DNA of 64,000 nt from NCBI GenBank assembly GCA_036867785.1, contig CP145423.1, positions 496,001 through 560,000 on the forward strand, read 5' to 3'. A program made the position numbers and the translations under genes. This document shows positions 1 to 64,000 of the stretch, one piece after another. Positions within the stretch are counted from its first letter, which is position 1. Every line of letters starts with the position of its first letter. Source of the stretch: Plasmodiophora brassicae. Lineage: Eukaryota. Under the pieces are notes generated by a model. It worked only from the letters and a program-made list of their open reading frames with translations, searched no databases and had not been told where the DNA came from.

Positions 1-268
1 GCCTGAATGGCGCTCAGGAGCTCGTCCCGCAATCAGGATGAACCGGGATAAGCAGGTCTTCCCCATCCCCCGTCCTGTTGCACTTTCGGGTCTCGTTGTC
101 ATCTTCCACTGCCCGCACATGATGCAACGTCGTAGACATGCCTCGTCGGTAATGATTGCAGCTGACCGTCCACGAGTTGCCTTGCTGACCGCGATAGCCC
201 ATAAATAGCATCGCCGGAATTAGGACCCGGCGGCACACAGTGCCCACACAGCAGCTGCAACCGTAATC

Positions 269-679
269 ATGATGCCATCCTGTTGGCACTGGTGTCTCCC
301 ACTGCTGATTGCGGCGCGGTGTGAGACAATGGCATTCGGGCAGAGCACCACGACCTGGCTGGATGACAAGCCCACCGTGCTGTCCGTCATGTGCGTCGCC
401 TTCGTCGTCGGCTGCGCTGCCCTGATCTTCATCGTCACCGCGGTCTACGTCGCGTTCTGTTCGAAACGCTCGACACGAATCCGGAACGCGTCCGGCATGT
501 CCATCGTCGTCGAGCCGGAGTCGACATCATCGACGCCACTACCGACGTCGGCGTCTTTGGTGCGGTCGTCAACCACGAAGAAGAGCCAGGCGGCGCCGGT
601 GGACCCGTCGAGACTGGGGATCACGAAGCAGCCATGCGTTACCGCCGCCGATTTCCCTCCGCTGCCCCCGATGCCGTGA
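269..679 (+). CDS. Small single-pass membrane protein (signal peptide, TM helix, Ser/Thr/Pro-rich tail)
   Basis: 136-aa ORF with a hydrophobic N-terminus and a clear TM segment (VLSVMCVAFVVGCAALIFIVTAVYVAFC) followed by basic residues. No family recognised. Confidence 0.55.
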   Translation: MMPSCWHWCLPLLIAARCETMAFGQSTTTWLDDKPTVLSVMCVAFVVGCAALIFIVTAVYVAFCSKRSTRIRNASGMSIVVEPESTSSTPLPTSASLVRSSTTKKSQAAPVDPSRLGITKQPCVTAADFPPLPPMP

Positions 680-703
680 TGAATGGAACACTGAGAACAT
701 TGT

Positions 704-2236
704 TTATCGCGCGTCGCTGGTGACTTCGTGGAAATCCGGATAGACAATGCGGCTGTTCTCGAAGCCCGCGACGGACGCCTTGTGCTGGTCGAATAGGTGG
801 CGAAGCGCGTCAAAGTACACGCGATGGAGGCGGTCGATCTCGTCGGCCGGCGGGTCATCCATCTGTGTCACCGGAATCGGGTCGCCGACCACAACGGTGA
901 CAGGCGCCGGATTCGGGATCGGCGAGTAGAACCGCCCGTAGGGCATGTGGGGTGCGCCGTACAGCGTCCGCTTCGCGAACCATTCCTGCGTGCTCTTCGC
1001 CCGGAAATTGTCCAGAAGGTGCGACTCGCCGAAACCGAACACGGGCACGAGCGACACTCCATGGATGATCGCTTGGCGAATGAACCCTTTGTGTCGGGTG
1101 ACAAGAACGACTTCATCGCTTTCCGGGCGGTTCTCCCTCATCTCGCGTTCGCCGCCGGGGACCAGCATGACGGATCGACGCTGTTTGAAGGCGCTCGACA
1201 TGGATTCGCGGCTGGCATCGCGGCACCCGCTCCACATGGCGATGTCGCGAATGACAGGGAGATAGAAGATCACGGTGGCCGCTAGGACATCGATCGTGAC
1301 CTTCGGGTAGTGCTGGGCCCAGGCTCGCCCTCGTGTCGCCCAGACGGTCGTGAACGGATAAATGCCCTAGTCCAAGCATAAGCGACGCCGCATACGGAAT
1401 GCAAACGATTCACACACGTGTGGGTGGTATCCGAACATGTAGACCTGGTCCGGGTCCAGTTTGCCCTGCGGGATCAGCCTGAGCGAGAAATAGTGTTCCA
1501 TCAGGCCCCACATCGACTGCTTCTCGCGAACGCGAGTCCAAGAGCGGGTCCCGGTCCGGTGTGGCGACTTGTGGTACGTGAACGAGTACAGGTACGCGAA
1601 CGGGATCATCATGGAGAAGTAGGTGATCCATGGGAGAACGATTGCGGGGACGACGATGGCGATAACGACGAGCAGCGGCATGGAATAGAACGTGGCCGTC
1701 AACATGAACGCGCTAGCATCGTGGTAGATTGCGCGTAAGAAGGGCTCTTTCGCATCACCGTCGTAGTACCTCAAGGAGAGCCATAGGAACAGCTGCGCGA
1801 GGACACCTCCGGTGACAGCGGACGTCACTGACCCAGTCGACAGGTGCATCTTGGATGCGATCGTCCAGAACAGGCTGACGAAGGCAGTGATTGCTAGCGC
1901 GTAGAACGTCCAGCCGATGATCTGGAGGACGATGAACCTGCTGCCGCCGACGAACGGCTGAAACGATCGGTAGCCCTTGGCATGGTGCCGACGATGCCCG
2001 ACGATAACGTGCATGAGCGGGGCGGCCAGAAACACGCCCAGGAACGCGATCACGCAAGCGACAACGATAATCAATGAATGCGTACGCCAGTCCATGATAC
2101 CGAGTCCAATCTCGCGGACGAGCTCGGCGCAGACGGCAGCGATAAACGATGCGCCCAGCAGCGCAGTCGTCAACGCCGTCCACGACCTGGTCACCGCCTC
2201 CGTCCGGGGCGTCACCGCCGACGCCTTGCTCGTCAT
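704..2236 (-). CDS. DGAT2: Diacylglycerol acyltransferase type 2 (DAGAT family) with a multi-TM N-terminal extension; 2 exons
   Basis: The FGYHPH|GIYP motif is split by a GT-AG intron at about 1370-1418. Also LVPGGEREM, RHKGFIRQA, LVPVFGFGE and VVVGDPI. Confidence 0.9.
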
Positions 2237-2510
2237 CCTCACCACTGCCTCACCACCATGAAATGAGACACGCGCCCCACCCGGTGGCCAAGTGAGATTG
2301 CAAACCGGAATCGCGTGTGCCAGTCACAATCCGGTTAAGTCGGCACCGCGCTGTTGTTGTTGGACCGCCAGCTGGCCGCGCCACGCAGTCCGTCGCGGAG
2401 TCCGCAGAAGCGACACGATAAGACTGCCGGCTCTGTAGCATGCGATTTATCAGCGCATGGGAGAATGATAACATACGACTACTATATTAAATAGTAGGGT
2501 TCGCGTTCGG

Positions 2511-3560
2511 TCAGTGGTCGTGATCGTGCGAGTGGAAGTGCGACACGAATCCCATCAGGGCGATTCCTGCGAGGAAGGCGACGTGGGACAGGGTTTTCAT
2601 GCGGCCGGGTTTAACAGAGTGCTCCATGGAAGGCATGAGTTGTCCCAGGGCGATGTACAGGAATTCGCCAGCGACGAACGCGAGGCAGTAGTTCGCAACG
2701 ACGTCAATGACGTGACCGAGCGTGATCCCAATAACGGTACCGATGATGATGGTGAGCGTCGACGCGGCGTTCCGGATGAGGGCCTTGCGCATCGGCCAGC
2801 CGACGTGCAGGAGGATGCAGAGTTCGGCGACTTCACGAGGCAGCTCATGCATGATTATAACAAAAGTCGCCATACACCCACTGGCAAACGACGTCATGAA
2901 CATCGTTCCAACCAGAATGCCGTCAACGATGCTGTGCAGAGCGTCCCCAAAGAGCATGTTCCAGGCCATGGACTGGAGCTTGACGGAATCACAGGGGGTA
3001 GTGCTGCCAGGGACCTCCACGTTCTCTACGCCGACCTTGGCCAGTTCAGCATCGCCAGGTGCCTGCGCCTCGACCTTGCATCCGTCCCCGTGGGCGTGGC
3101 CGTGGTCGTGCTTCGACACGGAATGGATGGCGAACTCCAGGACGATGGCGCAGAGGATACCGGCCAATACGACGTACCCGATCAGGTCGTGTCGAGGGAT
3201 GGAGTGCATGGCTTCAGGGAGGAATCCGAGCAACGACGTCCCGATCATGGTGCCGGCTCCGAAGTTGACAATGACCGGCTGGAACTTTTGGACCGAGCTT
3301 CGCGTGAACTTGATGACCAGCATGCCCAGGAACGATACCAGCGGCACCGTGATGGCTGCAATGATTGCGTACAACTTGAGGAGCGGATCTTGCTGTTTCT
3401 CCGGGACAACGTGGTCGTGTCCGTGGCTGTGATCGTGGCCGCCGTGACCACCGCACCCGTGGCCGTGGTGCCCGTGGCATTGGCTCGCACCGCTGATCTG
3501 GAAGACGACCGCGCAGCCGACGAGCAGGACCACGAGCTGACCGTGGCAACAGGAGCACAT
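2511..3560 (-). CDS. ZIP-family (LIV-1-like) zinc/metal transporter
   Basis: Signal peptide, His-rich N-terminus and loop, GDALHSIVDG and HELPRE motifs, and about 8 TM helices. Confidence 0.9.
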   Translation of the reverse strand: MCSCCHGQLVVLLVGCAVVFQISGASQCHGHHGHGCGGHGGHDHSHGHDHVVPEKQQDPLLKLYAIIAAITVPLVSFLGMLVIKFTRSSVQKFQPVIVNFGAGTMIGTSLLGFLPEAMHSIPRHDLIGYVVLAGILCAIVLEFAIHSVSKHDHGHAHGDGCKVEAQAPGDAELAKVGVENVEVPGSTTPCDSVKLQSMAWNMLFGDALHSIVDGILVGTMFMTSFASGCMATFVIIMHELPREVAELCILLHVGWPMRKALIRNAASTLTIIIGTVIGITLGHVIDVVANYCLAFVAGEFLYIALGQLMPSMEHSVKPGRMKTLSHVAFLAGIALMGFVSHFHSHDHDH

Positions 3561-3779
3561 TATGCTTGATACGGTCGAGCGACGGCCGTTTGCGGAATGC
3601 CAGCGGATTCGCCTCGACGACGCAAGTCATGGCCCGAACAAAAGTGCGTGCGCAGAACGGCGCAGTGAGGGCTACACCCAATGCACCCAGCACCAACCAC
3701 ACCATGGGAGACCCATCGGAGCCGGGAGCCCAAATAAATGGGAGCATCTGCGCAAGACCAGCTGGCGAATTTGGAGGTG

Positions 3780-4910
3780 CCCGCCCACACAGCACGATCC
3801 CCCCACAATGACAGTCGAAGAGCTTACTGATACCGTATTTGGTGTGTGGTATGGAGTTGCAAGGCACCGCTGGCACAGCTAGGACGGGATACCATCCCGC
3901 AAGCGATTTGCAGTATGGCACGACGTACTCTTGCTTCGCACCTTTAATGATGGGAGACGACGGCAAGCTGATGACCATGTGGGACGGAATAGCAGCCGCC
4001 CTCGGTCGCTCTTCCCTACTGAATTGGACGTTCCTTTGTAGACAGAGGATGACGTTGCAAGCGGCGCCGATTTGGGATGTGGTGCGGCAGACCTAGGTCA
4101 TGGTTGCGAATACAGTGTAGTCCCGGGATTTGGACTCAGAGAATAACTATCACCGACACCGACGGGCAACGCCCCGTACCTGATCGAAGTCTTGGGGGAA
4201 TTTTCGCGGCCGTCAGTCTCGACGTCTCCGACGTACAGACACTGATCGATCACGGAGACGAAGCGGCGAACTGGCTTGCTGCCTGGTAAAGGCGTAGCCG
4301 AAACGGTGCAAACAATGCTGGACAGCACTGAAATACTGAATCTGCGTCCGCGTGTATCGCAGCGTATGCATTCCGTGAGATGGCGGGCGAATCCAGCGAT
4401 TGAAACACCCTGATCGACCAGCGACCGCATTTCGTCGAGTTCCGACTTGTTGATCCCGCTGCGATGGATAATGAAGGCAGGAAAAACGGTGCTCACGAAC
4501 GACGGCAGACTGGCCAAGAGCCCTGGGTCATGGCCACTGAACGTGAACGGCGTCAGACCGTGCGCTTGGCAATTGCCGCATCGGTATCGGCGGATGACAA
4601 CGTAGTAGAAGCGATCACGTCCAACAACGCGACGGCCCACGGTCCATCCCTTTCGCACGACATTGGGACGGCCGCGAACCTGCTTGTTGAGGCGTCCATG
4701 TCCTCATCTCGGGCACTGCAGCAGAAGATCGCAGAACATGGTCTCGACGTCCCAAAGAATATGGGAACCAAATAGAACAAACCCAACGAGATGCCATTAT
4801 GGCACTGGCGGCTGCACCCAGCACTGTCCGTGCTTCACACCAGCCAGCAAAGCGCTATCGTCTCGTCGACTCGATATGGTTCCGCATGGCCGAAGATATA
4901 CGTCGTGAAC
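3780..4910 (-). pseudogene. Decayed DUF6729-like (putative DNA-transposon-associated) coding relic
   Basis: 4098-4658 reads RRVVGRDRFYYVVIRRYRCGNC...FSGHDPGLLASLPSFVSTVFPAFIIHRSGI, which resembles the DUF6729 pattern as I recall it. Flanking frames contain stops and frameshifts. Confidence 0.45.
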
Positions 4911-6339
4911 GATTCTGGACCGGGGCGCCTGCATCCCCGTGCCCACTGTCGCGTCGTCTTCAACTATATGCGCATGTGTGTAAGTGAGGGGCGCATGGCA
5001 GCATTTGTCATCGACGATGCGCTCACCTGTAGTACTGCCGCCGCCATCAGAGTCATTGGCGGAGTCAGACGTTCCCAACAGTGCATCTGACGCTTGCAGC
5101 TCGAGCGGCAGCTCATTGGCGTCAGCGCCAGGGTCGGCGGGGCCGTTCCTCTGCGGCCGTCCAAAGCGTCGAAGGAAATGCACAAGTGAATTGCTCGACG
5201 GCGGCGGCGATGCAGGGCTAGACGCCTCAGATGACATAACAGGTGAATCGTGCGTCTGGGCAATCGCTGCAGCAGTACCGGGCAGACACTGCACAACAGC
5301 GCCTTGTCCAGTCGCCACTCCAAGAATGGCAGGCATCGAATCCTCAAGCGCTAGAAAAGGGCGTTGTCGGTGGCCGGCTGGGCCGGTAAGGTCGATGACG
5401 ACATCGGCAGTGAGGCTACACCTGGCCGAGAACTGGCCGATATAGGCGGGTTCACGCCAACATTGTCGTTGGCTCGTGTGACCGGTTACGGCGACGACAG
5501 TGCAGGCAATGCGATAGCTGGGGCATCCTGACCAGGATTGGAAGACACCGCGATCTAGACGCATTAGGCCTCGGCACGCTCCTCAGAAAATGATGTATGG
5601 ACGTTTGCCGGCCGCCAGTAGGCCTTCAGGTAGCCGCCGGTGTGCCAACACTCCACGTGAATCGCAAAGACGGCGCTGCCCAGTTGCTCGCAGATCTTTG
5701 GGTCATCCACCGCGATCACCTCTTCGTCAGTTGCCGTGCTGAGGGTTCGACCCGATGCACTGACCATTGGGGTCCCAGGAACCAGCACCTTGTAGTCCAT
5801 GTAGAGGAGGATGCTCTCGAGCTTCATCGATCGGGCACGCGGCGCCATTGGCGATACGCGTATCGAGGTTCAAAATCGACTCGTAGTCGCCGATCAGGGC
5901 GAAGGACATCGGAAACCTTTCCAATGCTTCTTATACACCCTCATTGTGTTCTCCGCGCCGGTGCCCGTCTACTCGAACAGGTCGACTGGTTCGTCACTAA
6001 GGATGGCCAAGCCATACCGATTCATGGCGACGAAGGTCACCGGCTTTAGCGAGCACGTTGATGGCCTCAACCTGGCATACCGGAAGCTGATGACTCTTCA
6101 TGCGGGGACGGCGCCGATCGCGTTGTCGTGCCGTGGCGGAGACTTGCGAAACACAGGTTGGACGGCCGGCTCGAGCGGAAGGTTGACGGTTCCCGATCGG
6201 CGACGCTCTGCGTGTGATCAGCGCGGTTGACAGCCTGTCTGTCTTGGGGGTTGCTCTGTTTTCAAGCGTTGTCTTCCACAAAACGAGGCTGCTTTATTGA
6301 CGGGACAGAGTGGCGGTCGACATTCTCATTGCTCTGGGA

Positions 6340-7605
6340 CTACCAGTACTGGAGGCCGCCGCTTCCATCATGGTATCCAGTATCATATGCGTGAGAAGAT
6401 GAATCGCCAGCAGTATAGCCGAGAGTTTCGCTGACATGATCCGGGTACGGGAAAATGGAAGTCTGACCCCATGCCATAGGTTCAACTGATCCGCGAGCCG
6501 GCCGGTTGATGGGGTTGCACAACGCAAAATACCTGTCGATGTTCCACAGGGGATCAACTTGGTACGGATCAGGTTCAGGTTGGTAGACGGCTCTGTCACG
6601 CGAGTTGATGTGGTTGTGGCCCTGGTCCCAGTACTGAGTAGCAGGCTGGTAGACCGGTTGGTCAGGTAAGTTGTTGTAGTTGCGGTCCCTGCTACAGAGG
6701 TCGGGCCAGGGCAGCTGGTGGTCCCAGGACTGAGTTGCAGGTTGGTAACCCGGTTGGTCAGGTAGGTTGTTGTAGTTGCGGTCCCTGCTACAGGGGTCGG
6801 ACCAGGACTGGTGGTCCCAGGACTGAGTTGCGGGCTGGTAGACGGCCGGTTGGTCAGGTAAGTTGTTGTAGTTGCGGTCCCTGCTATAGGGGTCGAGCCA
6901 GGACTGGTGTTCCTGGTGGTGACTTGCAGGCGCCCGTGCCGAAACAGAGCTGGGCTCGCGCACATCGGCGGTGCTGACTCGGTTAGGGCGTTGGACCCGT
7001 GCGCCGCGGTCCTCAGACATTTGAGGACCACGATGAAGAGGTTGAGGGACTTCGTCCCACAATGCGTGGCTGTCGGACACGCTCGAGATACTGTCCTCTG
7101 ACGCCAGATCATCTCTGTCCTGGCTTGCCGAAGGAAGTGACGGCCGAACAGGAGCAGGACCGGCCCTACGCGATGCCGGGGTGCGGGTTGACGCTGCCGT
7201 ATAGTGAGGGTTCCGAGCAGGAACGGGATTGGGCATGTCATTGGCAGCACCTGGAACACGACCCGACTTATCCTTCCGTCCCTTGGGCTTAAATGAGGCC
7301 CACATGCGCTTAACGAGCTTTGCTGCAGGTGATGACGTCTTGGACGAGCTCGGCGCGAGTGCTTCGTCTTCCATTCTCGACCAGCTCTGCATTGGGAACC
7401 TCATCGATATCGATCCGGACAAGTCGTCCGCGTGTCGAGAAATGTGATCTTGTCCTGCATTCCACTGGCCGATGCTCTTCGAGCGCCTGTGGCGCGAGTC
7501 CTTGCCAACGCTGCCAGTGCCATGCACAACTGTCGACACCGACAGGCCAATCGCAATAAGGGACACGATCGCGACGTGTGGTTTCAACGGCATGTCTTGA
7601 CGCAC
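6340..7605 (-). CDS. Secreted, intrinsically disordered protein with about 3.5 tandem 31-32-aa repeats (effector candidate)
   Basis: Intronless 421-aa ORF. Signal peptide (VAIVSLIAIGLSVSTVVHG) and the repeat SRDRNYNNLPDQPxxYQPATQxWD. Confidence 0.7.
   Translation of the reverse strand: MRQDMPLKPHVAIVSLIAIGLSVSTVVHGTGSVGKDSRHRRSKSIGQWNAGQDHISRHADDLSGSISMRFPMQSWSRMEDEALAPSSSKTSSPAAKLVKRMWASFKPKGRKDKSGRVPGAANDMPNPVPARNPHYTAASTRTPASRRAGPAPVRPSLPSASQDRDDLASEDSISSVSDSHALWDEVPQPLHRGPQMSEDRGARVQRPNRVSTADVREPSSVSARAPASHHQEHQSWLDPYSRDRNYNNLPDQPAVYQPATQSWDHQSWSDPCSRDRNYNNLPDQPGYQPATQSWDHQLPWPDLCSRDRNYNNLPDQPVYQPATQYWDQGHNHINSRDRAVYQPEPDPYQVDPLWNIDRYFALCNPINRPARGSVEPMAWGQTSIFPYPDHVSETLGYTAGDSSSHAYDTGYHDGSGGLQYW
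6620..6910 (-). repeat. Coding tandem repeat, three units of about 93-96 bp
   Basis: ggttggtcaggtaagttgttgtagttgcggtccctgcta recurs near 6656, 6752 and 6848. Confidence 0.9.
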
Positions 7606-8852
7606 TTGAAGACACTACGAAGCAGCAACCTGATCACTCTCAAGAAACCGGACCGTTTGCGGAATGGCGCGCAATTGCCGTCACGGCCATCCGGAGTCAG
7701 CCCTATGCAGGCCCGCGCACAATGTCAATGCGCCCGCACAAAAATTAGTCCGTGCGGTAAAGTCCGGATGTGCGTACGGAGCGTGCTGTTTCCGCACACG
7801 CGCACTGCGCGGGATGTAGCCAGCTTTGACGGCTGCTGAGAGGCTAGTAACTCAGGCCAGCAAACTGCGGAAGGAGGTGTCTGGCCTGAGGCCGTCACCG
7901 ATCGGCCTGTCCAGATGGGACCTGCGGCAAAAGGTGCTTCCTGGTGATCATTCGCGCGGGGCCGGACTCGGTGGACGAGTCTTGACGGACGTTTGTCAGG
8001 AAAGGACTGCTGACGGGCGACCGGACCGCCCAACTAGGCCACGGGAGCAGCTAGCTGCTCTCGTGGCCTAGTTGGCGGTCCGGTCTACAAAACATCTCAT
8101 CGACGAACTCATTATTGCCAAGGTCGTGGCGATCGACCTGCTGGACGCAGCCGTCGTCGAATGGGCGGACTTCGCCCGCGACTTTCCCTGATCGGCCCCG
8201 TCGGCGGCACGCTGCACGAAGTCGGATGCGCGTACACTATGTCATCATTATGGCCGTTGAGCTCGTCGTGCTGATGTCCACGTCGTCCAGTGATTCGCGT
8301 CGCTCCTTGGTCGGCTGGTGCTACTGTACAATGATGCGATCAGTAGCCACGATGCCGCATCAATCTTGCCGTGGATATGGCATCGCATCCGACGACGGCG
8401 ACGACGATGACAATAACGGTCCCGTACGGCTGACAGAAGAAGCTAACAGGCGCGCTGCAAAACTTCAGAAGCGGGTGGCAATCATGTCCGGCTGGGTGCC
8501 TGGCACTGTATATATCCGAGCGGGTTGTACGCGATCCTCCTGGTCCACTGTCGGCCTGTACAGAGTACGAAGGATTCGGACAACCCGTCGAGCGACGACG
8601 ATGGCAACGAACCGTCTGTGGACACCAGCGACATCTGTGAGCCGTCTTCCAGATCGTCCGAGCACAGGGTTGGTTGTTGTGCAGCATTGCAAGCGGGTTA
8701 TAGACTGACATCGGCATGGCGTTGTAGAGGTCACCGCGGGCTTCGGCGACGATTCGCAACAGGGGTCGTGCTCGCTCCAAGCTGGCGCGCGGAGCCAAAG
8801 GGGAACGCTCTCCACGGCCATCAGCGAGGCCGACCCCGCAGTCTGTGGGACC

Positions 8853-9229
8853 CTTCGCTGCCGGTCAGCAGCACGATGCCGATGTTCTCTTTCTACTAAT
8901 CACGGATCAGATGGACGCTTACGAGGTGCCCGACGCCCGTCTTGCAACGTCCCGTTTGCCATGCTGGGCGGTCGTGGTTTGCTCGTTCGTCAAGGTATTG
9001 CCTAGGGTCGCTCGACCGTGGCAGTCGCCCAGCATGGCAACCGGGACATCGTAGGACGGGCGCCTGGTTGCATGGACGCACGTCGCGCACGTATCGGTGG
9101 CGTGTTCAACGGACCCGACCATCGATCGCAGAATCAGTTGCCCCTTGGCTCCGCGCACCTCGTACGCGTCCAACTGGTGCAGCATCACTTCAAGAAGCCA
9201 CCCGCGTCGTGCTGTTGACCGGCTGCGAA
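8853..9229. repeat. Imperfect inverted repeat (arms of about 80 bp) encoding USP-like QQHDA-box fragments
   Basis: 8853-8932 (+) translates FAAGQQHDADVLFLLITDQMDAYEV. 9152-9229 (-) translates FAAGQQHDAGGFLK*MLHQLDAYEV. Confidence 0.7.
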
Positions 9230-10187
9230 CGTTCTCGAAGCCAGGTCAGCCACGCTGATGGCCGTGATCTGTTGCACAATGTATCCGACGCTGTGCGCAG
9301 ATACAAGCGTGGATCCAGCACCAACCTGTTTGTACAGATTCATCCGGGGCGCGTTCCCGGTGACGCGTTTCCCAGCGCCGGGGCAGTGCACGGACGATCT
9401 GGGTCGGTGCGATGGCGTAGCCGACCGCTCGCCGTTGTAGCCGTGTTACGATCAGAGGTGCTGCTGCGGCTCTCACGAACAGAAGCATCGCAGTGGCAGA
9501 AGGTTCGATCCTAACCGACGCCATCCCGTGCGTCACTGAACGAGGTCTGCACTGCTGCGATCCAGGAACCAAGACTGTCGTGAGTTGCAACTGCGGCCGT
9601 ACTGTTCTCGCGACGTGTGCGCATTATCCACTGTACGACCGCGTTCGACGTTGCTAGGTGATGTGGATGCGTAGGCAACCTGTGGATGACGCCTTCAGGC
9701 AGCCGTCGCGCGCGCCAGCAACTCGCACAAAGGATAATCGAGGCGCCGATGCCTGTGCGGACCCAGGAACTGATCCGGAATAGCTGGAGAAGCAGGGACT
9801 ATCCCCACTTTCGACTACCTCAAAGCATCTTTGTCGAGTACAGGTGCAGCTGACTGATTGCCAGAGCGTTGCCCTGCAGCGCACCGGTCGTACAGCGCAC
9901 GCATTGCTGTGGCCGCAAGCAACCACACTAAACCACCGTCGTCAACTGCACAAACCAGTCAGCTGGTTCACGCCAGGCCTGTTGCACTAGGTACTGTACA
10001 GTGATGGAGGTCGCACGACACAGCGGAACTGCCCACTCTGCCCGTCGCCCATTATTGTATTATCCACTGCAAAAGGTTGCTGTCGTCTTTTTGGCACGGA
10101 TTGGCGCCTCCGGTGTCGTCGTCTCTGGTACTGACTGGCTGCGGCTGGTGGCAGTTCCCAGTTGGGGGTCCGTCGTCAAACCACAAA

Positions 10188-13037
10188 ATGGCGTTGCCCG
10201 CGATGCAGGGCAGCAACAGCAGCAGCAGCGGCGGCGGTTCGGTGACGAACATCGGCAGTCTCCGTGTGGACCCGGGCGACGCCGTCGGCGAACGGCTGCT
10301 GGAGGCGGCGCGCAGGGTCGACGTGAACGATGTGTCGCAGGCGTGCACGTCCTGGCTGCGGTTCCTGCGCCACGTGACGCATATCTACAGCAACGCGCTG
10401 GCCATCGCCTGGCACCAGCACGCCATCGACCTGCTGCCAAAGGACCTGCACAGGAAGGCCGCCGAGTACGCCATGATTTGGATCGGCCTTGCCAAAGCGC
10501 AAGCGTGCGGGTTTCGTGTCGCTACGCTGCCGCCGCCTTGTCTGATTGATTCGAATGTCGCACAGGAAGAACGACACCAGGGAGGCGCGTACCACCTACA
10601 AATATATGAAACTGGAGCGAATCGGCCTCGATTGCCCATCGTTCTACCAATCCTGGAGCGACCTCGAACGCGCTGCAGGTACAGCCATCGTCTAGCCCAC
10701 CATGCGAGGCACGACCGGTTACTCAGCGCAACGCCCGACCAGGGAATATCAGCAAGGCAGATGCGATTGTCGCGCAAGGTCAGCGACGTCTGGCCGATCC
10801 GCAAGCCACGATGGATCAGACGAAGGACATACAGGTCGCGAAGCGTCACGTGCAGCAGGAGCCCCACTTGCAGCACAACCTTTCGGCGACATCGTCGTCG
10901 CTATCCGGAAACGATACGCTGATGACGGCTGATTTTACGACCGCAGCAGCAGCAGCAGCAGATGGTCGGCAAGGACAGCCGGCGGCGGCGGCTGCTGCTC
11001 CTCCCCCACCTGCTGTGAACGTAACGGAATCGTTCCCTCCCGGCAATCGGGCAGCGGACCATCAGGAACAGGTGGCGTCGAACAACAACAACACCGCTCC
11101 GATTCGTCCAAGCAGGATGCCAACGAGGCGGTTCGACTGGGCGCAACTGTCGCCACCGTCGCCAGAGCATCCTGTGCAGGCGGCCCCGTCTGTCGCAGTG
11201 AAAGAGGTGAAGAAGAAGATCCGATTTGAGTTCGATGAGAACGTCGCCGATGACGAGAATCGGCCACCTCGAGAACACAGCCAACCGAGGACGCCTGCAT
11301 CTGAAGAACCTAAACCAGTCCGGTCGGGTGGTGCGGGTACTCTGCAGGCGCCGAAAACGACGGGTGCCGCGCCTGCGCCAGCGCCCTCGCAGACTACGTC
11401 ATCAGCGACATCGACGCCGCATCGCACCGTTTCTGTACGGAATGCTGTCGCGTACACAGTGAGAGAACCGCCTGAACTGACGCGTCGTTCAGGTAAACGG
11501 GACGAGTTACCTGATTCTTGAGATGGTTGGCAAGGGTGGAAGCGGTCAAGTGTACAAGGTGCCAGGACTCGGTGCCGAACGTACGCTGTGTCTCTGACTG
11601 TGTGGACAGGTCGTGGGCGAGAACAAACAGATATATGCAGTCAAACGGGTGAAGCTGAATGGAGACCTGAGCGCTCTGGAAGCGATTCGTAACGAAATTC
11701 GTCTACTTCAAAAGCTTCGCGGGCGGCCCCACATCATTGAGTTGATTGACTTTCAGGAATGCCTCGACCAGAATGTCATCTGGATGGTACTCGGCGTAAT
11801 ATGGTGACGTCGGGCTGCTGTTTCTGATGGTCTTTCCATGCAGGTATTCGAATTCGGGTCTGTTTTGTGTAGACAGGGTTCGGATCGTTGTTGGCTGATG
11901 TTAAGAACAGAGAAATTGACTTGGCAAGGTTGCTAAGAAATCAGAATGGCCAGGCGATCAACATCAATTACGTTCGCACATGTCCGATGTTCAGCTCTGA
12001 TTGTACGATGCTATACGCTGACTATGCTGTCGCTTCTGCAGATTGGCAGCAAATGCTTGAGGCCGTGCAGACGATCCATGAGGAGAGGGTGGTGCATTCG
12101 GATTTAAAACCCGCGAACTTCATGTTCGTAAGAGGGTGCCTAAAGCTGATCGACTTCGGTATCGCTGCAGCGATACAAAGTTGGTGCCACTGGTCGTTCC
12201 GTAAAACACGTCGCTGACGATCATACAGGCGAGGACACCACCCATATCGTTCGAAATTCGCAGATGGGCACGATCAATTACATGGCGCCGGAAGCCATCA
12301 CGGGGCCTCCGCCTGGAAGCTCGTCATCATCATTCAAGGTGAACAGGTGTTCGCGTATTCCACCTCAGTAGCGTTCTCATGATCGGCTCAGCTTGGCCGG
12401 GCAAGTGACATCTGGTCGTTGGGTTGCATTCTCTACCAGATGTACGTCTGGTCCGTTAGTGACAGTGCCATAGTCTGATCAATGTCAAAGGATCTATGGA
12501 CGGACGCCATTTCACGATATGAACTTTGTCCAAAAGGTGCATGCCATCACCGACGTCAACCATCAAATCGAGTTCTCGTTGCCGTCGCTGATTCCCGCCG
12601 AGCTGCTGGCTGATGTCGTCGACGTTATCAGGTAGCGAGTACGTACGTCCGCCCATGCAACAATCTCAGCGTCGCGTAGATCCTGCTTACAGCGCGATCC
12701 GCGAAAGAGACCAACGATCCCTGAGTTACTTGGCCACCCGTTTCTGGTGGCCGTGTCGTCAGGCTTCAGGAAGCCGTTGGAGTCCTTATCCAAAAGCCAG
12801 CTTCAGTCCCTGATTGCGCAGCTGGCTACCTCTGGAATATCGTCGACCGACTTGACGAAGCCCAGCGTCATCGACGTACGGCTTCACTTGCCTGTGTGAT
12901 CTACAGTTTCTCACCGTCGGTGCTCGCAACAGGCTATCCACCGGCAGCTTCAGCATGGTGTCGAGGTTGATGTTCGGATGGCAATTACAGATACCATCAG
13001 CAAGGTTGACGACAATGAGACGGATGCCAAGAGATAA
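10188..13037 (+). CDS. MPS1: MPS1/TTK dual-specificity spindle-checkpoint kinase; multi-exon
   Basis: [71 protein letters not shown] and YGRTPF lie in successive exons. The N-terminus is helical and TPR-like. Confidence 0.9.
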
Positions 13038-13072
13038 ATCAATTGTATTTGTTTGTACAGTGTTGTATCCAG

Positions 13073-16000
13073 TCACTGAATCGCCAGATTATCTTTCTCG
13101 TGTTGACGTAGGATGCTTTGAGCCTCGTCTTCCAATCTGGCGTCTAGACCTGCAAACGGGCGTTCTGCAAACACAATGTCCTCCTCGGTGCGTTTACTCG
13201 CACCGGTGTCCTCACCACGAGCCTGTTGCTTTTCGTGCAGAAGATTTCTGAACTCCGCACGAAGCCCTGATGACCATCACACCGTTAGCCCTGTACCGGT
13301 AACCGTTCAATCCCGCGATGGGGTACCTCCAATGCTTTGCTCAGGAGAGGTACCGGCCACTCCATAACGCTCCTTCATCTGCCGCTGGCGTTCCATATTC
13401 TCCTGTCGACGCGATCAGCATACGGCGCAAGCAAAGTCAGCTGTTGCGGAGACCTGGTATTCTTTCTCGATCTCTTCGAGGTGCTGGCTTCGAACAGACT
13501 CGCGCCATGCAGCTGAATGCTCTGACAGCACTTTCTCCCGATCCGTCACCAGCTGTTCCAGAGCCGAGCGATGCTGCCTCTCGAGCGCCTCCTCTTCGTC
13601 CTTGAACTTCTTTCGCATCTCCTGCTGCAATTCCTCGTACCGTCTTCGTTCGTCGTTCATGATCTGTGTCTCGGCTTCCTTAAGGATCTTCTGGAACGCG
13701 AGCTGTTCCTGCATCTGTTCATCTCGCCACTTGATTTCAAGCTCCAGTTCACGTCCGCGTCGAGCTTCTTCTTCGACACCTAGCAGGACGGATTCCATTT
13801 CCTTTTCTTCACTAACGAGCTTTGCCTTTTCCTCCAGATGTCGCTTCCGAATCTCCTCAGCGAACATTTTACGGCGCTGTTCCCTTTCCATGTGTCGCAG
13901 ACGATGCGCGCGCTTCTCAGTTTCAAGAGCGGCCCTGCTCTGCTCGGCTCTGATGATGGCTTCCCGTTCTTCTTCAACCTACACATGCGGTTTCAATACT
14001 CCTTTCTCGACACAGTCCACAACGTGTCTACCTTCTTTCGCCATCTTCGTTCCTGCTCGAGCAGCTCTGCTTTGCCACGTTGCTCTTCCTGTGCAAGCAG
14101 CTCTGCGCGCTTCGTCTGCTCCTGCTCTTCATTGAGCGATTTCTCAAGCTGTTACAAGCGCAAAGTGAGATAGCGCCATGCATGCTGAAGGTTGTACAAT
14201 AACCTGTTCCTGGGCCAGATGCCTTAACCGCCTCTCGCGTTGGATACGGGCAAGACTCATTTCCTGATCGAGCTGCTCCAGCATCTCCTGGTTCTCAGTC
14301 ACCTGCTGCTCCCGCATTTGCATCGATAAACTGGTCAGCTTCTCCCGCGTCTCCTTCAGCGCCCGCTGACGCAGGCTTCGCTCTTCGTCCTCGATTCTCC
14401 ACTACATAATGATCGTAAGGAGTCTCGAATGGTCGGCAAAGGATGACGGTACCTGTTCTTTAAGTTGAGCCATCCTCAACTCCCTGGCCTTCTTTCTTCG
14501 TTCCAGCTCTAGCCTAATCTAGAAGTCAGCATACTGCAAAAGCGTGTACCTTAGCTAGATGATGCCTTCGCTTCTCGAGCTCTTCTTGTCGTGCCTGCTC
14601 CCCGTGCGCCTAGTATGCACAGTTACCAAAGCCTGCAATAACCTGCCCTACATGCGCAGGATACCTGGACGATTGTCTGATCGACTTGGAACTCGAGGTT
14701 CAGCAGAGCCTCTTCCTCGAGACGCTGTTCGAGCTCATACTCGTCACGTGCGCGTCTGCGAAGCTCTTCGTCTTCGGCTCGTTTCAGCTCAGCCATTCTC
14801 CTATCGCGCTCCGTCTGCATTTGCGCTTGTAGCATAGCAGCTTTCGAATCGATCTGGACACGCTATTGAGACAAGCAGTACACCTGCATTCTAGGAGCAT
14901 ACCTGTGCTCGCCGTCTAGCCAATGCCTGGCGGTCGATCCGCTGACGTTCACGTAAACGCGCCGCCTCTTCTTGGGCCCAGACAGCCCTGCGTTCGACCT
15001 CAGCCAGACGAAGGGCTTCTTGTTGCTGCTGCCATGCGACCCGTTCGCGTTCGAGCTCCTCACTTTTGCGCTAGCAGGGTCTGTTCAACAAAATGCTACT
15101 CGCAGATTATTCCTGATGGAATGTCTCTACCTGCAACTCTTCAAGAGTGTGTTTCTTGCTCTCGATCTCCTCCTCCTCCATGCGAATCCGTTCTCGTTCT
15201 TTGATTTGGAAATCGACGACAAATTTCGGATAGTACTCGAACTCTGGTACAGATCCGGCTTAACAGAGCAACGACCACGTAAGTGCAATGTCATACCTGG
15301 ATAATGGTCGACGTGCAGCGCGATCCACGGCTCGTCATGAGGAAGGAGGTCAGCAGGAGTGTTCCTTCTCATGCTGTACGCGTCGTGCATGAGCTTTGCA
15401 ACGCTCTTCCCGAGCGTGTTGGAATGACTGACGAACTGCTCGATGCTCCTGTGCGACATGGTTAAAACGAATTCGACGCTTTGTCGTCTACACGCCGTAC
15501 CGATGATTCTCTATCCCCAGCAACTGGCCCCGAAAGTTCTTCAGATATGCTGCGACAACAAACAGCAGGAAAGAGGGGCGGTTCGACACAACATGATCAA
15601 AGAAGATCAGCCACTCCGACTTCGTGAAGACTTCGGTGAATAGGGTCCGGATAAGCGGCCAGGAATACTGAGCGGGCTCCAGACCGTGTGCCTATGCGAT
15701 GGTTGGCGAATTGCGACGTTCGGAGACGTACCGCACGACTATACTGACCATGAAGTGCGCTAGAAGAGCAGAGTCGTGGTAACGCAACAGATCGTCCACA
15801 TGCTTGAGAACCGCCGACGGAGGGTTTGGAAAGAACTCAAACCATCGACGCCCCCAGTTCAATAAGATCGAGGCGACCATTTCAAAGCAGACAACATTGT
15901 CGGCGGGGAACAGTCGAATAAACGGGAAGATCAAAGAAGGCAGGAAGTCGACCTCGGAGAACATAGGCGACCTGATTACAATGACAATCGAGCCAAACAA

Positions 16001-17967
16001 TATATACAACAGGAGGCCTACCAGTGTGCAAGTGCAGACAGGACATGCTGGAGCTGCCGGAACAGTCGTCGATCCTGAAGGGGATACTGTTTGTGGAGCA
16101 ACTTAAGAGCTGGGTGTAGGCCCTTGTTTTCGAACGCTGCATACTGATCCCGGTTTTCAGGCAGACGCATTAGAAATCGCCAAATGATCGTCCGGTATTC
16201 AGCCGGATACTACCATCCTTTCAGACGCAGCTTCCAAGACAGGCAATTCATAAGTACCTCGCCATAAGCCTTTAGCAACGACTTCAATTTCGATGGGTCC
16301 AAGAGTTTCCCTTTCCCGTTGGAAGCCGTCATCTCAAACAATGGTACATGGTTTGGGGCAGTTTCGACATTCGGGCTGGGTTCGGCTGTCCCAGCTGATC
16401 TGAGCGAAGAGCCTGTCGAAGCCGACGCCCTCCTTTCGTCAAATCCATCATTTTCGTCGTCATACTCACCCGTATCGCGTGCACTCCATTTGCGATCCTG
16501 AAGACGGTTCAGAGATCCTAAGCGGTATAGGCACACAGTCCCCACGTTTGGCTTGGAAGGCTCAGAGGCAGTCGTGTCAGGGACCGTTTGGTCGAACACG
16601 GGGAGAGATCCGAGTCTCCGGATAGCTTCAGACTCAGACTGCCCGCTCTGAGACAACGTTACGTCCAGCGGCAAACCGCTTGTTCGACGTCGGCCCTACC
16701 TTAATTCGAAGATTAACCATAGAGCTCTCTTGCTGGAATGCCTTGTCTAAGTCGTACAGAGAGATACTTCCATCGCTCATTATGCACGTACAGTAGCGCC
16801 CACCAGGCCCAATGTCGAATCCTTGCAAACTCAGTCAGCTGCACGAACGCGGGGTATGAAATTCTATGTGCGTACCCACGATAGCCTTGTGCTGTTCCTG
16901 CAATGTCAGAAGTACCTTCAGAGACAGCACGTTGAACACCAAGAGCACGCCGTCGTCGCCAAGCACGAAGGCGACATCACAATCGGGAAGGAACTGGAGT
17001 TGAACAGTGAAGCGGACCGAGCTCGGCAGGACGGCGATACGCAGGAGGCTACGTTGGTTACATCAATCAACACCGTTAGGTCCAAATCCATTAGGACATC
17101 TGACCATTGGATTTTGGTTTCCCACAGAAACAGATTTGCCGATTGCCCGCCTGCGATCAGGTATCTGCTGTCGCTGCTGATAGCGAAACACGTTGCCGAC
17201 AGGCTTGCAGGCTGGTTGCGAACAGTTCGCGTATTCGGCAGCTGGAACAGCATCTTGAATTTGACGCAGTCCCAGCTCACGATGCCTTCGTCGGAGACGC
17301 AGGTCAGCAGGTCGGATCCTGGGCGAATTGTCAGTAACGTACATTGAAACGGGCGCATGCTGTCGGACCTGTTGGGCCATACGTCGCCTGTAACAGTTCG
17401 GCATCGGAACTCTCCAGCGTTCGTCGTCGACGCCACTCACGAGCGTCCCATATGATGACACGGTCCTTGGAATTGCTGGCGAGGAACTGCCCAGTCGGGT
17501 GGAACGACAGGCTCGTCACCTGAAGCTATGTAAGCAGAGCGTTCGACGGAACAAACAGCTCCTGGTCGCCGTACCCGGGCGCGGTGCCCTTTGAGAGTTG
17601 CGACGACGTTGCATGATTCCGAATCGACAATTCGGATGGTGCCGTCGTCGAAGGCGATCGCGACGATAGCGTTCGGCGATGGGGATGCCTGCATGGCCGT
17701 TGGGCAGGAGCCCGCTCGGCAGACCAGCGAGTACCGGTTCTGCAGGACATGGAACAGGTGGATATTGCCACGGGCATCGCCAGTCACGAACTTGTCGCCG
17801 CGAACATTGAACCGGACAGCGCGGATGCCGGCGCGAACCGAGGCCGCCGCCGGTCGCAGGATCGACAGCAGACCGGTCGGTAGCGGCACCGGCGCCCGGG
17901 GCCAGATGCGCCCGCCCTGGCCCTCCACATGGACGCAGGCGACCTTGCCATCCGGTGTCCTCTCCAT
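13073..17967 (-). CDS. TBC1D31: TBC1D31/WDR67: WD40 repeats, Rab-GAP TBC domain and long C-terminal coiled coil; many exons
   Basis: N-terminal WD repeats (LKGHRA, LSFHPTGQFLAS). TBC segment GEYPAEYRTIIWRFLMRLPEN...FLPSLIFPF...NWGRRWFEFFPNPP. E/R/K-rich coiled coil at 13300-15200. Confidence 0.85.
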
Positions 17968-18280
17968 GGCCTTCGCCCTGAACCACCACTGGCACGAGCA
18001 GTCAGGACGCGTTACGTTGCTGACGGGACGAAGGCCCCGCCGTTTCCTCTCTCCCGGCATTGGCCATCATTAACCTGTCGGCGAAATTCGCGTTTTGTGG
18101 CCCGATTTCCGCAACGTCCCTTCTTGCGGCACGGTTGACTGCACTGAGCCACAGCCGGCAGTCGGCAGTCGCGTGTTTACACAGTCGTGGCGTCACGGGT
18201 TATCCCACAGGCGCAGTTGCGCAACAAATGGGCCGCCAGTCGCGGCGTGGCTCACGCGATCGCTGTTCGGTGACGAAAGG

Positions 18281-19529
18281 ATGGATCGGCGAGCCGCGCT
18301 GAGGCGGCTGTGCGCCGAGGCGGGCGATGCCGCTGTCAGCACGCTGCGAGTCCTGGCGGGGCTGATGAAAAACGCCAGAGGGAACGACGAGCGCCGACGG
18401 ATACGGTTGTCGAACCCGGCCCTGTTCGAAAAGTTGACGCGGTTCGACAGCGCGGTGGACGTCCTGGAGTCGTGCGGGTGGGAATTCATCGAATACGGTG
18501 ATCCGGATGCCGATAATGATGTCTGGATGGGAGTCGATGCCAGCACCCTCGACGTGGATCATGTTCTGGACGAGATCGAATCCCAGCGACGAGAAATTAC
18601 TGGGGACGTGTCGTCACCCGGTCCTCCAGCGCCTTCGGAGCCGCCACCACTTCCGGCAGTGAATGTGCCCAGACCTGTCCCGGCAGCGCCTGCGAAGCGC
18701 TCCAAATTAGCGCGATCGGACCTGGCCGATATTCACGAGAGGTTACGTGGCGCGGCGCCACCTCCGTCTAGCGATAATATTCAGCGCGGCGTCATCAACG
18801 TCAACCCCGCTCCGCTTCGTCAGCTTCGGGAGGTCAGGCGTGCGCAGCATCAGGCGTGGTTGAAGAGGTCCGACCGCAAACGATCAATGACGCTGGCCGA
18901 CCTGGATGCCAAGGATGCCGAGGAAGAGGCGCGTATCGCCCGTATTGGGCGGTACGCGCAACGCGACCGCGTTTTGAACTCGTCCTTCGACGTCAAAGGT
19001 ATCGGCGAACGCGCGCTGGCGTACACGAATGAATTTCGTGCGACCCGCGGACTGCCCGCCCTGAAATGGCACCAGTACCTGGCCGATATCGGAGCCGACC
19101 ATTCCAGGTTTGACGATGCCGCCTGATTGCCGATTGGCGCCGCCTAACGCATGTGCCCCCCAGAGATATGGTTGCAGGCAAGGTCCCGTTTAGCCATGAC
19201 GGGTTTGACAGCAGGGTTGCCCAGTACCCGATGAAGCATACGGTTGCTGCCGAAAACATCGCCAGGTAACCATCGCGTTGGCCACAGCTACGCCAACGTT
19301 GACGATTCGCTCCTAGAATTGGAGGTGGTGATCCTGCCAGGCAAGCGGTTAATGGATGGATCAACTCCCCGGTAGGCTGTCGTCGCGTGTGATCTGGATG
19401 GCATCAGGGCAAACTGATCGACGATGTTAGGGTCATTGCAAGAATTTGCTGCTTCCCAACGCCAAATGGTGCGGCATTGGTGTCGTCCCTTGCGGGTCTC
19501 AGTACATGTTCACTCAGCTGTTTGGCTGA
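18281..19529 (+). CDS. PUB-domain and CAP/SCP-domain fusion protein; 4 exons
   Basis: PUB-like segment LAGLMKNA...RRIRLSNPALFEKL...VLESCGWEF. CAP-like segment TNEFRATRGLPALKW...HSRDM...FSHDG...AAENIA...VNGWINSP-GHCKNLL...GIGV...TQLF. Confidence 0.8.
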
Positions 19530-20123
19530 TTCGACGTTCCGGGTTTGCGTCGTCACATCAATATGTATTCGGCCTGCATACGCCCTGATTGTGTCGTTCA
19601 AATTGAATGCCACTTCAGTTTGTAGTGCTGTCAACGAGGATAATACTCGCTCCAGGCGGTTGAACTTGAATGGAACGGACGGCTCGCAATGGGCGACAGC
19701 CGACGAGGAGCCTGACGCTCTTCACATCAAATCGTGATGACTGTATCATAAAATCACGCGGTTGGACCTGATAATGAGTGATGCCATCCTGCACCTGATA
19801 AAACAATATTCGGAGACGACCAGAGAGTTCATGCCTGCGTCAGTCAGTTGCCATAGCACAACCTTTGTGCTTCTCCACCCCTCAGAGAACCGCACATCCT
19901 GTGCCGCCGCCGTTAAACGAAACCACAACGCGTTGCACGAGGGTCTCCATACTCCCGGCTTCCGCCCAGCATCGGTTCATGTGGCAATCTGAGCCTTGCT
20001 CGTCTTGCGCTCGCAGACAGCGCCATATGCTACCCAGGTCAGTGGTTACCGAACCACTATGAGGTTCAGAAAGTAGAACCTCGAGACATACCACATTCCG
20101 GGATCCAGAATAAGAATACATAG

Positions 20124-20605
20124 GAATCGGTGAGGAAGTTCGTCACATTACGAATGACCACATTCGTCAAACTTACGATCACATGCGTGGGTTTGTGGTC
20201 TACTGCAAAGATGGGCAACCAGTTCACACTCAGAAGTTGTACGGATCTGCTCATCATGGAGAGGGGCGTTTTCATTGCTGTCGCCGGGTCCCGAAGAACT
20301 CGACTGCGTCTGGGCGGGATACCAATTCTCGACGAAGTCTTCCGTCAATTGGGAGCAACCGAAACAATCGCGAAAGATGCTGTCAATGGGACGGTGTGAA
20401 CTCCTCGTAGAAGTGAGGCAAATAGCTGTTTAATAGGTCATCGTCCAGCGTCTCAAATGGTCGTCGTTTCCATGACGAGCAGTTCTGTAGAACTTCTGAG
20501 TGTGAACTGGTTGCCTATCTTTGCAGTAGGCCACAAACTCACGCATATGATCGTAATTTTGACACACATCGTCGTTCGTAATGTGACGAACTTCCTCGCC
20601 GATTC
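20124..20605. repeat. Inverted repeat with arms of about 137 bp (20124-20260 and 20469-20605) and a spacer of about 208 bp
   Basis: gaggaagttcgtcacattacgaa...ctactgcaaagat.ggcaaccagttcacactcagaagtt occurs on the + strand and again as its reverse complement. Confidence 0.9.
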
Positions 20606-20941
20606 TCGAGTCAGCAGCGATCATCGTATCCAACCTCGGGGTCAGCTCACCATTCACCACAGACGATTACGATGGGACGACTCGTGACCTTCTGCTGAGA
20701 ATCATTGAACCACTGTGCCAATATATGATGACGCCCCTCAACTGGGTCACGCTTCCACTGCGATCCATCCTTTTGTTCCGCCTGAATTGTGCGAATCCAC
20801 TTTACGGCTTTGCTCCCGTGATCCAAATATTTATTGCTCCCGGTGGCGCCCACAAAGTATTAATCTGTCAACTGATCTGAGCCACGTTTTTAATTCCTTT
20901 TTGGTCTGTTCCGGTGTCTGGGGCGCCTTTAGCAGACGGCC

Positions 20942-22484
20942 ATGGACAGGCGGCGAGGCCTGCCAATCCTGATCCTGATCGCGTGTCTCATCGTGTTCCA
21001 GTTCGCCGTCCTGGGCATGCTGTACCTGCCAATCTCGCAATGGAGCGACGAGCCCATCGCCCAGCGGCAAGCCGGCGATGTCGTCGTCGATGTCGGCCTT
21101 CGCGACAAATACCACTTGGCGTCGATACCGGATGACGATGCACGGTCGTGCGAATCTGGGGTCGGCGTAACGGCGCTGGAACGCTGGGATCGCCTGGCCA
21201 AGACATTCATCGCCAACTCTGGCAACGATGAGGCTCCCCGGCTAACATGTCGTGTGACTCGACTGCCGCACCAGCCCATCGCCACACAGCCCCACACGTA
21301 AGCGCGTCGCCAGCGCGGTCTCCTCTGCCGTTCCTGACACCAACGTTCCCTGGTACAGGATCTGCAATGCGACGCGGATCGTTCTCGATCGGTCGTTCAT
21401 GACGCCCGCAGACTGCCCGAAGCACCGACCTGGATACATGTGCGACCCGTTGCCGACCTTCGAGCATTACTCAACCGGCGCGCTGTCTTTCCCCAACGCC
21501 ATTCGGCTGCCAGCGTTCACGATCGACCAGTTCCCAGCCGACCACCTCCGGGACATGTTCGATAGTGTCGGCGTCGCCGATCGCCACGACGGCGCCGGCG
21601 AGCACGTCATCGACGGGTTCGTGCTGGTCGTGACTCGGGAACGCGGCGAACACCTGAACCTCTTCCATTCGGCAACGGATTGGTTCAACGCGTTCATGGC
21701 CATGGTGGTCCTGGATCTTCCGCCGTCCACGACGTCGGTCCTCATTATGGACAGTCATCCGCAGAGCCCCCTCGACATCGTCTGGGACGCAGCGTTCAGT
21801 CGGTCGCGACGGACGATGCGGATCAGGCAATCCCCCGACCGTATGCTGATCCAGAATGCGGTCTTCGTCCCGCCCGGGTACTCCTCGTTCTTCTACCGGC
21901 ACAACACCGATCCGGACGATGATTGCCAGGTGGGCACCGGTGGCGTCGCGCTGTACGATGCCTTCTCCAGGCACATTCTCTCCGGGTTCGGCGTCACCCG
22001 CAGGCAGGCGCGGACGTCGTCTGTACGTGTCCTGATGGTCGTTCGCAAGCCGTATTTGCCGTCGCACCCACGAATGGGGCGTCAGATCGATAACGAAGCT
22101 GCCCTGGTGTCCGCGCTGGATTCCATCCCGGGTATCGTCGTCGATGTCGTCGACTTTGCTGGTCTGGATTTCGAGGAACAGCTCCGGCGCGTGTCCGCGT
22201 CGGACGTCATGATCGGTATGCATGGTGCCGGGCTGACACATGCGCTGTGGTTGCCAGTCGGCGGGGCGCTGCTGGAGATCCGGCCGAAACCCAGCATGGG
22301 CTGGTACTGCTTCCGGCATATGGCGAAGTACGCCGGCCTGCACTACGACGCGCTGGTCAACAGGCACTTCCCAGCCGGGTACCGCGAGGACGCGCATGGA
22401 GACTATACGACCGTCGACGTTGCCGAGTTGACCTCCATCGTCGAATCGTTATTATCGAGAGTAAGATCCAGCCCGGCTCGGTAA
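20942..22484 (+). CDS. Glycosyltransferase family 61 (EOGT/xylosyltransferase-like), type II membrane protein; 2 exons
   Basis: N-terminal TM anchor. NLFHSATDWFN, RQIDNE, FEEQL, DVMIGMHGAGLTHALWL and LLEI motifs. Intron at about 21298-21358. Confidence 0.88.
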
Positions 22485-22822
22485 ACGGTACATTTGGACG
22501 GATGCCCGCCACCGGGTCACACTTCCAGCGTGGCCTATACGGCGTGCCACCCGTAGTTAGACCATTATCGGTAACCGATGCACACGACCAAGTCACAAAG
22601 CGACGTACTGTAGGGTGCTACGTAGGAGCCAGACGCCATCCGATGACGCGTCCAAGTGCACGGTGCGGAGTCGTTACCCTAAGCGCCGCGCGCGCCCGTG
22701 CCGTACGTGCGCTGTCGTTGCGTCGTGCGTGCGTCGCTGCGTCCTCGAAGCGACTGCTGCGGTCTCTCTGATCAGGTCCGCAGATCCGGCCGTCGTCATT
22801 TGTGCGTGTGTGTGTGCGTTCG

Positions 22823-24055
22823 ATGGAGGCGGGCGATGCCGCCGACGGGTCGTCGCCGACGCCCAACGATCGTGCGTCGCCGCCGGCCCCGGTTGCCGCA
22901 TCGACCGACAATGTCAACCTGGGGCCGATCATCTGCCCGGGCCACTCCCGCCCCATACCCGATGTCGTCTATTCCCGGGTCGTCGACGGCGAATACCTGT
23001 TGATAAGTGGCGGGCTAGGTATGAAGCGAACCCGGTCTGCTCAGGCGTGATCTTGTAGTCATAGCCGTGGCAGACAAGTGTCCAATGATACGACGTGGCG
23101 ACACCGGGGACTGGATCGGGACGTTTGCCGGTCACAAGGGCGCCGTCTGGTCCGCGCGACTAAACGAAACCACAACGCTGGCGGCCACAGCATCCGCTGA
23201 CTTCACTGTACGTTTGATGGTTGCAACGCGCGGAGGCAGAGGCTCTGACGTATTGCGTCGTGGTAGGTCAAGCTCTGGAACGCGTTTACTGGCGACGAAG
23301 TACGGGAATTCCCCCACAAACACATTGCCAAATCGGCTGTGTTCTCCTGGGATAGCCAGAAGCTGTTCAGCGGGGGATCCGAGAAGAAGGTGCGGGTATT
23401 CGACCTGGGGCAACCTGAGAACAGCCCGGAGCTGGAGCTCGATGGCCACACGAAAGCGATCTCCAACGTGGTCGCCCTGCCTGGCACCATGCATCTGATT
23501 GCGAGCTCTGGCGATGAACGGGATATTCACATCTGGGATCTGAGGACAAGCGCCCTGGTGAAGAAGCTGAGCACCCCTGATGCCGTTGCCAGCCTTGAAA
23601 TCCAACCAGAGCTCCACACGCTGACGGCCGCCACTGGCAAGTCTGTCCAGTTCTGGGATACGCAACGGTATTGAATCGTTGGACGCATGGAATGGAACGC
23701 CCCCCTCGCTTAACGCACCACAGGCTGGAACTTACGAAATCTGTCGACCTCCCTCGCGAAGTGAAATGCGCCTCGCTGCATCCGTCAAGAAAGGCGTTCG
23801 CCACCGGCAGCATGTCGGAGCTGTGGGCCCGCGTATACGACTACGAGTCCGGATCCGAAATCGCCTGCCAGAAAGGCCACCATGGTCCAGTCCGCTGTAT
23901 CGCCTTCTCCCCGATAGGCAACGCATACGCTTCAGGGTGGGGGTGGTTCTTCCGCGTCGTATCGCTCCTACGTCAACACATGCTGACATTGTCGCAATAG
24001 GTCGGAGGACGGCACGATCCGAATCTGGGAGTTCGCGGAGCAACGCCGGGAATAA
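22823..24055 (+). CDS. STRAP: STRAP/UNRIP WD40 protein; multi-exon
   Basis: [43 protein letters not shown] and SEDGTIRIW. Confidence 0.92.
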
Positions 24056-24247
24056 AACGTCACGATGCGACTCTGCTGCAATAGTGCATGCACACGCGGA
24101 CTAGTATTAGGGCGCGCCCTATATATGGAGCGGCGGTCGCGCGGACCCGCGGACTCCGTGAGGCGACGTCAGCTGTCCAATCGTTGTGTGCTCCGTGCTG
24201 TTGACGTGATCCGGCCCCTAGGCCGCTTATAAGCACCGTCAGCAACC

Positions 24248-24819
24248 ATGATGATGCCTACGAAAAACCGCAACAAGATCCTGTCGAAGCTGTTCCTCGG
24301 TAATGAGACTGTTGTAGTACCGCTGCGCGGACGTATCGTCTGACGCGGCTGCCGTCCTCAGACGGGGTCATGGTTGCCAAGAAGGACCCGTCGCTGCTGA
24401 AGCACCCGGAATTCCCTGACATTCCCAACCTCCACGTCATGAAGCTGATGGAGTCGATGAAGTCGCGCGGCTACGTGTCCGAGAAGTTCTCGTGGCGCTG
24501 GTACTACTGGTCGCTCACCGACGAGGGCATCGAGTACCTGCGCGAGTTCCTGCACCTGCCGTCCACCATCGTCCCGATGACGCACAAGAAGACCGCCGAG
24601 TCCGCCCGCCCTATCCCATCCGGGTTCGCCGGCGCCGACCGCCCTCGTGGGCCCGGCGGCGACCGTGAAGCGTACCGTGGCAAGAACGTCGGCGATGCAC
24701 CGTCTGGGTACCAGCCGCAATTCGGCGGCGAACGCTCCGGGTTCGGCAGCGGCATGCGCGGCGGCCGCGGCGGGTTCGGCTCCAGCCGCGGCGGGCGCTT
24801 CGCACGCGAAGAACAGTAG
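24248..24819 (+). CDS. RPS10: 40S ribosomal protein S10 (eS10); 2 exons
   Basis: MMMPTKNR...[11 protein letters not shown]...[47 protein letters not shown]. Confidence 0.97.
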
Positions 24820-24946
24820 AGAACCTGCAGCACCAACATTTATGTACGTCTTATACACCAGGAGGATGGGTTGACATGTTGAATCTGCGTCCTCGGCGCC
24901 GACGGCTCTATGACGGCCAGCATTGTCGATTGTCGCCCGCGACGCC

Positions 24947-25794
24947 ATGCAAGAGGAGGAGTTTGATAGTAGGGGCAGCGGCGGCGGCTGCACGACCGGG
25001 GCGCGTGTCTGATCAGGGGGATCCGATAGATCTGCTGAAGGTGATCGTGGTTGGCAACGGCCAGGTCGGGAAGACGAGCATGATCACCAAGTTCGCGACG
25101 GGCGACTTCACCGGGCAGTACAAGAAGACGATCGGGACCGACTTCATGGAGCGGGAGATCCAGGTGCCGTCCAAGGGCGCGTCCATCAAGCTGATGCTGT
25201 GGGACACGGCCGGCCAGGAGATGTTCAGCGAGATCACCAGGAACTATTACCGGGGCGCCGGCGCCGTGGTCTACGCGTTCAGCAGTGTCGACCGGGACTC
25301 GTTCGAGGCCATCGAGAAGTGGAGGCACCGTGTCCTCGAGGAATGTGGAGACACCATCGCGGAAGTGCTTGTCCAGACAAAAACGGACCTGATCTCACAG
25401 GCGGTCATGACGCCGAACGAGACCGAATCCCTCGCCAGGAAGCTGAACCTCAAACTGTACCGCATCTGCACGAAGGAGAACAAACTCGTCGACGAAGGTT
25501 CGGTACCCGGGGTGCTGCTGTCGTGAAGCGTGCTCAGACGGGTGTCGTTCAGTGTTTCAGTACCTGTCAGAGCAGTACCTGGACAAGACGGCGGCGACGG
25601 GAACGTCGACGAATACGACGGCGACGAAGGCCCCGCCCACGCCGAGCAAAGCGGGTTCGAGCAGGGAGATGCCTAAGAGCCCGGTGCATGACGTCAGCGG
25701 TCAGGAGGCGACCAGCCCCAAAGATAAGTTCAAGCTGGAGCCGTCTCGCCAGAGAACCGGAGGCAGGAAGGACGCCCGATGCAGCATTCTTTGA
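24947..25794 (+). CDS. RAB23: Rab23 small GTPase; 3 exons
   Basis: MQEEEFD|NLLKVIVVGNGQVGKTS, YKKTIGTDFMER, LMLWDTAGQE and a single-cysteine CaaX end (CSIL). Confidence 0.88.
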
Positions 25795-26461
25795 ATTCCG
25801 TACATATACCAAACTGGCGACGCAATGTTGGCACTCCACCAGGACCTGTAAACAGCAATGTCGCTTAACAATTTCGTTCGTGACCTTTCATGAAACACGG
25901 GCCCAGCACGTGCACTGACTCCAGTTCATTATGCAGCGCGCGCATTCCGTTACATCACCTGTTTCTGCAGGTTGGCGTGAGTCTGACTGTTGTCTTGCGT
26001 ACGTAGGCTGGCTTAACCGTGGACCTTGTTGTTCCTCATAGACTCAGCGCAGACGGAAGTGGTTGTCCTGAATATCGCACCACGCCTGAGCTCCTCACAG
26101 CGTTGCGGAAGAGACCATGCCCTCGAGCTACGGCCGATGGTCGATCGGAACAATTTGCCCAACTGTTTGCACCGGAGCCACCTCGGACCTCTAGGTAGTC
26201 ATTCAGTCGGGAATCGGCTGTATTCAGGACAGCAGGTTCGTGGTGTCTGTTGCGTGGGGCGTGCCTGCCGTTGCCGCTGGCAGCGTTTCAAGAAAGAAGG
26301 GATGCCACCCAACATGCGAAGCTGTGAGGAGCGTAACGGTCCTGTGACGCACAGACCTGGATGATGCCGAGCGTGGCTGGCGCGCCCAAGTGGCATTGGC
26401 GGCTGGAAAAGCTAGCCATAACCAAGCTGTCCTCGTTCGTGTCGCATTGCTGCCAGGCACC

Positions 26462-26656
26462 ATGCAAGACGATAAGCAGTCGGACAAGGTAGAACAGCCA
26501 GCAAATGCGAAGAAGAAGCTCACACTGGAGGTGCCGAACAAAACGGGGACGCCCGAAGAGCCGAAGAGTCCTAACGCCAAGGACCTGGCCAGCCCTAACG
26601 AAAAGCCGAAGCCTGACCAAGGCACCGAAGGCCGGCAGCACTGTATCATTTGCTGA
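26462..26656 (+). CDS. Tiny hydrophilic protein ending in CaaX-like CIIC (copy 1, 64 aa)
   Basis: The ORF is preserved relative to its paralogue at 29577-29789, with only in-frame indels. Confidence 0.45.
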   Translation: MQDDKQSDKVEQPANAKKKLTLEVPNKTGTPEEPKSPNAKDLASPNEKPKPDQGTEGRQHCIIC

Positions 26657-26787
26657 AACCGATACACCAGCAGCGTATGAGCCAGACAAAACCAGACAGT
26701 TGGCAAAACGGCACTCGAAGTACTCATCCAGATTGTCACACGTTCCAGCCTGATTGTTGGAGCGGTCCGATTGTCGCCCGTGACGCC

Positions 26788-27633
26788 ACGCAGGAAGGAC
26801 GAGTTTGATAGGATGGGCAGTTGCGGCTGCACGACGGGGGCGCGAGTCTGATCAGGAGATCCGATAGATCTGTTGAAGGTGATCGTGGTTGGCAACGGCC
26901 AGGGCGGGAAGACGAGCAATATTATCACCAAGTTCGCAACGGGCGACTTCACCGGGCAGTACAAGAAGACGATCCGGACCGGCTTCATGGAGCGGGAGAT
27001 CCAGGTGCCGTCCAAGGGCGCGTCCATCAAGCTGATGCTGTGGGACACGGCCGGCCAGGAGATGTTCAGCGAGATCACCAGGAACTATTACCGGGGCGCC
27101 GGTGCCGTGGTCTACGCGTTCAGCAGTGTCGACCGGGACTCGTTCGAGGCCATCGAGAAGTGGAGGCACCGTGTCCTCGAGGAATGTGGAGAGACCATCG
27201 CGGAAGCACTTGTCCAGACGAAACGGACCTGATCTCGCAGGCGGTCATGACGCCGAACGAGACCGAATCCCTCGCGAGGAAGCTGAGCCTGAAACTGTAC
27301 CGCGTCTGCACGAAGGAGAACAAACTCGTCGATGAAGGTTCGGTACCGTGGACGCTACTGTCGTGGAGCGTGCTCAGACGGGTGTCGCTCAGTTTTGCAG
27401 TACCTGTCGGAGCAGTACCTGAGCAAGGCGGCGGCGACGGGAGCGTCGGCGAATACGACGGCGACGAAGGCCCCGCCCACGCCGAGCAAAGCGGGTTCGA
27501 GCAGGGAGATGCCTAAGAGCCCGGTGCACGACGTCAGCGGTCAGGAAGCGACCAGCCCCAATATAAGTTCAAGCTGGAGCCGTCTCGCCACCGAACCGGA
27601 GGCAGGAAGGACGCCCGATGCAACATTCTTTGA
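26788..27633 (+). pseudogene. Rab23 pseudogene (tandem duplicate)
   Basis: Close copy of 24947-25794. The start ATG is now ACG, the P-loop is altered (GQGGKTSNII), there is a frameshift at QTKRT*, and a further deletion lies near the 3' end. Confidence 0.88.
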
Positions 27634-28207
27634 ATTCCGTACATATACCAAACTGGGCGACCCAATGTTGCCACTCCACCAGGACCTATAAAGAGCAATG
27701 CCGCTTACCAATCTCATTCGTGACCTTGCATGCAACACGGGCCCAGCACTGACCCCAGTACTTCATTATGCGGCGCGCGCGTTCCCGTTACATCACCTGT
27801 TTCTGCAGGTTTGGCGTGAGTCTGACCGTTGTCTTGCGTACGTAGGCTGGCGTAACCGTGGACCTTCTTGTTCCACCTAGACACAGCGCAGATGGAAGCG
27901 GTTGTCTTGAATATCGCACAACGCCTGGGCTCATCACAGCGTTGCGGAAGAGACCATGCCCTCGAGGTACAGCCGATGGTCGATCGCAACGATTTGCCCA
28001 ACTGTTTGCACATGAGCCACCTCAGACCTCTTGTCATTCAGTCGGGAATGCGAGCTGGCCTATAAGCAACGCAATCGGACACGGCCGAATTCTGCTTGTC
28101 GCCGATCCTCTCGCGATCTACAGCATCAGTGCGCCACTCTTTAGCTGCAGCCAGCGCTCGTGCTAAAAACGGGAATCCTACGTGCATGTGACAAGCCCTA
28201 GACGCTA

Positions 28208-28952
28208 CAGTGATTACCGTAATTAGTCTGTATGCGCAATTAGTGTTAGTTCATAATTAGTGTGATACACACTATTCAGGGTCGGGTGCTCTTGGCACAC
28301 CTCAGTATATATAGTACAACACTGGTAAATACACGCGAAATGTACCATGAAAATTCAAATTTCATTATGTAAGTACATTAAGGAACGACCTTCGTCGTCG
28401 ATCATCCACTTCACGACCCTGATTCTTGACTGCTGGGTACAGACGTGCTGCAGTTTTCTCTTACGTGCCGAGTCGTTGCGGGCATTTGCATCATCATCTT
28501 CAATCCTAACCTCCTCTTCGGCGCCGTCGCCTTGCTGCTGTTCCGGTTCTCGTGGCACTTGATCATGCGGCTGCCAATGCTGCTGATGCAGCTGCGATCG
28601 AGCAAACGCGGCAGCAAGAGGTGACGCAGAGAAGACAGACAACGCTTGTGACGATGACGCTGGAGCCATCCGCGTATCTCACGTGAACAAACAGAGTGCA
28701 ATCATTTCCGGGTCCCTGCGGGCTCAGCGGCCAGCACGTGCGGCGTCCGTGGGGACTGGCTCGCACTGCGGCGCTGCGTATGCCTATACACACTAATTAC
28801 GTGTGAAAATAAATAGTGTGTATCACAGTATTCATGCCAGCACCTATATAGTGTTAATTCGCATTTAGTGTTATACACACTAATCAAGGGTTGAGCCTCT
28901 AAAATCGCTAACACCTAATTAGTCTGATACAGACTAATTACGGTAATCACTG
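28208..28952. mobile_element. Non-autonomous Tc1/mariner(-pogo)-type DNA transposon (MITE), 745 bp
   Basis: Perfect 26-bp TIRs CAGTGATTACCGTAATTAGTCTGTAT (28208-28233 and 28927-28952), flanked by TA on both sides. AT-rich subterminal attagtgt/acactaat motifs. Confidence 0.92.
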
Positions 28953-29576
28953 TAGGTTGACGACGAACGCGATGTCGATATACAAAACACCAAAAGACTA
29001 CGTGAGTTGTTTATGATCCAGAGAAGGCCGTGTTCGAGAGGCCGCTACACTGCGCCTCTTGAGCTTGCGCTCGGTGCCCAAGTACAGCCGAGCCCTGCTT
29101 TGAGTAGGATCTCCCGACGTCTCTCCTTGCATGCAAGTACCGTCGCCCACAAGCTAAAACGGCATCCCATGCATGACGAGATGCACACGGGACGATTCGC
29201 GGTAAATTGCGGACCTCCCTCGTCCGGACGCCGGTGGTGGATCACCCGTCCGTGTCCCGATTTAGGTCGGCGTTCCAGGGAAAAGTGCGTGACTGCCGTT
29301 GCCACCGGCGGCATTTCCAAGAATAGGGCCCCTACGGCGTACGGTGTCCGTGAGACCGTGACGGCCATTCGCAGGTCGCTGCAGCCCATTCTTCATTGTG
29401 TCGTCGAAGGGATGTCACCCAACATGCGCAGTTGTGAGGAGCGTAACGGTCCTATGACTATATGCACAGACCTGGATGATGCCGAGCGTGGATGCCGCGC
29501 CCAAGTGGCACTGGCGGCCGGAAAAGCTAGCCATAACCAAGTTGTCCTCGTTCGTGTCGCATTGCTGCCAGGCGCC

Positions 29577-29789
29577 ATGCAAGACGGTAAGCAGGCTGAC
29601 AAGGTAGAGCAGACCGCGAATGCGAACAAGAAGCCCACACTGGAGGTGCCGAACAAAACGGGGACGCCCGAAGAGCCCAAGAGTCCTGTGAGCGTGGACG
29701 CCAAGGACCTGGCCAGCCCCAACGAAAAGGCGAAGCCTGACCAAGGCACCGGGGGCCGACAGCGCCTCCCTGAGTGTATCATTTGCTGA
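29577..29789 (+). CDS. Tiny hydrophilic protein ending in CaaX-like CIIC (copy 2, 70 aa)
   Basis: MQDGKQADKVEQ...RLPECIIC*. Paralogue of 26462-26656. Confidence 0.5.
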   Translation: MQDGKQADKVEQTANANKKPTLEVPNKTGTPEEPKSPVSVDAKDLASPNEKAKPDQGTGGRQRLPECIIC

Positions 29790-30199
29790 AACCAATACAC
29801 CAGCAGCGTATGAAGTTTATCACCAGTCAGTTGGCAAAACGGCGCTATTCGTAGGCCGCCCTAGTACTCTTGTTGTGTCGTCACTTGGCGATGAACGTGT
29901 CGACACCGGTTCTTCAGCTGTTCAAACTTGCCAGCGAGGTCGAGCTGGCTCAGTCGTTCTCAGGGAAGTATGACGGCTTGCGCTTCAAGCGATTTCGTTC
30001 GGCGACGAGACGGCCGCCTCTCCTTGCCCTTCTGCAGGATGTCAATCGCATTTCCCACGTCCGCCGCCGATATGTCGCTCTTGATCTACTTTTGACGACA
30101 TCCTCAACGACGAGTATCATGGCTCGTGCTCAAAGGAAACGTCCAGCCCGGAACTTCTACGACGCCATCTTAATGCCAACTTGATGGTTAAAAGGTAAC

Positions 30200-30424
30200 T
30201 CCAACGGCATACGTCGTTGTCTGGTTAGAGATTACGCAGTGGCGTTTGGATATAAAAAGTTTGTGTCGTTGCTTTCTGATCTAGGAAACCGTATCATATC
30301 AACCCGTTAATTCCAACGGCATGCGCGCGTCTGTATCTTGTTAGAGATTACGCAGTTGTGTTTGTGTATAAAACGTATACTTTGTGTCGCTGCTTTCTGA
30401 TCTAGGAAACCGTATCATATCACC
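30200..30424. repeat. Two imperfect direct repeats of about 105-112 bp in AT-rich DNA upstream of a gene
   Basis: ccaacggcat...gttagagattacgcagt...tataaaa...tgctttctgatctaggaaaccgtatcatatca occurs twice. Confidence 0.9.
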
Positions 30425-30581
30425 TCAGATCAGCCAGTTCCCCAGATTGGCACACGAGGGTCAATTTGGCGAAAGGAATTCGCAGAACGGTGTCGCACCG
30501 TGGCTGGCTTGATAACTGTGGTATCGTGGATCGTGTTGGTGTACGTAGCGTACGTCGATCACATTAGATCACCTGATTGAG

Positions 30582-32121
30582 ATGGTGCTCTCTCTGGCGT
30601 TGGCGGCATTTGTCGTGTGCTGGGCGGCGCTCGCGAAAGTGGCGTGCGCTACTGTCGTCTTCCACAATGGAGTGCTTACTAACGTGACGCTGTATTCTCC
30701 GCCGTTCAGCTCCTTTGTTGGACCTCAACCGAGCGACAACATCGACCCAATCACCCGAACCGTGGTCGTCTACAATGACAATCCCTGTGATGCGAATGGA
30801 GCGTCTAGAGCGACGCTGTCAGATCGAATCGTCCTAATGACTGCGGTTTCTGCGCCTTGCTCTAGCGAAGCCACACTTTTGTACTTGCAGTCGCTGGGTG
30901 CCGCTGGGATACTTTGTAAGTCGCACATGCCGACGCAGAACCATGTTCATCTGACATGACTCAGTCCCAGTGCTGAACAAAGTACCCAGTATGGCGATGT
31001 ATTTACAGGACGGTTCCTTTGGAGCGCACACCCGTTCCTCCAGGACGTTCTTCCTGCAGGTTGAGCTGACTACACAACAATACCAAGCCATTATCTCCAT
31101 GGCGCCGAATCTGAACGCCACAATATTCCCTGATGCCAATGTATGGGGTGCCACGTTTTCGTCGTGGTACTACCAACTGTTCATCCGCATCCTTCCAAGC
31201 ACGATCCTTATCAGCTCCGGCCTGTTCGCCGTTGTTTTCCTCGTGCAGCACGCATTAATCAGGAACGACCGATTTAACATGGACACTGTTGCCAGCCGCC
31301 GCACATTTCGCCGCCGCCTGCTATTCTTCGTCAGCACCGCCGACTTACCTGTCGTCGCCTTGGCCATTGAAATGGTAACAGCGACGTTACCCGGTGTGAT
31401 ATTGGCGATCGATGGCTTTCAGAGCAATGCAGCTTTGCCTTACACGGTCGTCGGATTCTTCTCTACGCTGTTAAATGGATGGAGCATGGTTTGCTCACTG
31501 GTGTCTGCTAAGATGTGGGCCAAGAGGTTATCCGACATTACGCCCGGTCGCGAACCCTCCCTGATAACACGTATCATCCAGGGCGATTACTGGCTCATCT
31601 CGGTATTCCTGTACCTAAGTCCAGTCATTATCGATGTGTTATTCAATGTCTGTATTGCGCTGGGCTACGATGTCCCGATCATTCTAGCAGGTGGACCTGC
31701 CGTCGAAGTACTCATCCAGATTGCCATAAGTTCGAGCCTGATTGCCGGTGCGGTCCGGTATTATCGCACTGTGAACGGGATCCAACAGAACGCCGGCGCC
31801 GCGATCCAACACGACACCTCTGTGGAATGTTTGATGAAGCGGTTGTGTCGCTGCGCCCTGGGCCTGGCAATAGCCATGGTTGTCAGCTGTTCTGGGATTA
31901 TCCTCTTGGGCCTGGCACCAGCGACCGCATACACCCCGAACGGGTTCACTGTCGCCACCGCCCTCTTTTACAATGGACGGGCCATGGATAGCGCCTTCCG
32001 CGTCGTGATGTTTAAACCCAGGGAGCGCGACAATGCGCCGTCGGAGAATCCCTCTGAAGGCCCTGGCATCATGGTTCCTGTGCAGCCAAGGACAACGACT
32101 GCGGCCGTCGCCAAAGACTGA
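30582..32121 (+). CDS. Signal peptide, PA-like ectodomain and about 7 TM helices (GPCR-like receptor); 2 exons
   Basis: NPC...DRIVLM...CS...LQSLGAAGIL resembles a protease-associated domain. Intron at about 30916-30964. Seven hydrophobic segments follow. Confidence 0.7.
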
Positions 32122-32437
32122 TCTGCAGACGACCATCCTGTGCACCTGATTTCGATGAATACGCCACATTCCACAACGAGTTCCGCCGCACAATCTATTA
32201 ATTAGTGCCAGCAGGGCCGTGATTAGTTTGGTGTGGGAGCAGGGTCCACAGTTGACGTGCTCGTCTCATTGCAACGGGGCGTTGTATGCGTTTGCTATAC
32301 CGGCCGTGCGCTGACTGGAACTGACCAGCATTGGGCTTTCAGATGATCGGCGTGTGTTGTACCTCAGCGTGACTTGATGGTGTATAGGCCGCCCTTTCGC
32401 AGGGGTTTCGGCTTCCTCATCGGCCTCGGCGCATACA

Positions 32438-33400
32438 TCACCCTGATAACATGGTTAGAGTAGCCGTGACAGAGGACGCTGCGAAACAGTACTCGTTGCA
32501 AGCGCCGAACACGTCGAGCGAGGAGGGGAACAGATGTGCCCGGCCGGGGCGCGTCCCACGAAGCCATAAGACGCGGGCAATCGGGCCTTCGTAATGCGCC
32601 ATCTTGATGGCGTACATCCATCGATCCACGCGCCAATGCTCGAACGCGATCTCGCGCGCCTGTTCTTCAGTCAGGCCGACCCAGGCGCACGTTCCTTTTA
32701 AGTTCGCCTTGGTGACGCCCTTTGTGTAGAACGTCGATGCCGTTAGCCACTCGCGAAACGCAATTAACGATTCGTGATTGTCGTCGCCAGGCTGAACTGG
32801 TGATCCGCTCTTGAGCAGGGCCGAATGCAAACGGTTCAGGGCAGGCACTTCGACAACGAGGGCAAACGCGTTCGGTTGGATGTTTTCGACAGCCATGTTG
32901 CAATCGTCAATCGTTAACTGCAACATGGTTCTAGACGTCACCAATCAGCAAATGTTAGGAAACACGATATCCTGATCTGCTGCAGCAGAGACACCTTTTG
33001 CTGAACGTTGAATGACAATAGATAGCCGGTGATAATGGTGGCCCATGGCTGAGGTTGGCTGGTTTCACTGCCTATAGGACAACCCGTTTTGTTAGGCCGG
33101 TTTCCTCTCCTGCCACGAGATGGTGACTTGTACCAAGCGCGGGCGTAGATGTGGAACACGTTCTATTTCATCAGGCAGGCCCCAGATACGACGCCTCAGC
33201 AGCGTGGACACCGGTACGGCACGGTCCATGCAGTGCGTCGGGAACGGTCGCGCTCCGACAAGGGCTGCCATCTCATCGAACGACAATGCACGGACATCAC
33301 TATTTGGGGACAGCTCCTCTGCTATGGGCTATGGCGTATGTTGTACGCAGAGGGACGACGAACCACTCTTCAAATACACGCGGTACGATGAAAGAAGGGC
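32438..33400 (-). pseudogene. Decayed ORF of unknown family
   Basis: ORFs 33092-33286 and 32438-32944 share a frame but are separated by in-frame stops. GC is lower than in neighbouring genes. Confidence 0.3.
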
Positions 33401-34297
33401 GATATTACCGTTAGTTTATTTACTGCATTGAAATTATATGAGCAGTTCACAGGACAAGGCCGACATAAATATTAGCGAGGGGCCTCGTTGTTTGCAGTGC
33501 GACCTACTGTCATCAGGTCAGCGTGCGATTCACCAACGCAGATGATTATAGCAAAGCAAAATAACGAGACGCATCATAAATTAAGCATGTCGTCAATATT
33601 CGTCCGAAGGATCCATTGAAATATTGAAATCATTGCGATGGATAACGGAGAATCAGATAAACGCACAGTACCTGTCGCTTCGACGCCTTCATGATACCCG
33701 TTCAGCAGCCCAACGCATAACCTAACATGCAACCAACACGTTAGACCGTGGTCGGGATGACAGGCATGAATAATAATTCGTCGACAATGGAAATCGCTCA
33801 TCAAAGTTATGACTTCATCAATAGTCGTCAGAAGTCTTACATATATCTAAGTGACAATCACTGCGAACCGGATCAAACACACAACGAGCACAACCGCCAC
33901 CAACCTTACAGACGGACCTCCTGCATCTGAAACCGCCTGCCTGCGACAATCAACGCTGCTGCGCGGTGCGCCGCCCGCCGTACGGTGTCCGCGGACTCCA
34001 TCACGATTAGGGCAGCCCGCCATACACGCAGGGCGCGCTCCGAGGACAGCTCCGGCAGCCGTTTTATTTTGTTTTGGCCCGACCACAATCCAACGGGAAA
34101 CGGGGCACGGGGGCGGTTTATTTTCGGATCGTGGTCTGGCAATGCAGTCGGCCGATCGCGGTAGCCGGCACGGCCGCCTGACTGGGGACACGTCCGCAGA
34201 TGTAACACCTCGTCAGTGGCCCGGCGACCCACGCGGCACCATGTAGCCCCCATAACGGTAGACGCTGTTTGTCGTCAACATCGGCGAAGCGCGCACG

Positions 34298-34973
34298 ATG
34301 CGGCGTCGGTACGAGGTGGACGGTGTCGTCGACAGCGAAGACGACGACGCAGACGAGCCGCTGGAGAGAGCGCCGCTGCCACCCGTTCGGCGGTTCACGG
34401 CGCCAGTCATCGGCACGCGAACGCTGGGGCGTCCCCGCCGGCAGGTGCTGCAGACGACAGGCAAATGGGCGCTGTCGCTGTCGATTGCAGACGGCCGTCC
34501 AGACCCGGCTCAGGCCTTCCTGATCGTCCTCGAGGTTGTTGACGAATCACCGGCCTGGAACCAGGGTCTGCGACCGGGCGACCTGTTCATCCAGTTCGGG
34601 GACCTGGACCGACTGTCGTTCCGCCTGTGCGGCTCTAGTCTGAGCGGTACGTGAATCCCTGCGTAATCTGCTCGTACGTTCGACTGACAGGGTTGCAGTG
34701 CTCAGGGATCGTATTGCCAGTTGTGTAGAGAGCCCGTTGAGCTGTGTCATCGTTCGTGGCCCACGTCTGTTCAACATCCAGCTGCGAGGGATGCGCTGGG
34801 ATCACGGCGTCGCGCTCGGCGCTGTCATTAACACGTACCCGGAGCCCGTCCCTGGCAAGGCTGCCGCCAAGCCCGCTCCCACGGCCTCGTCCTGCAGCGA
34901 GCTCCAATCCGCTTTCGAGCGTGGCCTTCGCCTGGGCCTCAACTCGTTCAGCGAACCGCACAGAGCCGCCTGA
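34298..34973 (+). CDS. PDZ-domain protein (PSMD9/Nas2-like PDZ); 2 exons
   Basis: AFLIVLEVVDESPAWNQGLRPGDLFIQFG, then ...VIVRG...RWDHGVALGAVI in the second exon. Confidence 0.65.
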
Positions 34974-35150
34974 GACAGGCTTCAACATCATTCCGCTGGG
35001 TGTCGTCTAACCGACAAGAACACTGCAAGCTCTGTCGATGACTTGATCTGCCACTATTCGTCTTTGTAATATACGTGTTCATATTATGCAACTCGCACGG
35101 CGCTCATCGGTTGGGGGCGACATACGCACGTACGTACGCCGATGGTTCAT

Positions 35151-35739
35151 TCAGATGCCCACTGCGAATACGGTCGTGACGCAGTACATGGTGCGGTTCA
35201 GCGACTCTCGGGAACGATCCTTCGGCCACAGGACGGCCTGCAGGCCTGCCACACAGGTTTAAACGACATGGAATTAATTGTCAGTCAGGCTGGCGAACCG
35301 TCGTTGACGCTGTCCCAGTAACAGGATAGCGCCGAGTGAATTGCAGCACCGTTTCTCTGCATAATGACGCAGGTCACTAAGACAGCTGAATGAGACAGTG
35401 GGCAGACGCATCTACGAACGTTTCGTACCGACGTATTTGAATGGTTTTCGCAGCGCCACTAATCGTTGCATGAGGAGCTCACTGATATCAGCGATCCAGT
35501 GTGGGACCAACTTCTCGTCATACGTCTTCTGGTTCAGGAAGTTATCCAGGGTCTGCTCCATCATCAGGCGGGCGCTCGCGAGCACAATGTAAGACGCAGG
35601 ACCCACTTCGTTAATGATTTTGCCGACCTCCTCTTCAGAGAATGCCAACTATTTCCATTGCGGATCACATTAGCCATCGGTCAGATTCGTTCTACGCTCC
35701 GCCGAATTGGACCTGTTCGGATGTGTTCAAATCGTCCAT
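35151..35739 (-). CDS. DYNLT1: Dynein light chain Tctex-1 family; 5 exons
   Basis: [17 protein letters not shown]...[30 protein letters not shown]...[15 protein letters not shown]. Confidence 0.9.
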
Positions 35740-35907
35740 CGTGACACGAAGCCCGGACGCCAAAGCGGGTGTGACTCTCTGCTGGCGACACAAGCGCCAG
35801 CGGCTAACGAATATCGGGCTGCGCCGTCTGAACATTACATTGGCCCTTCCAGCGCAATGGCCAGCACCGAACTCGCTCCCTGTATTGAGAATAGAACCGG
35901 ATCATAT

Positions 35908-36518
35908 TTAGGTGAACGCGTTCCTTCCCCATCGTTCGGCGAAATCAGGAGCGTTCCTCTCGCGAACTTTGTCGTGCTCGGCCTGCTGCATGTGAAGCAT
36001 CTGCCTGTACTCGGCCAGCTGCCAACAATAAAGGCTGAGCATCCTTTGTTTCAACCACCTGGATGCAGAGTGTACCTTGCGGTTTTCTTCAGATAGGTTA
36101 CGCATATAAGCACGACGAGCGGCTGCTTCCATATCCTCGACCTGCATAGCAATTGCTCTGTGCCGGTTAACGTCCGCTGTGATCCAATCGTCCTTTCGTG
36201 CCATCTCCGCCTCCTGCGTGGCGTGCGTCTCGTCCATTGACCGAATCGCTTCATCGTATTCCGCCCTAGTGACAGCACAGGTCATCCAACGCACCGCAAG
36301 CAGACAACACCAGAAGGGTACATAATGGCCGCCTTTTCGTTTGGTGACTTGAACAGATCGCGTCGTCGTTGAGCGAAGAGGGCTTCACGTCGTTCACGGC
36401 GGTGTTGGAGCCTGGCGACCTGTTTCTCGTATTCCTTCTCCTGGTTCTCCTCGGTGATGTGATGCTCGTGCCATACACGAGGCTTACGGTGCACAATGCT
36501 GGGCCGAATCTTCATCAT
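35908..36518 (-). CDS. Small coiled-coil protein, possibly a ciliary microtubule inner protein (RIB43A-like C-terminus); 3 exons
   Basis: E/R/Q/A-rich helical exons ending EEN..LA...PDFAERWGRNAFT. Confidence 0.5.
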
Positions 36519-36778
36519 CGTGGCGCTGTCCTACGCGTGGCTGTCGACACAACGGCTTTTTATGAAGACGGTACTCGCGCCCGATCGCCAGGTCGGTAAC
36601 GATCCGTACCCAGTACATGACGATGAGTACAGCATAGCGGCACTATACAGATGTTGCTACAATGCTGACTTGAATCCAATGGACACACGGCTTCCGTCAT
36701 CTGCACTTACGCCAGGAGAGGTAAGTGGCCCCACGGAGTCCGTGAAGAGCGCCGCGCAGTCCGCCGATACGGTACGAC

Positions 36779-37456
36779 ATGAAGCCCTCCGCTGACTTCC
36801 TCGTCGACGATTCGTCGTCCAGCGACGACAACGAGCAGGATGTCGTGGAGGACGGCATCCCACAGGACGCGACGCCAAAGAACAAGAAACGACGACACAA
36901 AACAGCGTACATTTTCCTCTGCAGGGTGACGTCAACGTGATTCCTGACCTGATGCCATAGCCCGTTGGAGATGCCTTCGAATCAACCAGTTGGCCGTTAT
37001 CGTCGTGTCGTCAAAGGCTCGGGTCGGCGGTCGAGGGATCCTCGGTTCGACGACCTGAGCGGAGAGTTCAACCCGACAGTTTTCTCGCAAACTTACCGGT
37101 TCCTGAACGATGCCCGCGAACAAGAGCTGGCCTCGTTGAAGAAATCGCTGAAGAAAGTCAGGAGTGCCACCTCTAAGGCGAACGTGGAGAACGCCATCGA
37201 CTTCCTGCAGAAGAGCAAGGCGGCTGCCGAACGTGACGAGCGCCTGCGCCAGCAGAAGGCGACCGTGTTCGCCACCGAACGTCAGCTAGTCAAGCAGGGC
37301 AAGAAGCCGTACTTCCCGAAGAAGCGTGTCCTGCGCCAGATCGAACTCGCCGACAAGTTCGAGCAGCTGAAGAAGGCGGGCGGCGTCGACAAATTCATTG
37401 CCAAACGGCGACGCAAGAACGCCAGCAAGGACCACCGATGGCTGGCCCACGAGTAG
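36779..37456 (+). CDS. RRP36: rRNA biogenesis protein RRP36; 2 exons
   Basis: APLEMPSNQPV, RDPRFDDLSGEF, YRFLND, KQGKKPYFPKK and KRRRKNASKD. Intron at 36907-36960. Confidence 0.9.
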
Positions 37457-37592
37457 TGCCCGCTGCAGGCACGTTGTAATATACTCGGTACATACGACCT
37501 ACGTACACGTCGCACGGCGAGTTCCACCTGCGATCCGCCGCCCGCGCCGCGGCGCCAATCTGGGCGGCGGTTTCCTGGTCTCCCGCGCCCGC

Positions 37593-39003
37593 ATGCAACG
37601 GCTGCGATCGGCAGCGGGCAGGTGGGGCCGCCGACCGGACCACCCGGTCACCGTCGACGAGTTCTCGCGGATCATGAAGCGGTTCCCGATCGCGAACGAC
37701 GTCCCGCTAGGTACGACGCAGCGTCGCCGGTGCCAGCAACGTTCCTGAACAGCGCTGTCCCTCTCTCGCTGCAGGCGTGGCCGTGTCCGGAGGCGTCGAC
37801 AGCATGGCGCTGCTGCGGCTCGCGTGTCGCTGGCACGCCACCGAACGTCAGCGATCCGTCGCGTTGCACGTGTAACCGCGATGGTCGCCATGCGCCGCGC
37901 CCGACTCCCTGACCGCCACCGCAGGTACTCGGTGGATCACGCCCTGCGCCCTGAATCCGCCGGCGAAGTCGCCTGGGTTGGTCGCGAATGTTCTCAGATC
38001 GGTAGGCGACGCGCGTACGTCGCCGCCCCGCGTGAACGTGACCGCTGTAGGCGACCTGCTTGGCGTCAACGTCGTGCACTCGTCGTTGGCGATGTCCTGG
38101 GAGTCGCGCCCCGACACGAAGGACCTGCAGAGTCGTGCCCGGGACGGGCGGTACGGGCTCCTGTTCGACGCCTGCAGGCAGGATCGCGTTCGGCACGTTC
38201 TGGTCGCGCATCACCTCGACGACCAGTGCGAGACGTTCCTGATGCGGGTCGCGCGCGCCTCGGGCCTCACAGGCCTGACCTGCATGCTGCCGTCGACGTC
38301 GACGCCGTCGGGCGTCGACATCGTCCGCCCGTTGCTGTCCGTGCCCAAGTCGCGCCTGGTCGCGTTCTGCCGGGCGTCGCTCCAGTCCTGGAAGGAGGAC
38401 GCGTCGAACCAGAACCTGCTGTTCGATCGCGTTCGCGCCCGGACCGTCGTCCAGGACCTTCCCGAGGACACGCTCGCCCTGGTCGGCGCGACCGCATCGC
38501 GTATGCCCGCTCGGGCGGAACGCGCCAGGCAGGTCTGCGACTCGGTGATCAACGAGTCGTGCGTCTGGATCGAGGCGGCGTCGCCGATCTGCTGGGTGGA
38601 CCTGTACCGGTTGCGGCGCTGCCACCCGGCCGTCCTCCGCCTGGTGCTGACCACGATCGTGAAGCGCGTTAGCGGCGAGGACCGCGTTCGTGTGAAACCG
38701 ATGGACGAGTTCGTCGCCGGCCTGTTCGACGGCGAGGCAGCGCACGGGTGGAGGCAGGTGTTCGGGTGTCGCGTCCAACGACGCATGGCGTCGCTGGTGA
38801 TCGCCCCCGATTACACACGAGGTGCTGCGCGCCCGGCGTCCGTCAACTGGGAACGCGTTGTCACCGTCGCCGAGCACCTTCGCCAGCGCGCCGAATCCGA
38901 CCTTCGGGGCGTTCGAATCGAGGAACGACGACGACGCCAGCAACTGCTACGTACCGCCGACGACACCGCGAATCGTCCCGCTCGCGTGCATGTCGCTTCA
39001 TAA
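37593..39003 (+). CDS. tilS: tRNA(Ile)-lysidine synthase, probably mitochondrion-targeted; multi-exon
   Basis: PP-loop VAVSGGVDSMALL, VDHALRPES, ARDGRY, VAHHLDDQCETFLMR, RPLL and EDASN. Arg-rich N-terminus. Confidence 0.9.
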
Positions 39004-39185
39004 AGTATTGGTGACCTACCACAGGTAACTACTGCCTTGGATCTCACACACGGGAGCGCTCGACCGCTGCTCCTCCAGCACAAACCGTGGCACCATCAGA
39101 GCGCGTCACGTGCTGACACTATGAAGTAAAAGGTTCATAGGATGGCGGCGATGTGTGAGCGACTCCCGACAGCGGCGCAGGGTGC

Positions 39186-40172
39186 TTATTTGGCGGAAGG
39201 CGGGCCCGGCGCTGGGAACTTGTCGGCCACGCTGGCGATATCGCCCATGCCGAAGAGCCCCATGAGAGCCCCGGTGCCGAACAGATTGTGGGAGTAGCCA
39301 GGAACCGATACGAACAGGGCCAAGATGGCGGCCCAGATGCTTGACGAGCACATGCCCAGATCGACCCAGGTCAATGGGTTTAGCATCCAGCAGGAGCTGC
39401 GGGGTCCATCATGGGGTATAGCGTGCCTAACCCACAGGTCGGAAAGCACGACAGCAGCGCCGTAGACAGAACCACATTTGGCGCCAATGACGACATCCTG
39501 GCCGGCATGGCCGCTGGCCGCTATGCCGCTTAGACAGCATCCAGCGACCCGTGCCAGCATGCTGACGGTTGTGTACGCCCAGTGACTGGCGCGTACGCGG
39601 AAGCGGACGGCCAGCGTGACAATCACATATATCGCGATAACCTGTGGAAGAAAGCTGGCTCCTGCAGCGGTCAGCGTAAGGACGATCGCTGGACGCACCG
39701 CGTTGTCGTTATCCGCTGCTTCGTTCCCGTACTCACGCGCGCGGAGCGATTGCACTGCGACGCCTCCAATGGCAGCGGACAGGACGTTGAGTGGCAGCTG
39801 ATAGATAACCAAGACAAGAGACTCTGCCAGGTAGGCGGCGAACGTTATGCCTGCCACATCAGCCCTGGACGGTTCGTCGTGAAACGCGTCGCGAAACCGG
39901 ACCCGCACAATCCTCCCATCATCGTTGCGGCAATTGATGAGCCAGGATAACGGAGGCGCCAGCGTTCGGCCACTCTTGTACACGAATTTGGTGATCGTGG
40001 AACTGAACGACGGCGACAAGAGGTGGACGGGTTGTTCTTGGGCGTCACGGGTCTGCAAGGAGCTAACGTTGACGCTCACGTGGTCAGCGGTCGACGAACC
40101 AGCGTGCATTGCATTGCAGGCAGCTGCCATCATCAGGGCCGCGGCCACGATACCGAGTTGTACGTTCCGCAT
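39186..40172 (-). CDS. Uncharacterised signal-peptide-bearing multi-pass membrane protein
   Basis: Long intronless ORF with the signal MRNVQLGIVAAALMMAAACNA and several Gly/Ala-rich hydrophobic helices. Confidence 0.5.
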   Translation of the reverse strand: MRNVQLGIVAAALMMAAACNAMHAGSSTADHVSVNVSSLQTRDAQEQPVHLLSPSFSSTITKFVYKSGRTLAPPLSWLINCRNDDGRIVRVRFRDAFHDEPSRADVAGITFAAYLAESLVLVIYQLPLNVLSAAIGGVAVQSLRAREYGNEAADNDNAVRPAIVLTLTAAGASFLPQVIAIYVIVTLAVRFRVRASHWAYTTVSMLARVAGCCLSGIAASGHAGQDVVIGAKCGSVYGAAVVLSDLWVRHAIPHDGPRSSCWMLNPLTWVDLGMCSSSIWAAILALFVSVPGYSHNLFGTGALMGLFGMGDIASVADKFPAPGPPSAK

Positions 40173-40415
40173 TGTGCACAGGGACGACCCAGGTGACGCC
40201 GTGATCAATCTGGCTGCGGACGCCCGCCAGGAACCCAGGACGGCAGTGCCGAGGCGTGCGTCTCGGACAAACCGAATCCGCTGCGCCACCCTGACCCTCT
40301 CCGTAGGTCCCAGTGGGTTCGTAAAAGTGCGTCAGTGCGTTCGTAGACGGCGTCACTGAGGGGCTTCCAAGCGCTCAGGTAGCGGTCGTTCGACAAAGGC
40401 TGCCGTACTGCAGCG

Positions 40416-41811
40416 TCAACAAGCCAGGCATTGCGATTCTCGATAGGCCGTGGTCTCTCCTGCTCGGGGCTCGTCGCTGCGTCGGACGTCGTCTAGTTTC
40501 ATACGAAGCGGGAGCGCGATCAGGGCCACCCTTGCTAGCGACACAAGTATCTCTCCAATCGCGGCGACGCACGCCTGACAGGAACGATATGAACAGTGAC
40601 GAGCTCTGAGATCAGCATGCGCGTAGACGTGTCTCCAGTATCGAGTCGACGCCGCTTGAGTCCGGTCTGTATGTGAACCGGGACGTGTGCCCGGACTGTT
40701 ATAGGCAAGCTTTGACATTGTTGCGATCGCGCGACACGTGAATGATCTCGCTGAACACGTCGTTGGGGATATCGTCCAGATCGCCGCATTTGAGTAGGTG
40801 GGCCCCTTGACGAATTAGCAGCTTGGAGATACCGAGCATTGAGCGTTTGGCGGAGCGTGATGAAGCGGCCTCCCTGACCCCCACGCAACGTCAGTGTCAC
40901 TCGGATCGATGCACTTGAACCGTTTCGTACCGTAACCGGAGCAAACGACAAACCGCGTACTCGCCAAATTCATCGGGCGTGTTCAGGACGGCCTCCCGAT
41001 CATGTTCGGGAACCGATTCGATCAGTAACGACATGGCGCGGTGATACGCGTGATCACCCGGATGATCCCTGAGCACCGATGGCCGTTACAACGCTGTATT
41101 CAGGACCGTGTTCTTCACGGATGGCACACCCAATTTTGCGATTCAGAATATGAAACGCCGACTGGAGGACGCGCCTCGCGCCATCATCATAAGGCCTAGC
41201 CATTGTAGCCGCCAGCAGGCTCGCCATGGTCAACAATTTGGCCTTCCTGCACACACGGCCCAGTTAATAATTCGCTACGCGCATGTGCACGGTGCACAGC
41301 TTGACATTGGCATCTGTTCGTTGTTAAGCAGTCGGTTCAGAGGCGGCATGCCGAATTGCCCGGGGGCGTATAACAGGTCGGGTTGCCGGTCGATAAGTTC
41401 GGCGACGAACCCGTTCCAGCCCAGCATGGCGCATAAGTGAATCACGCCGTCTCGGTCGTCGACACCGTGGAGAACGGTGGGGACCGCGTCCAGGGCGACC
41501 TGGGCGAATGCCCGGTCGAGAACGGCACACGACTGGAAGGGCTGCCGGAACAGGCAGACCTCCAGTGCCCCGGTCGGCGGCGACCGCGCTACCAGACGGC
41601 GCGCCTTGCGCTTGACGGCGTTAATCGCTGCCTGGCGAAGCCGGTGACAGGAGCGGGCCAGACTGGGCAGACTGCTCCCGAAGAGACACAGCGCGCACTC
41701 GTCCAGCAGCTCCGGAGGTAACGCCAGGAGACCGGCACGGTCGGTCGGCGCCGACAGTGCGCACAGACGCTGCACAGCCAGCACGACGAGTCCCGTCAAG
41801 AGCGCTGCCAT
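40416..41811 (-). CDS. Signal peptide, F-box-like motif and ankyrin repeats; multi-exon, 3' end approximate
   Basis: MAALLTGLVVLAVQRLCALS. LLALPPELLDECALCL...LARSCHRLR is F-box-like. IHLCAMLGW...GQFGMPPL, LNTPDEFGEYA and ISKLLIRQGA are ankyrin-like. Confidence 0.55.
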
Positions 41812-42092
41812 CGGATCCACGGCGGTCGGTCGGAGCTCACCTCGCAGGCCGCACGGCGAACCTCATGCATCGGGAACTACCTACCCTCGGCCACGCCTCA
41901 CCGGCCGCTAATTTTGGGGAGAGCGCTATCGACCGTGACAGTCCTGCAACGTCGTCCGACCCGACGACAGCAGACGAGCCGGGCGTTTGCACTTATAATA
42001 TAGACTCTCTGAAGGTTGTATTACAAACTGTCGACCGGCACGATGCCGAATAGGTACAGAGGGTTCGATGCTTGACGGGAGCCGTTAGCAAG

Positions 42093-42552
42093 TTACCTAG
42101 GCGGGTTGCCGGGCGCGTAGAAGTCGTACTCAACGGTCGACATTCGTCGTTCAGCGGCACCGGTTGGCGTTGCCGTGAACATCGTCGTTGGGGACATGCG
42201 CTGGTAGTCGACGTTCCCGATGGACATCCGCTGGAACTGGGCTCGCGCCATGTGCTGGGATGCGCTGGACCAGTCGAAGGCAGTCGACCCGAACGCGGAT
42301 GTCGTCGGCGGTGTCTCAATTCGCATCAGGGATCCGTTCATCTCGTCATAGTGCGGTTGGACTTGCTGCTGGACAGCAGCGAACGGCGAGTTTGGCGCCG
42401 GCTGGAAATGGAACATCGGGTACTGGGTCGGCGCAAACTGCATCTGTTGTGGTTGCTGCTGTTGCTGCTGCTGCTGCTGCTGCCGCTGCTGATGCTGCTG
42501 CTGTTGTTGTGGCGCCTGCGCTTGCTGCGACTGCTGCTGTTGCTGTTGCTGC

Positions 42553-42584
<32 letters not shown>

Positions 42585-43367
42585 TTGTTGCTGCTGCTGC
42601 TGCTGTTGTTGCTTTGGGGAATGCGCCAGCGGTTGAGCGAACGGAATTATGGGGTTGCCAAGTGACGAGGCACCAGCGTTCTGTGGCGGAATGACGGCCA
42701 TGGACATCGATCGTGCCTGGTCGACGTTCATGCTCTCGTTCTTGATATAGACGGGAACCGACTGCGACTGCGGCCGCGTCTGGACGTCGTTCGCCGCCTG
42801 CGATCGCTCTTGCGCTTCCTTCATACGCCGCAGCTCCAGCAACAGCGACTCGTTCTGTTGCCGCAGGAACATAACCTGCTGCTGCAGCTCGTCGATCTGC
42901 GTCCGCTGCTTCGTGATCGTGTCGGTGGACTTCCTCGAGATCAGGTGCAGCAGGTCGAGGCGGCCGCGCAGGAAGTTCGGATGCCGGAACTCGCTTGCGC
43001 CGTTCACCAGGGACGTCTTACTGAACCCGTAGAAGTGGAGCTGCCTGACGAAGGACGCGAAATTGGCGTGCTTGAAGAACATTGGAAGGACTTCGGCGGC
43101 CAGGACGTTCGCGTCTCGCACCAGGAATCCGGTCCCGCACGGCAGCCATGATACGCATTCATGCGCCCCGATCATGGAGTACGTCTTTTGGATGAAGGGC
43201 GTCTGCTTGGCATCGGTCGGCAACGCCTCTCCGTACGTAGCTGGGTCGTCGTCGTGCACTTTAATGGGCGGCACGGGCGCGGATACACCGCGCACCCGCG
43301 TCTGCACCGGGGCGCTCATATCGGACACGCTCCTGCTGCCCGGGCGCGTCAGCGCTTCGGTCGTCAT
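42093..43367 (-). CDS. Heat-shock-factor (HSF)-type transcription factor with coiled coil and polyQ
   Basis: PFIQKTYSMI...VSW...F...LPMFFKHANFASFVRQLHFYGFSK...EFRHPNFLRG, followed by a heptad region. Confidence 0.93.
42443..42612 (-). repeat. CAG/CAA trinucleotide repeat (polyglutamine)
   Basis: (tgc/tgt)n tract on the + strand. Confidence 0.95.
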
Positions 43368-43821
43368 TTTCGTACTGGCTGCGCCGACGGCGGTTCGCGA
43401 GCGTTCGCGACGTGTCGTCTTCCGACGCAATGGCAGATTAGGGCCGAAACTCCGCCGTGCGTGGACTGTGACGGATTTAGACCGGCTGGTCACCCCGCGC
43501 AAAATCGCGCACTTAACGTTCGGGTGCCGCGCGGCCGCCCACTCGCAAAATGCGGCCGCCCGAACCGAACAGAACTCTCTCGATGCCGGTCGCGCTCTGT
43601 GACCCACTGTACCACCCCTCGCACTATAGCCGCCCGGGGTTGACTGTACCAATGGTTAACACACCTTCGAACTTAACGACGGGCAATCGCCAACGTGTGG
43701 CGTACCCGTACGCGAGCGGCTTTTGATTTATTCGTTCCGTTTAGGAATGGATAAATTCCGTTCCTATTCTATCCACTATCAAGTGTGCCAGGGGCGTAAG
43801 CACGCAACAGCTGCATCGCGG

Positions 43822-43970
43822 CGCAGTCGCGACGCTACAGCACCGCAGTCGCGACACTGCAGCACCGCAGACGCGACACTGCAGAACCGCAGACGCGACA
43901 CTGCAGCACCGCAGTCGCGACACTGCAGCACCGCAGTCGCGACACTGCAGCACCGCAGACGTGATGCTGC
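43822..43970. repeat. 22-bp minisatellite, 6 full units and 1 partial
   Basis: Unit cgcagWcgcgacactgcagcac. The last partial unit contains the ATG of the ligase gene. Confidence 0.93.
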
Positions 43971-46162
43971 GCCGGTTGGTCGTGTATGCGCTTCGCGGTG
44001 GCGTCCGCCGCGCTCGCGCAGCGCCGGCAGCGGGCAAGAACGACGGGGCGGTCGCGGCGGCCACGCGGATCACCGAACTTCGCGACTGGCTGTCGCGATG
44101 TAGCCGGGCGTACTACCGCGGGGAAACGCCGCTGGCGACCGACCCGGAATTCGACGCCGCCATGGGCGAGCTCGCCGAACTCGAATCCCGGTTCCCGTAC
44201 ATGAAGTCGCCGTCGTCGCCGACGTCGCAGATCGGCACGCATCCGCTGACGTTCCTCACCGAGCCGCATTCGCAGGCGATCGTGCCGGTGCGGTGCGTCG
44301 GTGCGCTGGACGACGTCACCCTGTACATGCGGCAGGTGCCCGGCGCGACCTGGAGCGTCGAGCACAAACTCGACGGGATGACGGTCGCCTTGCGCTACGA
44401 CCAGAACGGCAACCTCGTCAAGGCGATCTCGCGGGGCGACGGCGAGTACGGCGATGACATCACGTTGGCCGTCAAACGCTACGCGAAGAACGTCCCGGTG
44501 CAGGTCGACAATAAGCTCGGCGCTCCGTTCGAGGTGCGATGCCAGGCCGTCGTAGACGCGAAGAACACGACGACGTCGACGGCGCTGCGTGCGCAGATCG
44601 CCGCCCTGCTTCGTCCGGTCGTGGAGAGCGCCCCGGACGCGTCGAAGGCCATCGACCTGGTCTGCAGTGACCTGCTACGTCAGGACGAGGCGGACGATTC
44701 CGACCACTCGCACTACGACGACATGCGCATGCTGGAGTCGATGGGATTCGCGATCGACTCCGACCTGGTGACCTGCACCGAATCGGAGAACGTGCTGACC
44801 GCGATAGCGCACCTGCAGGCCGGTCGCCAGAGGTACCGGTACGAATGCGTTGGCGCCATTGTCAAGCTGGACAGCTCCGCCGAGCGGCGGCGTCGTCGCC
44901 GCGCGGGATCGGAGTGCTCGGTGGCGTTCATGTTCGATACGGCGCGGGCCGAGAGCGTCCTGGAACGCATCGACATCACGGTCGGCAGGTTCGGCAAGGT
45001 GTCGCCGATTGCTGTCGTCCAGCCTGTCAAACTCGGCCACGTAACCGTCACGCGGGCGACATTGTTCAGCGCCAAGAACGTCGTCGGTCTCGGCGGCGGC
45101 GAACCGGGCGACATTGTCGACCTCCAGCAGTTTGGCGACGTCCTCCCGAAGGTGCTCAAGATTGTCCCGCAGAGCTCCAGGACGACGGATCCGCGTTCGC
45201 TGTTCGAAGTCTGCCCGTGCGGGCGGAAGTCGAAGCTGAAATTCGACGAGGGTGCACTGGACGCCTGGTGCGTCGACGAGGAGTGCCCATCGATTCGGGT
45301 TGCTCGACTGGCGCACGCTGTCTCGAAGGACGCCCTGGACGTCAAGGGTGTCGGCGTCGCGTCCGTAACGCAGCTGGTGCAAGCCGGCCTCGTTCGTGAC
45401 ATTCCGGATCTGTTCCAGCTGCGCAAGCGCGATCTCGTTCTGTTGCCGGGTTGGGATCGCCGAACGGCGACCGCGGCCGTCGCGAACCTCGTTCAAGCTC
45501 GGACGCGCGGCGACCCGCTGGGCCTGCTGAACTGTCTCGGCATTGAGGGCGTCAGTCGGGAAATGTGCCGCCGTCTGCTGAGGAACTTCGGTCTGTCCCC
45601 TGAGCGCGTGCTTCGCGCCGATCTGGACGAGCTTGCCGAGGCGCGTGGTGTCGGCCGTCGTGTGGCGGAGGCGATCGCGAAATTCGCCCAGAGCGAACGG
45701 GGCGCGAACATCATCAAGGCGTTCCGCGACCTGGGGCTGTTCGCGTACACGACTGGCGACAGCACTACCGCCGCGCCCACGTTCCCGATGTCGGGCAAGA
45801 TTGTCGTGCTGTCGGGCAGGTTCAATCGTTTCGACGTCGATGAGCTCAGGGACCGGTTCCGGGCGCTGGGCGCCCGTATCGGCGACCAGGTCACCGCCAA
45901 GACGTCGTTCCTGTTCGCCGGCCGGGACGACGTCCGGTTCAGCCGCAAGATGAAGGACGCCAGGAAGCACGGCGTCCGCGTCGTCCGCGAGGACGAGATG
46001 ATCCAGCTGCTCCAGCTACACGAAGGCGAGGAATACTGCTTCGCCGGGTCGTCCGCGCATATCCCGCTGGGCGTCCGGGCCCCGACGTCGACGTCACCCA
46101 CCTCTGCGACCGCCGATGTCGAAGTCGCCCCACAAGACGTTAATTCAGGGCAACGCGTGTAG
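43964..46162 (+). CDS. ligA: NAD+-dependent DNA ligase (LigA-like), intronless and divergent, with a putative mitochondrial presequence
   Basis: Domain Ia YY...P...DPEFD, motif I EHKLDG, SRGDGEYGDDIT, OB fold VGRFGKVSP...TRATL, Zn finger CPCG...C...C, HhH LDVKGVG and BRCT VVLSGRF...VTAKTSFL. Confidence 0.9.
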   Translation: MLRRLVVYALRGGVRRARAAPAAGKNDGAVAAATRITELRDWLSRCSRAYYRGETPLATDPEFDAAMGELAELESRFPYMKSPSSPTSQIGTHPLTFLTEPHSQAIVPVRCVGALDDVTLYMRQVPGATWSVEHKLDGMTVALRYDQNGNLVKAISRGDGEYGDDITLAVKRYAKNVPVQVDNKLGAPFEVRCQAVVDAKNTTTSTALRAQIAALLRPVVESAPDASKAIDLVCSDLLRQDEADDSDHSHYDDMRMLESMGFAIDSDLVTCTESENVLTAIAHLQAGRQRYRYECVGAIVKLDSSAERRRRRRAGSECSVAFMFDTARAESVLERIDITVGRFGKVSPIAVVQPVKLGHVTVTRATLFSAKNVVGLGGGEPGDIVDLQQFGDVLPKVLKIVPQSSRTTDPRSLFEVCPCGRKSKLKFDEGALDAWCVDEECPSIRVARLAHAVSKDALDVKGVGVASVTQLVQAGLVRDIPDLFQLRKRDLVLLPGWDRRTATAAVANLVQARTRGDPLGLLNCLGIEGVSREMCRRLLRNFGLSPERVLRADLDELAEARGVGRRVAEAIAKFAQSERGANIIKAFRDLGLFAYTTGDSTTAAPTFPMSGKIVVLSGRFNRFDVDELRDRFRALGARIGDQVTAKTSFLFAGRDDVRFSRKMKDARKHGVRVVREDEMIQLLQLHEGEEYCFAGSSAHIPLGVRAPTSTSPTSATADVEVAPQDVNSGQRV

Positions 46163-46325
46163 ACAGTGTATACAGGTTGTGCGGGTCAGCGCGTGGCGTG
46201 CGTCGTACAGCAGGTAGGTAGTTCGGAGCGGCATCGGGTCGGCGCCGGCGTGATTTGCGGGCGCCGCCAGCGGAGCTGCCGAACGGCAAATGCCGTACGG
46301 CATTTGCCTGCGTGTCAGTCTGGTC

Positions 46326-47199
46326 ATGCTGTACATTATCGGGCTGGGCCTCGCCGATGAGGAGGACATCTCGGTCAAGGGCCTGAAGGCGGTGCGCGCG
46401 TGCTCCCGCGTCTACCTGGAGGCGTACACGTCGATCCTGACGGTCGGCGTCGATCGCCTCGAGAAATTCTACGGCCGGCCCGTCGTTGTCGCTGACCGCG
46501 AGATGGTCGAATCGCAATCGGATGCGATCCTCGAGAACGCCGACGTCGAGGACGTTGCGTTCCTCGTCGTTGGCGACCCGTTCGCGTAAGCAGGGCCCTC
46601 GGCGCGGGGCTTCTCAACCTGAATCGGTGTATTTCAGGGCAACGACTCACGTTGACTTCTTGCTGCGAGCGGCCGAGGAGCGCAACGTGGTCGTCAAGAC
46701 GATCCACAACGCGTCGGTGATGAACGCGATTGGGGCATGCGGCCTGCAGCTGTACCAGTTCGGGCAGACGGTATCGATCCCGTTCTTCAGGGACAACTGG
46801 CGGCCGGATAGCTTTTATGACAAGATCAAGGTGAACAAGGACGCCGGGTTCCATACGCTTTGCCTCCTCGACATCAAAGTCAAGGAGCAGAGCGAGGAGA
46901 ACATGCTGCTCGGCCGGCTGATCTACGAACCGCCCCGCTTCATGACCGTCAACGAAGCGCTGTCCCAGATCGTCGAAGTCGAGGAGCGTCGTCAGGAGGG
47001 TGTCTGCCCTGGCGGGACGCGATGCATTGGCGTTGCCCGCCTCGGTGCTGACGACCAGATGATCGTCGCCGGCACCATCGACCAGCTTCGCGATGTCGAC
47101 TTTGGCGCGCCCCTGCACTGCCTTGTCATTGTCGGCGAGACGCATTTCATGGAGGACGACGCGCTTCGTTTCTACAGTGTCGATAAGCTCAAGCAATGA
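46326..47199 (+). CDS. DPH5: Diphthine methyl ester synthase; 2 exons
   Basis: [62 protein letters not shown] and GAPLH. Confidence 0.97.
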
Positions 47200-47856
47200 A
47201 AACCGTGTCGTTTCGCGACTCGCTTTTCCGTCTGCAATGTTCGATCGAGCTGGAAGGCTTCGGCAGCGTCTGTTAAGTGCCTCTTCGGTCGGGTCGTACT
47301 GACCGTTGCCAGATATCGGCAGCTGTGCACTTGCCACGACACGCAGGCGTGTGCCCAGCGCCGACTTTGATGCGTCCCTTGCAGAGAAACGACCGCCTGT
47401 CGCAGGCTGGCTGTGTCGCCTAGGCGGCTGCACTGCCTTATTATGCCAACGTTTGACGCGCGAGCAATCGCAACGCGTTGTCAACCGATACGTTCCTCTG
47501 ATGCAGACAATGTGGCCTATGTTTAGGTTGAGTTGGGTACTGCAGGGCGACAGCGAGAGCGCTTGACACGAAGCGGGTCGCGCGAATGTGTACTGGTAGG
47601 AACAATGACCCGCACGGTTCGTCGTCGGCGGCGTGTACTCCCGATCGATCGCGTATTCTACCACGGTCGTCGACGTCGTGGCTTCAACGACGACGGGTCC
47701 CTCAGTGTCGCCTGCAGGTTTCGCGCCGGGTCACGTTTGCCGAAGTTGCGGGCCCGGTGACGTCGACAAGGCAGGACGTGACGTCACGCCCGACCTGGGC
47801 GCGCGTCCATCTTGCCACGCGATCTTAGCGGGCGTCGGCGCCGAACATTGCCGAAC

Positions 47857-48237
47857 ATGGACCACGCCGAGGACATGTGCGAGTGCCTGCGGCAGTTCCT
47901 GCAAAGCCAGGCCGCCGAGTTCAACAGCATGATCCGAGCGGTAGGCAGCGTATCGATCGGCGGCCCTGCCCCCGCCGGCGACTGACGTTGCGGTTGGGCG
48001 CAGGTCACCGGCCAGGATGTCGTCACCGGCAACGGCCTAACTGCGCCAACGCTGCCCTCCCACGCCGGTCCGCCGTCCATGACCAACCCGCAGATGCTCG
48101 CCCTCTTCGTCATGGGCCTGATCCTCCTCTTCCTGCTCGCCGTCCCGTCGCGCCGCTCGCCCCGGCACCCGGACGCCAAGCCGTCGTCCGGAGCCGATTT
48201 CGACGACGACCACCCGGGACCCGACCTTCTTCGGTAG
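47857..48237 (+). CDS. SMIM14/DUF2615-like small membrane protein; 2 exons
   Basis: MDHAEDMCECLRQFLQSQ...|...MLALFVMGLILLFLLAVP...AKP. Intron at 47941-48003. Not shown as a single ORF in the track. Confidence 0.55.
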
Positions 48238-48504
48238 GCCGTCGCCACGACGGCCAATACACGACGACGGGCTTCAGCGGGAACAGCATTGGGGTCGGCC
48301 GTATATTAGGGCGCGTCCCCCGCCAACCCCAAAACAGAGATAAGTTGCGGGGCCCAGTTTGTGGGTTGTGTTTTGTGTTTTGTCCCCCCTCCCCTCCCGC
48401 ACATTGCGACACGGGAAGGCCACGTGACGTCGAACGGCGGTCCAAATTTGGACGGCGACGGGCGCCAGTCGACGTCGTCCGTGCGGCGGGGGGCGCGCGC
48501 GCAG

Positions 48505-49673
48505 ATGGCCGTGGATGCGGCGGGCAAACGGGCGACGGCGTCGTCGGTGGACGCCGCCGACGCCGCCGACGGCATGAAGGCGCGGATGGTGCACCGCGGC
48601 ACGGCGCCGTTCATCGCGACCGTCGTCGTCGTGTTCGCGTACTGCGGCCTGCACGTCGCGGACGTGTTCCAGAACGTCCGGCGGCTGCGGGCGACGGTGC
48701 CCGGGTTCCCGGTGTTCGCGCGCCTGTGGCCGTCCGTCCCGATCGCGCTGGCCATGGTCGGCGTCCGCCTCTTCATGGTCCGCACGCTGAGGCCGTTGGG
48801 CAGGGCCGCCCTGCCGGCCACGAAATGGGAGCCTGAGGTAGTACAACGGCACGCGTCGTCCCCGTGCCCCGCCGACACGCTGACGCCACGTTAGGAGTAC
48901 GCCAAGCGCGTCGACCGGGTCCTGCACGTCCTGTTCAAGCTGTGCTACTTCGTGATCGCGACCCCAGTCGGATGGTACATCCTCAAGGACGAGCCATGGA
49001 TGCCTGTAAGGCGCGCGTTCGCCGGTGGTTGGCCGGCGTCCGCGTTCTGATTCGTTCGTGTCGTTCGCAGCCGTCGATGGGCGGGACGGGCGACGTCATA
49101 CACTGCTGGACGAACTTCCCACATCATGCCATGCCGGACGCCATCCACTGGTACTACGTCGTGTCGCTCGGGTACCACCTGCACAGCCTGCTCTACCAGC
49201 TCGGCAGCACGCGGCGGAACGACTTCTGGGAGATGTTCCTCCACCACAGCTGCACGCTGTTCCTCGTCGTGTTCTCGTACATGGCCAACCTGTTCCGATT
49301 CGGCACGCTCGTGTTCTGGCTGCACGACTGCGGCGACATCTCCTCGTACTGGGTCAAGGCCTTCGTCGACACGCGCTACACGAACATCACGATCCTCGCC
49401 TACCTCGGCATCATGTCGACCTGGGGCTACCTGCGCCTGTACGTGTTCCCGTTCGAGATCATCCGCTGCGCGATCTTCGACGCCCCCTTCCACATCCCCG
49501 GCGTGCCCATGCTGTGCACGCTCATGTGCGTCCTCACCTGCCTGCACCTCTACTGGTACACGCTCTTCATCCGCATGGGCGTCGCCTTCCTGCACACGGG
49601 CAAGACCGAGGACGTCATCGAGGACGTCGCCACCGACAGCGAGCTCGTCGCCCGGAAGCGGGTGCCCTGCTGA
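48505..49673 (+). CDS. Ceramide synthase (LAG1/TLC domain); 3 exons
   Basis: Lag1p motif RRNDFWEMFLHHSCT...GTLVFWLHDCGD, plus WGYLRL and LHLYW. Confidence 0.92.
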
Positions 49674-49767
49674 CTACCTCTACCCTAAAGCCCCCCGCTT
49701 GTATCGAATACACAACCCACCCATCTCTGCCCTAAAGGCACCCGCCGGTGCGTGACGCACTCGCCCA

Positions 49768-51165
49768 ATGGACGGTTCTGGGCGCGTTCGGCGCCTGCCG
49801 GCGACGTCCGTCTGGCACGTGTACACGCCTCTGGCCATCGAGCACGGGGCAGTGAACCTCGGTCTCTCCGCTTTGTGGTCGTTGTCGTCGTCGCGGGGGC
49901 TGACCGTGTCTCTCTCTCTGTGGGCAGGGCAAGGGTTCCCCGACGGCGATCCTCCCGAGTTCGTCCAGCAGGCGGCCTGCGACGCCATCCAGGACGGGGC
50001 GAACCAGTACGCGCGGGGCGCGGGCAGCATGGCGCTGGTGTCGGTCGTGGCGGAACGCGCGTCCGCCGATCTGGGTCGCGTCGTCGACCCGATCGCCGAG
50101 GTCCTCGTCTGCAACGGGTGCACGGGCGCCCTGTTCGCCACGTTCCAGGCGCTGCTGGACGACGGCGACGAGGTCGTCGTCTTCGAGCCGCTGTTCGACG
50201 TGTACGTCGGGCAGATCCAGATGGCGGGCGGCGTCATCGTCCCGGTGCCGCTGGCGGTCGACGCCGCGGGCGACTGGCGCTTCGATGTGGACCTGCTGGG
50301 CGCCGCCTGCAGCGACAGGACGCGGGCGATCGTCGTCAACAACCCGCACAACCCCACCGGTCGGCTCTGCATTGCTGCGTTCGTTGCCACGACACCCACA
50401 CGGCGGGGAGGGCAGGCAAGGTGTTCCGCCGGGCGGAGCTCGACCGCATCGCAGACGTCGTCAGGTGCCGGCCCCGGATCGTCGTCGTCGTCGACGAGGT
50501 CTACGAGCACCTGGTCTACGACGGGTGCGAACACGTCCGGTTCGCCAGCCTTCCCGGCATGTGGGACCGGACGCTGACGCTGTCGTCCGCTGGGAAAACG
50601 TTCAGGTACGTTCCCGGTCGTCTCCGCCGCCGCCGCCGTCTGAACCCGGGAACACAGCGTCACCGGCTGGAAGATCGGTTGGTGCATCGGCCCACGCCCG
50701 CTGGTCGCCGCTGTCCATGCCGCCCAGACGTTCGTCGTGTTCAGCGTCTGCACGCCGCTGCAGGCGGCCGTCGCCGAGTCGCTGGCGCGGGCCGGCGCCC
50801 CGTACGACGGCCACCCCAGCTACTTCGTCCACCTTCGACGGGCGTACGAACGCAAGCGCGACGCCCTGCTCGCCCACCTTCGTGCAGCGGGTTTCACCCC
50901 GTACACGCCCTCGGGATCGTTCTTCGTCGTGGCCGACTGCGGCCGCGTGCGCCCGCCGGCACAGTACGGCCCGGGCGACTGGGCGCTGGCCCGGTTCCTC
51001 ACCGTCGAGGTCGGCGTCGCCTGCATTCCCATGTCGGCGTTCCGCCTGCACGGCGACGACGTCGGCCGAGGTTCCACCCTGCTCCGGTTCGCGTTCTGCA
51101 AGTCGGACGAGGCGCTCGCCGAAGCCGGGCGACGCCTCCTGGCCTGGCGTCGCGCGTTCGTCTAA
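49768..51165 (+). CDS. Class I/II PLP aminotransferase (kynurenine aminotransferase-like); 4 exons
   Basis: AVNL|GQGFPD, NQY, NNPHNPTG|KVF, DEVYEHL, SAGKTF|SVTGWKIGW and RFAFCK. Confidence 0.93.
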
Positions 51166-51234
51166 ACGGGCACACTGACACACACACGGCCCCAGCGTCC
51201 ACGAGCGCAGTGACGATGGCCCAACTGTTCGCCT

Positions 51235-53886
51235 TTATGTCGTCGTCGGTGTGCAGGGCCGGCGCTTGGATCGTCGACGCTCGCTGGCGAGGCGTCGGCC
51301 CAGCAGCGCGTTCAGGTGCGAACGGATCGCGATCAGGGCGCCGGTTTCGAACGACGCATCGGCCGGGCGGCTCAACCGTTCGAGGAGCGCCGCTGACGCC
51401 GACTTGCTCAGCGTCGCTCCCGGACGGCCGTGCTCGTCGCCGTCGTTCGCCCCCGGTAAGGCGGCCTGTCCACGCCAGGGCCCGTTAGCACGTGCGCGCG
51501 CGCGCGCCGCCATCGATACGTGCCTACCATCGACTTCGACTTGCACGGTCGCAGCTCGACCGACTTGACCACGTCCATTCGTCGCGTTAACGGCGACGAC
51601 GCCAGCGGGCGACCGCGTTCTGTGAGGACGATCGCCTGCGACGATGACGACGACGACGACGGTCGCCCAGGTCCCGTTGACGCATCTGCATCGATGCCGT
51701 CAGAGAGGTCCCGGTTCGTTCCGGCGGGCCCAGCTGGTACCCCCATTCGGATCGCTGAACGCGACCTCGTCCCGATCGACGACGTCCAGCGTGTCCAGGT
51801 TGACGATGGACTGTGGAAGGCGTAACGTCGAGTAGATCTGCCCGAGGCAGAACGCACTGGTTAGGGGAGGATGGGACGTCGGTCGGCGTCCACCCCACAC
51901 AAACACACACCTTAAAGAATGCAAATTCGCGCGCCTGGTTACGTCGCGTCGTCACCGTGTCGAGTATCGAACCCTGGAACAGGAGCACGAAGTCGGACCG
52001 CTTCAGGCACAGCAGGACGCACTGACGCGATAGGCAGACGGCGGTCGTCGAGCATCGTCGTACGCCTGCGCCGACCGACATCAGCCACAGGTGCACACAC
52101 GGCCCCGTGCTCAGGTGTACCCAGGAGGGCCTCGTCGTTGAAGCAGTCGTTCTCGGCGACGACGTCGACGACGAACGACTGCAGGGTGGTCGTGTCGACA
52201 CGCTCCCAGTGGATCGCGTCGGCCGGCCACTTGTTGAACCGTTTGATCGCGATCTGGCGCGTCAGTGACACCTGGCCCGACTCCACGAAGTAGACGTAAT
52301 CGCTGCTGGATCCCTTCGTGTGGGCGGGGGGAAGCGGTTCCGTCAGCGCGCAAGCGACTCGTGACCGCCCGCCTGGGCACGTACCTGTGTGCAGATGACC
52401 TGCTTCTGGACGAACGTTCGTCGTTTCAGCGCGGAACACAGCCGGACCAGGCGGGCATCGACCCACAGCACGAACATCTTCATCGACGACACGACGGCGA
52501 CGGCTCTGGCCAGTAGCGCGGCGCGTTTCGCGGCGAGCACGCCCTCGTACGCTGGGTACGCGCGTATCAGGGCGATCGCAACGAGGGAACGTGTGGCGTT
52601 TGCCTGTCGACGACGGACCGGTCCACTCGATCCGGATCAGGACGCACTCGGACAGGCACCGGGCTGAATCGCGATGGCGAGGCGGGCCGGGTTGCCGGTT
52701 GCCGGCAACGGGACGGAACGCCTTCTGGATCATCTCCCAGCGTCGCATGCAGCGTGTCTGGCGTCGGACCCGCCGCGCTTCGGCGATGCCTTCCACATCC
52801 TGAGCGCTGGACGCGTCAGCGAACCGAATGGCATGGGGACGCGTTGGCCACCTGCGGGTACCCGATAACGGTGCCCACCGAGACCTGCCGCTGCAGTCAG
52901 AACGGTGCCGATCCAGGCGACGGGAGGGGGAGGGCGACGAACCTGCTCGGTGTAGCCCATCGGTTTGTCGTCGATGTTGGCGACCTCGACGACGCCGGAC
53001 CGAACGATGTACAGGGCGTCAACGGTGTCGCTGCGCGCGTACAGAAGGACGCCTTTGCGGATGGTCACCAGGCGGGCGCCTTTCAGCAGGTCGGACACGA
53101 CGTCGTCGTCGTGCCCCGTGAAGCACTTCATCGACCGGCACCATTTCAGCGCCTGACGCGGACGACGTTAAACGGCGACGACGACGACGACGATAGTCGC
53201 TTCAGTGGGCGTACGTTAACGTTCTCGAAACGCGACCGCTGCTCCACTGGCTTCAACAGCATGTCGATGCACATGTCCTCGACTGGCGCGGTGTACACGC
53301 CCTGGAAGTCGCTCCTGGTCCTGCCCGGACGGGTTCTAAGCTCCAGCACGTTGGATTTGCTGAGCGCGCGCGGGCGCGCACCATAACCACGACGGGAACA
53401 CGGTCGGCTTGCCGCTCTGCTCCACAGGCGTCACCGTCTGCGTCTGGTCCTGGGCCGCCAGATGGGCCTCCAGCTTGCGTCGCCTCTCCAGCACCTGGCA
53501 GGTCGGTGTGTCAGACGGCAACGGGACCGATTCCACGGGCGCACTCGAACCATGGATGGCGTTAAGCACCCTGAACGCGTGCCATCTTTCGGGGCGTGGG
53601 ACTCGGCGGTGGCCGGTGGCTGGCCGGCACCGACTGGGTGGGCCGCGTCCGTCAGCATGGGGAGAATGCTTTCCACGGGTCGTCGTCGTCGCGGTCGCCG
53701 ACTAGGCCGTCGTCGCATGTACTCGAGGGCGGAGCTGATGTTCTTGACGCCAGTGACCATCGGGCCACGCCACCCTTCGGACGCCTGGTCGATGCCCAGG
53801 ACGGCGTTGTACCGTCGCCGGACGACGTCTTCGCAGGCGGCTTGCGACAGATCGGGCAGGGACGCGCCATGCGTCAACGCGGGCAT
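51235..53886 (-). CDS. Cyclic-nucleotide-binding-domain protein; multi-exon, ends approximate
   Basis: cNMP-type strands LYARSDTVDALYIVRSGVVEV and DYVYFVESGQVSL...CFNDEALL...LCLKRSDF. Confidence 0.65.
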
Positions 53887-54097
53887 GGGCGTTTGGAGCC
53901 CGCTGACCAACTGGCCGCCTAAAGAATCGTCCCCCGGTACCCGTACTGACCCGATTCGCCATCCAGTCCCATTCTCGTAATGCGCATCCAGACGAGGAAA
54001 CGGCCACGACCATGGTGCTCGCGCTGCAATGGTTGCACCTGGCACCCGGGCATGGTGGCAGCCGCCAACGCCCTAGTTTATCACGTTGCCAGGAACG

Positions 54098-55704
54098 TCA
54101 GAGACGACTGGGAACTGAGCCGGTGCCGTTCACCGCCTTCGCTAAGGCCGCTGCCAACCGGTCGATCGCCCAGGAAGGCACACGCCGGTGTACAGGCAGG
54201 TAGATGACGCTCCGCATGAGAGCCTGAGCCTGTTCAGGCTCAGGCACCTTGCCCTTCAGCTCGTCGGGAACAGGAATGCATGCCAGTTGTGTCGTCGATA
54301 CGGACGCATCGACGCCCATGGCGGACAGCCTCTGCATGATGCCGTCTCGAGCGCTTTCGTCAACGCAGACAGGGAACAGCCAATAGTTACGGGTGGCGGC
54401 CGCGTGTCCAGGAACAGTGATGCCCGATGGGAGGCTGTCGACCAGCTGGTCACCTCGAAGCTGTACCGACCACATCGTTAACCAGGGACGGACATCGGGT
54501 GGACCAAGAACAGCAGACGCCACCTTGGCGATCGCCATCGCACGGTAATCGAGCTTCCGCAGACGATCGTCCAACGTGGCCAACAGTGCCGCTGACGGCT
54601 GGTGTCTTAGGCCCGTCATCAACGCGTTCGGGAACCCTCGAAGCATTTGGACAACGATTGCTGTGGACGGCACAGGTCGGGCATCAGCCCTGCCTACGAT
54701 GACGATGGACAGCGCCAACTAACCTTTGTGGTCGTACCCGAGAGAATTGCTTATCGCAATCCCAGGGCCAGTTATCATCGGGCAGTTCAGAGCGGCCGAT
54801 ACCCCTACGTAGGACGGCGGCAGACGTGAGCAGATGCGCCAGATGGAGACGAACGCACACGTGATTGGGCGGACCTGCCATCTTGCCCGCCTTCTGGGCA
54901 TACGCGGACGATGACTGGACCGGGTACGTGGCGTGCTGGGCGCGCATCCTCGCCAGGACGTCCCGTCTGCGTACGATGCCGACCCCGCCACCGAACGCCG
55001 TCGATATCTATCCAGGGAGGTCAGTCCCCTGCCGAGCGACCGCTGCCGACGGGGCGATGCCTTGATGGATCCGAACGAGAACAGGACGAGGTCGGACCCG
55101 GGATGGCCCCGGAACGCCAGGCCGTCGAACGATTCCGCACAGTCCTCGATGAGGGGAACGCCCCGAGCGCGGGTCATGCCGACAATTCGGTCCAGAGGGT
55201 TCCGCCGCCCGTAAACATGGGCCACGATGAACGCCACGACCTTCTCCAATTGCAGCAAGGCCTCCAGCTGCTTCAGGTCCGGTAGCAGCGTGTCCATATT
55301 GAGCTGAAGTCGAACGGTCATGAGCAAATGCAACGATAACGTGAACCGTACGAGCGTACGTCGACGGGAACGGGTATCAGGTCGTGGGCGGCGAGAACGC
55401 GGGACATGTCAGGGATGTTAATAGCGGACATGAGAACGTAGGATCCTTTCGGGAACGCGTTCGCATGGAGGTACAGGTCCAGGCACGACCGCACCGACAG
55501 GCAGGCGATCGCCTGATCCGACCCGCCAAAGTGCCGCTCGACCCGTTCCGCCAGGATCGCTTCATCGCCGCCCGGGTGCCGGATCGCGTTCGCCGCCGAA
55601 TGCAGCAGGTCGCCGGCCGTCGCGTCAATATGCAACGAGGCGTACGGGAACACGCGCGTCAGGCGCGACGCGACCACGTGGTCCAACCCTAAGCCGCGTG
55701 CCAT
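54098..55704 (-). CDS. DegT/DnrJ/EryC1/StrS-family PLP-dependent aminotransferase; multi-exon
   Basis: LMSAINIPDM, PVPVD, AHVYG, LIEDCAESF, FSFGSIK|..TAFGGG, YWLFP and YLPVH. Confidence 0.88.
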
Positions 55705-56084
55705 CGCGTGACGACGACCGTCGACGGAACCGTCACGGACTCCGCGACGTCGACGTGCAGGTCGGTGCCGCCCGCCCCGCAGACAGCAGCGGCAGCAGCC
55801 CCCAGCTTCAGGCAACCATTGGTCCGCAAAGGGCAAGCCCCTGTTTGCACGCGAGACACCCGAAGCAGTATGTTGAGGGCATGTCGCTGGGTTGGACGGG
55901 CGGCGGACCGCGTCGAGCGGCACTTTGCCGGGTCGGATCCGGCGATCATCATGCGCCTGTCGGTGCGGTCATGCCCGGACCTGCGACCTGTAGGGGAACT
56001 CTGCAACGCACCATACTCCCTCGCTGTACAGCATCATTTGCTTCGTGTCCAACGCATGGAGTTGTATAATGTCTGGCGTCTTCC

Positions 56085-56735
56085 TTATTCGTCGGCGCCC
56101 AGCGACGTTCGGCGACGTTGCAGAGCGCGTGCCAGTTCGTCTCGGAAGTTGCCTGGCGTCGCCCCGGCCGCCGGCTGTTTCGCTGGCAGAGGTTTGAACG
56201 TGACCGACCCGGTGCAGGCGTTGCGTGCGTCGGCACAGCTGTTGGTGGATGAGCGGCGGCGATTCACTGCGGCTTGCAATTCCTCGAGCAACGTGCTGCT
56301 CGCCTTGGCGATCGATGTCGTACGTGGTGGAGCTGGTCCCTGCTGTTCCACTTGTGGAGGAGCACGACGTGGCACAGCGGGCGCCTGAGGTGGTGCCGCC
56401 GGTGGTACGGGTACAGCAGGCGCAGGGGGCGCCGGCGGTGGTGGGCGTACTGCAGGCGCAGGGGGCGCTGGTGGTGGTGCGCGTACAGCAGGGGCAGGGG
56501 GCGCCGGCGGTGCCGGTTTGACAGTTGGCACAGCTGGTGCCAGGGGCGCGACGGTCGACGATGCAACAACACGCGGTGACGGGCGGTGTCGTCGACGCCA
56601 GCCTGTGAGGCGCACGTGGCAACAGTCAGCAGGAGCAGCGCCACCTGGTGCACACTGTCCCCCCGTACATTCGATGAGCTCGCGAATCGCGAGTCCCGCC
56701 ACGAAACCCAGCGCTCCAGCCTTGATCGCGTGCAT
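56085..56735 (-). CDS. Membrane-anchored proline-rich protein with two amphipathic basic helices (copy A)
   Basis: Hydrophobic N-terminus, repeated PPAPPAPAV, then LLEELQAAVNRRR and FRDELARALQRRR. A short internal intron is likely. Confidence 0.65.
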   Translation of the reverse strand: MHAIKAGALGFVAGLAIRELIECTGGQCAPGGAAPADCCHVRLTGWRRRHRPSPRVVASSTVAPLAPAVPTVKPAPPAPPAPAVRAPPPAPPAPAVRPPPPAPPAPAVPVPPAAPPQAPAVPRRAPPQVEQQGPAPPRTTSIAKASSTLLEELQAAVNRRRSSTNSCADARNACTGSVTFKPLPAKQPAAGATPGNFRDELARALQRRRTSLGADE

Positions 56736-56793
56736 CTTGTTGCGTCCGGTCGACGTCCACTATCGAAATAACGTTGCGTTGGGGTGACAGGCA

Positions 56794-56816
56794 CCCCCCC
56801 CCCCCCCCCCCCCCCC
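56794..56816. repeat. C23 homopolymer
   Basis: 23 consecutive C. The paralogous site at about 59470 reads ctcccc. Confidence 0.9.
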
Positions 56817-57659
56817 GTCGGCCGATCGGCCGAACGGAACAAGGAACGAGATTCGTGATCGCCTGCCTATGTTACCCGGACCGCCTTGCCGATCTTGACT
56901 TCTGGCCGACGGAACGAGGTCCATGCCCGATTGCTGGGAACGCCTGCTCTGCCCATCCGGGAGGCGGCCAGGTGGTGAACGCGAAAGGGAGGCTTTGTGC
57001 CCGATCTCTCCTATATCGTGCAATGATGGCGGGCCACCACACGACGATTTACAGACAAACGACGTCTTCGCAGGCGGCTTGCGACCGATGGGGAAGGGAA
57101 GTGCCATGCGTCAACGCGGGATTGGCGTGGAGACAGCTGACCGACGTACCTACTGACCCGATTCGCGATCCAGACACATTCTCGCTATCCTGACCCGGAC
57201 GTGTTCATATCCGAAACGACGCCGAGCGGGCGTGCCTAGACGGCAGGCGGCATTCGACGTTCGACTGCTGGGGAAGAATGCTACGCCCTGCAGGCCCGGC
57301 TCATCAGCGACGAAGTCAGGAAGGTTCGACCCGGGCCGGCCGCCCACACGATCGTCAACCTGTATGTACCGCGAGTTTATCGCGGGCGCGACCGCTGTAC
57401 GGCACCACCTGCTGGAGAACGACCCATGAAACTGTCATCGCGTTGACCAACAACATGTCGGCATACGAGATCAAACGGGCAGGCGCCGTCCTGACTACGA
57501 CGTCTGACAGATCCATGGCATGCGGGGAACAGGCTCTTCAGTGGCAACTGAAGTCGCCCGAGGTAACTGATTCAGGGGGCAACGGGATATCAGGGCGGGC
57601 GATATGGCCAGATGTAGCGGACGGTTGCAGGGAAATAGGCTCCGTCATCCTACTGAAGA

Positions 57660-58350
57660 GGCAATCGCCATCATGAAGCTGAGACGGATTCAGTGCTGCT
57701 GCAACGGACGTCATAGTCCTGTCGTATCGGTCGGCCGTGACGTCTTGCTGTCATCGGGCAGTCCAGAACGGCTAATATGCCTACGACGACGGCATACGTC
57801 AACTCATGTGTCAGGCAGAGACGGTTGCAAACCTTATTGGACGGGCCAACCATCTTGCCCGCTTTCTGGGCATACGCTGACGATGACTGGACCGGGTACA
57901 TGGTATGCTGAGCGCACATCATCGCCAGGATGCCCCGGAACGCCAGGCCATCAAACGATTCCGCACAGTTCTCGATGACGGGAGTGCCCCGAATTCGTAT
58001 CATTGCGAGAATTCGGTCCAGAGGATTCCTCCACCAGTAAACGTGTGTCACGATGAGCGCCGCAACCTTCTCCAATTGCAGCAAGGCGTTTCGCTGCTTC
58101 AGGTCCGGTAGCAGTGTGCCCATAGTAAGCTGAACTCGAACGCCAATGAGCAAATGCAACGATAACGTGAACCGCAACAGCATAACGTCGACGGGAGCGG
58201 GTATCAGGTCGTGAGCGGCGAGGACACGGGACATGTCAGGGATGTTAATAGCCGACATGAGACGTAGGACGCTTTCGCGAACGCGTTCCCATGGATGTAA
58301 ACGTCCAGGCATGGCCGTACCGGACAGGCACGCGGTCGCCTGATCCGATG
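57660..58350 (-). pseudogene. Degenerate partial duplicate of the DegT-family gene
   Basis: Homologous to about 54700-55520. EDCA is now ENCA, the SFGSIK (PLP-lysine) segment is deleted and both ends are truncated. Confidence 0.85.
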
Positions 58351-58760
58351 AAACCTCACAGGGGCCGGAGCGCCTGGTAGTCGCAACGTGTTGCTCGACA
58401 GCCGTACACAGAGCCAGGGCGTGCGCTCTTAACCAAACGCCGACAGCCAGCAGCTATGGCGCCCCGATCCATCTTCCTTGTACAAACATTCAGAAGCGTG
58501 ACATCAGCACCGGGGCGCTAACCACCTCATGGTTTCACGTATGTACGGTACGCGCGAAACGTGTCGGCAGAGACGTAGCCGAACGCGTCGAGCGGCACAC
58601 TGCCGGGTCGGATCAGGCGATCATCATGCGCCTGTCGGTGCGGTCCTGCCTGGACCTGAGACCTGTAGGGGGAGCTCTGCAACGCACCATACGCCCTCAT
58701 TATGCAGCATCATTTGTCTCGTGTCCAACTTAAGGAATTGTATAATGTCTGGCGTCTTCC

Positions 58761-59411
58761 TTATTCGTCAGCGCCCAGCGACGTTCGGCGACGTTGCAGA
58801 GCGCGTGCCAGTTCGTCTCGGAAGTTGCCCGGCGTCGCCCCGGCCGCCGGCTGTTTCGCTGGCAGAGGTTTGAACGTGTGCGACCCGGCGCTGGCGTTGC
58901 TTGCGTCGGCGCAGCTGTTGGTGGATGAGCGGCGGCGATTCACTGCGACTTGCAATTCCTCGAGCAACGTGCTGCTCCCCTTGGCGATCGATGTCGTACG
59001 TGGTGGAGCTGGTCCCTGCTGTTCCACTTGTGGAGGAGCACGACGTGGCACAGCGGGCGCCTGAGGTGGTGCCGTCGGTGGTACGGGTACAGCAGGCGCA
59101 GGGGGCGCTGGCGGTGGTGGGCGTACTGCAGGCGCAGGGGGTGCTGGTGGTGGTGCGCGTACAGCAGGGGCAGGGGGCGCCGGCGGTGCCGGTTTGACAG
59201 TTGGCACAGCTGGTGCCAGGGGCGCGACGGTCGATGACGCGACGACACGCGGTGACGGGCGGTGTCGTCGACGCCAGCCTATGAGGCGCACGTGGCAACA
59301 GTCAGCAGGAGCAGCGCCACCTGGTGCACACTGTTCCCCCGTACATTCGATGAGCTCGCGGATCGCGAGTCCCGCCACGAAGCCCAGTGCTCCAGCCTTG
59401 ATCGCGTGCAT
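58761..59411 (-). CDS. Membrane-anchored proline-rich protein (copy B)
   Basis: Same length as 56085-56735, near-identical and intact. Confidence 0.65.
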   Translation of the reverse strand: MHAIKAGALGFVAGLAIRELIECTGEQCAPGGAAPADCCHVRLIGWRRRHRPSPRVVASSTVAPLAPAVPTVKPAPPAPPAPAVRAPPPAPPAPAVRPPPPAPPAPAVPVPPTAPPQAPAVPRRAPPQVEQQGPAPPRTTSIAKGSSTLLEELQVAVNRRRSSTNSCADASNASAGSHTFKPLPAKQPAAGATPGNFRDELARALQRRRTSLGADE

Positions 59412-59791
59412 CTTGTTGCGTCCTGTCGACGACCAATATCGAAATAACGTTGCGTCGGGGCGACAGGCACTCCCCGTCGGCCGATCGGCCGAACGGGAGA
59501 CGGAACGAGATTCGTCAGCACCCTCTTACGTTACCCCGTACCGCCTCGCCGATCCCACGTTCTGGCCGACGCAACGAGATCCATGCCCGATTCCTGGGAA
59601 CGCCAGCGCTGCCCATCCGGGAGGCGGCCAGGTGATGACCGCGAGCCTAGTGGCTTTGTGCCCGATCTCTGCTAAATCATGCAATGATGGGGGCCCATAC
59701 ACACGAGGATGTGCAGGCGAACGGTCTGGGGGGCAGGACCATGGCAGTTCTGACGAAGAATGATCATCTAGAATTGTGTATAGAACTGTGC

Positions 59792-60565
59792 TCATGATTC
59801 GAGCGCCCTGATGGCAACAATCTCGGTAGGCGATATCCTTCTCATCTGTCGCTGCACGCGATTCACCATGACGAAGATAATGATCTGCGCACACAAAGGT
59901 CAGCGTTCACGAATCGCACGACTGGGCACTCGTTGTCGCGTTCCGACCTCCATGACGGCGCCGATTGTGTTGAACGTGACGAACATGGCGTCCTTGTAGG
60001 CGAGGACGTCCAAATAGACCCTGAGGGCAGCGTTCAACAGCAGGTAGACTTGGTAGACGATGAGGAGGTTGGCGCGGTAGTAGGTGGACCCGAGGTACCC
60101 GGCCACCGGCAGGGCCATGGCGACCAGCAGGATCGGGATCGTCAGCGAGAAGATCAGCAGGAACACGCAGTCGATGATGGCGAAGATACGCACGGTCCGG
60201 GCGCCCTGCATGACCGCCTGCCCTTCGTCCGAGATGAACCCAGGGAAGTCCTGCGCGCCCGCATTGACGACTACGACCTCCGGCGGTGATGACACTCCAG
60301 TCTCGTCGGACACTTGACGCGCCTGGCGCACGACCAGATGGACGACAACGTCGTCAGCAGCGATGCCAGCATCCCGCAGGGATTCCTGGTCGGCCAGTTC
60401 GCGCCCGGCGTGGATCAGGCGCTGCAGGTCGGCGGGGATCGACTCCTGGTCCTGGATCGCCGCCTTCAGCTGCGCGACGTCCCATCCCGGCTCGACTTTG
60501 TCGATCGTCAGCGTCTGCCCGGTGACGGAGCGCACCTTGACGCGTATGGTGGCCGTCCCGCCCAT
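59792..60565 (-). CDS. Ubiquitin-like domain plus multi-pass TM protein; 2 exons
   Basis: VKVRSVTGQTL...VAQLKAAIQDQESIPADLQRLIHAGRELAD...VHLVVR, followed by 3-4 TM helices. Confidence 0.8.
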
Positions 60566-61065
60566 GCTGTCGCCCATTTCGGCGCGGACGAAACACTGCG
60601 ACGGCGCGCCGCCGACCCGCCGCCGCTAAATTATCGGTCTGCTGCGCCTGCGCCCCGCCGGTAGCCCGTTCCAGAAGGCGGCGCCGCCTCGCGATTCCAG
60701 AACAACAGCGGCAACAGGGCGGCCACGTCAGTCACAGCCAGGCAAGCCCATCGACGAATGTGGGGGGTGGGGGCACCCGGCCTCCCCGTGACTCATCACG
60801 CCCTGCTGCCCCTTCGGGTGTGGACGTCCGAATATGGAGGGTCGTTGGAACACGCGCGCGCGCCCGCAGAAAAGTACACGGCGCGCCGGTCTGCAGCTCG
60901 GTGTGTGTGTTGGACTGTGGGGGGCGCACGCCGTCCAGTCGGCGCGTGTCTGCAGCTCCGGACCGACGACGCCGCGCAACGCCGTCGCGCGGCGTCACGG
61001 GGTAACGGTGCGACGCGGCCCCCGCCAATGCAGTCCCGACTGCGGGCGCAGCTCGCCGTGGCGTC

Positions 61066-63522
61066 ATGGACGTCTGGCGCCGCCTCCAAGTCACCGCGCG
61101 CCGATCGGTGGCGTCCCGGGCGCATCATTCGACCGTTGCGGATCGCTCGGCGCCCGGGCGGTGTCAGGCGTTCGCGGATCGACCCACGATCCCGCTGGCG
61201 GTGGCCACGTTGTCGCAGGAGACGGACGCCGATCGCGGATGGGACGTGTACCGACGCGCGCTGCCGGGCGCGGACACCCGACTGTTCCAGGCCATGATGT
61301 GGTTCTGCATGCGGCACGCGCCGGCGAAGGCCCCGGAGGTGATGCAGGCGGCGGCCGCATCCGGGATCCAGGATCGCCCGTTGCTGATCGCGTTCCTGGG
61401 CGCCTGTCGAGCCGCGTCGCCTCCGATGATGGCGGAGGCCCTGGCGGCGTACGCGTCATCCGGCCCCGGATGCGACGACCGCCTCCTCTACGACCTCGCT
61501 GACATCTGCCGGCGGGCCGGCCGTCCCTGCGCCGCCCTATCGCTCGTCTCGGACGCCATCGACAAGAACGTCAGGTTCGGACCCGGCCTCCTGTCCATGT
61601 TCGCGGCGTGCTGCGCGGCGGCCGGCAGCGAGTCCCCCGACGCCGCCGCCGCCGCCGCCGAGCAACTGCTCAACGTCGTCCGTTCGAACCTGGCCCCCCC
61701 GCCGGACAAGCCGCCGTTCTTCGTCAACGTCGCCAAAGCCCTACTCGCGCATCGTCGCTTTGACTCGGCCGCGTCCGTCCTCACGTTGATGGAGGCGCAC
61801 AACGTCCCGCCGGGGATCCAGATCTACACGCTGATCCTCGCCGGCCTCGCCAGGGCGAATCGCTCCCGTCAGGCGATGGCCGTGTTCCACGCCATGGTGC
61901 GGCGAGGCGTCCCCGTTGACGCGCCCGTGTTCACGTTGCTCGTCAACGCGTGCGGCCGGTGCCGGGACCTGGACGCGCTGCGGTCGCTGCATGCGCACGC
62001 GTACCAGCGGCCGGCTCTGCTGGACGACATTGGCGCCTGCTCGCTGATGTTCGCCTACGATCGTTGCTGGGCGCTGGACGCCGCCGAGCGGATGTTCCTG
62101 GAGCGGTGCGCCGTGTCGGCACCGACGACGGCGATGCTCCACGTGATGATCGTGGCGTACCGGCGCCATGGGCGCCTGGGTGTCGCCGTCGACACGTTCG
62201 AGCGCATGAAGGCGTCCGGGGTGCCGATCCCCGACAGGACACGCCAGAACATGCTCTGCGTGTATTCCAAGGCGGGCCTGGTTGACGAGGCGCTGGACCT
62301 GTTCCGGTCGGCGACGACGAACGTTGACACGTCCGCCTTCGTCATGCTGGTGCAGGCGTGCGCGCGGGATCGTCCCGCGCTCGCCGACCTGCACCGGCAC
62401 GCCATGGAGCGGTCGCTGATGCGTCAGGACGACGTTCTGGTTGCGTTCGTGTCCGCGTACCAGCACGCGGGCGACCTGCCCGCTATCCAGAACCTGCAGG
62501 CGTATGCGTCGGGGACGCTCTTCTGGCAGCACGATGCGGTTCGCAGCGCGTTCATCCTGGCGTACGCGTACTGCAGCAGTATCGACCTGGCCGAACGCGT
62601 GTTCGACGACCGGCGCGCGTCCTGCCTGACGTCCATGGTCGCCGCGTACGCCCAGCACGGGCTCCTGCCGGAAGCCATGGGCGCCTTCCGTCAGTTCACA
62701 GGGGCCGGGTTGCGGCCGAACAGCAACGTGATCGGGCACCTCCTCCAAGCGTGCGCCCGTGCTGGCGCCCTGCACGAGGCAGCGGATCTCGTCTCGGCGC
62801 ACGGTGCCCATTGGGCGCCGGGCCATGCCGTGCACGTCGTCGACCTGTACGGCAGGATCGGCGACCTGGACCACGCCGAGCGCCTCGCTGCCGACGACCT
62901 GCTGTCGCTGATGACCGTTCTCGCCGCTTGCCGATCGCACAAAGACGTGGCTCGTGCCGAACGCGTTCTGGGCCGGATCCGATCGACGGCGCTGTCGCCG
63001 GCGAACGTGCTGGCGGCCGCCTACCGCATCATGTCGGACGTGTACGCGAGCGTTGGCCGTGCTGGCGATGTCGCCCAGCTGCACGACGAGATGCGGGCGA
63101 GGAACCTGACGGTTGTCCCCGGGAGGACCACGGTCATCGTCGACGACCGCGCCGTGCACTTCCGGTCCGGCGACGACGCACACGACCCGAACCTTCGCGA
63201 CGCCCATCGACGTCTGATGAAGGACCTCGAAGCGCACGGGTACGCCACTGACCCGTGCACGGTCGTGTCCAGCGAATCGCCGCTGGACGCGCGACGATCC
63301 GTTCGCGGGCACAGCGAGAAGCTCGCGCTAGCGTTCGCGCTCAGCGCCCCTCTGCCGGCGGGCGCCCCGATCCGCCTGGCGAAAACCACACGGGTCTGCC
63401 CCGATTGCCACGACGCCGCCAAGCGCGTCTCCCAGATCTACGACCGCGACGTCTACCTGCGGGACGAACGACGGCATCACCGGTTCCGGGACGGCCAGTG
63501 CTCCTGTGGAGACGTCTGGTAG
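61066..63522 (+). CDS. DYW-type pentatricopeptide-repeat protein (PPR array, E-like region, DYW deaminase), intronless
   Basis: PPR motifs (IYTLILAGLA...FHAMVRRGVP; LTSMVAAYAQHG...GLRPN; HVVDLYGRIG), PG box (VPGRTTV), HSEKLA, RVCPDCH and RD..RHHRFRDGQCSCGDVW*. Confidence 0.95.
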   Translation: MDVWRRLQVTARRSVASRAHHSTVADRSAPGRCQAFADRPTIPLAVATLSQETDADRGWDVYRRALPGADTRLFQAMMWFCMRHAPAKAPEVMQAAAASGIQDRPLLIAFLGACRAASPPMMAEALAAYASSGPGCDDRLLYDLADICRRAGRPCAALSLVSDAIDKNVRFGPGLLSMFAACCAAAGSESPDAAAAAAEQLLNVVRSNLAPPPDKPPFFVNVAKALLAHRRFDSAASVLTLMEAHNVPPGIQIYTLILAGLARANRSRQAMAVFHAMVRRGVPVDAPVFTLLVNACGRCRDLDALRSLHAHAYQRPALLDDIGACSLMFAYDRCWALDAAERMFLERCAVSAPTTAMLHVMIVAYRRHGRLGVAVDTFERMKASGVPIPDRTRQNMLCVYSKAGLVDEALDLFRSATTNVDTSAFVMLVQACARDRPALADLHRHAMERSLMRQDDVLVAFVSAYQHAGDLPAIQNLQAYASGTLFWQHDAVRSAFILAYAYCSSIDLAERVFDDRRASCLTSMVAAYAQHGLLPEAMGAFRQFTGAGLRPNSNVIGHLLQACARAGALHEAADLVSAHGAHWAPGHAVHVVDLYGRIGDLDHAERLAADDLLSLMTVLAACRSHKDVARAERVLGRIRSTALSPANVLAAAYRIMSDVYASVGRAGDVAQLHDEMRARNLTVVPGRTTVIVDDRAVHFRSGDDAHDPNLRDAHRRLMKDLEAHGYATDPCTVVSSESPLDARRSVRGHSEKLALAFALSAPLPAGAPIRLAKTTRVCPDCHDAAKRVSQIYDRDVYLRDERRHHRFRDGQCSCGDVW

Positions 63523-63708
63523 CGCGTTGACAATAATAAGCAGTCGACATCATCAGTCCGGGTGGAGTGGCACAACAACACAGGGTACTGTACATACGTT
63601 GGCCTTGCCGGGGACGATGGGGCTGGGACGGTCAGCGATCCGGAAGGTACCCACAGTCAGACGGGCGTATTTGGGCGGTGGTGGCGTGGACCGTCGTCGA
63701 CGACGCCC

Positions 63709-64000
63709 ATGTCGTGTCCGGCCCCTGACTTTGAGGGCGCCTATCGCCTCGTGCACGGCCAGCTGCTGGCGCTGCCGCCGACCCTGTCGTACCATTCGAT
63801 TCACCACACGTTCCAGGACGTGCTGCCGTGCTGCATCCAGCTGGCCCAGGAAGAGGGCCTGACGCCTGAACGGACGCTCCTCGTCAAAACCGCTGCGCTC
63901 TTCCACGACACAGGGTACGCGTTGCCGCGTGTTCGGAACCGGCCGCCAGCCTCACCACATGCACGCAGGTTCCTTGACCAGTACGACAAGAACGAGCCGT
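63709..64000 (+). CDS. HD-domain metal-dependent phosphohydrolase (partial, runs off the window)
   Basis: LSYHSIHHT..DVL...EEG...LLVKTAALFHDTG|FLDQYDKNE. GT-AG intron at about 63915-63968. Absent from the ORF track. Confidence 0.8.
   Translation, partial: MSCPAPDFEGAYRLVHGQLLALPPTLSYHSIHHTFQDVLPCCIQLAQEEGLTPERTLLVKTAALFHDTGYALPRVRNRPPASPHARRFLDQYDKNEP

Follow-up and report, generated by a model that had tools for sequence, protein, structure and literature searches.

A transcribed nuclear LigA-family gene of a phytomyxid-like rhizarian with replacements at catalytic positions

Reviews still hold that eukaryotes lack NAD+-dependent DNA ligases, and regard these enzymes as selective antibacterial targets (PMC7470946, in the sections available). 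A few exceptions are nevertheless in print. For instance, the rhizarian Paulinella has three nuclear genes assigned to K01972 (LigA), one encoding a chromatophore transit peptide, one a predicted mitochondrial targeting peptide and one neither, and the authors propose a role of nuclear LigA in organelle DNA replication (PMC7826189, PMC9450145, in the excerpts available). LigA homologs of Ostreococcus lucimarinus and Dictyostelium discoideum appear in the tree of Yutin and Koonin 2009 (PMC2806865, as far as its Fig. 1 shows). In poxviruses, the replication processivity factor A20 (OPG148) is described as an inactivated derivative of an NAD-dependent ligase (bioRxiv 10.1101/2022.11.22.517515, in the part of the preprint available).

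The window analysed here is a stretch of DNA of 64,000 nucleotides, in which an uninterrupted ORF, 43964-46162(+), runs from an ATG at 43964 to a stop codon at 46160-46162 and encodes a product of 732 amino acids with the N-terminus MLRRLVVYALRGGVRRARAA. No in-frame ATG is found 5' of 43964 back to the preceding stop codon, and the probability that a 733-codon frame is open by chance at this base composition is ~1.5e-8. The ORF, its parts and its neighbours are as follows.

42093..43652, minus strand: upstream neighbour, HSF-type DNA-binding protein with a long poly-Gln tract, divergently transcribed (PF00447, E 1.2e-22)
43822..43958, no strand assigned: array of 6.2 tandem copies of a 22-bp unit, which stops 5 nt short of the start codon (TRF, 94% matches)
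43964..46162, plus strand: LigA-family ORF, 732 codons and stop (Pfam, NCBIfam, PDB alignment, AlphaFold/Foldseek; RNA-derived contigs of 4/4 runs, 0 differences)
43964..44050, plus strand: presequence-like N-terminal extension, residues 1-29, MLRRLVVYALRGGVRRARAAPAAGKNDGA (composition, hydrophobic moment, pLDDT)
44051..44263, plus strand: domain Ia, NMN-binding, residues ~30-100 (aligned to E. coli LigA from residue 7 on)
44264..44953, plus strand: nucleotidyltransferase (adenylation) domain, residues ~101-330 (alignment, Pfam 85 bits)
44366-44368, plus strand: K135 of KLDG, kept (alignment to E. coli K115)
44543-44545, plus strand: Q194, replacing the motif III Glu (alignment)
44849-44851, plus strand: V296, replacing the motif IV Asp (alignment)
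44930-44932, plus strand: M323, replacing the motif V Lys (alignment)
44954..45187, plus strand: OB-fold domain, residues ~331-408 (alignment, Pfam 55.8 bits)
45188..45298, plus strand: Cys4 zinc-finger region, C417, C419, C436 and C441 (alignment)
45299..45748, plus strand: helix-hairpin-helix (HhH) domain, residues ~446-595 (Pfam HHH_5, 42.3 bits)
45782..46018, plus strand: BRCT domain, residues 607-685 (Pfam E 8e-10)
46028..46159, plus strand: C-terminal tail, residues 689-732, predicted to be disordered, no homology (pLDDT 30-36; outside all alignments)
46326..47199, plus strand: downstream neighbour DPH5, diphthine methyl ester synthase; exon 1 46326-46585, intron 46586-46637, exon 2 46638-47199 (Pfam, protein search, splice joint)

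The initial annotation had placed a bacterial-type ligase, encoded by an intronless ORF between HSF and DPH5 genes, in a eukaryotic nuclear chromosome, and this placement is supported. DPH5 is recognised by a match of exon 1 to PF00590 (E 3.8e-9) and by 44-66% identity of exon 2 to named eukaryotic DPH5 proteins, in a comparison that identifies the protein but does not place it taxonomically, the 52-nt intron between them having GT..AG borders. GC3 of the LigA ORF is 0.84, as against 0.76-0.87 in five neighbouring genes, the contig that carries it is 923,546 bases long with eukaryotic genes on either side, and the stretch is found in sequencing runs of 8 studies. The 22-bp unit occurs in 6 copies in the window, all within the one array (0.02 expected by chance), and short RNA-derived contigs map on the array, which is probably the 5' leader or promoter region of the LigA gene. 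At E up to 0.01 Pfam recognises neither the antisense ORFs 44675-45970(-) and 46375-47664(-) nor the ORF 43723-44103(+), and all three are taken as by-products of the high GC content.

Contigs from four runs of four studies bear on transcription, the contigs giving neither strand nor expression level. Among the runs that contain the stretch none is recorded as RNA, and several are marked 'RNA?', a guess. The joint that skips the 52 nt of the DPH5 intron is present in contigs of all four runs, and the HSF gene likewise has contigs in 4/4. In runs X6 and X18 one contig spans both the spliced DPH5 joint and the entire LigA ORF, and in the other two of the four runs the ORF is covered by separate contigs; 0 differences from the ORF sequence are listed in the four. 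Representation of the gene in RNA-derived contigs supports its being transcribed. The bins 43452-43839 and 47332-47525 have little or no contig cover in the four runs, an absence that is not evidential, nor do the contigs that end near 46176-46185 show where transcripts stop.

The product belongs to the LigA family by domain order and fold: Ia, nucleotidyltransferase, OB, Cys4 zinc finger, HhH and BRCT. Pfam identifies the NAD-ligase adenylation domain (E 8e-24), the LigA OB domain (4.3e-15), HhH (1.1e-10) and BRCT, and NCBIfam LigA models align end to end, with residues 39-679 matching positions 1-652 of TIGR00575 (E 5e-107). The scores are below the equivalog cut-offs of both TIGR00575 (358.9 vs 444.45) and NF005932 (352.2 vs 369). 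LigA chains in the PDB align over residues 32-683 (1dgs, E 1.4e-61; 2owo, E 3.8e-58), and the AlphaFold model has a mean pLDDT of 81.7, its best matches among solved structures (Foldseek) all being LigA chains. In domain Ia, residues Y50, Y51, D60, F63 and D64 correspond to E. coli Y22, H23, D32, Y35 and D36, which we take to be the residues that bind the NMN moiety of NAD+. This contact set is kept, with Y50, D60 and D64 in invariant LigA columns and the Tyr-to-Phe change at position 63 common to all three phytomyxid proteins. The Pfam score of the adenylation domain is 85 bits in the window copy vs 154-160 in three relatives, and that of the OB domain 55.8 vs 74-90, whereas the HHH_5 score of 42.3 bits is not below the 36-40 of the relatives. 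The first cysteine pair of the zinc finger is spaced CxC (CPC) rather than CxxC, a variant common to P. brassicae, Spongospora and the environmental protein P0186, and BRCT has a Pfam match in P0186 and none in the P. brassicae and Spongospora proteins (P0010, P0011).

An Arg-rich, acid-free presequence had also been noted. The extension is real and Arg-rich (6 Arg and 1 Lys, net charge +6) but not quite acid-free, with one acidic residue, D27, and it leaves 49 residues before the invariant Ia tyrosine vs a bacterial median of 25. An amphipathic helix is possible at residues 2-12 (hydrophobic moment 0.70, the 97.8th percentile of the protein's own windows), and the AlphaFold model has a short helix at 2-10 within a leader of pLDDT <50. 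Basic leaders are similar in P. brassicae, Spongospora and P0186, and the first five residues, MLRRL, are identical in the window copy and P. brassicae. These are the properties expected of a cleavable presequence of a mitochondrial matrix protein, namely an extension beyond the bacterial homologs that is rich in Arg and nearly free of acidic residues, and are suggestive of a leader that directs the protein to the mitochondrion.

Only two of 19,357 library matches exceed 34% identity, those of P. brassicae (50%; CEO97386.1 / A0A0G4IQI0) and Spongospora subterranea (37%; A0A0H5QU68), and both are annotated as LigA in the databases. The window copy and these two proteins form a clade with SH-aLRT 99-100, joined by P0186 in a 4-row clade with SH-aLRT 99, and the alignment points to a small eukaryotic LigA clade that shares a basic leader and the CxC zinc-finger variant. 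It branches, on a long stem, apart from every bacterial and viral row sampled, in trees built without a named alphaproteobacterial or other named bacterial set and with names for only a minority of the neighbouring rows. For the endosymbiont or horizontal-transfer origin suggested in the initial annotation these trees identify no specific donor, be it alphaproteobacterial, viral or other. Of 235 pattern matches in IMG/VR, 163 encode relatives, of which the 80 retained are only 23-30% identical, and the 10 viral sequences placed in the tree do not group with the phytomyxid clade; a viral donor was rejected, there being no close viral sequence. A search for related loci with the three phytomyxid proteins found no relative in genome or viral contigs. 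A separate profile search showed no LigA paralog, in a scan that is not exhaustive and also missed P0126 and P0186. The environmental, alga-like LigA P0006 does not group with the phytomyxid clade either, a placement that suggests separate eukaryotic acquisitions of LigA. On the best reading the gene was inherited vertically within phytomyxids, and goes back to an original donor of bacterial type.

The complete LigA architecture of the initial annotation thus stands for every domain (Pfam, NCBIfam and PDB) but not for the active site. The nucleophile motif is kept, K135-L-D137-G138 aligning with E. coli K115-L-D117-G118 in invariant columns. At the positions of E. coli E173, D285 and K314, the motif III Glu, motif IV Asp and motif V Lys, the window copy has Q194, V296 and M323, and of E173, D285, K290 and K314 only K290 is kept (as K301); P. 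brassicae and Spongospora retain the motif III, IV and V residues that the window copy has lost. In E. coli LigA these three residues, and likewise T334, R379 and G521, are taken here to be essential, as mutagenesis in the Shuman laboratory reportedly established for E173, D285 and K314. Among the changes in columns invariant in 147/147 other representatives are Q194 for Glu, A210 for Asn, A214 for Gly, V296 for Asp and M323 for Lys. Residues kept at positions taken to be essential are K135, D137, G138, R157, R209, R217, R288 and K301, equivalent to E. coli K115, D117, G118, R136, R200, R208, R277 and K290.

Replacements extend to the OB and HhH domains, where E. coli R333, T334, R379 and hairpin glycines including G521 are presumably nick-binding residues. 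In the OB domain R342 is kept, F343 stands where others have Thr, Q389 stands where relatives have Arg, and FS (368-369) takes the place of HN in the LHN motif. The HhH domain has S531 for a Gly present in 146/147 sequences, and BRCT has V625 for an Arg invariant in 147/147. A run of six Arg residues (307-312) lies just before motif V, and one may speculate that it partly stands in for the lost Lys. Domain Ia serves no step but the reaction with NAD+, so that the kept Ia residues and nucleophile fit an enzyme that still adenylylates itself. Contacts with the ribose and phosphate of AMP are made by the motif III Glu and the motif V Lys, which act in chemical steps (PMC7470946, same sections).

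At ~32 invariant or near-invariant columns the window copy has 11 mismatches, while 149 other LigA sequences have 0 (128 sequences), 1 (18) or 2 (3), with P. brassicae at 0 and Spongospora at 1. The replaced positions comprise three residues of catalytic motifs and eight more invariant ones, and do not include the nucleophile. Of 94 columns conserved at 90% or above, 64 are kept in the window copy, 73 in P. brassicae and 71 in Spongospora. Where P. brassicae keeps the consensus, loss in the window copy is 25%, 29%, 33%, 39% and 58% from the most to the least conserved class, and the reverse losses in P. brassicae are 0%, 3%, 11%, 32% and 48%. From class to class the loss in the window copy thus varies little, whereas in P. 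brassicae it rises steeply; variable columns still change more than conserved ones (58% vs 25%). The terminal branch of the window copy is 1.08, as against 0.36 for P. brassicae, or approximately three times longer.

Conserved residues are lost at 5/24 positions in Ia, 22/55 in the nucleotidyltransferase domain, 9/31 in OB, 6/30 in HhH and 0/5 in the zinc finger, and the zinc cysteines and most fold-defining Gly and Pro positions are kept. A Fisher test sets the catalytic core only marginally apart from the remaining domains (p = 0.048 or 0.27, depending on the outgroup). With Spongospora as outgroup the relative-rate contrast is 47:23 in the core vs 20:22 elsewhere, and it is weaker on conserved columns alone because relaxation is general there. 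The zinc finger is the one domain spared, a pattern that also fits early pseudogenisation. In a neutral simulation to 25% changed residues the frame stayed open in 0.1% of cases with uniform targets or 7% with GC3-like targets, counting stop codons only and leaving out frameshifts; indels would be expected to lower both probabilities further. If mutation is GC-biased, absence of stop codons is by itself no stronger an argument than P ~0.07. Taken together, the alignments suggest that constraint on the catalytic core has collapsed in the window copy while the reading frame is still maintained.

The explanation favoured here, to which we give about an even chance of being correct, is that the gene is a vertically inherited phytomyxid LigA, its product probably mitochondrial, that came under relaxed constraint and survives as a non-canonical or non-catalytic DNA-binding protein. 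It would be a nuclear gene of a phytomyxid-like (plasmodiophorid) rhizarian, within a small eukaryotic clade derived from LigA. Relatives such as P. brassicae have an intact active site, and sealing of nicks in mitochondrial DNA is a plausible function of the protein there; in the window copy the gene is still transcribed and its frame maintained, with the constraint on the catalytic core lost. Since residues common to all other LigA enzymes are gone from it, the usual sealing of DNA is probably not performed. Judging from the replaced residues, the product has most likely ceased to be a canonical nick-sealing enzyme, and weaker selection probably retains it, in a mitochondrial location that is likewise probable, as a protein that binds DNA or nicks and is non-catalytic or strongly impaired.

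A fully functional NAD+-dependent ligase, imported into mitochondria to seal mtDNA nicks and merely divergent at its active site, would account for the presence of all domains in a confidently predicted fold, for the retained KxDG lysine, K301 (E. coli K290), both Ia-interface Arg and the Ia NMN residues, and for the RNA-derived contigs and a presequence-like leader common to relatives. The orthologs of P. brassicae, Spongospora and P0186 have intact motifs, so that the family is presumably active in the lineage, and a LigA with a mitochondrial targeting peptide is reported in Paulinella (PMC9450145, in the excerpt available). This reading is nonetheless unlikely, given 11 near-invariant mismatches vs 0-2 in 149 other sequences, some of them at 147/147 columns, scores under both NCBIfam LigA cut-offs, a loss profile that is flat where that of P. 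brassicae is not, and the part played by the motif V Lys and motif III Glu in chemical steps (PMC7470946, as above). The function in mitochondrial DNA maintenance that the initial annotation had proposed for the ligase is accordingly doubtful for the window copy, because residues invariant in 147 other LigA sequences are absent. A young unitary pseudogene, still transcribed and as yet free of stops and frameshifts after selection ceased, perhaps when an ATP-dependent ligase took over, is improbable to the same degree. Loss of conserved residues at 20-40% in Ia, nucleotidyltransferase, OB and HhH domains nearly regardless of conservation, the threefold terminal branch, a BRCT already dispensable in relatives, and the possibility of an open frame after 25% replacement under GC-biased mutation (0.07) all speak for it. 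Against it are the intact 732-codon frame with frameshift-free homology up to residue 685, the uniform-target simulation (P = 0.001), the excess of change in variable over conserved columns (58% vs 25%), which indicates that some constraint remains, the retained zinc cysteines and most fold-defining Gly and Pro positions, a confident AlphaFold model, and identical sequence in contigs of four runs from four studies.

The location of the product is a further point on which readings differ. Arg-rich N-termini can also serve as nuclear signals, and the product could be a nuclear or cytosolic protein, for example a nick or BRCT-mediated repair factor, with a basic N-terminus that is no mitochondrial signal. 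Targeting is judged here from composition and amphipathicity, BRCT is kept in the window copy and absent from the P. brassicae and Spongospora relatives, and one of the three Paulinella LigA genes lacks a predicted transit peptide (PMC9450145, in the excerpt available). The leader is nonetheless N-terminal, with D27 as its single acidic residue, a short amphipathic helix and the bacterial-type domain directly after it, and equivalent leaders occur in four clade members. To our knowledge phytomyxids have no plastid, which leaves the mitochondrion as their only organelle with DNA, and a nuclear or cytosolic protein is considered very unlikely. Bacterial contamination or an assembly chimera might be suspected from the bacterial character of the family and the intronless ORF, but is effectively refuted and scarcely conceivable: the 923,546-base contig has eukaryotic genes on both sides, GC3 resembles that of the neighbours, in two runs one and the same contig carries the ORF and spliced DPH5, the closest relatives belong to eukaryotes, and the stretch recurs in runs of 8 studies.

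A cellular eukaryote may have turned an organelle-targeted bacterial-type ligase into a factor that binds DNA or nicks without catalysis in the mitochondrial nucleoid or replisome, with sister lineages keeping an active enzyme, a tentative proposal for which the chances are rather below even. Such a protein would be a cellular counterpart of the poxvirus A20 case, and a natural experiment in which LigA-type sealing of mtDNA is dispensable in one phytomyxid, implying that another ligase took over. The enzyme of relatives whose motifs are intact could belong to mtDNA maintenance as a component specific to the lineage. The loss of catalytic residues from a gene that is open and transcribed makes the replacement of a mitochondrial ligase, and the birth of a pseudo-enzyme, testable in phytomyxids, which are crop-root parasites and virus vectors. 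What would count against the initial annotation, namely such ligases being widespread and already characterised in this lineage, applies in part. LigA is annotated in P. brassicae and Spongospora, and printed for Paulinella, Ostreococcus and Dictyostelium in the portions of those papers available, but literature searches found biochemical characterisation of none of these genes. A literature search of main texts found no published treatment of phytomyxid LigA, and the word 'ligase' is used 0 times in the paper on the P. brassicae genome (PMC6823432). Thus, nuclear LigA in this lineage is not unprecedented, and the catalytic degeneration of the window copy is what is new. The finding is modest and changes no paradigm, the family being known, orthologs in the lineage already annotated, and function and location putative.

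In comparison with bacterial LigA (E. coli 2owo and 5tt5; T. filiformis 1dgs), the window copy agrees in its fold and six-module architecture, can be aligned over the full length at 26-33% identity, and shares the KxDG nucleophile, the Ia NMN residues, the four Cys and the HhH repeats. It differs in being nuclear-encoded, in its leader of ~24-29 residues, in its 44-residue disordered tail and in the CxC zinc spacing, and, relative to E. coli, in the replacement of E173, D285 and K314 as well as G172, T334, the Arg of the RAGDVIP stretch and G521. The phytomyxid orthologs of P. brassicae and Spongospora share the basic leader, the CPC zinc motif and SRGDG with the window copy, but keep all catalytic motifs and lack BRCT, and P. 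brassicae evolves approximately three times more slowly. NCLDV and phage LigA are of the same family and architecture, and fall outside the phytomyxid clade.

The nuclear LigA genes of phytomyxids, with their organelle-type leaders, join the scattered and little-noticed exceptions of Paulinella, Ostreococcus and Dictyostelium. Those of Paulinella are likewise rhizarian nuclear genes of LigA type with organelle-targeting extensions, set beside the window copy here from the literature and not by a sequence comparison of orthology; the available parts of the Paulinella papers report no catalytic degeneration. Ostreococcus, Dictyostelium and P0006 illustrate the sporadic occurrence of LigA in eukaryotic nuclear genomes, the first two from the literature as far as the cited figure shows. 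For the pseudo-enzyme reading the nearest functional analogy is poxvirus A20, which, in the preprint text available, is likewise derived from LigA, with a disrupted catalytic site and a non-catalytic role in replication. A20 is viral and has diverged beyond sequence recognition, whereas in the window copy a non-catalytic role is only putative, the homology is obvious and the nucleophile is kept.

The ligase gene of the window is a 732-amino-acid open reading frame (ORF) on the + strand, running from an ATG at 43964 to a stop codon at 46160-46162, with no alternative in-frame ATG 5' of 43964 up to the preceding stop. At the local base composition, the chance of an open frame of 733 codons is ~1.5e-8. 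Four domains are identified by Pfam:

residues 128-308, NAD-ligase adenylation domain (NTase), E 8e-24
residues 331-405, LigA OB fold, E 4.3e-15
residues 525-576, HhH, E 1.1e-10
residues 607-682, BRCT, E 8e-10

The NCBIfam LigA equivalogs match the protein end to end (for TIGR00575, residues 39-679 against model positions 1-652, E 5.1e-107), with scores below the curated cut-offs (358.9 versus 444.45, and 352.2 versus 369), and LigA chains in the PDB match residues 32-683 (T. filiformis 1dgs, E 1.4e-61; E. coli 2owo, E 3.8e-58). An AlphaFold model built from a 23-row alignment has a mean pLDDT of 81.7, with values <50 only at residues 1-25, 689-732 and a few loops (89-96, 219-226, 596-605), and the top Foldseek matches of this model in the PDB are all LigA (for instance 2owo_A, E 8.7e-44, TM 0.66 on the target). 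Both ORF and domain architecture are genuine, and what the initial annotation had said of the gene, its LigA domains, its neighbours (HSF and DPH5) and its Arg-rich N-terminal extension is borne out. Features of the window are as follows.

42093-43652, - strand, HSF-type factor
43822-43958, 22-bp tandem repeat (6.2 copies, 94% matches)
43964-46162, + strand, LigA-family ORF
46326-47199, + strand, DPH5, with a 52-nt GT..AG intron
61066-63522, + strand, intronless 818-amino-acid ORF with PPR repeats, an E motif and a C-terminal DYW deaminase (PF14432, E 2.4e-24)

The sole exact record of the protein lies on a contig of 923,546 bases, and further eukaryotic neighbours in the window include a TLC/ceramide-synthase-type protein, a ZIP transporter and the PPR-DYW protein. 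The GC3 of the ligase ORF (0.84) lies within the range of five neighbours (0.76-0.87), and the gene is therefore fully adapted to the host genome. The window as a whole is ~60% GC, and a published table gives P. brassicae 59% GC and introns averaging 60 bp (PMC7826189, Table 1). The stretch is present in sequencing runs from eight studies, several of the runs being labelled plant metagenome, and assembled contigs were aligned from four runs, each from a different study, whose RNA type had been guessed beforehand. In all four, a contig exactly skips 46586-46637 (GT..AG), the DPH5 intron, and the assemblies of all four runs thus stem from spliced RNA. In two runs (X6 and X18) the same DPH5-spliced contig extends back across the entire ligase ORF, and in the remaining two the ORF is found on separate contigs, from 43929/43932 to 46176/46185. 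None of the contigs of the four runs is listed with a base difference or an indel in the ORF, and so the ORF, unusual codons included, is reproduced in four studies and in RNA-derived assemblies. A bacterial contaminant was considered as the source of the gene and rejected on the basis of the eukaryotic neighbours, the matching GC3 and the contigs joining the ORF to spliced DPH5.

Several other features of this region were noted. Only 163 nt separate the ligase stop from the DPH5 start (46162-46326), and together with the contig that covers both genes in two runs this points to tightly packed genes, or to transcripts that overlap or read through, the assembled contigs carrying no information on strand, expression level or transcript ends. 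The 22-bp repeat ends 5 nt ahead of the ligase start codon, its unit has no other occurrence within the window, and RNA-derived contigs are interrupted inside it. The HSF-type neighbour contains a very long poly-Gln (CAG/CAA) tract, especially at 42444-42618, where contigs break in all four runs. DYW-type PPR proteins of plants are organellar C-to-U RNA-editing factors and are patchily distributed in protists; the DYW-type gene of the window may point to RNA editing in an organelle, or to a further lateral acquisition.

Among 1.84 billion representatives, an exhaustive HMMER scan (E up to 0.001) gave 19,357 matches, only two of which are closer than 34% identity: a separately annotated P. brassicae protein, 'DNA ligase (NAD(+))' (CEO97386.1 / A0A0G4IQI0; 50%, 578 bits), and its counterpart from Spongospora subterranea (A0A0H5QU68; 37%, 366 bits). 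Both are from phytomyxids (Rhizaria), and the third-best match scores 253 bits. Together with the GC content, the intron length and the plant-metagenome labels, these relatives point to a phytomyxid-like host. In a 181-row FastTree and in two 'quick' IQ-TREE trees (LG+C20; 54 and 40 rows), the window protein and these two form a clade with support of 99-100, in which the window protein is sister to the P. brassicae LigA (97-99). One NCBI name of the latter is tagged '(mitochondrion)' despite a contig of 1.36 Mb, which looks like a record-labelling oddity. The annotated P. brassicae and Spongospora proteins stop directly after HhH and have no BRCT match, either through true loss or because the gene models may be truncated; the window protein and P0186, an environmental LigA, retain BRCT.

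This environmental protein (P0126/P0186, 762 amino acids) joins the phytomyxid trio with support of 96 in the FastTree and of 99 in the 40-row tree, built after removal of LigB and further long rows. In the 54-row tree it is adjacent to the trio with no resolved placement, P0186, the trio and the LigB row being set apart by a branch of 97 from the other 49 LigA rows, which are bacterial and viral. Its leader spans 64 residues, 13 of them Arg, and the protein shares CPC zinc motif and SRGDG with the phytomyxid ones; its catalytic motifs are intact, BRCT is present, and from the leader alone it would be taken as eukaryotic. An alga-like environmental protein with large inserts (P0006, 1043 amino acids) falls outside the phytomyxid clade. 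P0186 and P0006 are two more LigA proteins with long Arg-rich N-terminal extensions, and they suggest that organelle-type LigA genes exist in more unsampled eukaryotes and arose more than once. Outside the clade, the highest scores against its profile (~556 bits, versus at least 991 for the clade) belong to Kapabacteria-like and further FCB-group sequences, which in the tree do not group with it. In IMG/VR, 163 of 235 pattern matches encode relatives, of which the 80 retained are 23-30% identical, and none of the ten viral LigA placed in the 54-row tree groups with the phytomyxid clade. From these trees, which hold no named alphaproteobacterial set, no donor of the phytomyxid LigA can be named.

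The window protein was mapped onto E. coli LigA by HMMER alignment, as tabulated here.

Table. Residues of E. coli LigA (2owo numbering) and their counterparts in the window protein
K115 (KxDG nucleophile): K135, kept
D117: D137, kept
G118: G138, kept
R136: R157, kept
R200: R209, kept
R208: R217, kept
R277: R288, kept
K290: K301, kept
G172-E173 (RGE): C193-Q194 (RCQ), replaced
D285: V296, replaced
K314: M323, replaced
T334: F343, replaced
HN of LHN: F368, S369, replaced
Arg of RAGDVIP: Q389, replaced
G521: S531, replaced

In E. coli LigA, E173, D285 and K314 are each reportedly essential, according to mutagenesis from the Shuman laboratory. The motif III Glu contacts the AMP ribose, and the motif V Lys contacts the AMP phosphate and re-orients it as the chemistry proceeds (PMC7470946). 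In contrast to the window protein, the P. brassicae and Spongospora LigA and P0186 retain RGE, DG..K, the motif V Lys, GRTG (GKTG in Spongospora) and RSGDVIP. A MAFFT alignment of 150 sequences contains 94 columns with at least 90% identity across the 147 representatives besides these three; of these columns the window protein keeps 64, P. brassicae 73 and Spongospora 71, ~10 of the columns being in BRCT and absent from the latter two. Counted leave-one-out over the 32-34 columns with no exception or a single one, the window protein has 11 mismatches, as against 0 (128 sequences), 1 (18) or 2 (3) for the other 149, with P. brassicae at 0 and Spongospora at 1. Five of the changes fall at columns invariant in 147/147 (E to Q194, N to A210, G to A214, D to V296, and K to M323). 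The Pfam scores of the adenylation and OB domains are 85 and 56 bits, versus 154-160 and 74-90 in the three relatives, and that of HHH_5 is 42 versus 36-40. Among clade members, active-site degeneracy thus appears limited to the window copy. Just upstream of the lost motif V Lys, residues 307-312 (44882-44899) are six straight Arg (ERRRRRRAG), versus a RLRLGSTARAP segment in P. brassicae, and this run might, speculatively, make up for some of the lost positive charge.

The terminal branch of the window protein is longer than that of the P. brassicae LigA (0.73 versus 0.31 in FastTree; 1.08 versus 0.36 in IQ-TREE), and Tajima-type counts give 70 changes on the window lineage versus 46 on that of P. 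brassicae with Spongospora as outgroup (p = 0.026), and 49 versus 10 with a 4-of-6 consensus as outgroup. Columns were also binned by conservation among bacterial-type sequences, a loss being scored where the consensus is gone in one species and kept in the other.

Table. Consensus residues lost, by conservation class
Most conserved: window 25%, P. brassicae 0%
Second: window 29%, P. brassicae 3%
Third: window 33%, P. brassicae 11%
Fourth: window 39%, P. brassicae 32%
Least conserved: window 58%, P. brassicae 48%

The window lineage is now free of most of the constraint that individual sites show in LigA. In columns at least 60% conserved, the window losses are 5/24 in Ia, 22/55 in NTase, 9/31 in OB, 0/5 in Zn and 6/30 in HhH, and those of P. 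brassicae at most 2 per domain. The relaxation peaks in the catalytic core yet extends beyond it. The core-versus-rest contrast, clear in the relative-rate counts with Spongospora as outgroup, is marginal when conserved columns are compared (Fisher p = 0.048 and 0.27).

Such a pattern could be that of an early, still-open pseudogene, an explanation that carries substantial probability. A plain pseudogene sits poorly with the intact 732-codon frame, in which homology continues to residue 685 without a frameshift. When neutral substitutions were simulated on the ORF until 25% of residues had changed, as in the most conserved class (1000 runs, stop codons only), an open frame survived 0.1% of the time if target bases were uniform and 7% of the time if they followed the GC3 composition, and indels would be expected to lower both figures. 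In addition, change at variable columns still exceeds that at conserved ones, the four Cys and most fold-defining Gly/Pro positions are kept, and the AlphaFold model folds confidently. Because of these observations, the favoured reading is that the window protein is under some remaining selection, probably freed from catalytic requirements.

In the window protein, 49 residues precede the invariant Ia Tyr, compared to 39 in P. brassicae, 38 in Spongospora and a median of 25 (5-95% range 20-41) in 147 other LigA representatives. The N-terminus, MLRRLVVYALRGGVRRARAA, matches that quoted in the initial annotation. Residues 1-29 include 6 Arg, 1 Lys and one Asp; the helical hydrophobic moment of residues 2-12 (0.70) is at the 97.8th percentile among the protein's own 11-residue windows, residues 2-10 form a low-confidence helix in the AlphaFold model, and the first five residues, MLRRL, are identical in the P. 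brassicae LigA. The leader has the classical features of a matrix-targeting presequence. To our knowledge, phytomyxids have no plastid, and from these two points a mitochondrial location of the window protein is likely.

In the phytomyxid ancestor and for the P. brassicae LigA, where the motifs are intact and a leader is present, a LigA-type enzyme with a cleavable leader would be imported into mitochondria and seal mtDNA nicks using NAD+. The window copy would still be transcribed and translated, but with Gln, Val and Met at motifs III, IV and V, adenylate transfer and phosphodiester formation are predicted to be severely impaired. The remaining OB, Zn, HhH and BRCT modules would form a C-shaped DNA clamp that may bind nicked or duplex DNA or serve as a scaffold. 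That K135 and the Ia NMN-contact residues are kept is the main observation that a non-catalytic role does not explain, and some residual or altered nucleotidyl-transfer chemistry may persist. Of the initial interpretation, a resident, expressed and probably organelle-targeted homolog of bacterial-type ligases stands, but such genes have precedents in eukaryotes and the window copy is unlikely to be a working LigA. What would be new is a catalytically degenerate cellular LigA ortholog inside a little-noticed eukaryotic LigA clade.

A recent ligase review calls ND-ligases absent from eukaryotes (PMC7470946), and Ostreococcus lucimarinus and Dictyostelium discoideum are already in the NAD-dependent ligase tree of Yutin and Koonin 2009 (PMC2806865, Fig. 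1 legend). Supplements aside, our literature search found no paper discussing phytomyxid LigA genes, and the word 'ligase' is absent from the P. brassicae genome-architecture paper (PMC6823432). The initial annotation had named, as evidence that would refute its view, that such ligases are widespread and already characterised in this lineage; since they are annotated in phytomyxids and reported in other eukaryotes, this holds in half, no characterisation having been found. In the case of Paulinella micropora, also a rhizarian, three nuclear K01972 (LigA) genes are reported: the first encodes a chromatophore transit peptide, the second a predicted mitochondrial transit peptide (mtTP) and the third no transit peptide. 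For several genes of this kind, the authors suggest that the copies with an mtTP act in mitochondrial DNA replication (PMC9450145, PMC7826189). The mitochondrial role proposed here for phytomyxid LigA parallels that proposal.

Follow-up and report, generated by a model that had tools for sequence, protein, structure and literature searches.

NAD+-dependent DNA ligases have been treated as a uniform and essential class of bacterial enzymes and as drug targets. In the window analysed here, a whole stretch of 64 kb in which all positions below are counted, a gene for a LigA-like protein (P0002) was found in the nuclear genome of the eukaryote Plasmodiophora brassicae, with the lysine of motif I kept and many other catalytic residues changed. 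This raised the question whether P0002 could still seal nicks, is a redundant duplicate in decay, or has been kept without catalysis. The last answer was preferred, with a probability of about 0.6: judged from its sequence, P0002 would be a paralogue whose catalysis is dead or crippled and which has been retained to bind DNA, probably in the mitochondrion. In the literature covered, no naturally retained and catalytically degenerate NAD+-dependent ligase was found and plasmodiophorid LigA genes were not described; the supplements of the P. brassicae genome papers might list them. The sole mention of DNA ligase in PMC7317818 was as a cloning reagent.

Gene structure and transcription

The coding sequence of P0002 was located at 43964..46162 of the forward strand, on which all features below lie, giving 732 aa plus the stop codon from the ATG at 43964, or 733 aa from the GTG at 43961. 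The full-length open frame of the original prediction thus stood, with its length of 730 aa corrected. Over the same stretch the other five frames held 4-23 stops each, with P0002's own frame open for 732 codons, and its GC3 of 0.84 was similar to that of the neighbouring genes. The eukaryotic nuclear context, an Arg-rich N-terminal extension and a canonical paralogue, all described below, had no place in the original prediction.

Upstream of the gene, a 22-bp tandem repeat of 6.2 copies was detected by TRF at 43822..43958, its last base lying 5 before the ATG, with six matches where chance would give 0.02. Short RNA contigs occurred at 43844-43958 in all four runs, and the repeat probably belongs to the promoter or the 5' leader.

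The transcribed region was unspliced and extended over 43929..46185, with the open frame fully covered by RNA contigs from 43929/43932 to at least 46176 in four of four runs, which came from four studies. The contigs of X17 and X19 spanned 43932-46176 and 43929-46185, while those of X18 and X6 (two of the four runs) reached from 43929/43932 to about 47200, into the downstream DPH5, with the DPH5 intron removed. Since this intron was spliced in the same runs, the four runs were taken to hold RNA. Not a single letter differed from the genome in any of the four, so the sequence of P0002 is no assembly error, and an assembly or sequencing artefact was ruled out as the source of the changed residues. 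RNA editing which restores canonical residues was rejected on the same zero differences in four of four runs, with the limit that contigs can hide rare variants. A PPR-DYW gene was also present within the window. With its open frame, GC3 and full-length transcripts, the P0002 gene is alive.

Catalytic motifs and domain architecture

The domain order Ia-NTase-OB-Zn-HhH-BRCT, the full LigA architecture, was recovered from Pfam, alignment, AlphaFold and Foldseek. P0002 was aligned end to end with solved LigAs (1dgs, 1.4e-61; 2owo, 3.8e-58), and the best structural matches of its AlphaFold model (mean pLDDT 85.9) were LigA structures. E. coli LigA (2OWO), to which the original prediction had suggested a structural alignment, shares the six modules and the fold; P0002 aligned with it over residues 35-683, and Foldseek gave an E of 6.5e-43. 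P0002 differs from the E. coli enzyme in its encoding in a eukaryotic nucleus, in its N-terminal extension, and in falling below the curated LigA cut-offs (TIGR00575/NF005932, 358.9 against 444.45 and 352.2 against 369). Its nearest relatives in the protein databases were P0011 of P. brassicae itself (50% identity) and P0012 of Spongospora subterranea (37%). For the motifs, P0002 was aligned with 239 bacterial LigAs and E. coli LigA, whose residue numbering is used for all substitutions.

The N-terminal extension (aa 1-31, 44057 being the first base after it and 43964..44056 its span) precedes the first E. coli LigA residue in the alignment and carries 6 Arg, 1 Lys and zero acidic residues in its first 26 positions. 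Residues 1-23 had pLDDT below 50, and by composition the extension is a putative mitochondrial presequence; Arg-rich N-termini were common to P0002, P0011 and P0012. The NMN-binding domain Ia (aa 32-96, 44057..44251) was conserved, with 10 of 10 conserved columns retained. These include Y22, D32 and D36, and all of the NMN-binding residues Y22, D32, Y/F35 and D36 were kept, as Y50, D60, F63 and D64 of P0002.

The nucleotidyltransferase (NTase) domain (aa 97-325, 44252..44938; Pfam PF01653) was in a different state. Motifs I and Ia were intact, and degeneration was seen in the PMLSL loop and in motifs III, IIIa, IV and V; of 43 conserved columns P0002 kept 22 and its two relatives 35 and 33, and the domain scored 85 bits against 156 and 154. 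All seven motif strings quoted in the original prediction were found in frame and in place, beginning with the intact KxDG, which is read as EHKLDG (aa 133-138, 44360-44377) and whose K, D and G each occurred in 239/239 bacterial LigAs. The others were HSQAIVPV in the PMLSL loop (aa 102-109, 44267-44290), EVRCQ (within aa 190-196, 44531-44551), RAQIAA (within aa 209-218, 44588-44617), VGAIVK (aa 296-301, within 44843-44866), SECSVAFMF (aa 316-324, within 44906-44938) and QFGDVLP (aa 389-395, within 45125-45148). For RAQIAA, which had been listed as a lost RNxAAG, the alteration was seen in N201 and G205, while both arginines, R200 and R208, were kept.

By alignment, the Glu of motif III (E173) was replaced by Q194 (codon CAG, 44543..44545), the Asp of motif IV (D285) by V296 (GTT, 44849..44851) and the Lys of motif V (K314) by M323 (ATG, 44930..44932), all three being retained in both plasmodiophorid relatives. 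The original residue was present in 239/239 bacterial LigAs for E173Q, D285V, K314M, N201A, G205A, S81P and N360S, and in at least 236/239 for G172C, I384L and G521S. Y225S replaced a residue which was aromatic in 237/239, T334F a T found in 222/239, and R379Q an R or K found in 239/239; in addition, the P307-R308-W309 segment just before motif V was deleted. Shared with E. coli LigA were, besides KxDG, motif Ia, the Ia residues and the four Cys of the Zn finger, the residues E113, K115, D117, G118, R136, R171, R200, R208, R277, G286 and K290.

The OB domain (aa 326-413, 44939..45202; Pfam PF03120) was partly degenerate, with T334F, H359F, N360S, R379Q and I384L, of which T334F and R379Q alter nick-proximal contacts. 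Of the 21 columns conserved at 90% or more it kept 14, where the two nearest relatives kept 20 and 17, and it scored 55.8 bits against 81 and 73.9. The Zn finger (aa 414-441, 45203..45286, placed by alignment) kept its four Cys (C417, C419, C436 and C441), the first pair being spaced C-P-C instead of C-P-x-C, a spacing common to both plasmodiophorid relatives. The HhH domain (aa 442-596, 45287..45751; Pfam HHH_5 and HHH_2 matches) was conserved except for G521S; it kept 9 of 13 conserved columns, and the relatives kept 10 and 11. The BRCT domain (aa 597-690, 45752..46033; Pfam PF00533, 39.3 bits with a cut-off of 21.3) was present in P0002 and in neither relative; it kept 6 of 10 conserved columns, and 10-residue blocks over aa 611-680 had mean pLDDT of 76-95. 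The C-terminal tail (aa 691-732, 46034..46159) was predicted to be disordered, with pLDDT below 50 over residues 690-732. Thus of the DNA-binding modules which had been called intact, Zn, HhH and BRCT persist, while OB was eroded.

What these changes would mean for catalysis is suggested by published work. In the available part of PMC5052709, E173 is described as binding O2' of the adenosine ribose, with Y225 stacked on the adenine. In the portion of PMC7470946 available, the catalytic metal is held by conserved residues of motifs I, III and IV, the AMP phosphate is held by the motif V lysine, and orienting NMN for step 1 is the sole role known for domain Ia. P0002 would therefore miss two of the three acidic side chains of the catalytic metal together with the lysine of the AMP phosphate, so that the three adenylate-transfer steps would not run at a useful rate, and nick-sealing catalysis would have been lost, wholly or nearly, from a paralogue of the bacterial-type NAD+-dependent ligase. 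In mutational work of the Shuman laboratory, D285 and K314 are reportedly essential in E. coli LigA.

It is quite unlikely that P0002 is still a ligase of weak or altered chemistry, in which the lysine would be adenylylated through motif I, motif Ia, R200, K290 and domain Ia, and which would serve as a slow or specialised second ligase with a status like that of E. coli LigB. The residues kept around the lysine, listed above, and the complete set of Ia columns, Ia acting in step 1, speak for such chemistry, and E173Q is isosteric, so the bond to the ribose is still possible. Against it, E173, D285 and K314, each invariant in the bacterial set, were lost together, two of them sitting in the catalytic-metal motifs, and Y225 and P307-W309 were lost as well. 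A canonical paralogue also removes the need for activity of P0002. Active members of the covalent nucleotidyltransferase superfamily are not known to lack the residues of motifs III, IV and V together, a further argument against a residual ligase.

For the pseudo-ligase reading, the kept lysine, D117, G118, R136, R200, R208, R277, K290 and all conserved Ia residues were counted as points against it. A dead enzyme would need fewer of them, and they would be in keeping with NAD+ binding or with some remaining adenylylation.

E. coli LigB is likewise a diverged LigA paralogue alongside a canonical one. The LigB model matched P0002 weakly (112.7 bits; cut-off 498), and by this score P0002 was ruled out as a LigB. 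In LigB, BRCT is absent and two of the four Cys are missing, while the catalytic motifs are kept and activity is measurable. P0002 shows the opposite, with BRCT and Cys kept and catalytic motifs lost.

A canonical paralogue and the pace of change

The search for a canonical paralogue, which the original prediction had proposed, yielded P0011, the P. brassicae protein named DNA ligase (NAD+) (CEO97386.1 / PBRA_000730), encoded on a different contig. The search covered called proteins of 319-1017 aa, and a third, fragmentary copy is thus possible. P0011 passed both curated LigA cut-offs (444.6; 439.9) and P0012 one of the two. P0011 and P0012 keep every catalytic residue changed in P0002 and both are without BRCT, so the pattern of P0002 is reversed in them.

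P0002, P0011 and P0012 formed one clade (SH-aLRT 100), separate from P0007, the one other eukaryote-like LigA in the tree, and the end branch of P0002 was 3.6-fold longer than that of P0011 (1.13 vs 0.31). A quick tree paired P0002 with P0011 (SH-aLRT 90); the tree with P0011 and P0012 together was better by 4.18 log-likelihood units and was not rejected (p-AU 0.558). Because the order of duplication and speciation was ambiguous, the relative-rate test with a bacterial outgroup was relied on instead of that with the Spongospora outgroup, which gave 64 vs 41 (p = 0.03). The exact protein of P0002 formed a 90% cluster with one member. No relative of P0002 was found in a metagenome scan queried with P0002, and a scan with the alignment of the three proteins returned 46 loci, all bacterial-like LigAs of at most 35% identity, with no DNA of an orthologue; these loci were left out of the later analysis. 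For the NTase-OB part, the nearest clusters in the ESM Atlas were phage and bacterial LigA cores, which added nothing.

Unique substitutions of P0002 and P0011 were counted with the bacterial consensus as outgroup. In the NTase domain P0002 had 40 and P0011 had 7 (p = 1e-6), and in OB the counts were 14 and 4. For Ia they were 7 and 4, for Zn 1 and 1, and for HhH 19 and 9, the last difference not being significant. P0002 lost 28 of the 64 conserved columns of NTase and OB and, in the remaining domains, 4 of 29 (p = 0.005); compared with P0011, the loss differed in the core (p = 0.0004) and was equivalent elsewhere (4 vs 3 of 29, p = 1). In unique substitutions, the core differed from the remaining domains at only a borderline level (Fisher p = 0.06). 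By these sequence comparisons, the excess change in P0002 is confined to NTase and OB, with Ia, Zn and HhH at the pace of the paralogue, a relative-rate pattern which favours purifying selection outside the putatively dead site. The HhH excess of 19 vs 9, though not significant, and the loss of G521 were also counted against a pseudo-ligase.

Early decay of a redundant duplicate, in which P0002 would be an expressed, still open and functionless pseudogene whose core was degraded first by chance, is rather unlikely. The presence of the canonical paralogue, the long end branch and the single-member cluster would suit such a decay, and stops are rare owing to the high G+C. When neutral change was simulated with point substitutions only, 22% of runs still had an open frame after 43 aa changes and 12% after 56, so an open frame by itself is compatible with recent decay if about 43-56 of the changes were neutral. 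When the core excess rate was extended over the whole gene (116 aa changes), the frame was open in just 0.85%. Further points against decay were the absence of significant excess change in Ia, Zn and HhH, with nearly equal column loss outside the core, and the gaps relative to the paralogue, which were all in frame, including a 5-residue deletion and a 3-residue insertion near motif V. The BRCT domain, absent from the paralogue, was kept and is predicted to fold with confidence, and full-length transcripts were seen in every run. If P0002 were merely a decaying duplicate, it would be an ordinary gene.

The central claim of the original prediction, of a lysine kept, other catalytic residues lost and a frame that persists together with the DNA-binding modules, was supported by alignment, by family scores below cut-off, by transcription and by excess change restricted to NTase and OB, and the prediction as a whole was supported in part. 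The roles it named, a DNA clamp, a nick sensor, a nucleoid protein or an altered chemistry, are candidates; some OB contacts close to the nick (T334F, R379Q) have themselves changed.

Possible role of the retained modules

As a maintained pseudo-ligase, P0002 would use its Zn, HhH and BRCT modules to go on binding duplex DNA, and domain Ia could perhaps still bind NAD+ or NMN. The Arg-rich N-terminal extensions would send both P0002 and P0011 to the mitochondrion, where sealing would be left to the canonical P0011. Such a protein would be a natural experiment on what LigA modules do without catalysis (NAD+ binding by Ia, clamping by Zn-HhH, and BRCT), and a case in which a replication enzyme gained from bacteria by horizontal transfer was duplicated and put to a new use by a eukaryotic parasite. 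The P0002/P0011 pair also bears on the upkeep of mitochondrial DNA in a major crop pathogen, the agent of clubroot.

A more specific and improbable version is a split of jobs after duplication of a horizontally acquired ancestral ligA. P0011 would have kept catalysis and lost BRCT, while P0002 would have kept BRCT, Zn, HhH and Ia and lost catalysis, becoming a non-catalytic, DNA-binding factor of the mitochondrial nucleoid that senses breaks or NAD+ and which marks nicks or hands them to P0011. If true, the NAD+ class would have its first natural pseudo-ligase, and the pair would amount to a LigA divided over two proteins. A complex prediction of the P0002 BRCT (aa 597-692) with P0011 scored 0.01 against a mark of 0.32, which is evidence neither way.

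Among known systems, the AdoMetDC prozyme of Trypanosoma brucei is a dead-paralogue pseudoenzyme (available part of PMC5201418), and P0002 is like it in being a duplicate that lost catalytic residues and was retained; a partner of P0002 or an activating role would be hypothetical. Yeast Dnl4, by the part of PMC3694833 available, is a ligase with a catalysis-independent structural role; the likeness lies in a role of a DNA ligase apart from sealing, which for P0002 is putative. In the rhizarian Paulinella, a nuclear bacterial-type LigA is imported to serve organelle DNA, as given in the accessible text of PMC7826189; its target is the chromatophore and it is presumed active, so it is unrelated to the question of a dead copy.

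The P0002 gene and its transcripts

P0002, a degenerate LigA-type protein of 732 aa counted from the ATG, is encoded by an open frame at window 43964-46162 (+). Pfam matches were obtained for the NAD-dependent ligase adenylation domain (8e-24), LigA OB domain, HhH modules and BRCT domain, with a weak match for the N-terminal Ia domain, and the protein could be aligned end to end with solved LigAs (Thermus filiformis 1dgs, 1.4e-61; E. coli 2owo, 3.8e-58, residues 35-683). The AlphaFold model, for which 100 sequences were the input, was confident (mean pLDDT 85.9, pTM 0.70), being poorly defined at residues 1-23, 597-602 and 690-732 only, and its top structural matches were LigA structures. Since the input was a LigA alignment, a LigA-like result is expected, so the modelled fold shows compatibility and not function. 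The N-terminal extension contains 6 Arg, 1 Lys and, among the first 26 positions, no acidic residue, and a short helix was predicted in it; the extension may direct P0002 to the mitochondrion. The codon-position G+C of the frame resembles that of neighbouring genes (GC3 0.84), and the remaining five frames of the stretch contain 4-23 stops.

Public runs containing the stretch numbered 20, from 8 studies, with none annotated as RNA; contigs from four runs, each of a different study and presumed to be RNA, were mapped onto window 41900-47500. The 52-base GT..AG intron of the diphthine synthase gene (46586-46637) was removed in the contigs of all four, therefore these runs contain spliced RNA. 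In each of the four, the whole P0002 frame lay inside one contig (43929 or 43932 to at least 46176) with no joints and no differing letters, a coverage uninformative on transcript level, ends and strand. In two of the runs this contig ran across the 127-base spacer into the spliced diphthine synthase gene (46290-47199, +), a continuity which is overlapping coverage, not necessarily a single transcript, and which suggests overlapping or read-through transcripts. A 22-bp unit in 6.2 head-to-tail copies (43822-43958) ends 5 bases 5' of the start codon; the unit's 6 matches in the window all lie there, against a chance expectation of 0.02. The repeat is overlain by short RNA contigs, so it is transcribed at least in part.

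Catalytic residues changed and kept

P0002 was aligned with 239 bacterial LigAs, its canonical P. brassicae paralogue P0011 and the Spongospora subterranea relative P0012, using the numbering of E. coli K-12 ligA. The motif strings quoted in the original prediction were all located at the given places, and the claimed loss of catalytic motif residues was confirmed. Residues invariant in 239/239 bacterial LigAs were replaced by E173Q (Q194), D285V (V296) and K314M (M323), and the original residue was likewise present in 239/239 for N201A, G205A, S81P and N360S. Y225S changed a position aromatic in 237/239, T334F one with T in 222/239, and R379Q one with R or K in 239/239; G172C, I384L and G521S were further changes, and the segment P307-R308-W309 was deleted. 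The 'RNAAAG' motif had been called lost, and it is so for N201A and G205A, while the arginines R200 and R208 survive. The OB domain had been called intact, which did not hold, with T334F, N360S, R379Q and I384L replaced and 14 of 21 conserved OB columns kept. Retained were motif I (E113, K115, D117, G118), motif Ia (R136-G-D-G), R171, R200, R208, R277, G286, K290, the domain Ia residues Y22, D32 and D36, R333, V383 and 4/4 zinc cysteines. D285 and K314 are reportedly essential in alanine scans of the Shuman laboratory.

In E. coli LigA, according to PMC5052709, the contacts to the adenosine comprise coordination of the ribose 2'-O by E173, stacking of Y225 on the adenine, and binding of the adenine ring by K290 and E113. 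Passages of PMC7470946 state that a single catalytic metal is held via waters by conserved motif I, III and IV residues, that the AMP phosphate is bound and reoriented by the motif V lysine, that domain Ia orients the NMN leaving group, and that the BRCT domain strengthens DNA binding. On the roles that the reviews assign, P0002 lacks two of the three acidic groups that hold the metal, as well as the lysine for the AMP phosphate and the aromatic stack on adenine; it keeps the nucleophile and NMN site. P0002 would not catalyse adenylate transfer at any useful rate, and its Zn, HhH and BRCT modules may still let it bind duplex DNA. That domain Ia and motif I are fully kept is what agrees least with a dead enzyme, and it leaves open a binding of NAD+ or NMN with no turnover. 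That P0002 keeps residual or altered ligase activity, with the metal, phosphate and adenine contacts missing, is considered quite improbable.

Relatives, paralogue and probable maintenance

Searching 1.84 billion cluster representatives exhaustively with HMMER yielded 19,357 matches at E <= 0.001, and among the best 150 of these only P0011 (50%) and P0012 (37%) exceeded 34% identity. Both carry the database name DNA ligase (NAD+), from P. brassicae and Spongospora subterranea respectively. P0011 sits on contigs of 1.36-1.37 Mb other than the window contig, and is therefore a same-species paralogue of P0002. The canonical paralogue which the original prediction proposed to look for thus exists, with every listed catalytic residue kept; those changed in P0002 were all kept in P0012 too. 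A third copy was not found by the search from P0011, which gave P0002, P0012 and then only bacterial-type LigAs of at most 41% identity. Of the two curated LigA models, P0011 passes both and P0012 one; P0002 is the longest of the three proteins, yet it passes neither.

The first zinc knuckle was one residue shorter (C-P-C) in all three proteins (in P0002 at window 45212-45286), and C-P-x-C spacing of the first cysteine pair was present in 239/239 bacterial LigAs; C-P-C is a clade-specific one-residue deletion. Arg-rich N-terminal extensions are also common to the three, which formed one clade in a 44-sequence tree (SH-aLRT 100), separate from the sole other eukaryote-like LigA sampled there. 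These shared traits and the single clade are consistent with the plasmodiophorid lineage having gained a bacterial ligA once. A free quick tree paired P0002 with P0011 (support 90), and an alternative pairing the BRCT-less P0011 and P0012 had slightly higher likelihood and was not rejected (p-AU 0.558); either inner topology appears compatible with the data. P0011 and P0012 end directly after the HhH domain, with no BRCT domain found in either (for P0011 in 3/3 cluster records, which are protein sequences), and P0002 carries one. This difference reflects BRCT loss, in one event or two according to the tree, or an exon missing from the P0011 and P0012 gene models. Deinococcus LigA without BRCT seals nicks normally and binds dsDNA more poorly (PMC10504179), which suggests that P0011 may not need a BRCT domain for activity and that the domain would be a binding module.

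In the 44-sequence tree the end branch of P0002 was 1.13 changes per site vs 0.31 for P0011. When the bacterial consensus served as outgroup, a choice sound for both inner topologies, unique substitutions totalled 82 in P0002 and 25 in P0011 (p = 3e-8). Counted by domain, within limits in E. coli numbering after the 2OWO description, they were 40 vs 7 in NTase (p 1e-6), 14 vs 4 in OB (p 0.03), 19 vs 9 in HhH (p 0.09), and 7 vs 4 in Ia and 1 vs 1 in Zn (both not significant); the contrast of the core (NTase + OB) with other domains in these raw counts was borderline (p = 0.06). For columns at least 90% conserved in bacterial LigAs, P0002, P0011 and P0012 kept respectively 22, 35 and 33 of 43 in NTase, 14, 20 and 17 of 21 in OB, 10, 10 and 9 of 10 in Ia, 6, 6 and 6 of 6 in Zn, and 9, 10 and 11 of 13 in HhH. 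P0002 had lost 28/64 in the core vs 4/29 elsewhere (p = 0.005), and its loss differed from that of P0011 in the core (p = 0.0004) and not outside it (p = 1).

P0002 could be a duplicate that is expressed and beginning to decay. The open frame by itself is weak evidence, because a simple neutral point-substitution simulation left it intact in 22% of runs at 43 amino-acid changes, 12% at 56 and 0.85% at 116, the last being the number that the core's excess rate would produce gene-wide. Combined with the domain pattern and with gaps that stay in frame, the open frame argues against whole-gene neutrality, and early decay is rated unlikely. A retained non-catalytic paralogue, with a probability of roughly 0.6, is the preferred reading. 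The proposed pseudo-ligase is thus best supported and not proven; the analysis showed the LigA architecture, the loss of specific catalytic residues, the retained other modules, a canonical paralogue in the species and transcription.

P0002 belongs to LigA by descent and fold, but it was not filed as a LigA enzyme, because it fails the three defining residues tested (E173, D285, K314) and the curated score cut-offs. It is unlike LigB by score and by pattern, and similar in logic to dead-paralogue pseudoenzymes; a structural, catalysis-independent role is reported for yeast ligase IV (PMC3694833). Among the papers listed for P. brassicae and DNA ligase none described plasmodiophorid LigA genes, and those on NAD-dependent DNA ligases in Rhizaria treated Paulinella only; in this rhizarian a nucleus-encoded LigA is imported into an organelle, according to PMC7826189. 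On the best-supported reading P0002 would be a pseudoenzyme, a kind already known, here originating from a bacterial ligase that a protist gained by horizontal transfer.

Neighbouring genes

The neighbours of P0002 are eukaryotic, encoding an HSF-type transcription factor, a diphthine synthase whose gene has an intron, a TLC-domain protein, a ZIP transporter and a PPR-DYW protein. Exon 2 of the diphthine synthase, used as a query, matched a 273-aa P. brassicae protein at 100% identity along its full length. The HSF-type DNA-binding protein gene (42093-43652, -) is divergent from the P0002 gene, with about 300-500 bases between, and contains a long polyglutamine tract from a trinucleotide repeat of 53 copies (42454-42613), at which the RNA contigs were interrupted. 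The PPR protein, an 818-aa frame at 61066-63522 (+), has an E motif and, at its C-terminus, a DYW deaminase domain (DYW 2.4e-24). Proteins of the PPR E/DYW type perform C-to-U RNA editing in plant organelles, and the gene suggests that organellar RNA editing may occur in P. brassicae.

Follow-up and report, generated by a model that had tools for sequence, protein, structure and literature searches.

DYW-type editing factors are rare and patchily distributed outside plants, and each new lineage in which they are found informs us about whether they spread by gene transfer and how they are rebuilt in a new host. Gene transfer has been proposed for other non-plant DYW genes (accessible parts of PMC13386178 and PMC4202320). 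Naegleria gruberi possesses 11 and Acrasis kona 12 DYW genes and mitochondrial C-to-U editing has been verified in these heteroloboseans, but the accessible text gives only two verified sites for each, in AT-rich mitochondrial DNA (PMC4202320). In Rhizaria, massive mitochondrial C-to-U and A-to-I editing with PPR-DYW proteins is described for the Paradinida (Ascetosporea), in what the accessible part of the paper presents as the first report of C-to-U editing in this group (PMC11946409). The paradinid DYW proteins are predicted to be mitochondrial, number one to three sequences per strain and group with those of Agaricales fungi, with a shared two-residue deletion (same source and extent). A 2026 survey, as far as its text is accessible, counts '31 DYW in Rhizaria' (PMC13386178). 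We found no description of DYW proteins or editing in Plasmodiophora in the open literature, and the accessible part of the mitochondrial genome paper of Plasmodiophora brassicae, whose mitochondrial DNA is AT-rich with 26.2% GC, reports no RNA editing (PMC6823432).

In this paper we analysed a 64,000-nucleotide stretch of P. brassicae DNA (the window, to which all coordinates refer) and propose that it holds a nuclear gene for a mitochondrion-targeted PPR-DYW protein, a site-specific C-to-U RNA editing enzyme. We assign this reading a probability of roughly 0.6. The gene and its flanks were compared with contigs from runs of three studies (X14, X17 and X20) and from a DNA run (X11):

61066..63522, + strand: complete intronless PPR-DYW ORF, ATG start, 818 aa plus stop
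59885..59947, - strand: spliced 63-nt intron of the upstream divergent ubiquitin-like membrane-protein gene (ORF 59900-60577); joint 59884/59948 (CT..AC) in X14, X17 and X20, not in X11
63914..63967, + strand: spliced 54-nt intron of the downstream gene; joint 63913/63968 (GT..AG) in X14, X17 and X20

A previous interpretation of this DNA, made from the letters alone and here called the sequence-only reading, had described an intronless 818-aa ORF among intron-rich neighbours, and both parts of this description hold. The ORF occupies exactly the coordinates above and its ATG is the first in frame, the same frame being open from 61006. Over a 6-kb stretch, the contigs of X14, X17 and X20 contain five GT..AG joints, 54-66 nt in length (58124/58181, 58296/58362, 59277/59344, 59884/59948 and 63913/63968), and in these contigs no splice joint is seen between 59948 and 63913. 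Three of them cover the ORF with 0 differences and no joint, namely X14 rec12 (59948-63913), X17 rec18 (60988-63913) and X20 rec22 (59948-63546). The kinds of these three runs were guessed by the tool and none is on record as RNA; we treat the contigs as RNA-derived only because they contain GT..AG joints that are absent from the DNA run X11, and they carry no information on expression level, strand or transcript ends. One X20 contig end bears an adaptor tag at 63671. Since contigs from which the neighbours' introns have been removed run without a joint through the ORF, the PPR-DYW gene is real, transcribed, intron-free and physically linked to spliced native genes. The spliced intron at 59885..59947 identifies the upstream flank as a native intron-containing gene, whose ORF matches Pfam ubiquitin (4.5e-18). 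The codon use of the PPR-DYW ORF is likewise native and matches that of its neighbours, with a GC3 of 0.872 against 0.876 (neighbouring exon), 0.819 and 0.762 in three neighbours. Three antisense or alternative-frame ORFs overlap the gene (523, 297 and 222 aa). None of them matched a Pfam family and we rejected the reading of an antisense gene; long ORFs of this kind are expected in DNA of 70% GC. Rfam and tRNA scans of the whole window gave no match.

The encoded protein can be divided as follows:

61066..61188, + strand: presequence-like N-terminus, residues 1-41, Arg/Ser/Ala-rich, net charge +5, with a low-confidence model helix at 2-15
61189..61815, + strand: family-specific N-terminal module, residues 42-250, six degenerate helical hairpins whose PPR 'code' positions hold conserved, non-canonical residues
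61816..62898, + strand: variable PPR tract, repeats 7-17, residues 251-611, part of which can be aligned with P2-L2-S2 of a synthetic PLS-DYW protein
62899..63111, + strand: E1- and E2-like helical hairpins, residues 612-682, colinear with 9kfx_A; model helices 612-640 and 646-678
63112..63519, + strand: DYW cytidine-deaminase domain, residues 683-818, with PG box, HSE, CPDCH, H805, C812-S-C814 and terminal DVW
63310..63318, + strand: codons of H749-S750-E751, zinc ligand and catalytic Glu by homology; invariant in 31/31 rows of alignment A1
63397..63411, + strand: codons of C778-P-D-C781-H782, zinc ligands by homology

Pfam, alignment to structure databases, signature residues and Foldseek agree that the gene encodes, in a non-plant protist, a PPR-DYW factor whose deaminase site is intact, as had been claimed. 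The Pfam PPR family is matched at 2.1e-27 (93.8 bits, cut-off 25), PPR_2 at 1.8e-19 (70 bits) and PPR_long at 1.9e-11, and our own PPR HMM places repeat starts at residues 251, 286, 321, 355, 390, 490, 518, 553 and 585. In the full-length AF2 model (pLDDT 91.6) the 818-aa protein forms a single solenoid with 17 PPR-like hairpins, followed by the deaminase domain. Against the synthetic editing factor 9kfx it gives a colinear alignment of 341 residues (190 bits), which covers P2-L2-S2-E1-E2-DYW of the latter. Pfam E_motif scores 22.8 bits, below its cut-off of 27.3; this region is colinear with E1-E2 of 9kfx and is modelled as hairpins at 612-640 and 646-678. The N-terminus was correctly read as presequence-like: the first 40 residues contain 8 R+K against 3 D+E and no hydrophobic core. 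Organelle targeting was judged from this N-terminal composition only.

The array had also been called degenerate, and indeed a canonical pair of 5th and last residues is present in only 3 of the 17 PPR-like repeats (TD, TD and TN), although single code positions may be off by one because the repeat borders were taken from the model and the HMM. The array as a whole thus departs from the canonical PPR code, no RNA target can be predicted from it and recognition may differ from that in plants. Among paralogues, the 5th and last repeat residues differ within the 251-611 tract (T/N/S and D/N/S/T). The number of repeats varies within the family as well, with an alignment occupancy of 0.30-0.34 at residues 391-450.

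The C-terminal domain is matched by Pfam DYW_deaminase (PF14432) over residues 744-818, at 2.4e-24 and 85.4 bits against a cut-off of 24. Every motif that the sequence-only reading had named here can be located: the PG box lies in 'VVPGRTTVIV' at residues 683-692 (PG at 685-686), the zinc-deaminase signature is kept as HSE at 749-751 and CPDCH at 778-782, and the protein ends in 'RHHRFRDGQCSCGDVW', with H805, F807, G810 and C812-S-C814 present. The residues H, S, E, C, D, C, H, H, G, C and C are invariant in 31/31 rows of alignment A1, which includes the query and is drawn from several eukaryote groups. In the window protein the terminal triplet reads DVW (Y to V); other rows end in DFW, DHW, DEW or DVW, so its middle residue is variable. 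The proline in the second position of CPDCH is a signature of the Plasmodiophora clade, where plants and Naegleria have glycine. Sequence matches to the DYW domains of OTP86 and DYW1 reach 2.5e-19 and 3.6e-20. The AF2 model of the domain has a pLDDT of 92.5, and a Foldseek search with this predicted structure retrieves 9kfx (6.1e-15), the OTP86 DYW domain 7o4e_B (9e-10) and DYW1 7w86 (1.2e-7), with TM scores of 0.85 to 7o4e (on target) and 0.85 to 7w86. The predicted fold of the C-terminal domain is that of solved DYW domains.

The protein can be set beside the land-plant PLS-class PPR-DYW factors (9kfx, OTP86 7o4e/7o4f, DYW1 7w86). Its C-terminus can be aligned colinearly with their P2-L2-S2-E1-E2-DYW, and it shares with them the PG box, HxE, CxDCH and H..CSC motifs, the deaminase fold (predicted here) and an intronless nuclear gene with an organelle-type presequence. 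It differs in its low identity (21-29% when compared end to end, 33-40% within E/DYW), in CPDCH instead of the plant CGDCH, in the terminal DVW, and in that most of its repeats are without canonical plant code pairs. A further difference is the N-terminal module of 210 aa, which is common to the paralogues and absent in the two plant-labelled proteins compared.

If the protein works as we propose, the Arg-rich N-terminus (about residues 1-40) would direct its import into the mitochondrion, which would be the sole genome-bearing organelle of the parasite; to our knowledge Plasmodiophora has no plastid. The alpha-solenoid, which spans residues 42-682 with its 17 PPR-like and its E1- and E2-like hairpins, would bind single-stranded RNA upstream of the target C, with specificity coming from the variable repeats 7-17, while the conserved N-terminal module might have a role that every copy shares. 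Deamination of the C would fall to the DYW domain, with the catalytic zinc held by H749, C778 and C781 and E751 as proton shuttle. A second, structural zinc would be bound at H782, H805, C812 and C814, following the assignment reported for the OTP86 DYW structure.

A phmmer search with residues 601-818 against 1.84 billion representatives gave 2053 matches. Our family counts are drawn from the best 150 of these and further paralogues may therefore rank lower. Within this set the query falls inside a clade of 33 rows (UFBoot 98 / SH-aLRT 85; SH-aLRT 85 also in a tree of 157 rows). The names of 18 clade rows were looked up and those of 14 were not; 17/18 carry the name of a P. brassicae DYW or PPR protein and come from at least nine different contigs; names such as 'DYW domain-containing protein' are automatic. 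The window gene is thus one of a dispersed, lineage-specific family of about 33 copies. The nearest rows in the C-terminal region among the best 150 matches are P0050 (54% identity) and P0047 (51%), the latter being 41% identical over the full length. A DYW-domain phylogeny, which the sequence-only reading had suggested, accordingly gives P. brassicae paralogues and not plant genes as the nearest relatives. In the 157-row tree a 37-row clade is split from 120 rows with plants and heteroloboseans at SH-aLRT 99; the trees are unrooted and are without named paradinid, fungal, Physarum, Acanthamoeba, hornwort, lycophyte and fern sequences. Word-based searches returned mostly plants and just one paralogue, and the ESM Atlas only plant and rotifer DYW clusters.

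The P. brassicae paralogues (e.g. clusters P0047, P0051 and P0060) have the same architecture from presequence to DYW, at 35-43% full-length identity, and we found no functional study of them in the literature. An extension of at least 30 aa before the module is found in 23/32 family rows and is net positive in 23/23. The module itself (query residues 42-250, ~210 aa) is present in 31/31 clade rows at 33-48% identity to the query. Two metagenome proteins, P0057 and P0089, also contain it at 28-29% identity, and BLASTP aligns the query colinearly with P0057 over 18-414 (E 2e-40). In Naegleria, Willaertia and two land-plant-labelled proteins it is absent, the identity there being 10-15%. All HxE and CxxC signature residues are kept in 18/33 clade rows. 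The window copy, a separate lineage from its paralogues, is among these, whereas 15/33 are without at least one such residue, so part of the family cannot be deaminases; clusters P0056 and P0063, for example, have lost the Glu.

The Heterolobosea offer a close parallel, as non-plant protists with a lineage-specific DYW expansion and AT-rich mitochondrial DNA (accessible parts of PMC4202320 and PMC6823432). Naegleria P0079 can be aligned with the query at 26% identity, starting at residue 224 and reaching the end. In the trees, however, the heteroloboseans are a clade of their own (99/92) that falls on the same side of the main split as the plants. Their proteins carry CGDCH, the N-terminal module is missing from them (14-15% identity in that region), and the P. 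brassicae family is about three times larger. The Paradinida belong to the same supergroup as Plasmodiophora and to the same class-level neighbourhood (Endomyxa); we liken them by description (PMC11946409).

The sequence-only reading had proposed horizontal transfer from a plant host, given the lack of introns. Plant PPR genes are typically intronless, so this state of the gene fits them, and all named matches in our first word-based search were land plants. It is nevertheless extremely improbable that Brassica passed the gene to its parasite recently, or that the assembly is contaminated with plant DNA here. The best plant match has 29% identity against 41% to paralogue P0047, the 37-row clade is separated from the rows with plants and heteroloboseans, the GC3 is like that of the neighbours, and the N-terminal module is missing from the plant proteins compared. 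The closest relatives are same-organism paralogues that share this lineage-specific module, and a recent or host-derived origin is therefore unsupported. Contamination, for which a break between the ORF and its intron-containing neighbours had been named as a sign, was rejected: contigs of three runs tie the ORF to the spliced flanking genes, and the product of one neighbouring gene is on record on a 923,546-bp contig. It is possible that the lineage acquired the gene by an ancient transfer.

It had also been suggested that the protein acts on host organellar RNA. The parasite is intracellular in plants, whose organelles use proteins of this type, so one can imagine an effector that is secreted, taken up by host mitochondria or plastids and active there in editing or binding RNA. 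We consider this very unlikely, as the N-terminus is without the hydrophobic core of a signal peptide: over residues 1-65 no stretch of 15 residues exceeds a Kyte-Doolittle mean of 0.91, and residues 1-20 have a mean of -0.61. Arg-rich presequences occur family-wide, as expected for the parasite's own mitochondria, and the size and diversification of the family fit housekeeping RNA metabolism.

A more serious alternative is a mitochondrial PPR protein whose function lies outside editing, for example in the splicing, cleavage or stabilisation of transcripts, and whose DYW domain would bind RNA or act in the manner of a nuclease. Mitochondrial DNA of P. brassicae is unusually intron-rich, with 54 introns whose splice sites are left unresolved in the accessible part of PMC6823432, and nearly half of the family has lost catalytic signature residues (15/33 rows). 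In heteroloboseans, where DYW genes far outnumber verified sites, roles in cleavage or splicing are suggested by the authors in the accessible text (PMC4202320). The same excess was counted against the editing reading, together with the AT-rich mitochondrial DNA that P. brassicae has in common with them, the mitochondrial genome paper without a report of RNA editing, the E_motif score below cut-off, the DVW terminus, the 3/17 canonical pairs and the lost signature residues. But the window copy retains every catalytic and zinc-binding residue that is invariant in the 31 rows from several eukaryote groups, and purifying selection on deaminase activity is the simplest explanation for this. We therefore regard the alternative as unlikely for this copy, while still deserving attention.

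Returning to editing, the family of ~33 members with mitochondrial-type presequences leads us to infer that Plasmodiophora probably has a mitochondrial C-to-U editing system, for which the joint occurrence of DYW proteins and such editing in Naegleria, Acrasis and the Paradinida sets a precedent. More tentatively, and with slightly less than even odds, we suggest that plant-type C-to-U editing in these mitochondria is carried out by an independently expanded family of ~30 genes with the N-terminal module on every copy, in which the dead-site copies, about half of the family, may rely on active ones in trans. Such help from active copies would parallel the plant E+/DYW1 arrangement.

The editing prediction is directly testable with existing RNA-seq and DNA data. 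The family represents a large expansion, with about 33 lineages when counted at 50% identity, in a crop parasite that is of economic importance and cannot be cultivated. Its conserved N-terminal module, CPDCH variant and mostly non-canonical code residues may be of interest for the engineering of PPR-DYW editors. If the prediction is true, Rhizaria would have a second editing system and plant pathogens their first, with an editing machinery that is parasite-specific in sequence. The annotation of the 114.7-kb mitochondrial genome would then change, and its published gene models, which contain odd 'GT-AT/GA-CA splice sites' and problems of reading frame, would need to be re-read against RNA.

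The gene lies on the forward strand at 61066-63522, as an uninterrupted open reading frame of 818 codons counted from the first in-frame ATG. Pfam assigns its product PPR repeats at 2.1e-27 (93.8 bits, cut-off 25), with PPR_2, PPR_long, PPR_1 and PPR_3 matching as well, and at the C-terminus DYW_deaminase at 2.4e-24 (85.4 bits, cut-off 24); the E motif stays below threshold (22.8 against 27.3 bits). The sequence-only reading had proposed a PPR-DYW protein with an intact deaminase site in a non-plant protist. This core claim is sound: the PG box, HSE, CPDCH and HHRF..G.CSCGDVW motifs are all present and every HxE/CxxC residue is kept. Among PDB sequences, 9kfx, a synthetic PPR-DYW editing factor, ranks first (1.1e-80), in a single colinear alignment of 190 bits that runs from residue 478 to the C-terminal end and corresponds to the P2-L2-S2-E1-E2-DYW part. 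It is followed by the isolated DYW domains of DYW1 (7w86, 3.6e-20) and OTP86 (7o4e, 2.5e-19). Other long ORFs that overlap the gene, antisense or in a different frame, gave no Pfam family match, as expected at 70% GC, and no second PPR or DYW ORF was found within the 64-kb window. An out-of-frame ATG 37 nt upstream of the start codon opens an overlapping forward frame (61029-61297, stop at 61297), which could reduce translation of the PPR-DYW protein if the transcript includes that ATG.

The predicted structure shows the same arrangement. For residues 641-818, AlphaFold2 on an alignment of 31 rows gives a model with a mean pLDDT of 92.5, and Foldseek matches it to 9kfx (6e-15), the OTP86 DYW domain (9e-10, target-normalised TM 0.85) and DYW1 (1e-7, TM 0.85), after which bacterial cytidine-deaminase toxins and other deaminases are ranked. 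The full-length model (38-row alignment, pLDDT 91.6, pTM 0.78) has a low-confidence N-terminus at residues 2-29 and then, over residues 42-682, an unbroken alpha-solenoid of 19 helical hairpins that leads into the deaminase domain.

For transcription and genomic context, contigs of four public sequencing runs were compared with the window over 58001-64000: X14, X17 and X20, from three studies and guessed to be RNA, and X11, which is DNA.

Neighbouring genes, and run contigs that cover the PPR-DYW ORF
21258-22484, forward strand: GT61 glycosyltransferase
24669-25526, forward strand: Ras-family GTPase
42093-43655, reverse strand: HSF-type DNA-binding protein
43745-46162, forward strand: bacterial-type NAD-dependent DNA ligase ORF, intronless, 805 codons stop to stop, 732-aa product recorded
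59900-60577, reverse strand: ubiquitin-domain protein with a hydrophobic tail
63709 onward, forward strand: downstream gene interrupted by a 54-nt intron, with an HD-like motif 'LFHDTG'
59948-63913: X14 record 12, covers the ORF
60988-63913: X17 record 18, covers the ORF
59948-63546: X20 record 22, covers the ORF

The X14, X17 and X20 contigs contain five GT..AG joints of 54-66 nt, all in the genes flanking the ORF on both sides, and none of the five was seen in X11; these contigs therefore derive from spliced RNA. Since the same contigs cross the PPR-DYW ORF with no joint and 0 differences, the ORF is transcribed and, as the sequence-only reading had it, intronless among intron-rich neighbours. 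The contigs do not speak to level, strand or ends, and one that spans two genes is not to be read as one transcript. The GC3 of the ORF (0.872) is close to that of the adjacent ubiquitin-like exon (0.876), with 0.819 in the ligase-like ORF and 0.762 in the HSF gene, and the product of one neighbouring gene is recorded from a contig of 923,546 bp. Plant-DNA contamination is excluded for practical purposes because the ORF is joined to spliced neighbours in all three of these runs, has native GC3 and has a neighbour whose product is placed on that long contig.

The HSF-type, Ras-family, GT61, ubiquitin-domain and HD-like neighbours are ordinary eukaryotic genes. The NAD-dependent ligase is an unusual enzyme among eukaryotes, perhaps an organellar one; it has adenylation, OB, HhH and BRCT domains, its closest relatives, from bacteria or metagenomes, share just 23-30% identity with it, and unlike most of them it has no zinc-finger PF03119 in its recorded Pfam list. 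At about 58700-59600, word depth is raised several-fold in all four runs, many variant positions occur on different contigs, and a 66-nt intron is spliced on the minus strand at 59277/59344, so that this region looks like a transcribed multi-copy family; its 254-aa ORF (58761-59525, reverse strand) has no Pfam family match. A 9137-nt contig of X11 covers 59787-64000, and its end (8877-9137) corresponds to 59787-60043 reversed, with 4 gaps. This could be explained by a fold-back in the assembly or by an inverted copy of the 3' end of the ubiquitin-like gene lying some 4.6 kb beyond the window.

Residues 601-818, run with HMMER on a set of 1.84 billion representatives, returned 2053 matches at E<=1e-3, 63 of them at E<=1e-30. 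The E2-DYW tree of 157 rows comprised the query, nine land-plant-labelled proteins and 147 of the best 150 of these matches, minus the self match and two short ones, P0062 and P0065; names were looked up for 30 of the best 150. Unrooted, it separates a 37-row side with the query from a 120-row side that holds all nine plant-labelled rows and those of Naegleria and Willaertia (SH-aLRT 99). Within a 76-row tree, the query falls in an inner clade of 33 rows (UFBoot 98, SH-aLRT 85, with the bootstrap not fully settled), made up of the query, 18 rows with names looked up and 14 without. All but one of the 18 (P0050, unnamed) are Plasmodiophora brassicae proteins called 'DYW domain-containing protein', 'PPR repeat' or 'hypothetical protein', and these 17 are spread over at least nine different contigs. 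A GC content of 60% and introns of 54-66 nt likewise agree with the published P. brassicae genome. The four basal rows of the 37-row side (P0057, P0089, P0068 and P0069) are unnamed environmental proteins from metagenomes; P0057 comes from an AT-rich genome.

When 31 rows of the clade and six outgroup rows are aligned to the query, both ends are conserved and the middle differs in repeat number (occupancy 0.30-0.34 at residues 391-450). Residues 42-250 form an N-terminal module of six degenerate hairpins, with 33-48% identity to the query in 31/31 clade rows, 28-29% in P0057 and P0089, and only 10-15% in Naegleria, Willaertia and two plant-labelled proteins. By BLASTP, P0057 is colinear with query residues 18-414 (E 2e-40), and the Naegleria protein is alignable only from residue 224 onward. 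P0057 and P0089 are the two basal metagenome proteins long enough to tell, and as both share the module, the family exists in relatives beyond P. brassicae. The PPR 'code' positions of repeats 1-6 hold non-code residues conserved family-wide; those of repeats 7-17 hold T/N/S and D/N/S/T and vary among rows, as would be expected of putative specificity determinants. A pre-module extension of at least 30 aa is found in 23 of 32 rows, net positive in all 23, the other nine rows being truncated models. The query has 8 R+K against 3 D+E in residues 1-40, and by composition no signal-peptide-like hydrophobic core in this stretch. In the DYW domain, CPDCH is mostly the form in clade and metagenome relatives; plants and heteroloboseans have CGDCH.

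These features bear on the proposed transfer from the plant host, which is not supported: the nearest sequences are paralogues (41% full-length identity to P0047 against 21-29% to plant proteins), codon use is native, and the N-terminal module is the family's own. Intronlessness is a trait of the family in plants too, and says nothing on the timing of a transfer. The gene may still have entered the lineage by an ancient transfer, on an unrooted tree that holds no named early land plants, paradinids or fungi; plant-to-non-plant DYW transfers have been inferred more generally (PMC13386178, section 7; PMC4202320).

DYW families outside plants have been on record since 2010, and public databases already name paralogues 'DYW domain-containing protein'. 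A 2026 survey counts '31 DYW in Rhizaria', with species unnamed in its main text (PMC13386178), which fits the roughly 33 lineages seen here. Among the openly available papers searched, we found none on plasmodiophorid DYW proteins or on RNA editing in these organisms.

Several observations weigh against editing. None has been reported for P. brassicae, PMC6823432 naming RNA editing only in a reference title. Canonical code pairs in the window copy are limited to repeats 7 (TD), 8 (TD) and 15 (TN). Only 18 of 33 clade rows keep both HxE and CxxC, and the other half of the family is catalytically degenerate (11 rows without the Glu, one without the His and three more without a Cys), all these counts being alignment-dependent. 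Signatures such as HSV, HGP, HAC and RPDGH occur in the clade, which hints at catalytically dead members that might act with active ones in trans. Heteroloboseans have 11-12 DYW genes each but only two verified sites, in mtDNA that is AT-rich (PMC4202320), and P. brassicae mtDNA is likewise AT-rich at 26.2% GC (PMC6823432). The main alternative is a role in mitochondrial RNA processing other than editing. It is plausible because the mitochondrial genome carries 54 introns, with splice sites left unresolved (PMC6823432), but for this gene the intact active site speaks against it.

In the best-supported reading, the protein serves site-specific C-to-U RNA editing in the mitochondrion. To the identity, integrity, expression and family context observed, a probable localisation and activity are added by homology and by the precedent of Naegleria and Acrasis (PMC4202320) and of the rhizarian paradinids (PMC11946409), where DYW proteins occur together with verified mitochondrial C-to-U sites. 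The putative presequence would direct import into the mitochondrion, and the solenoid would bind RNA on the 5' side of the target, leaving the DYW domain to deaminate the cytidine. DYW domains in Rhizaria are already in print; the window gene itself is functionally undescribed and belongs to a lineage-specific family with some unusual features.
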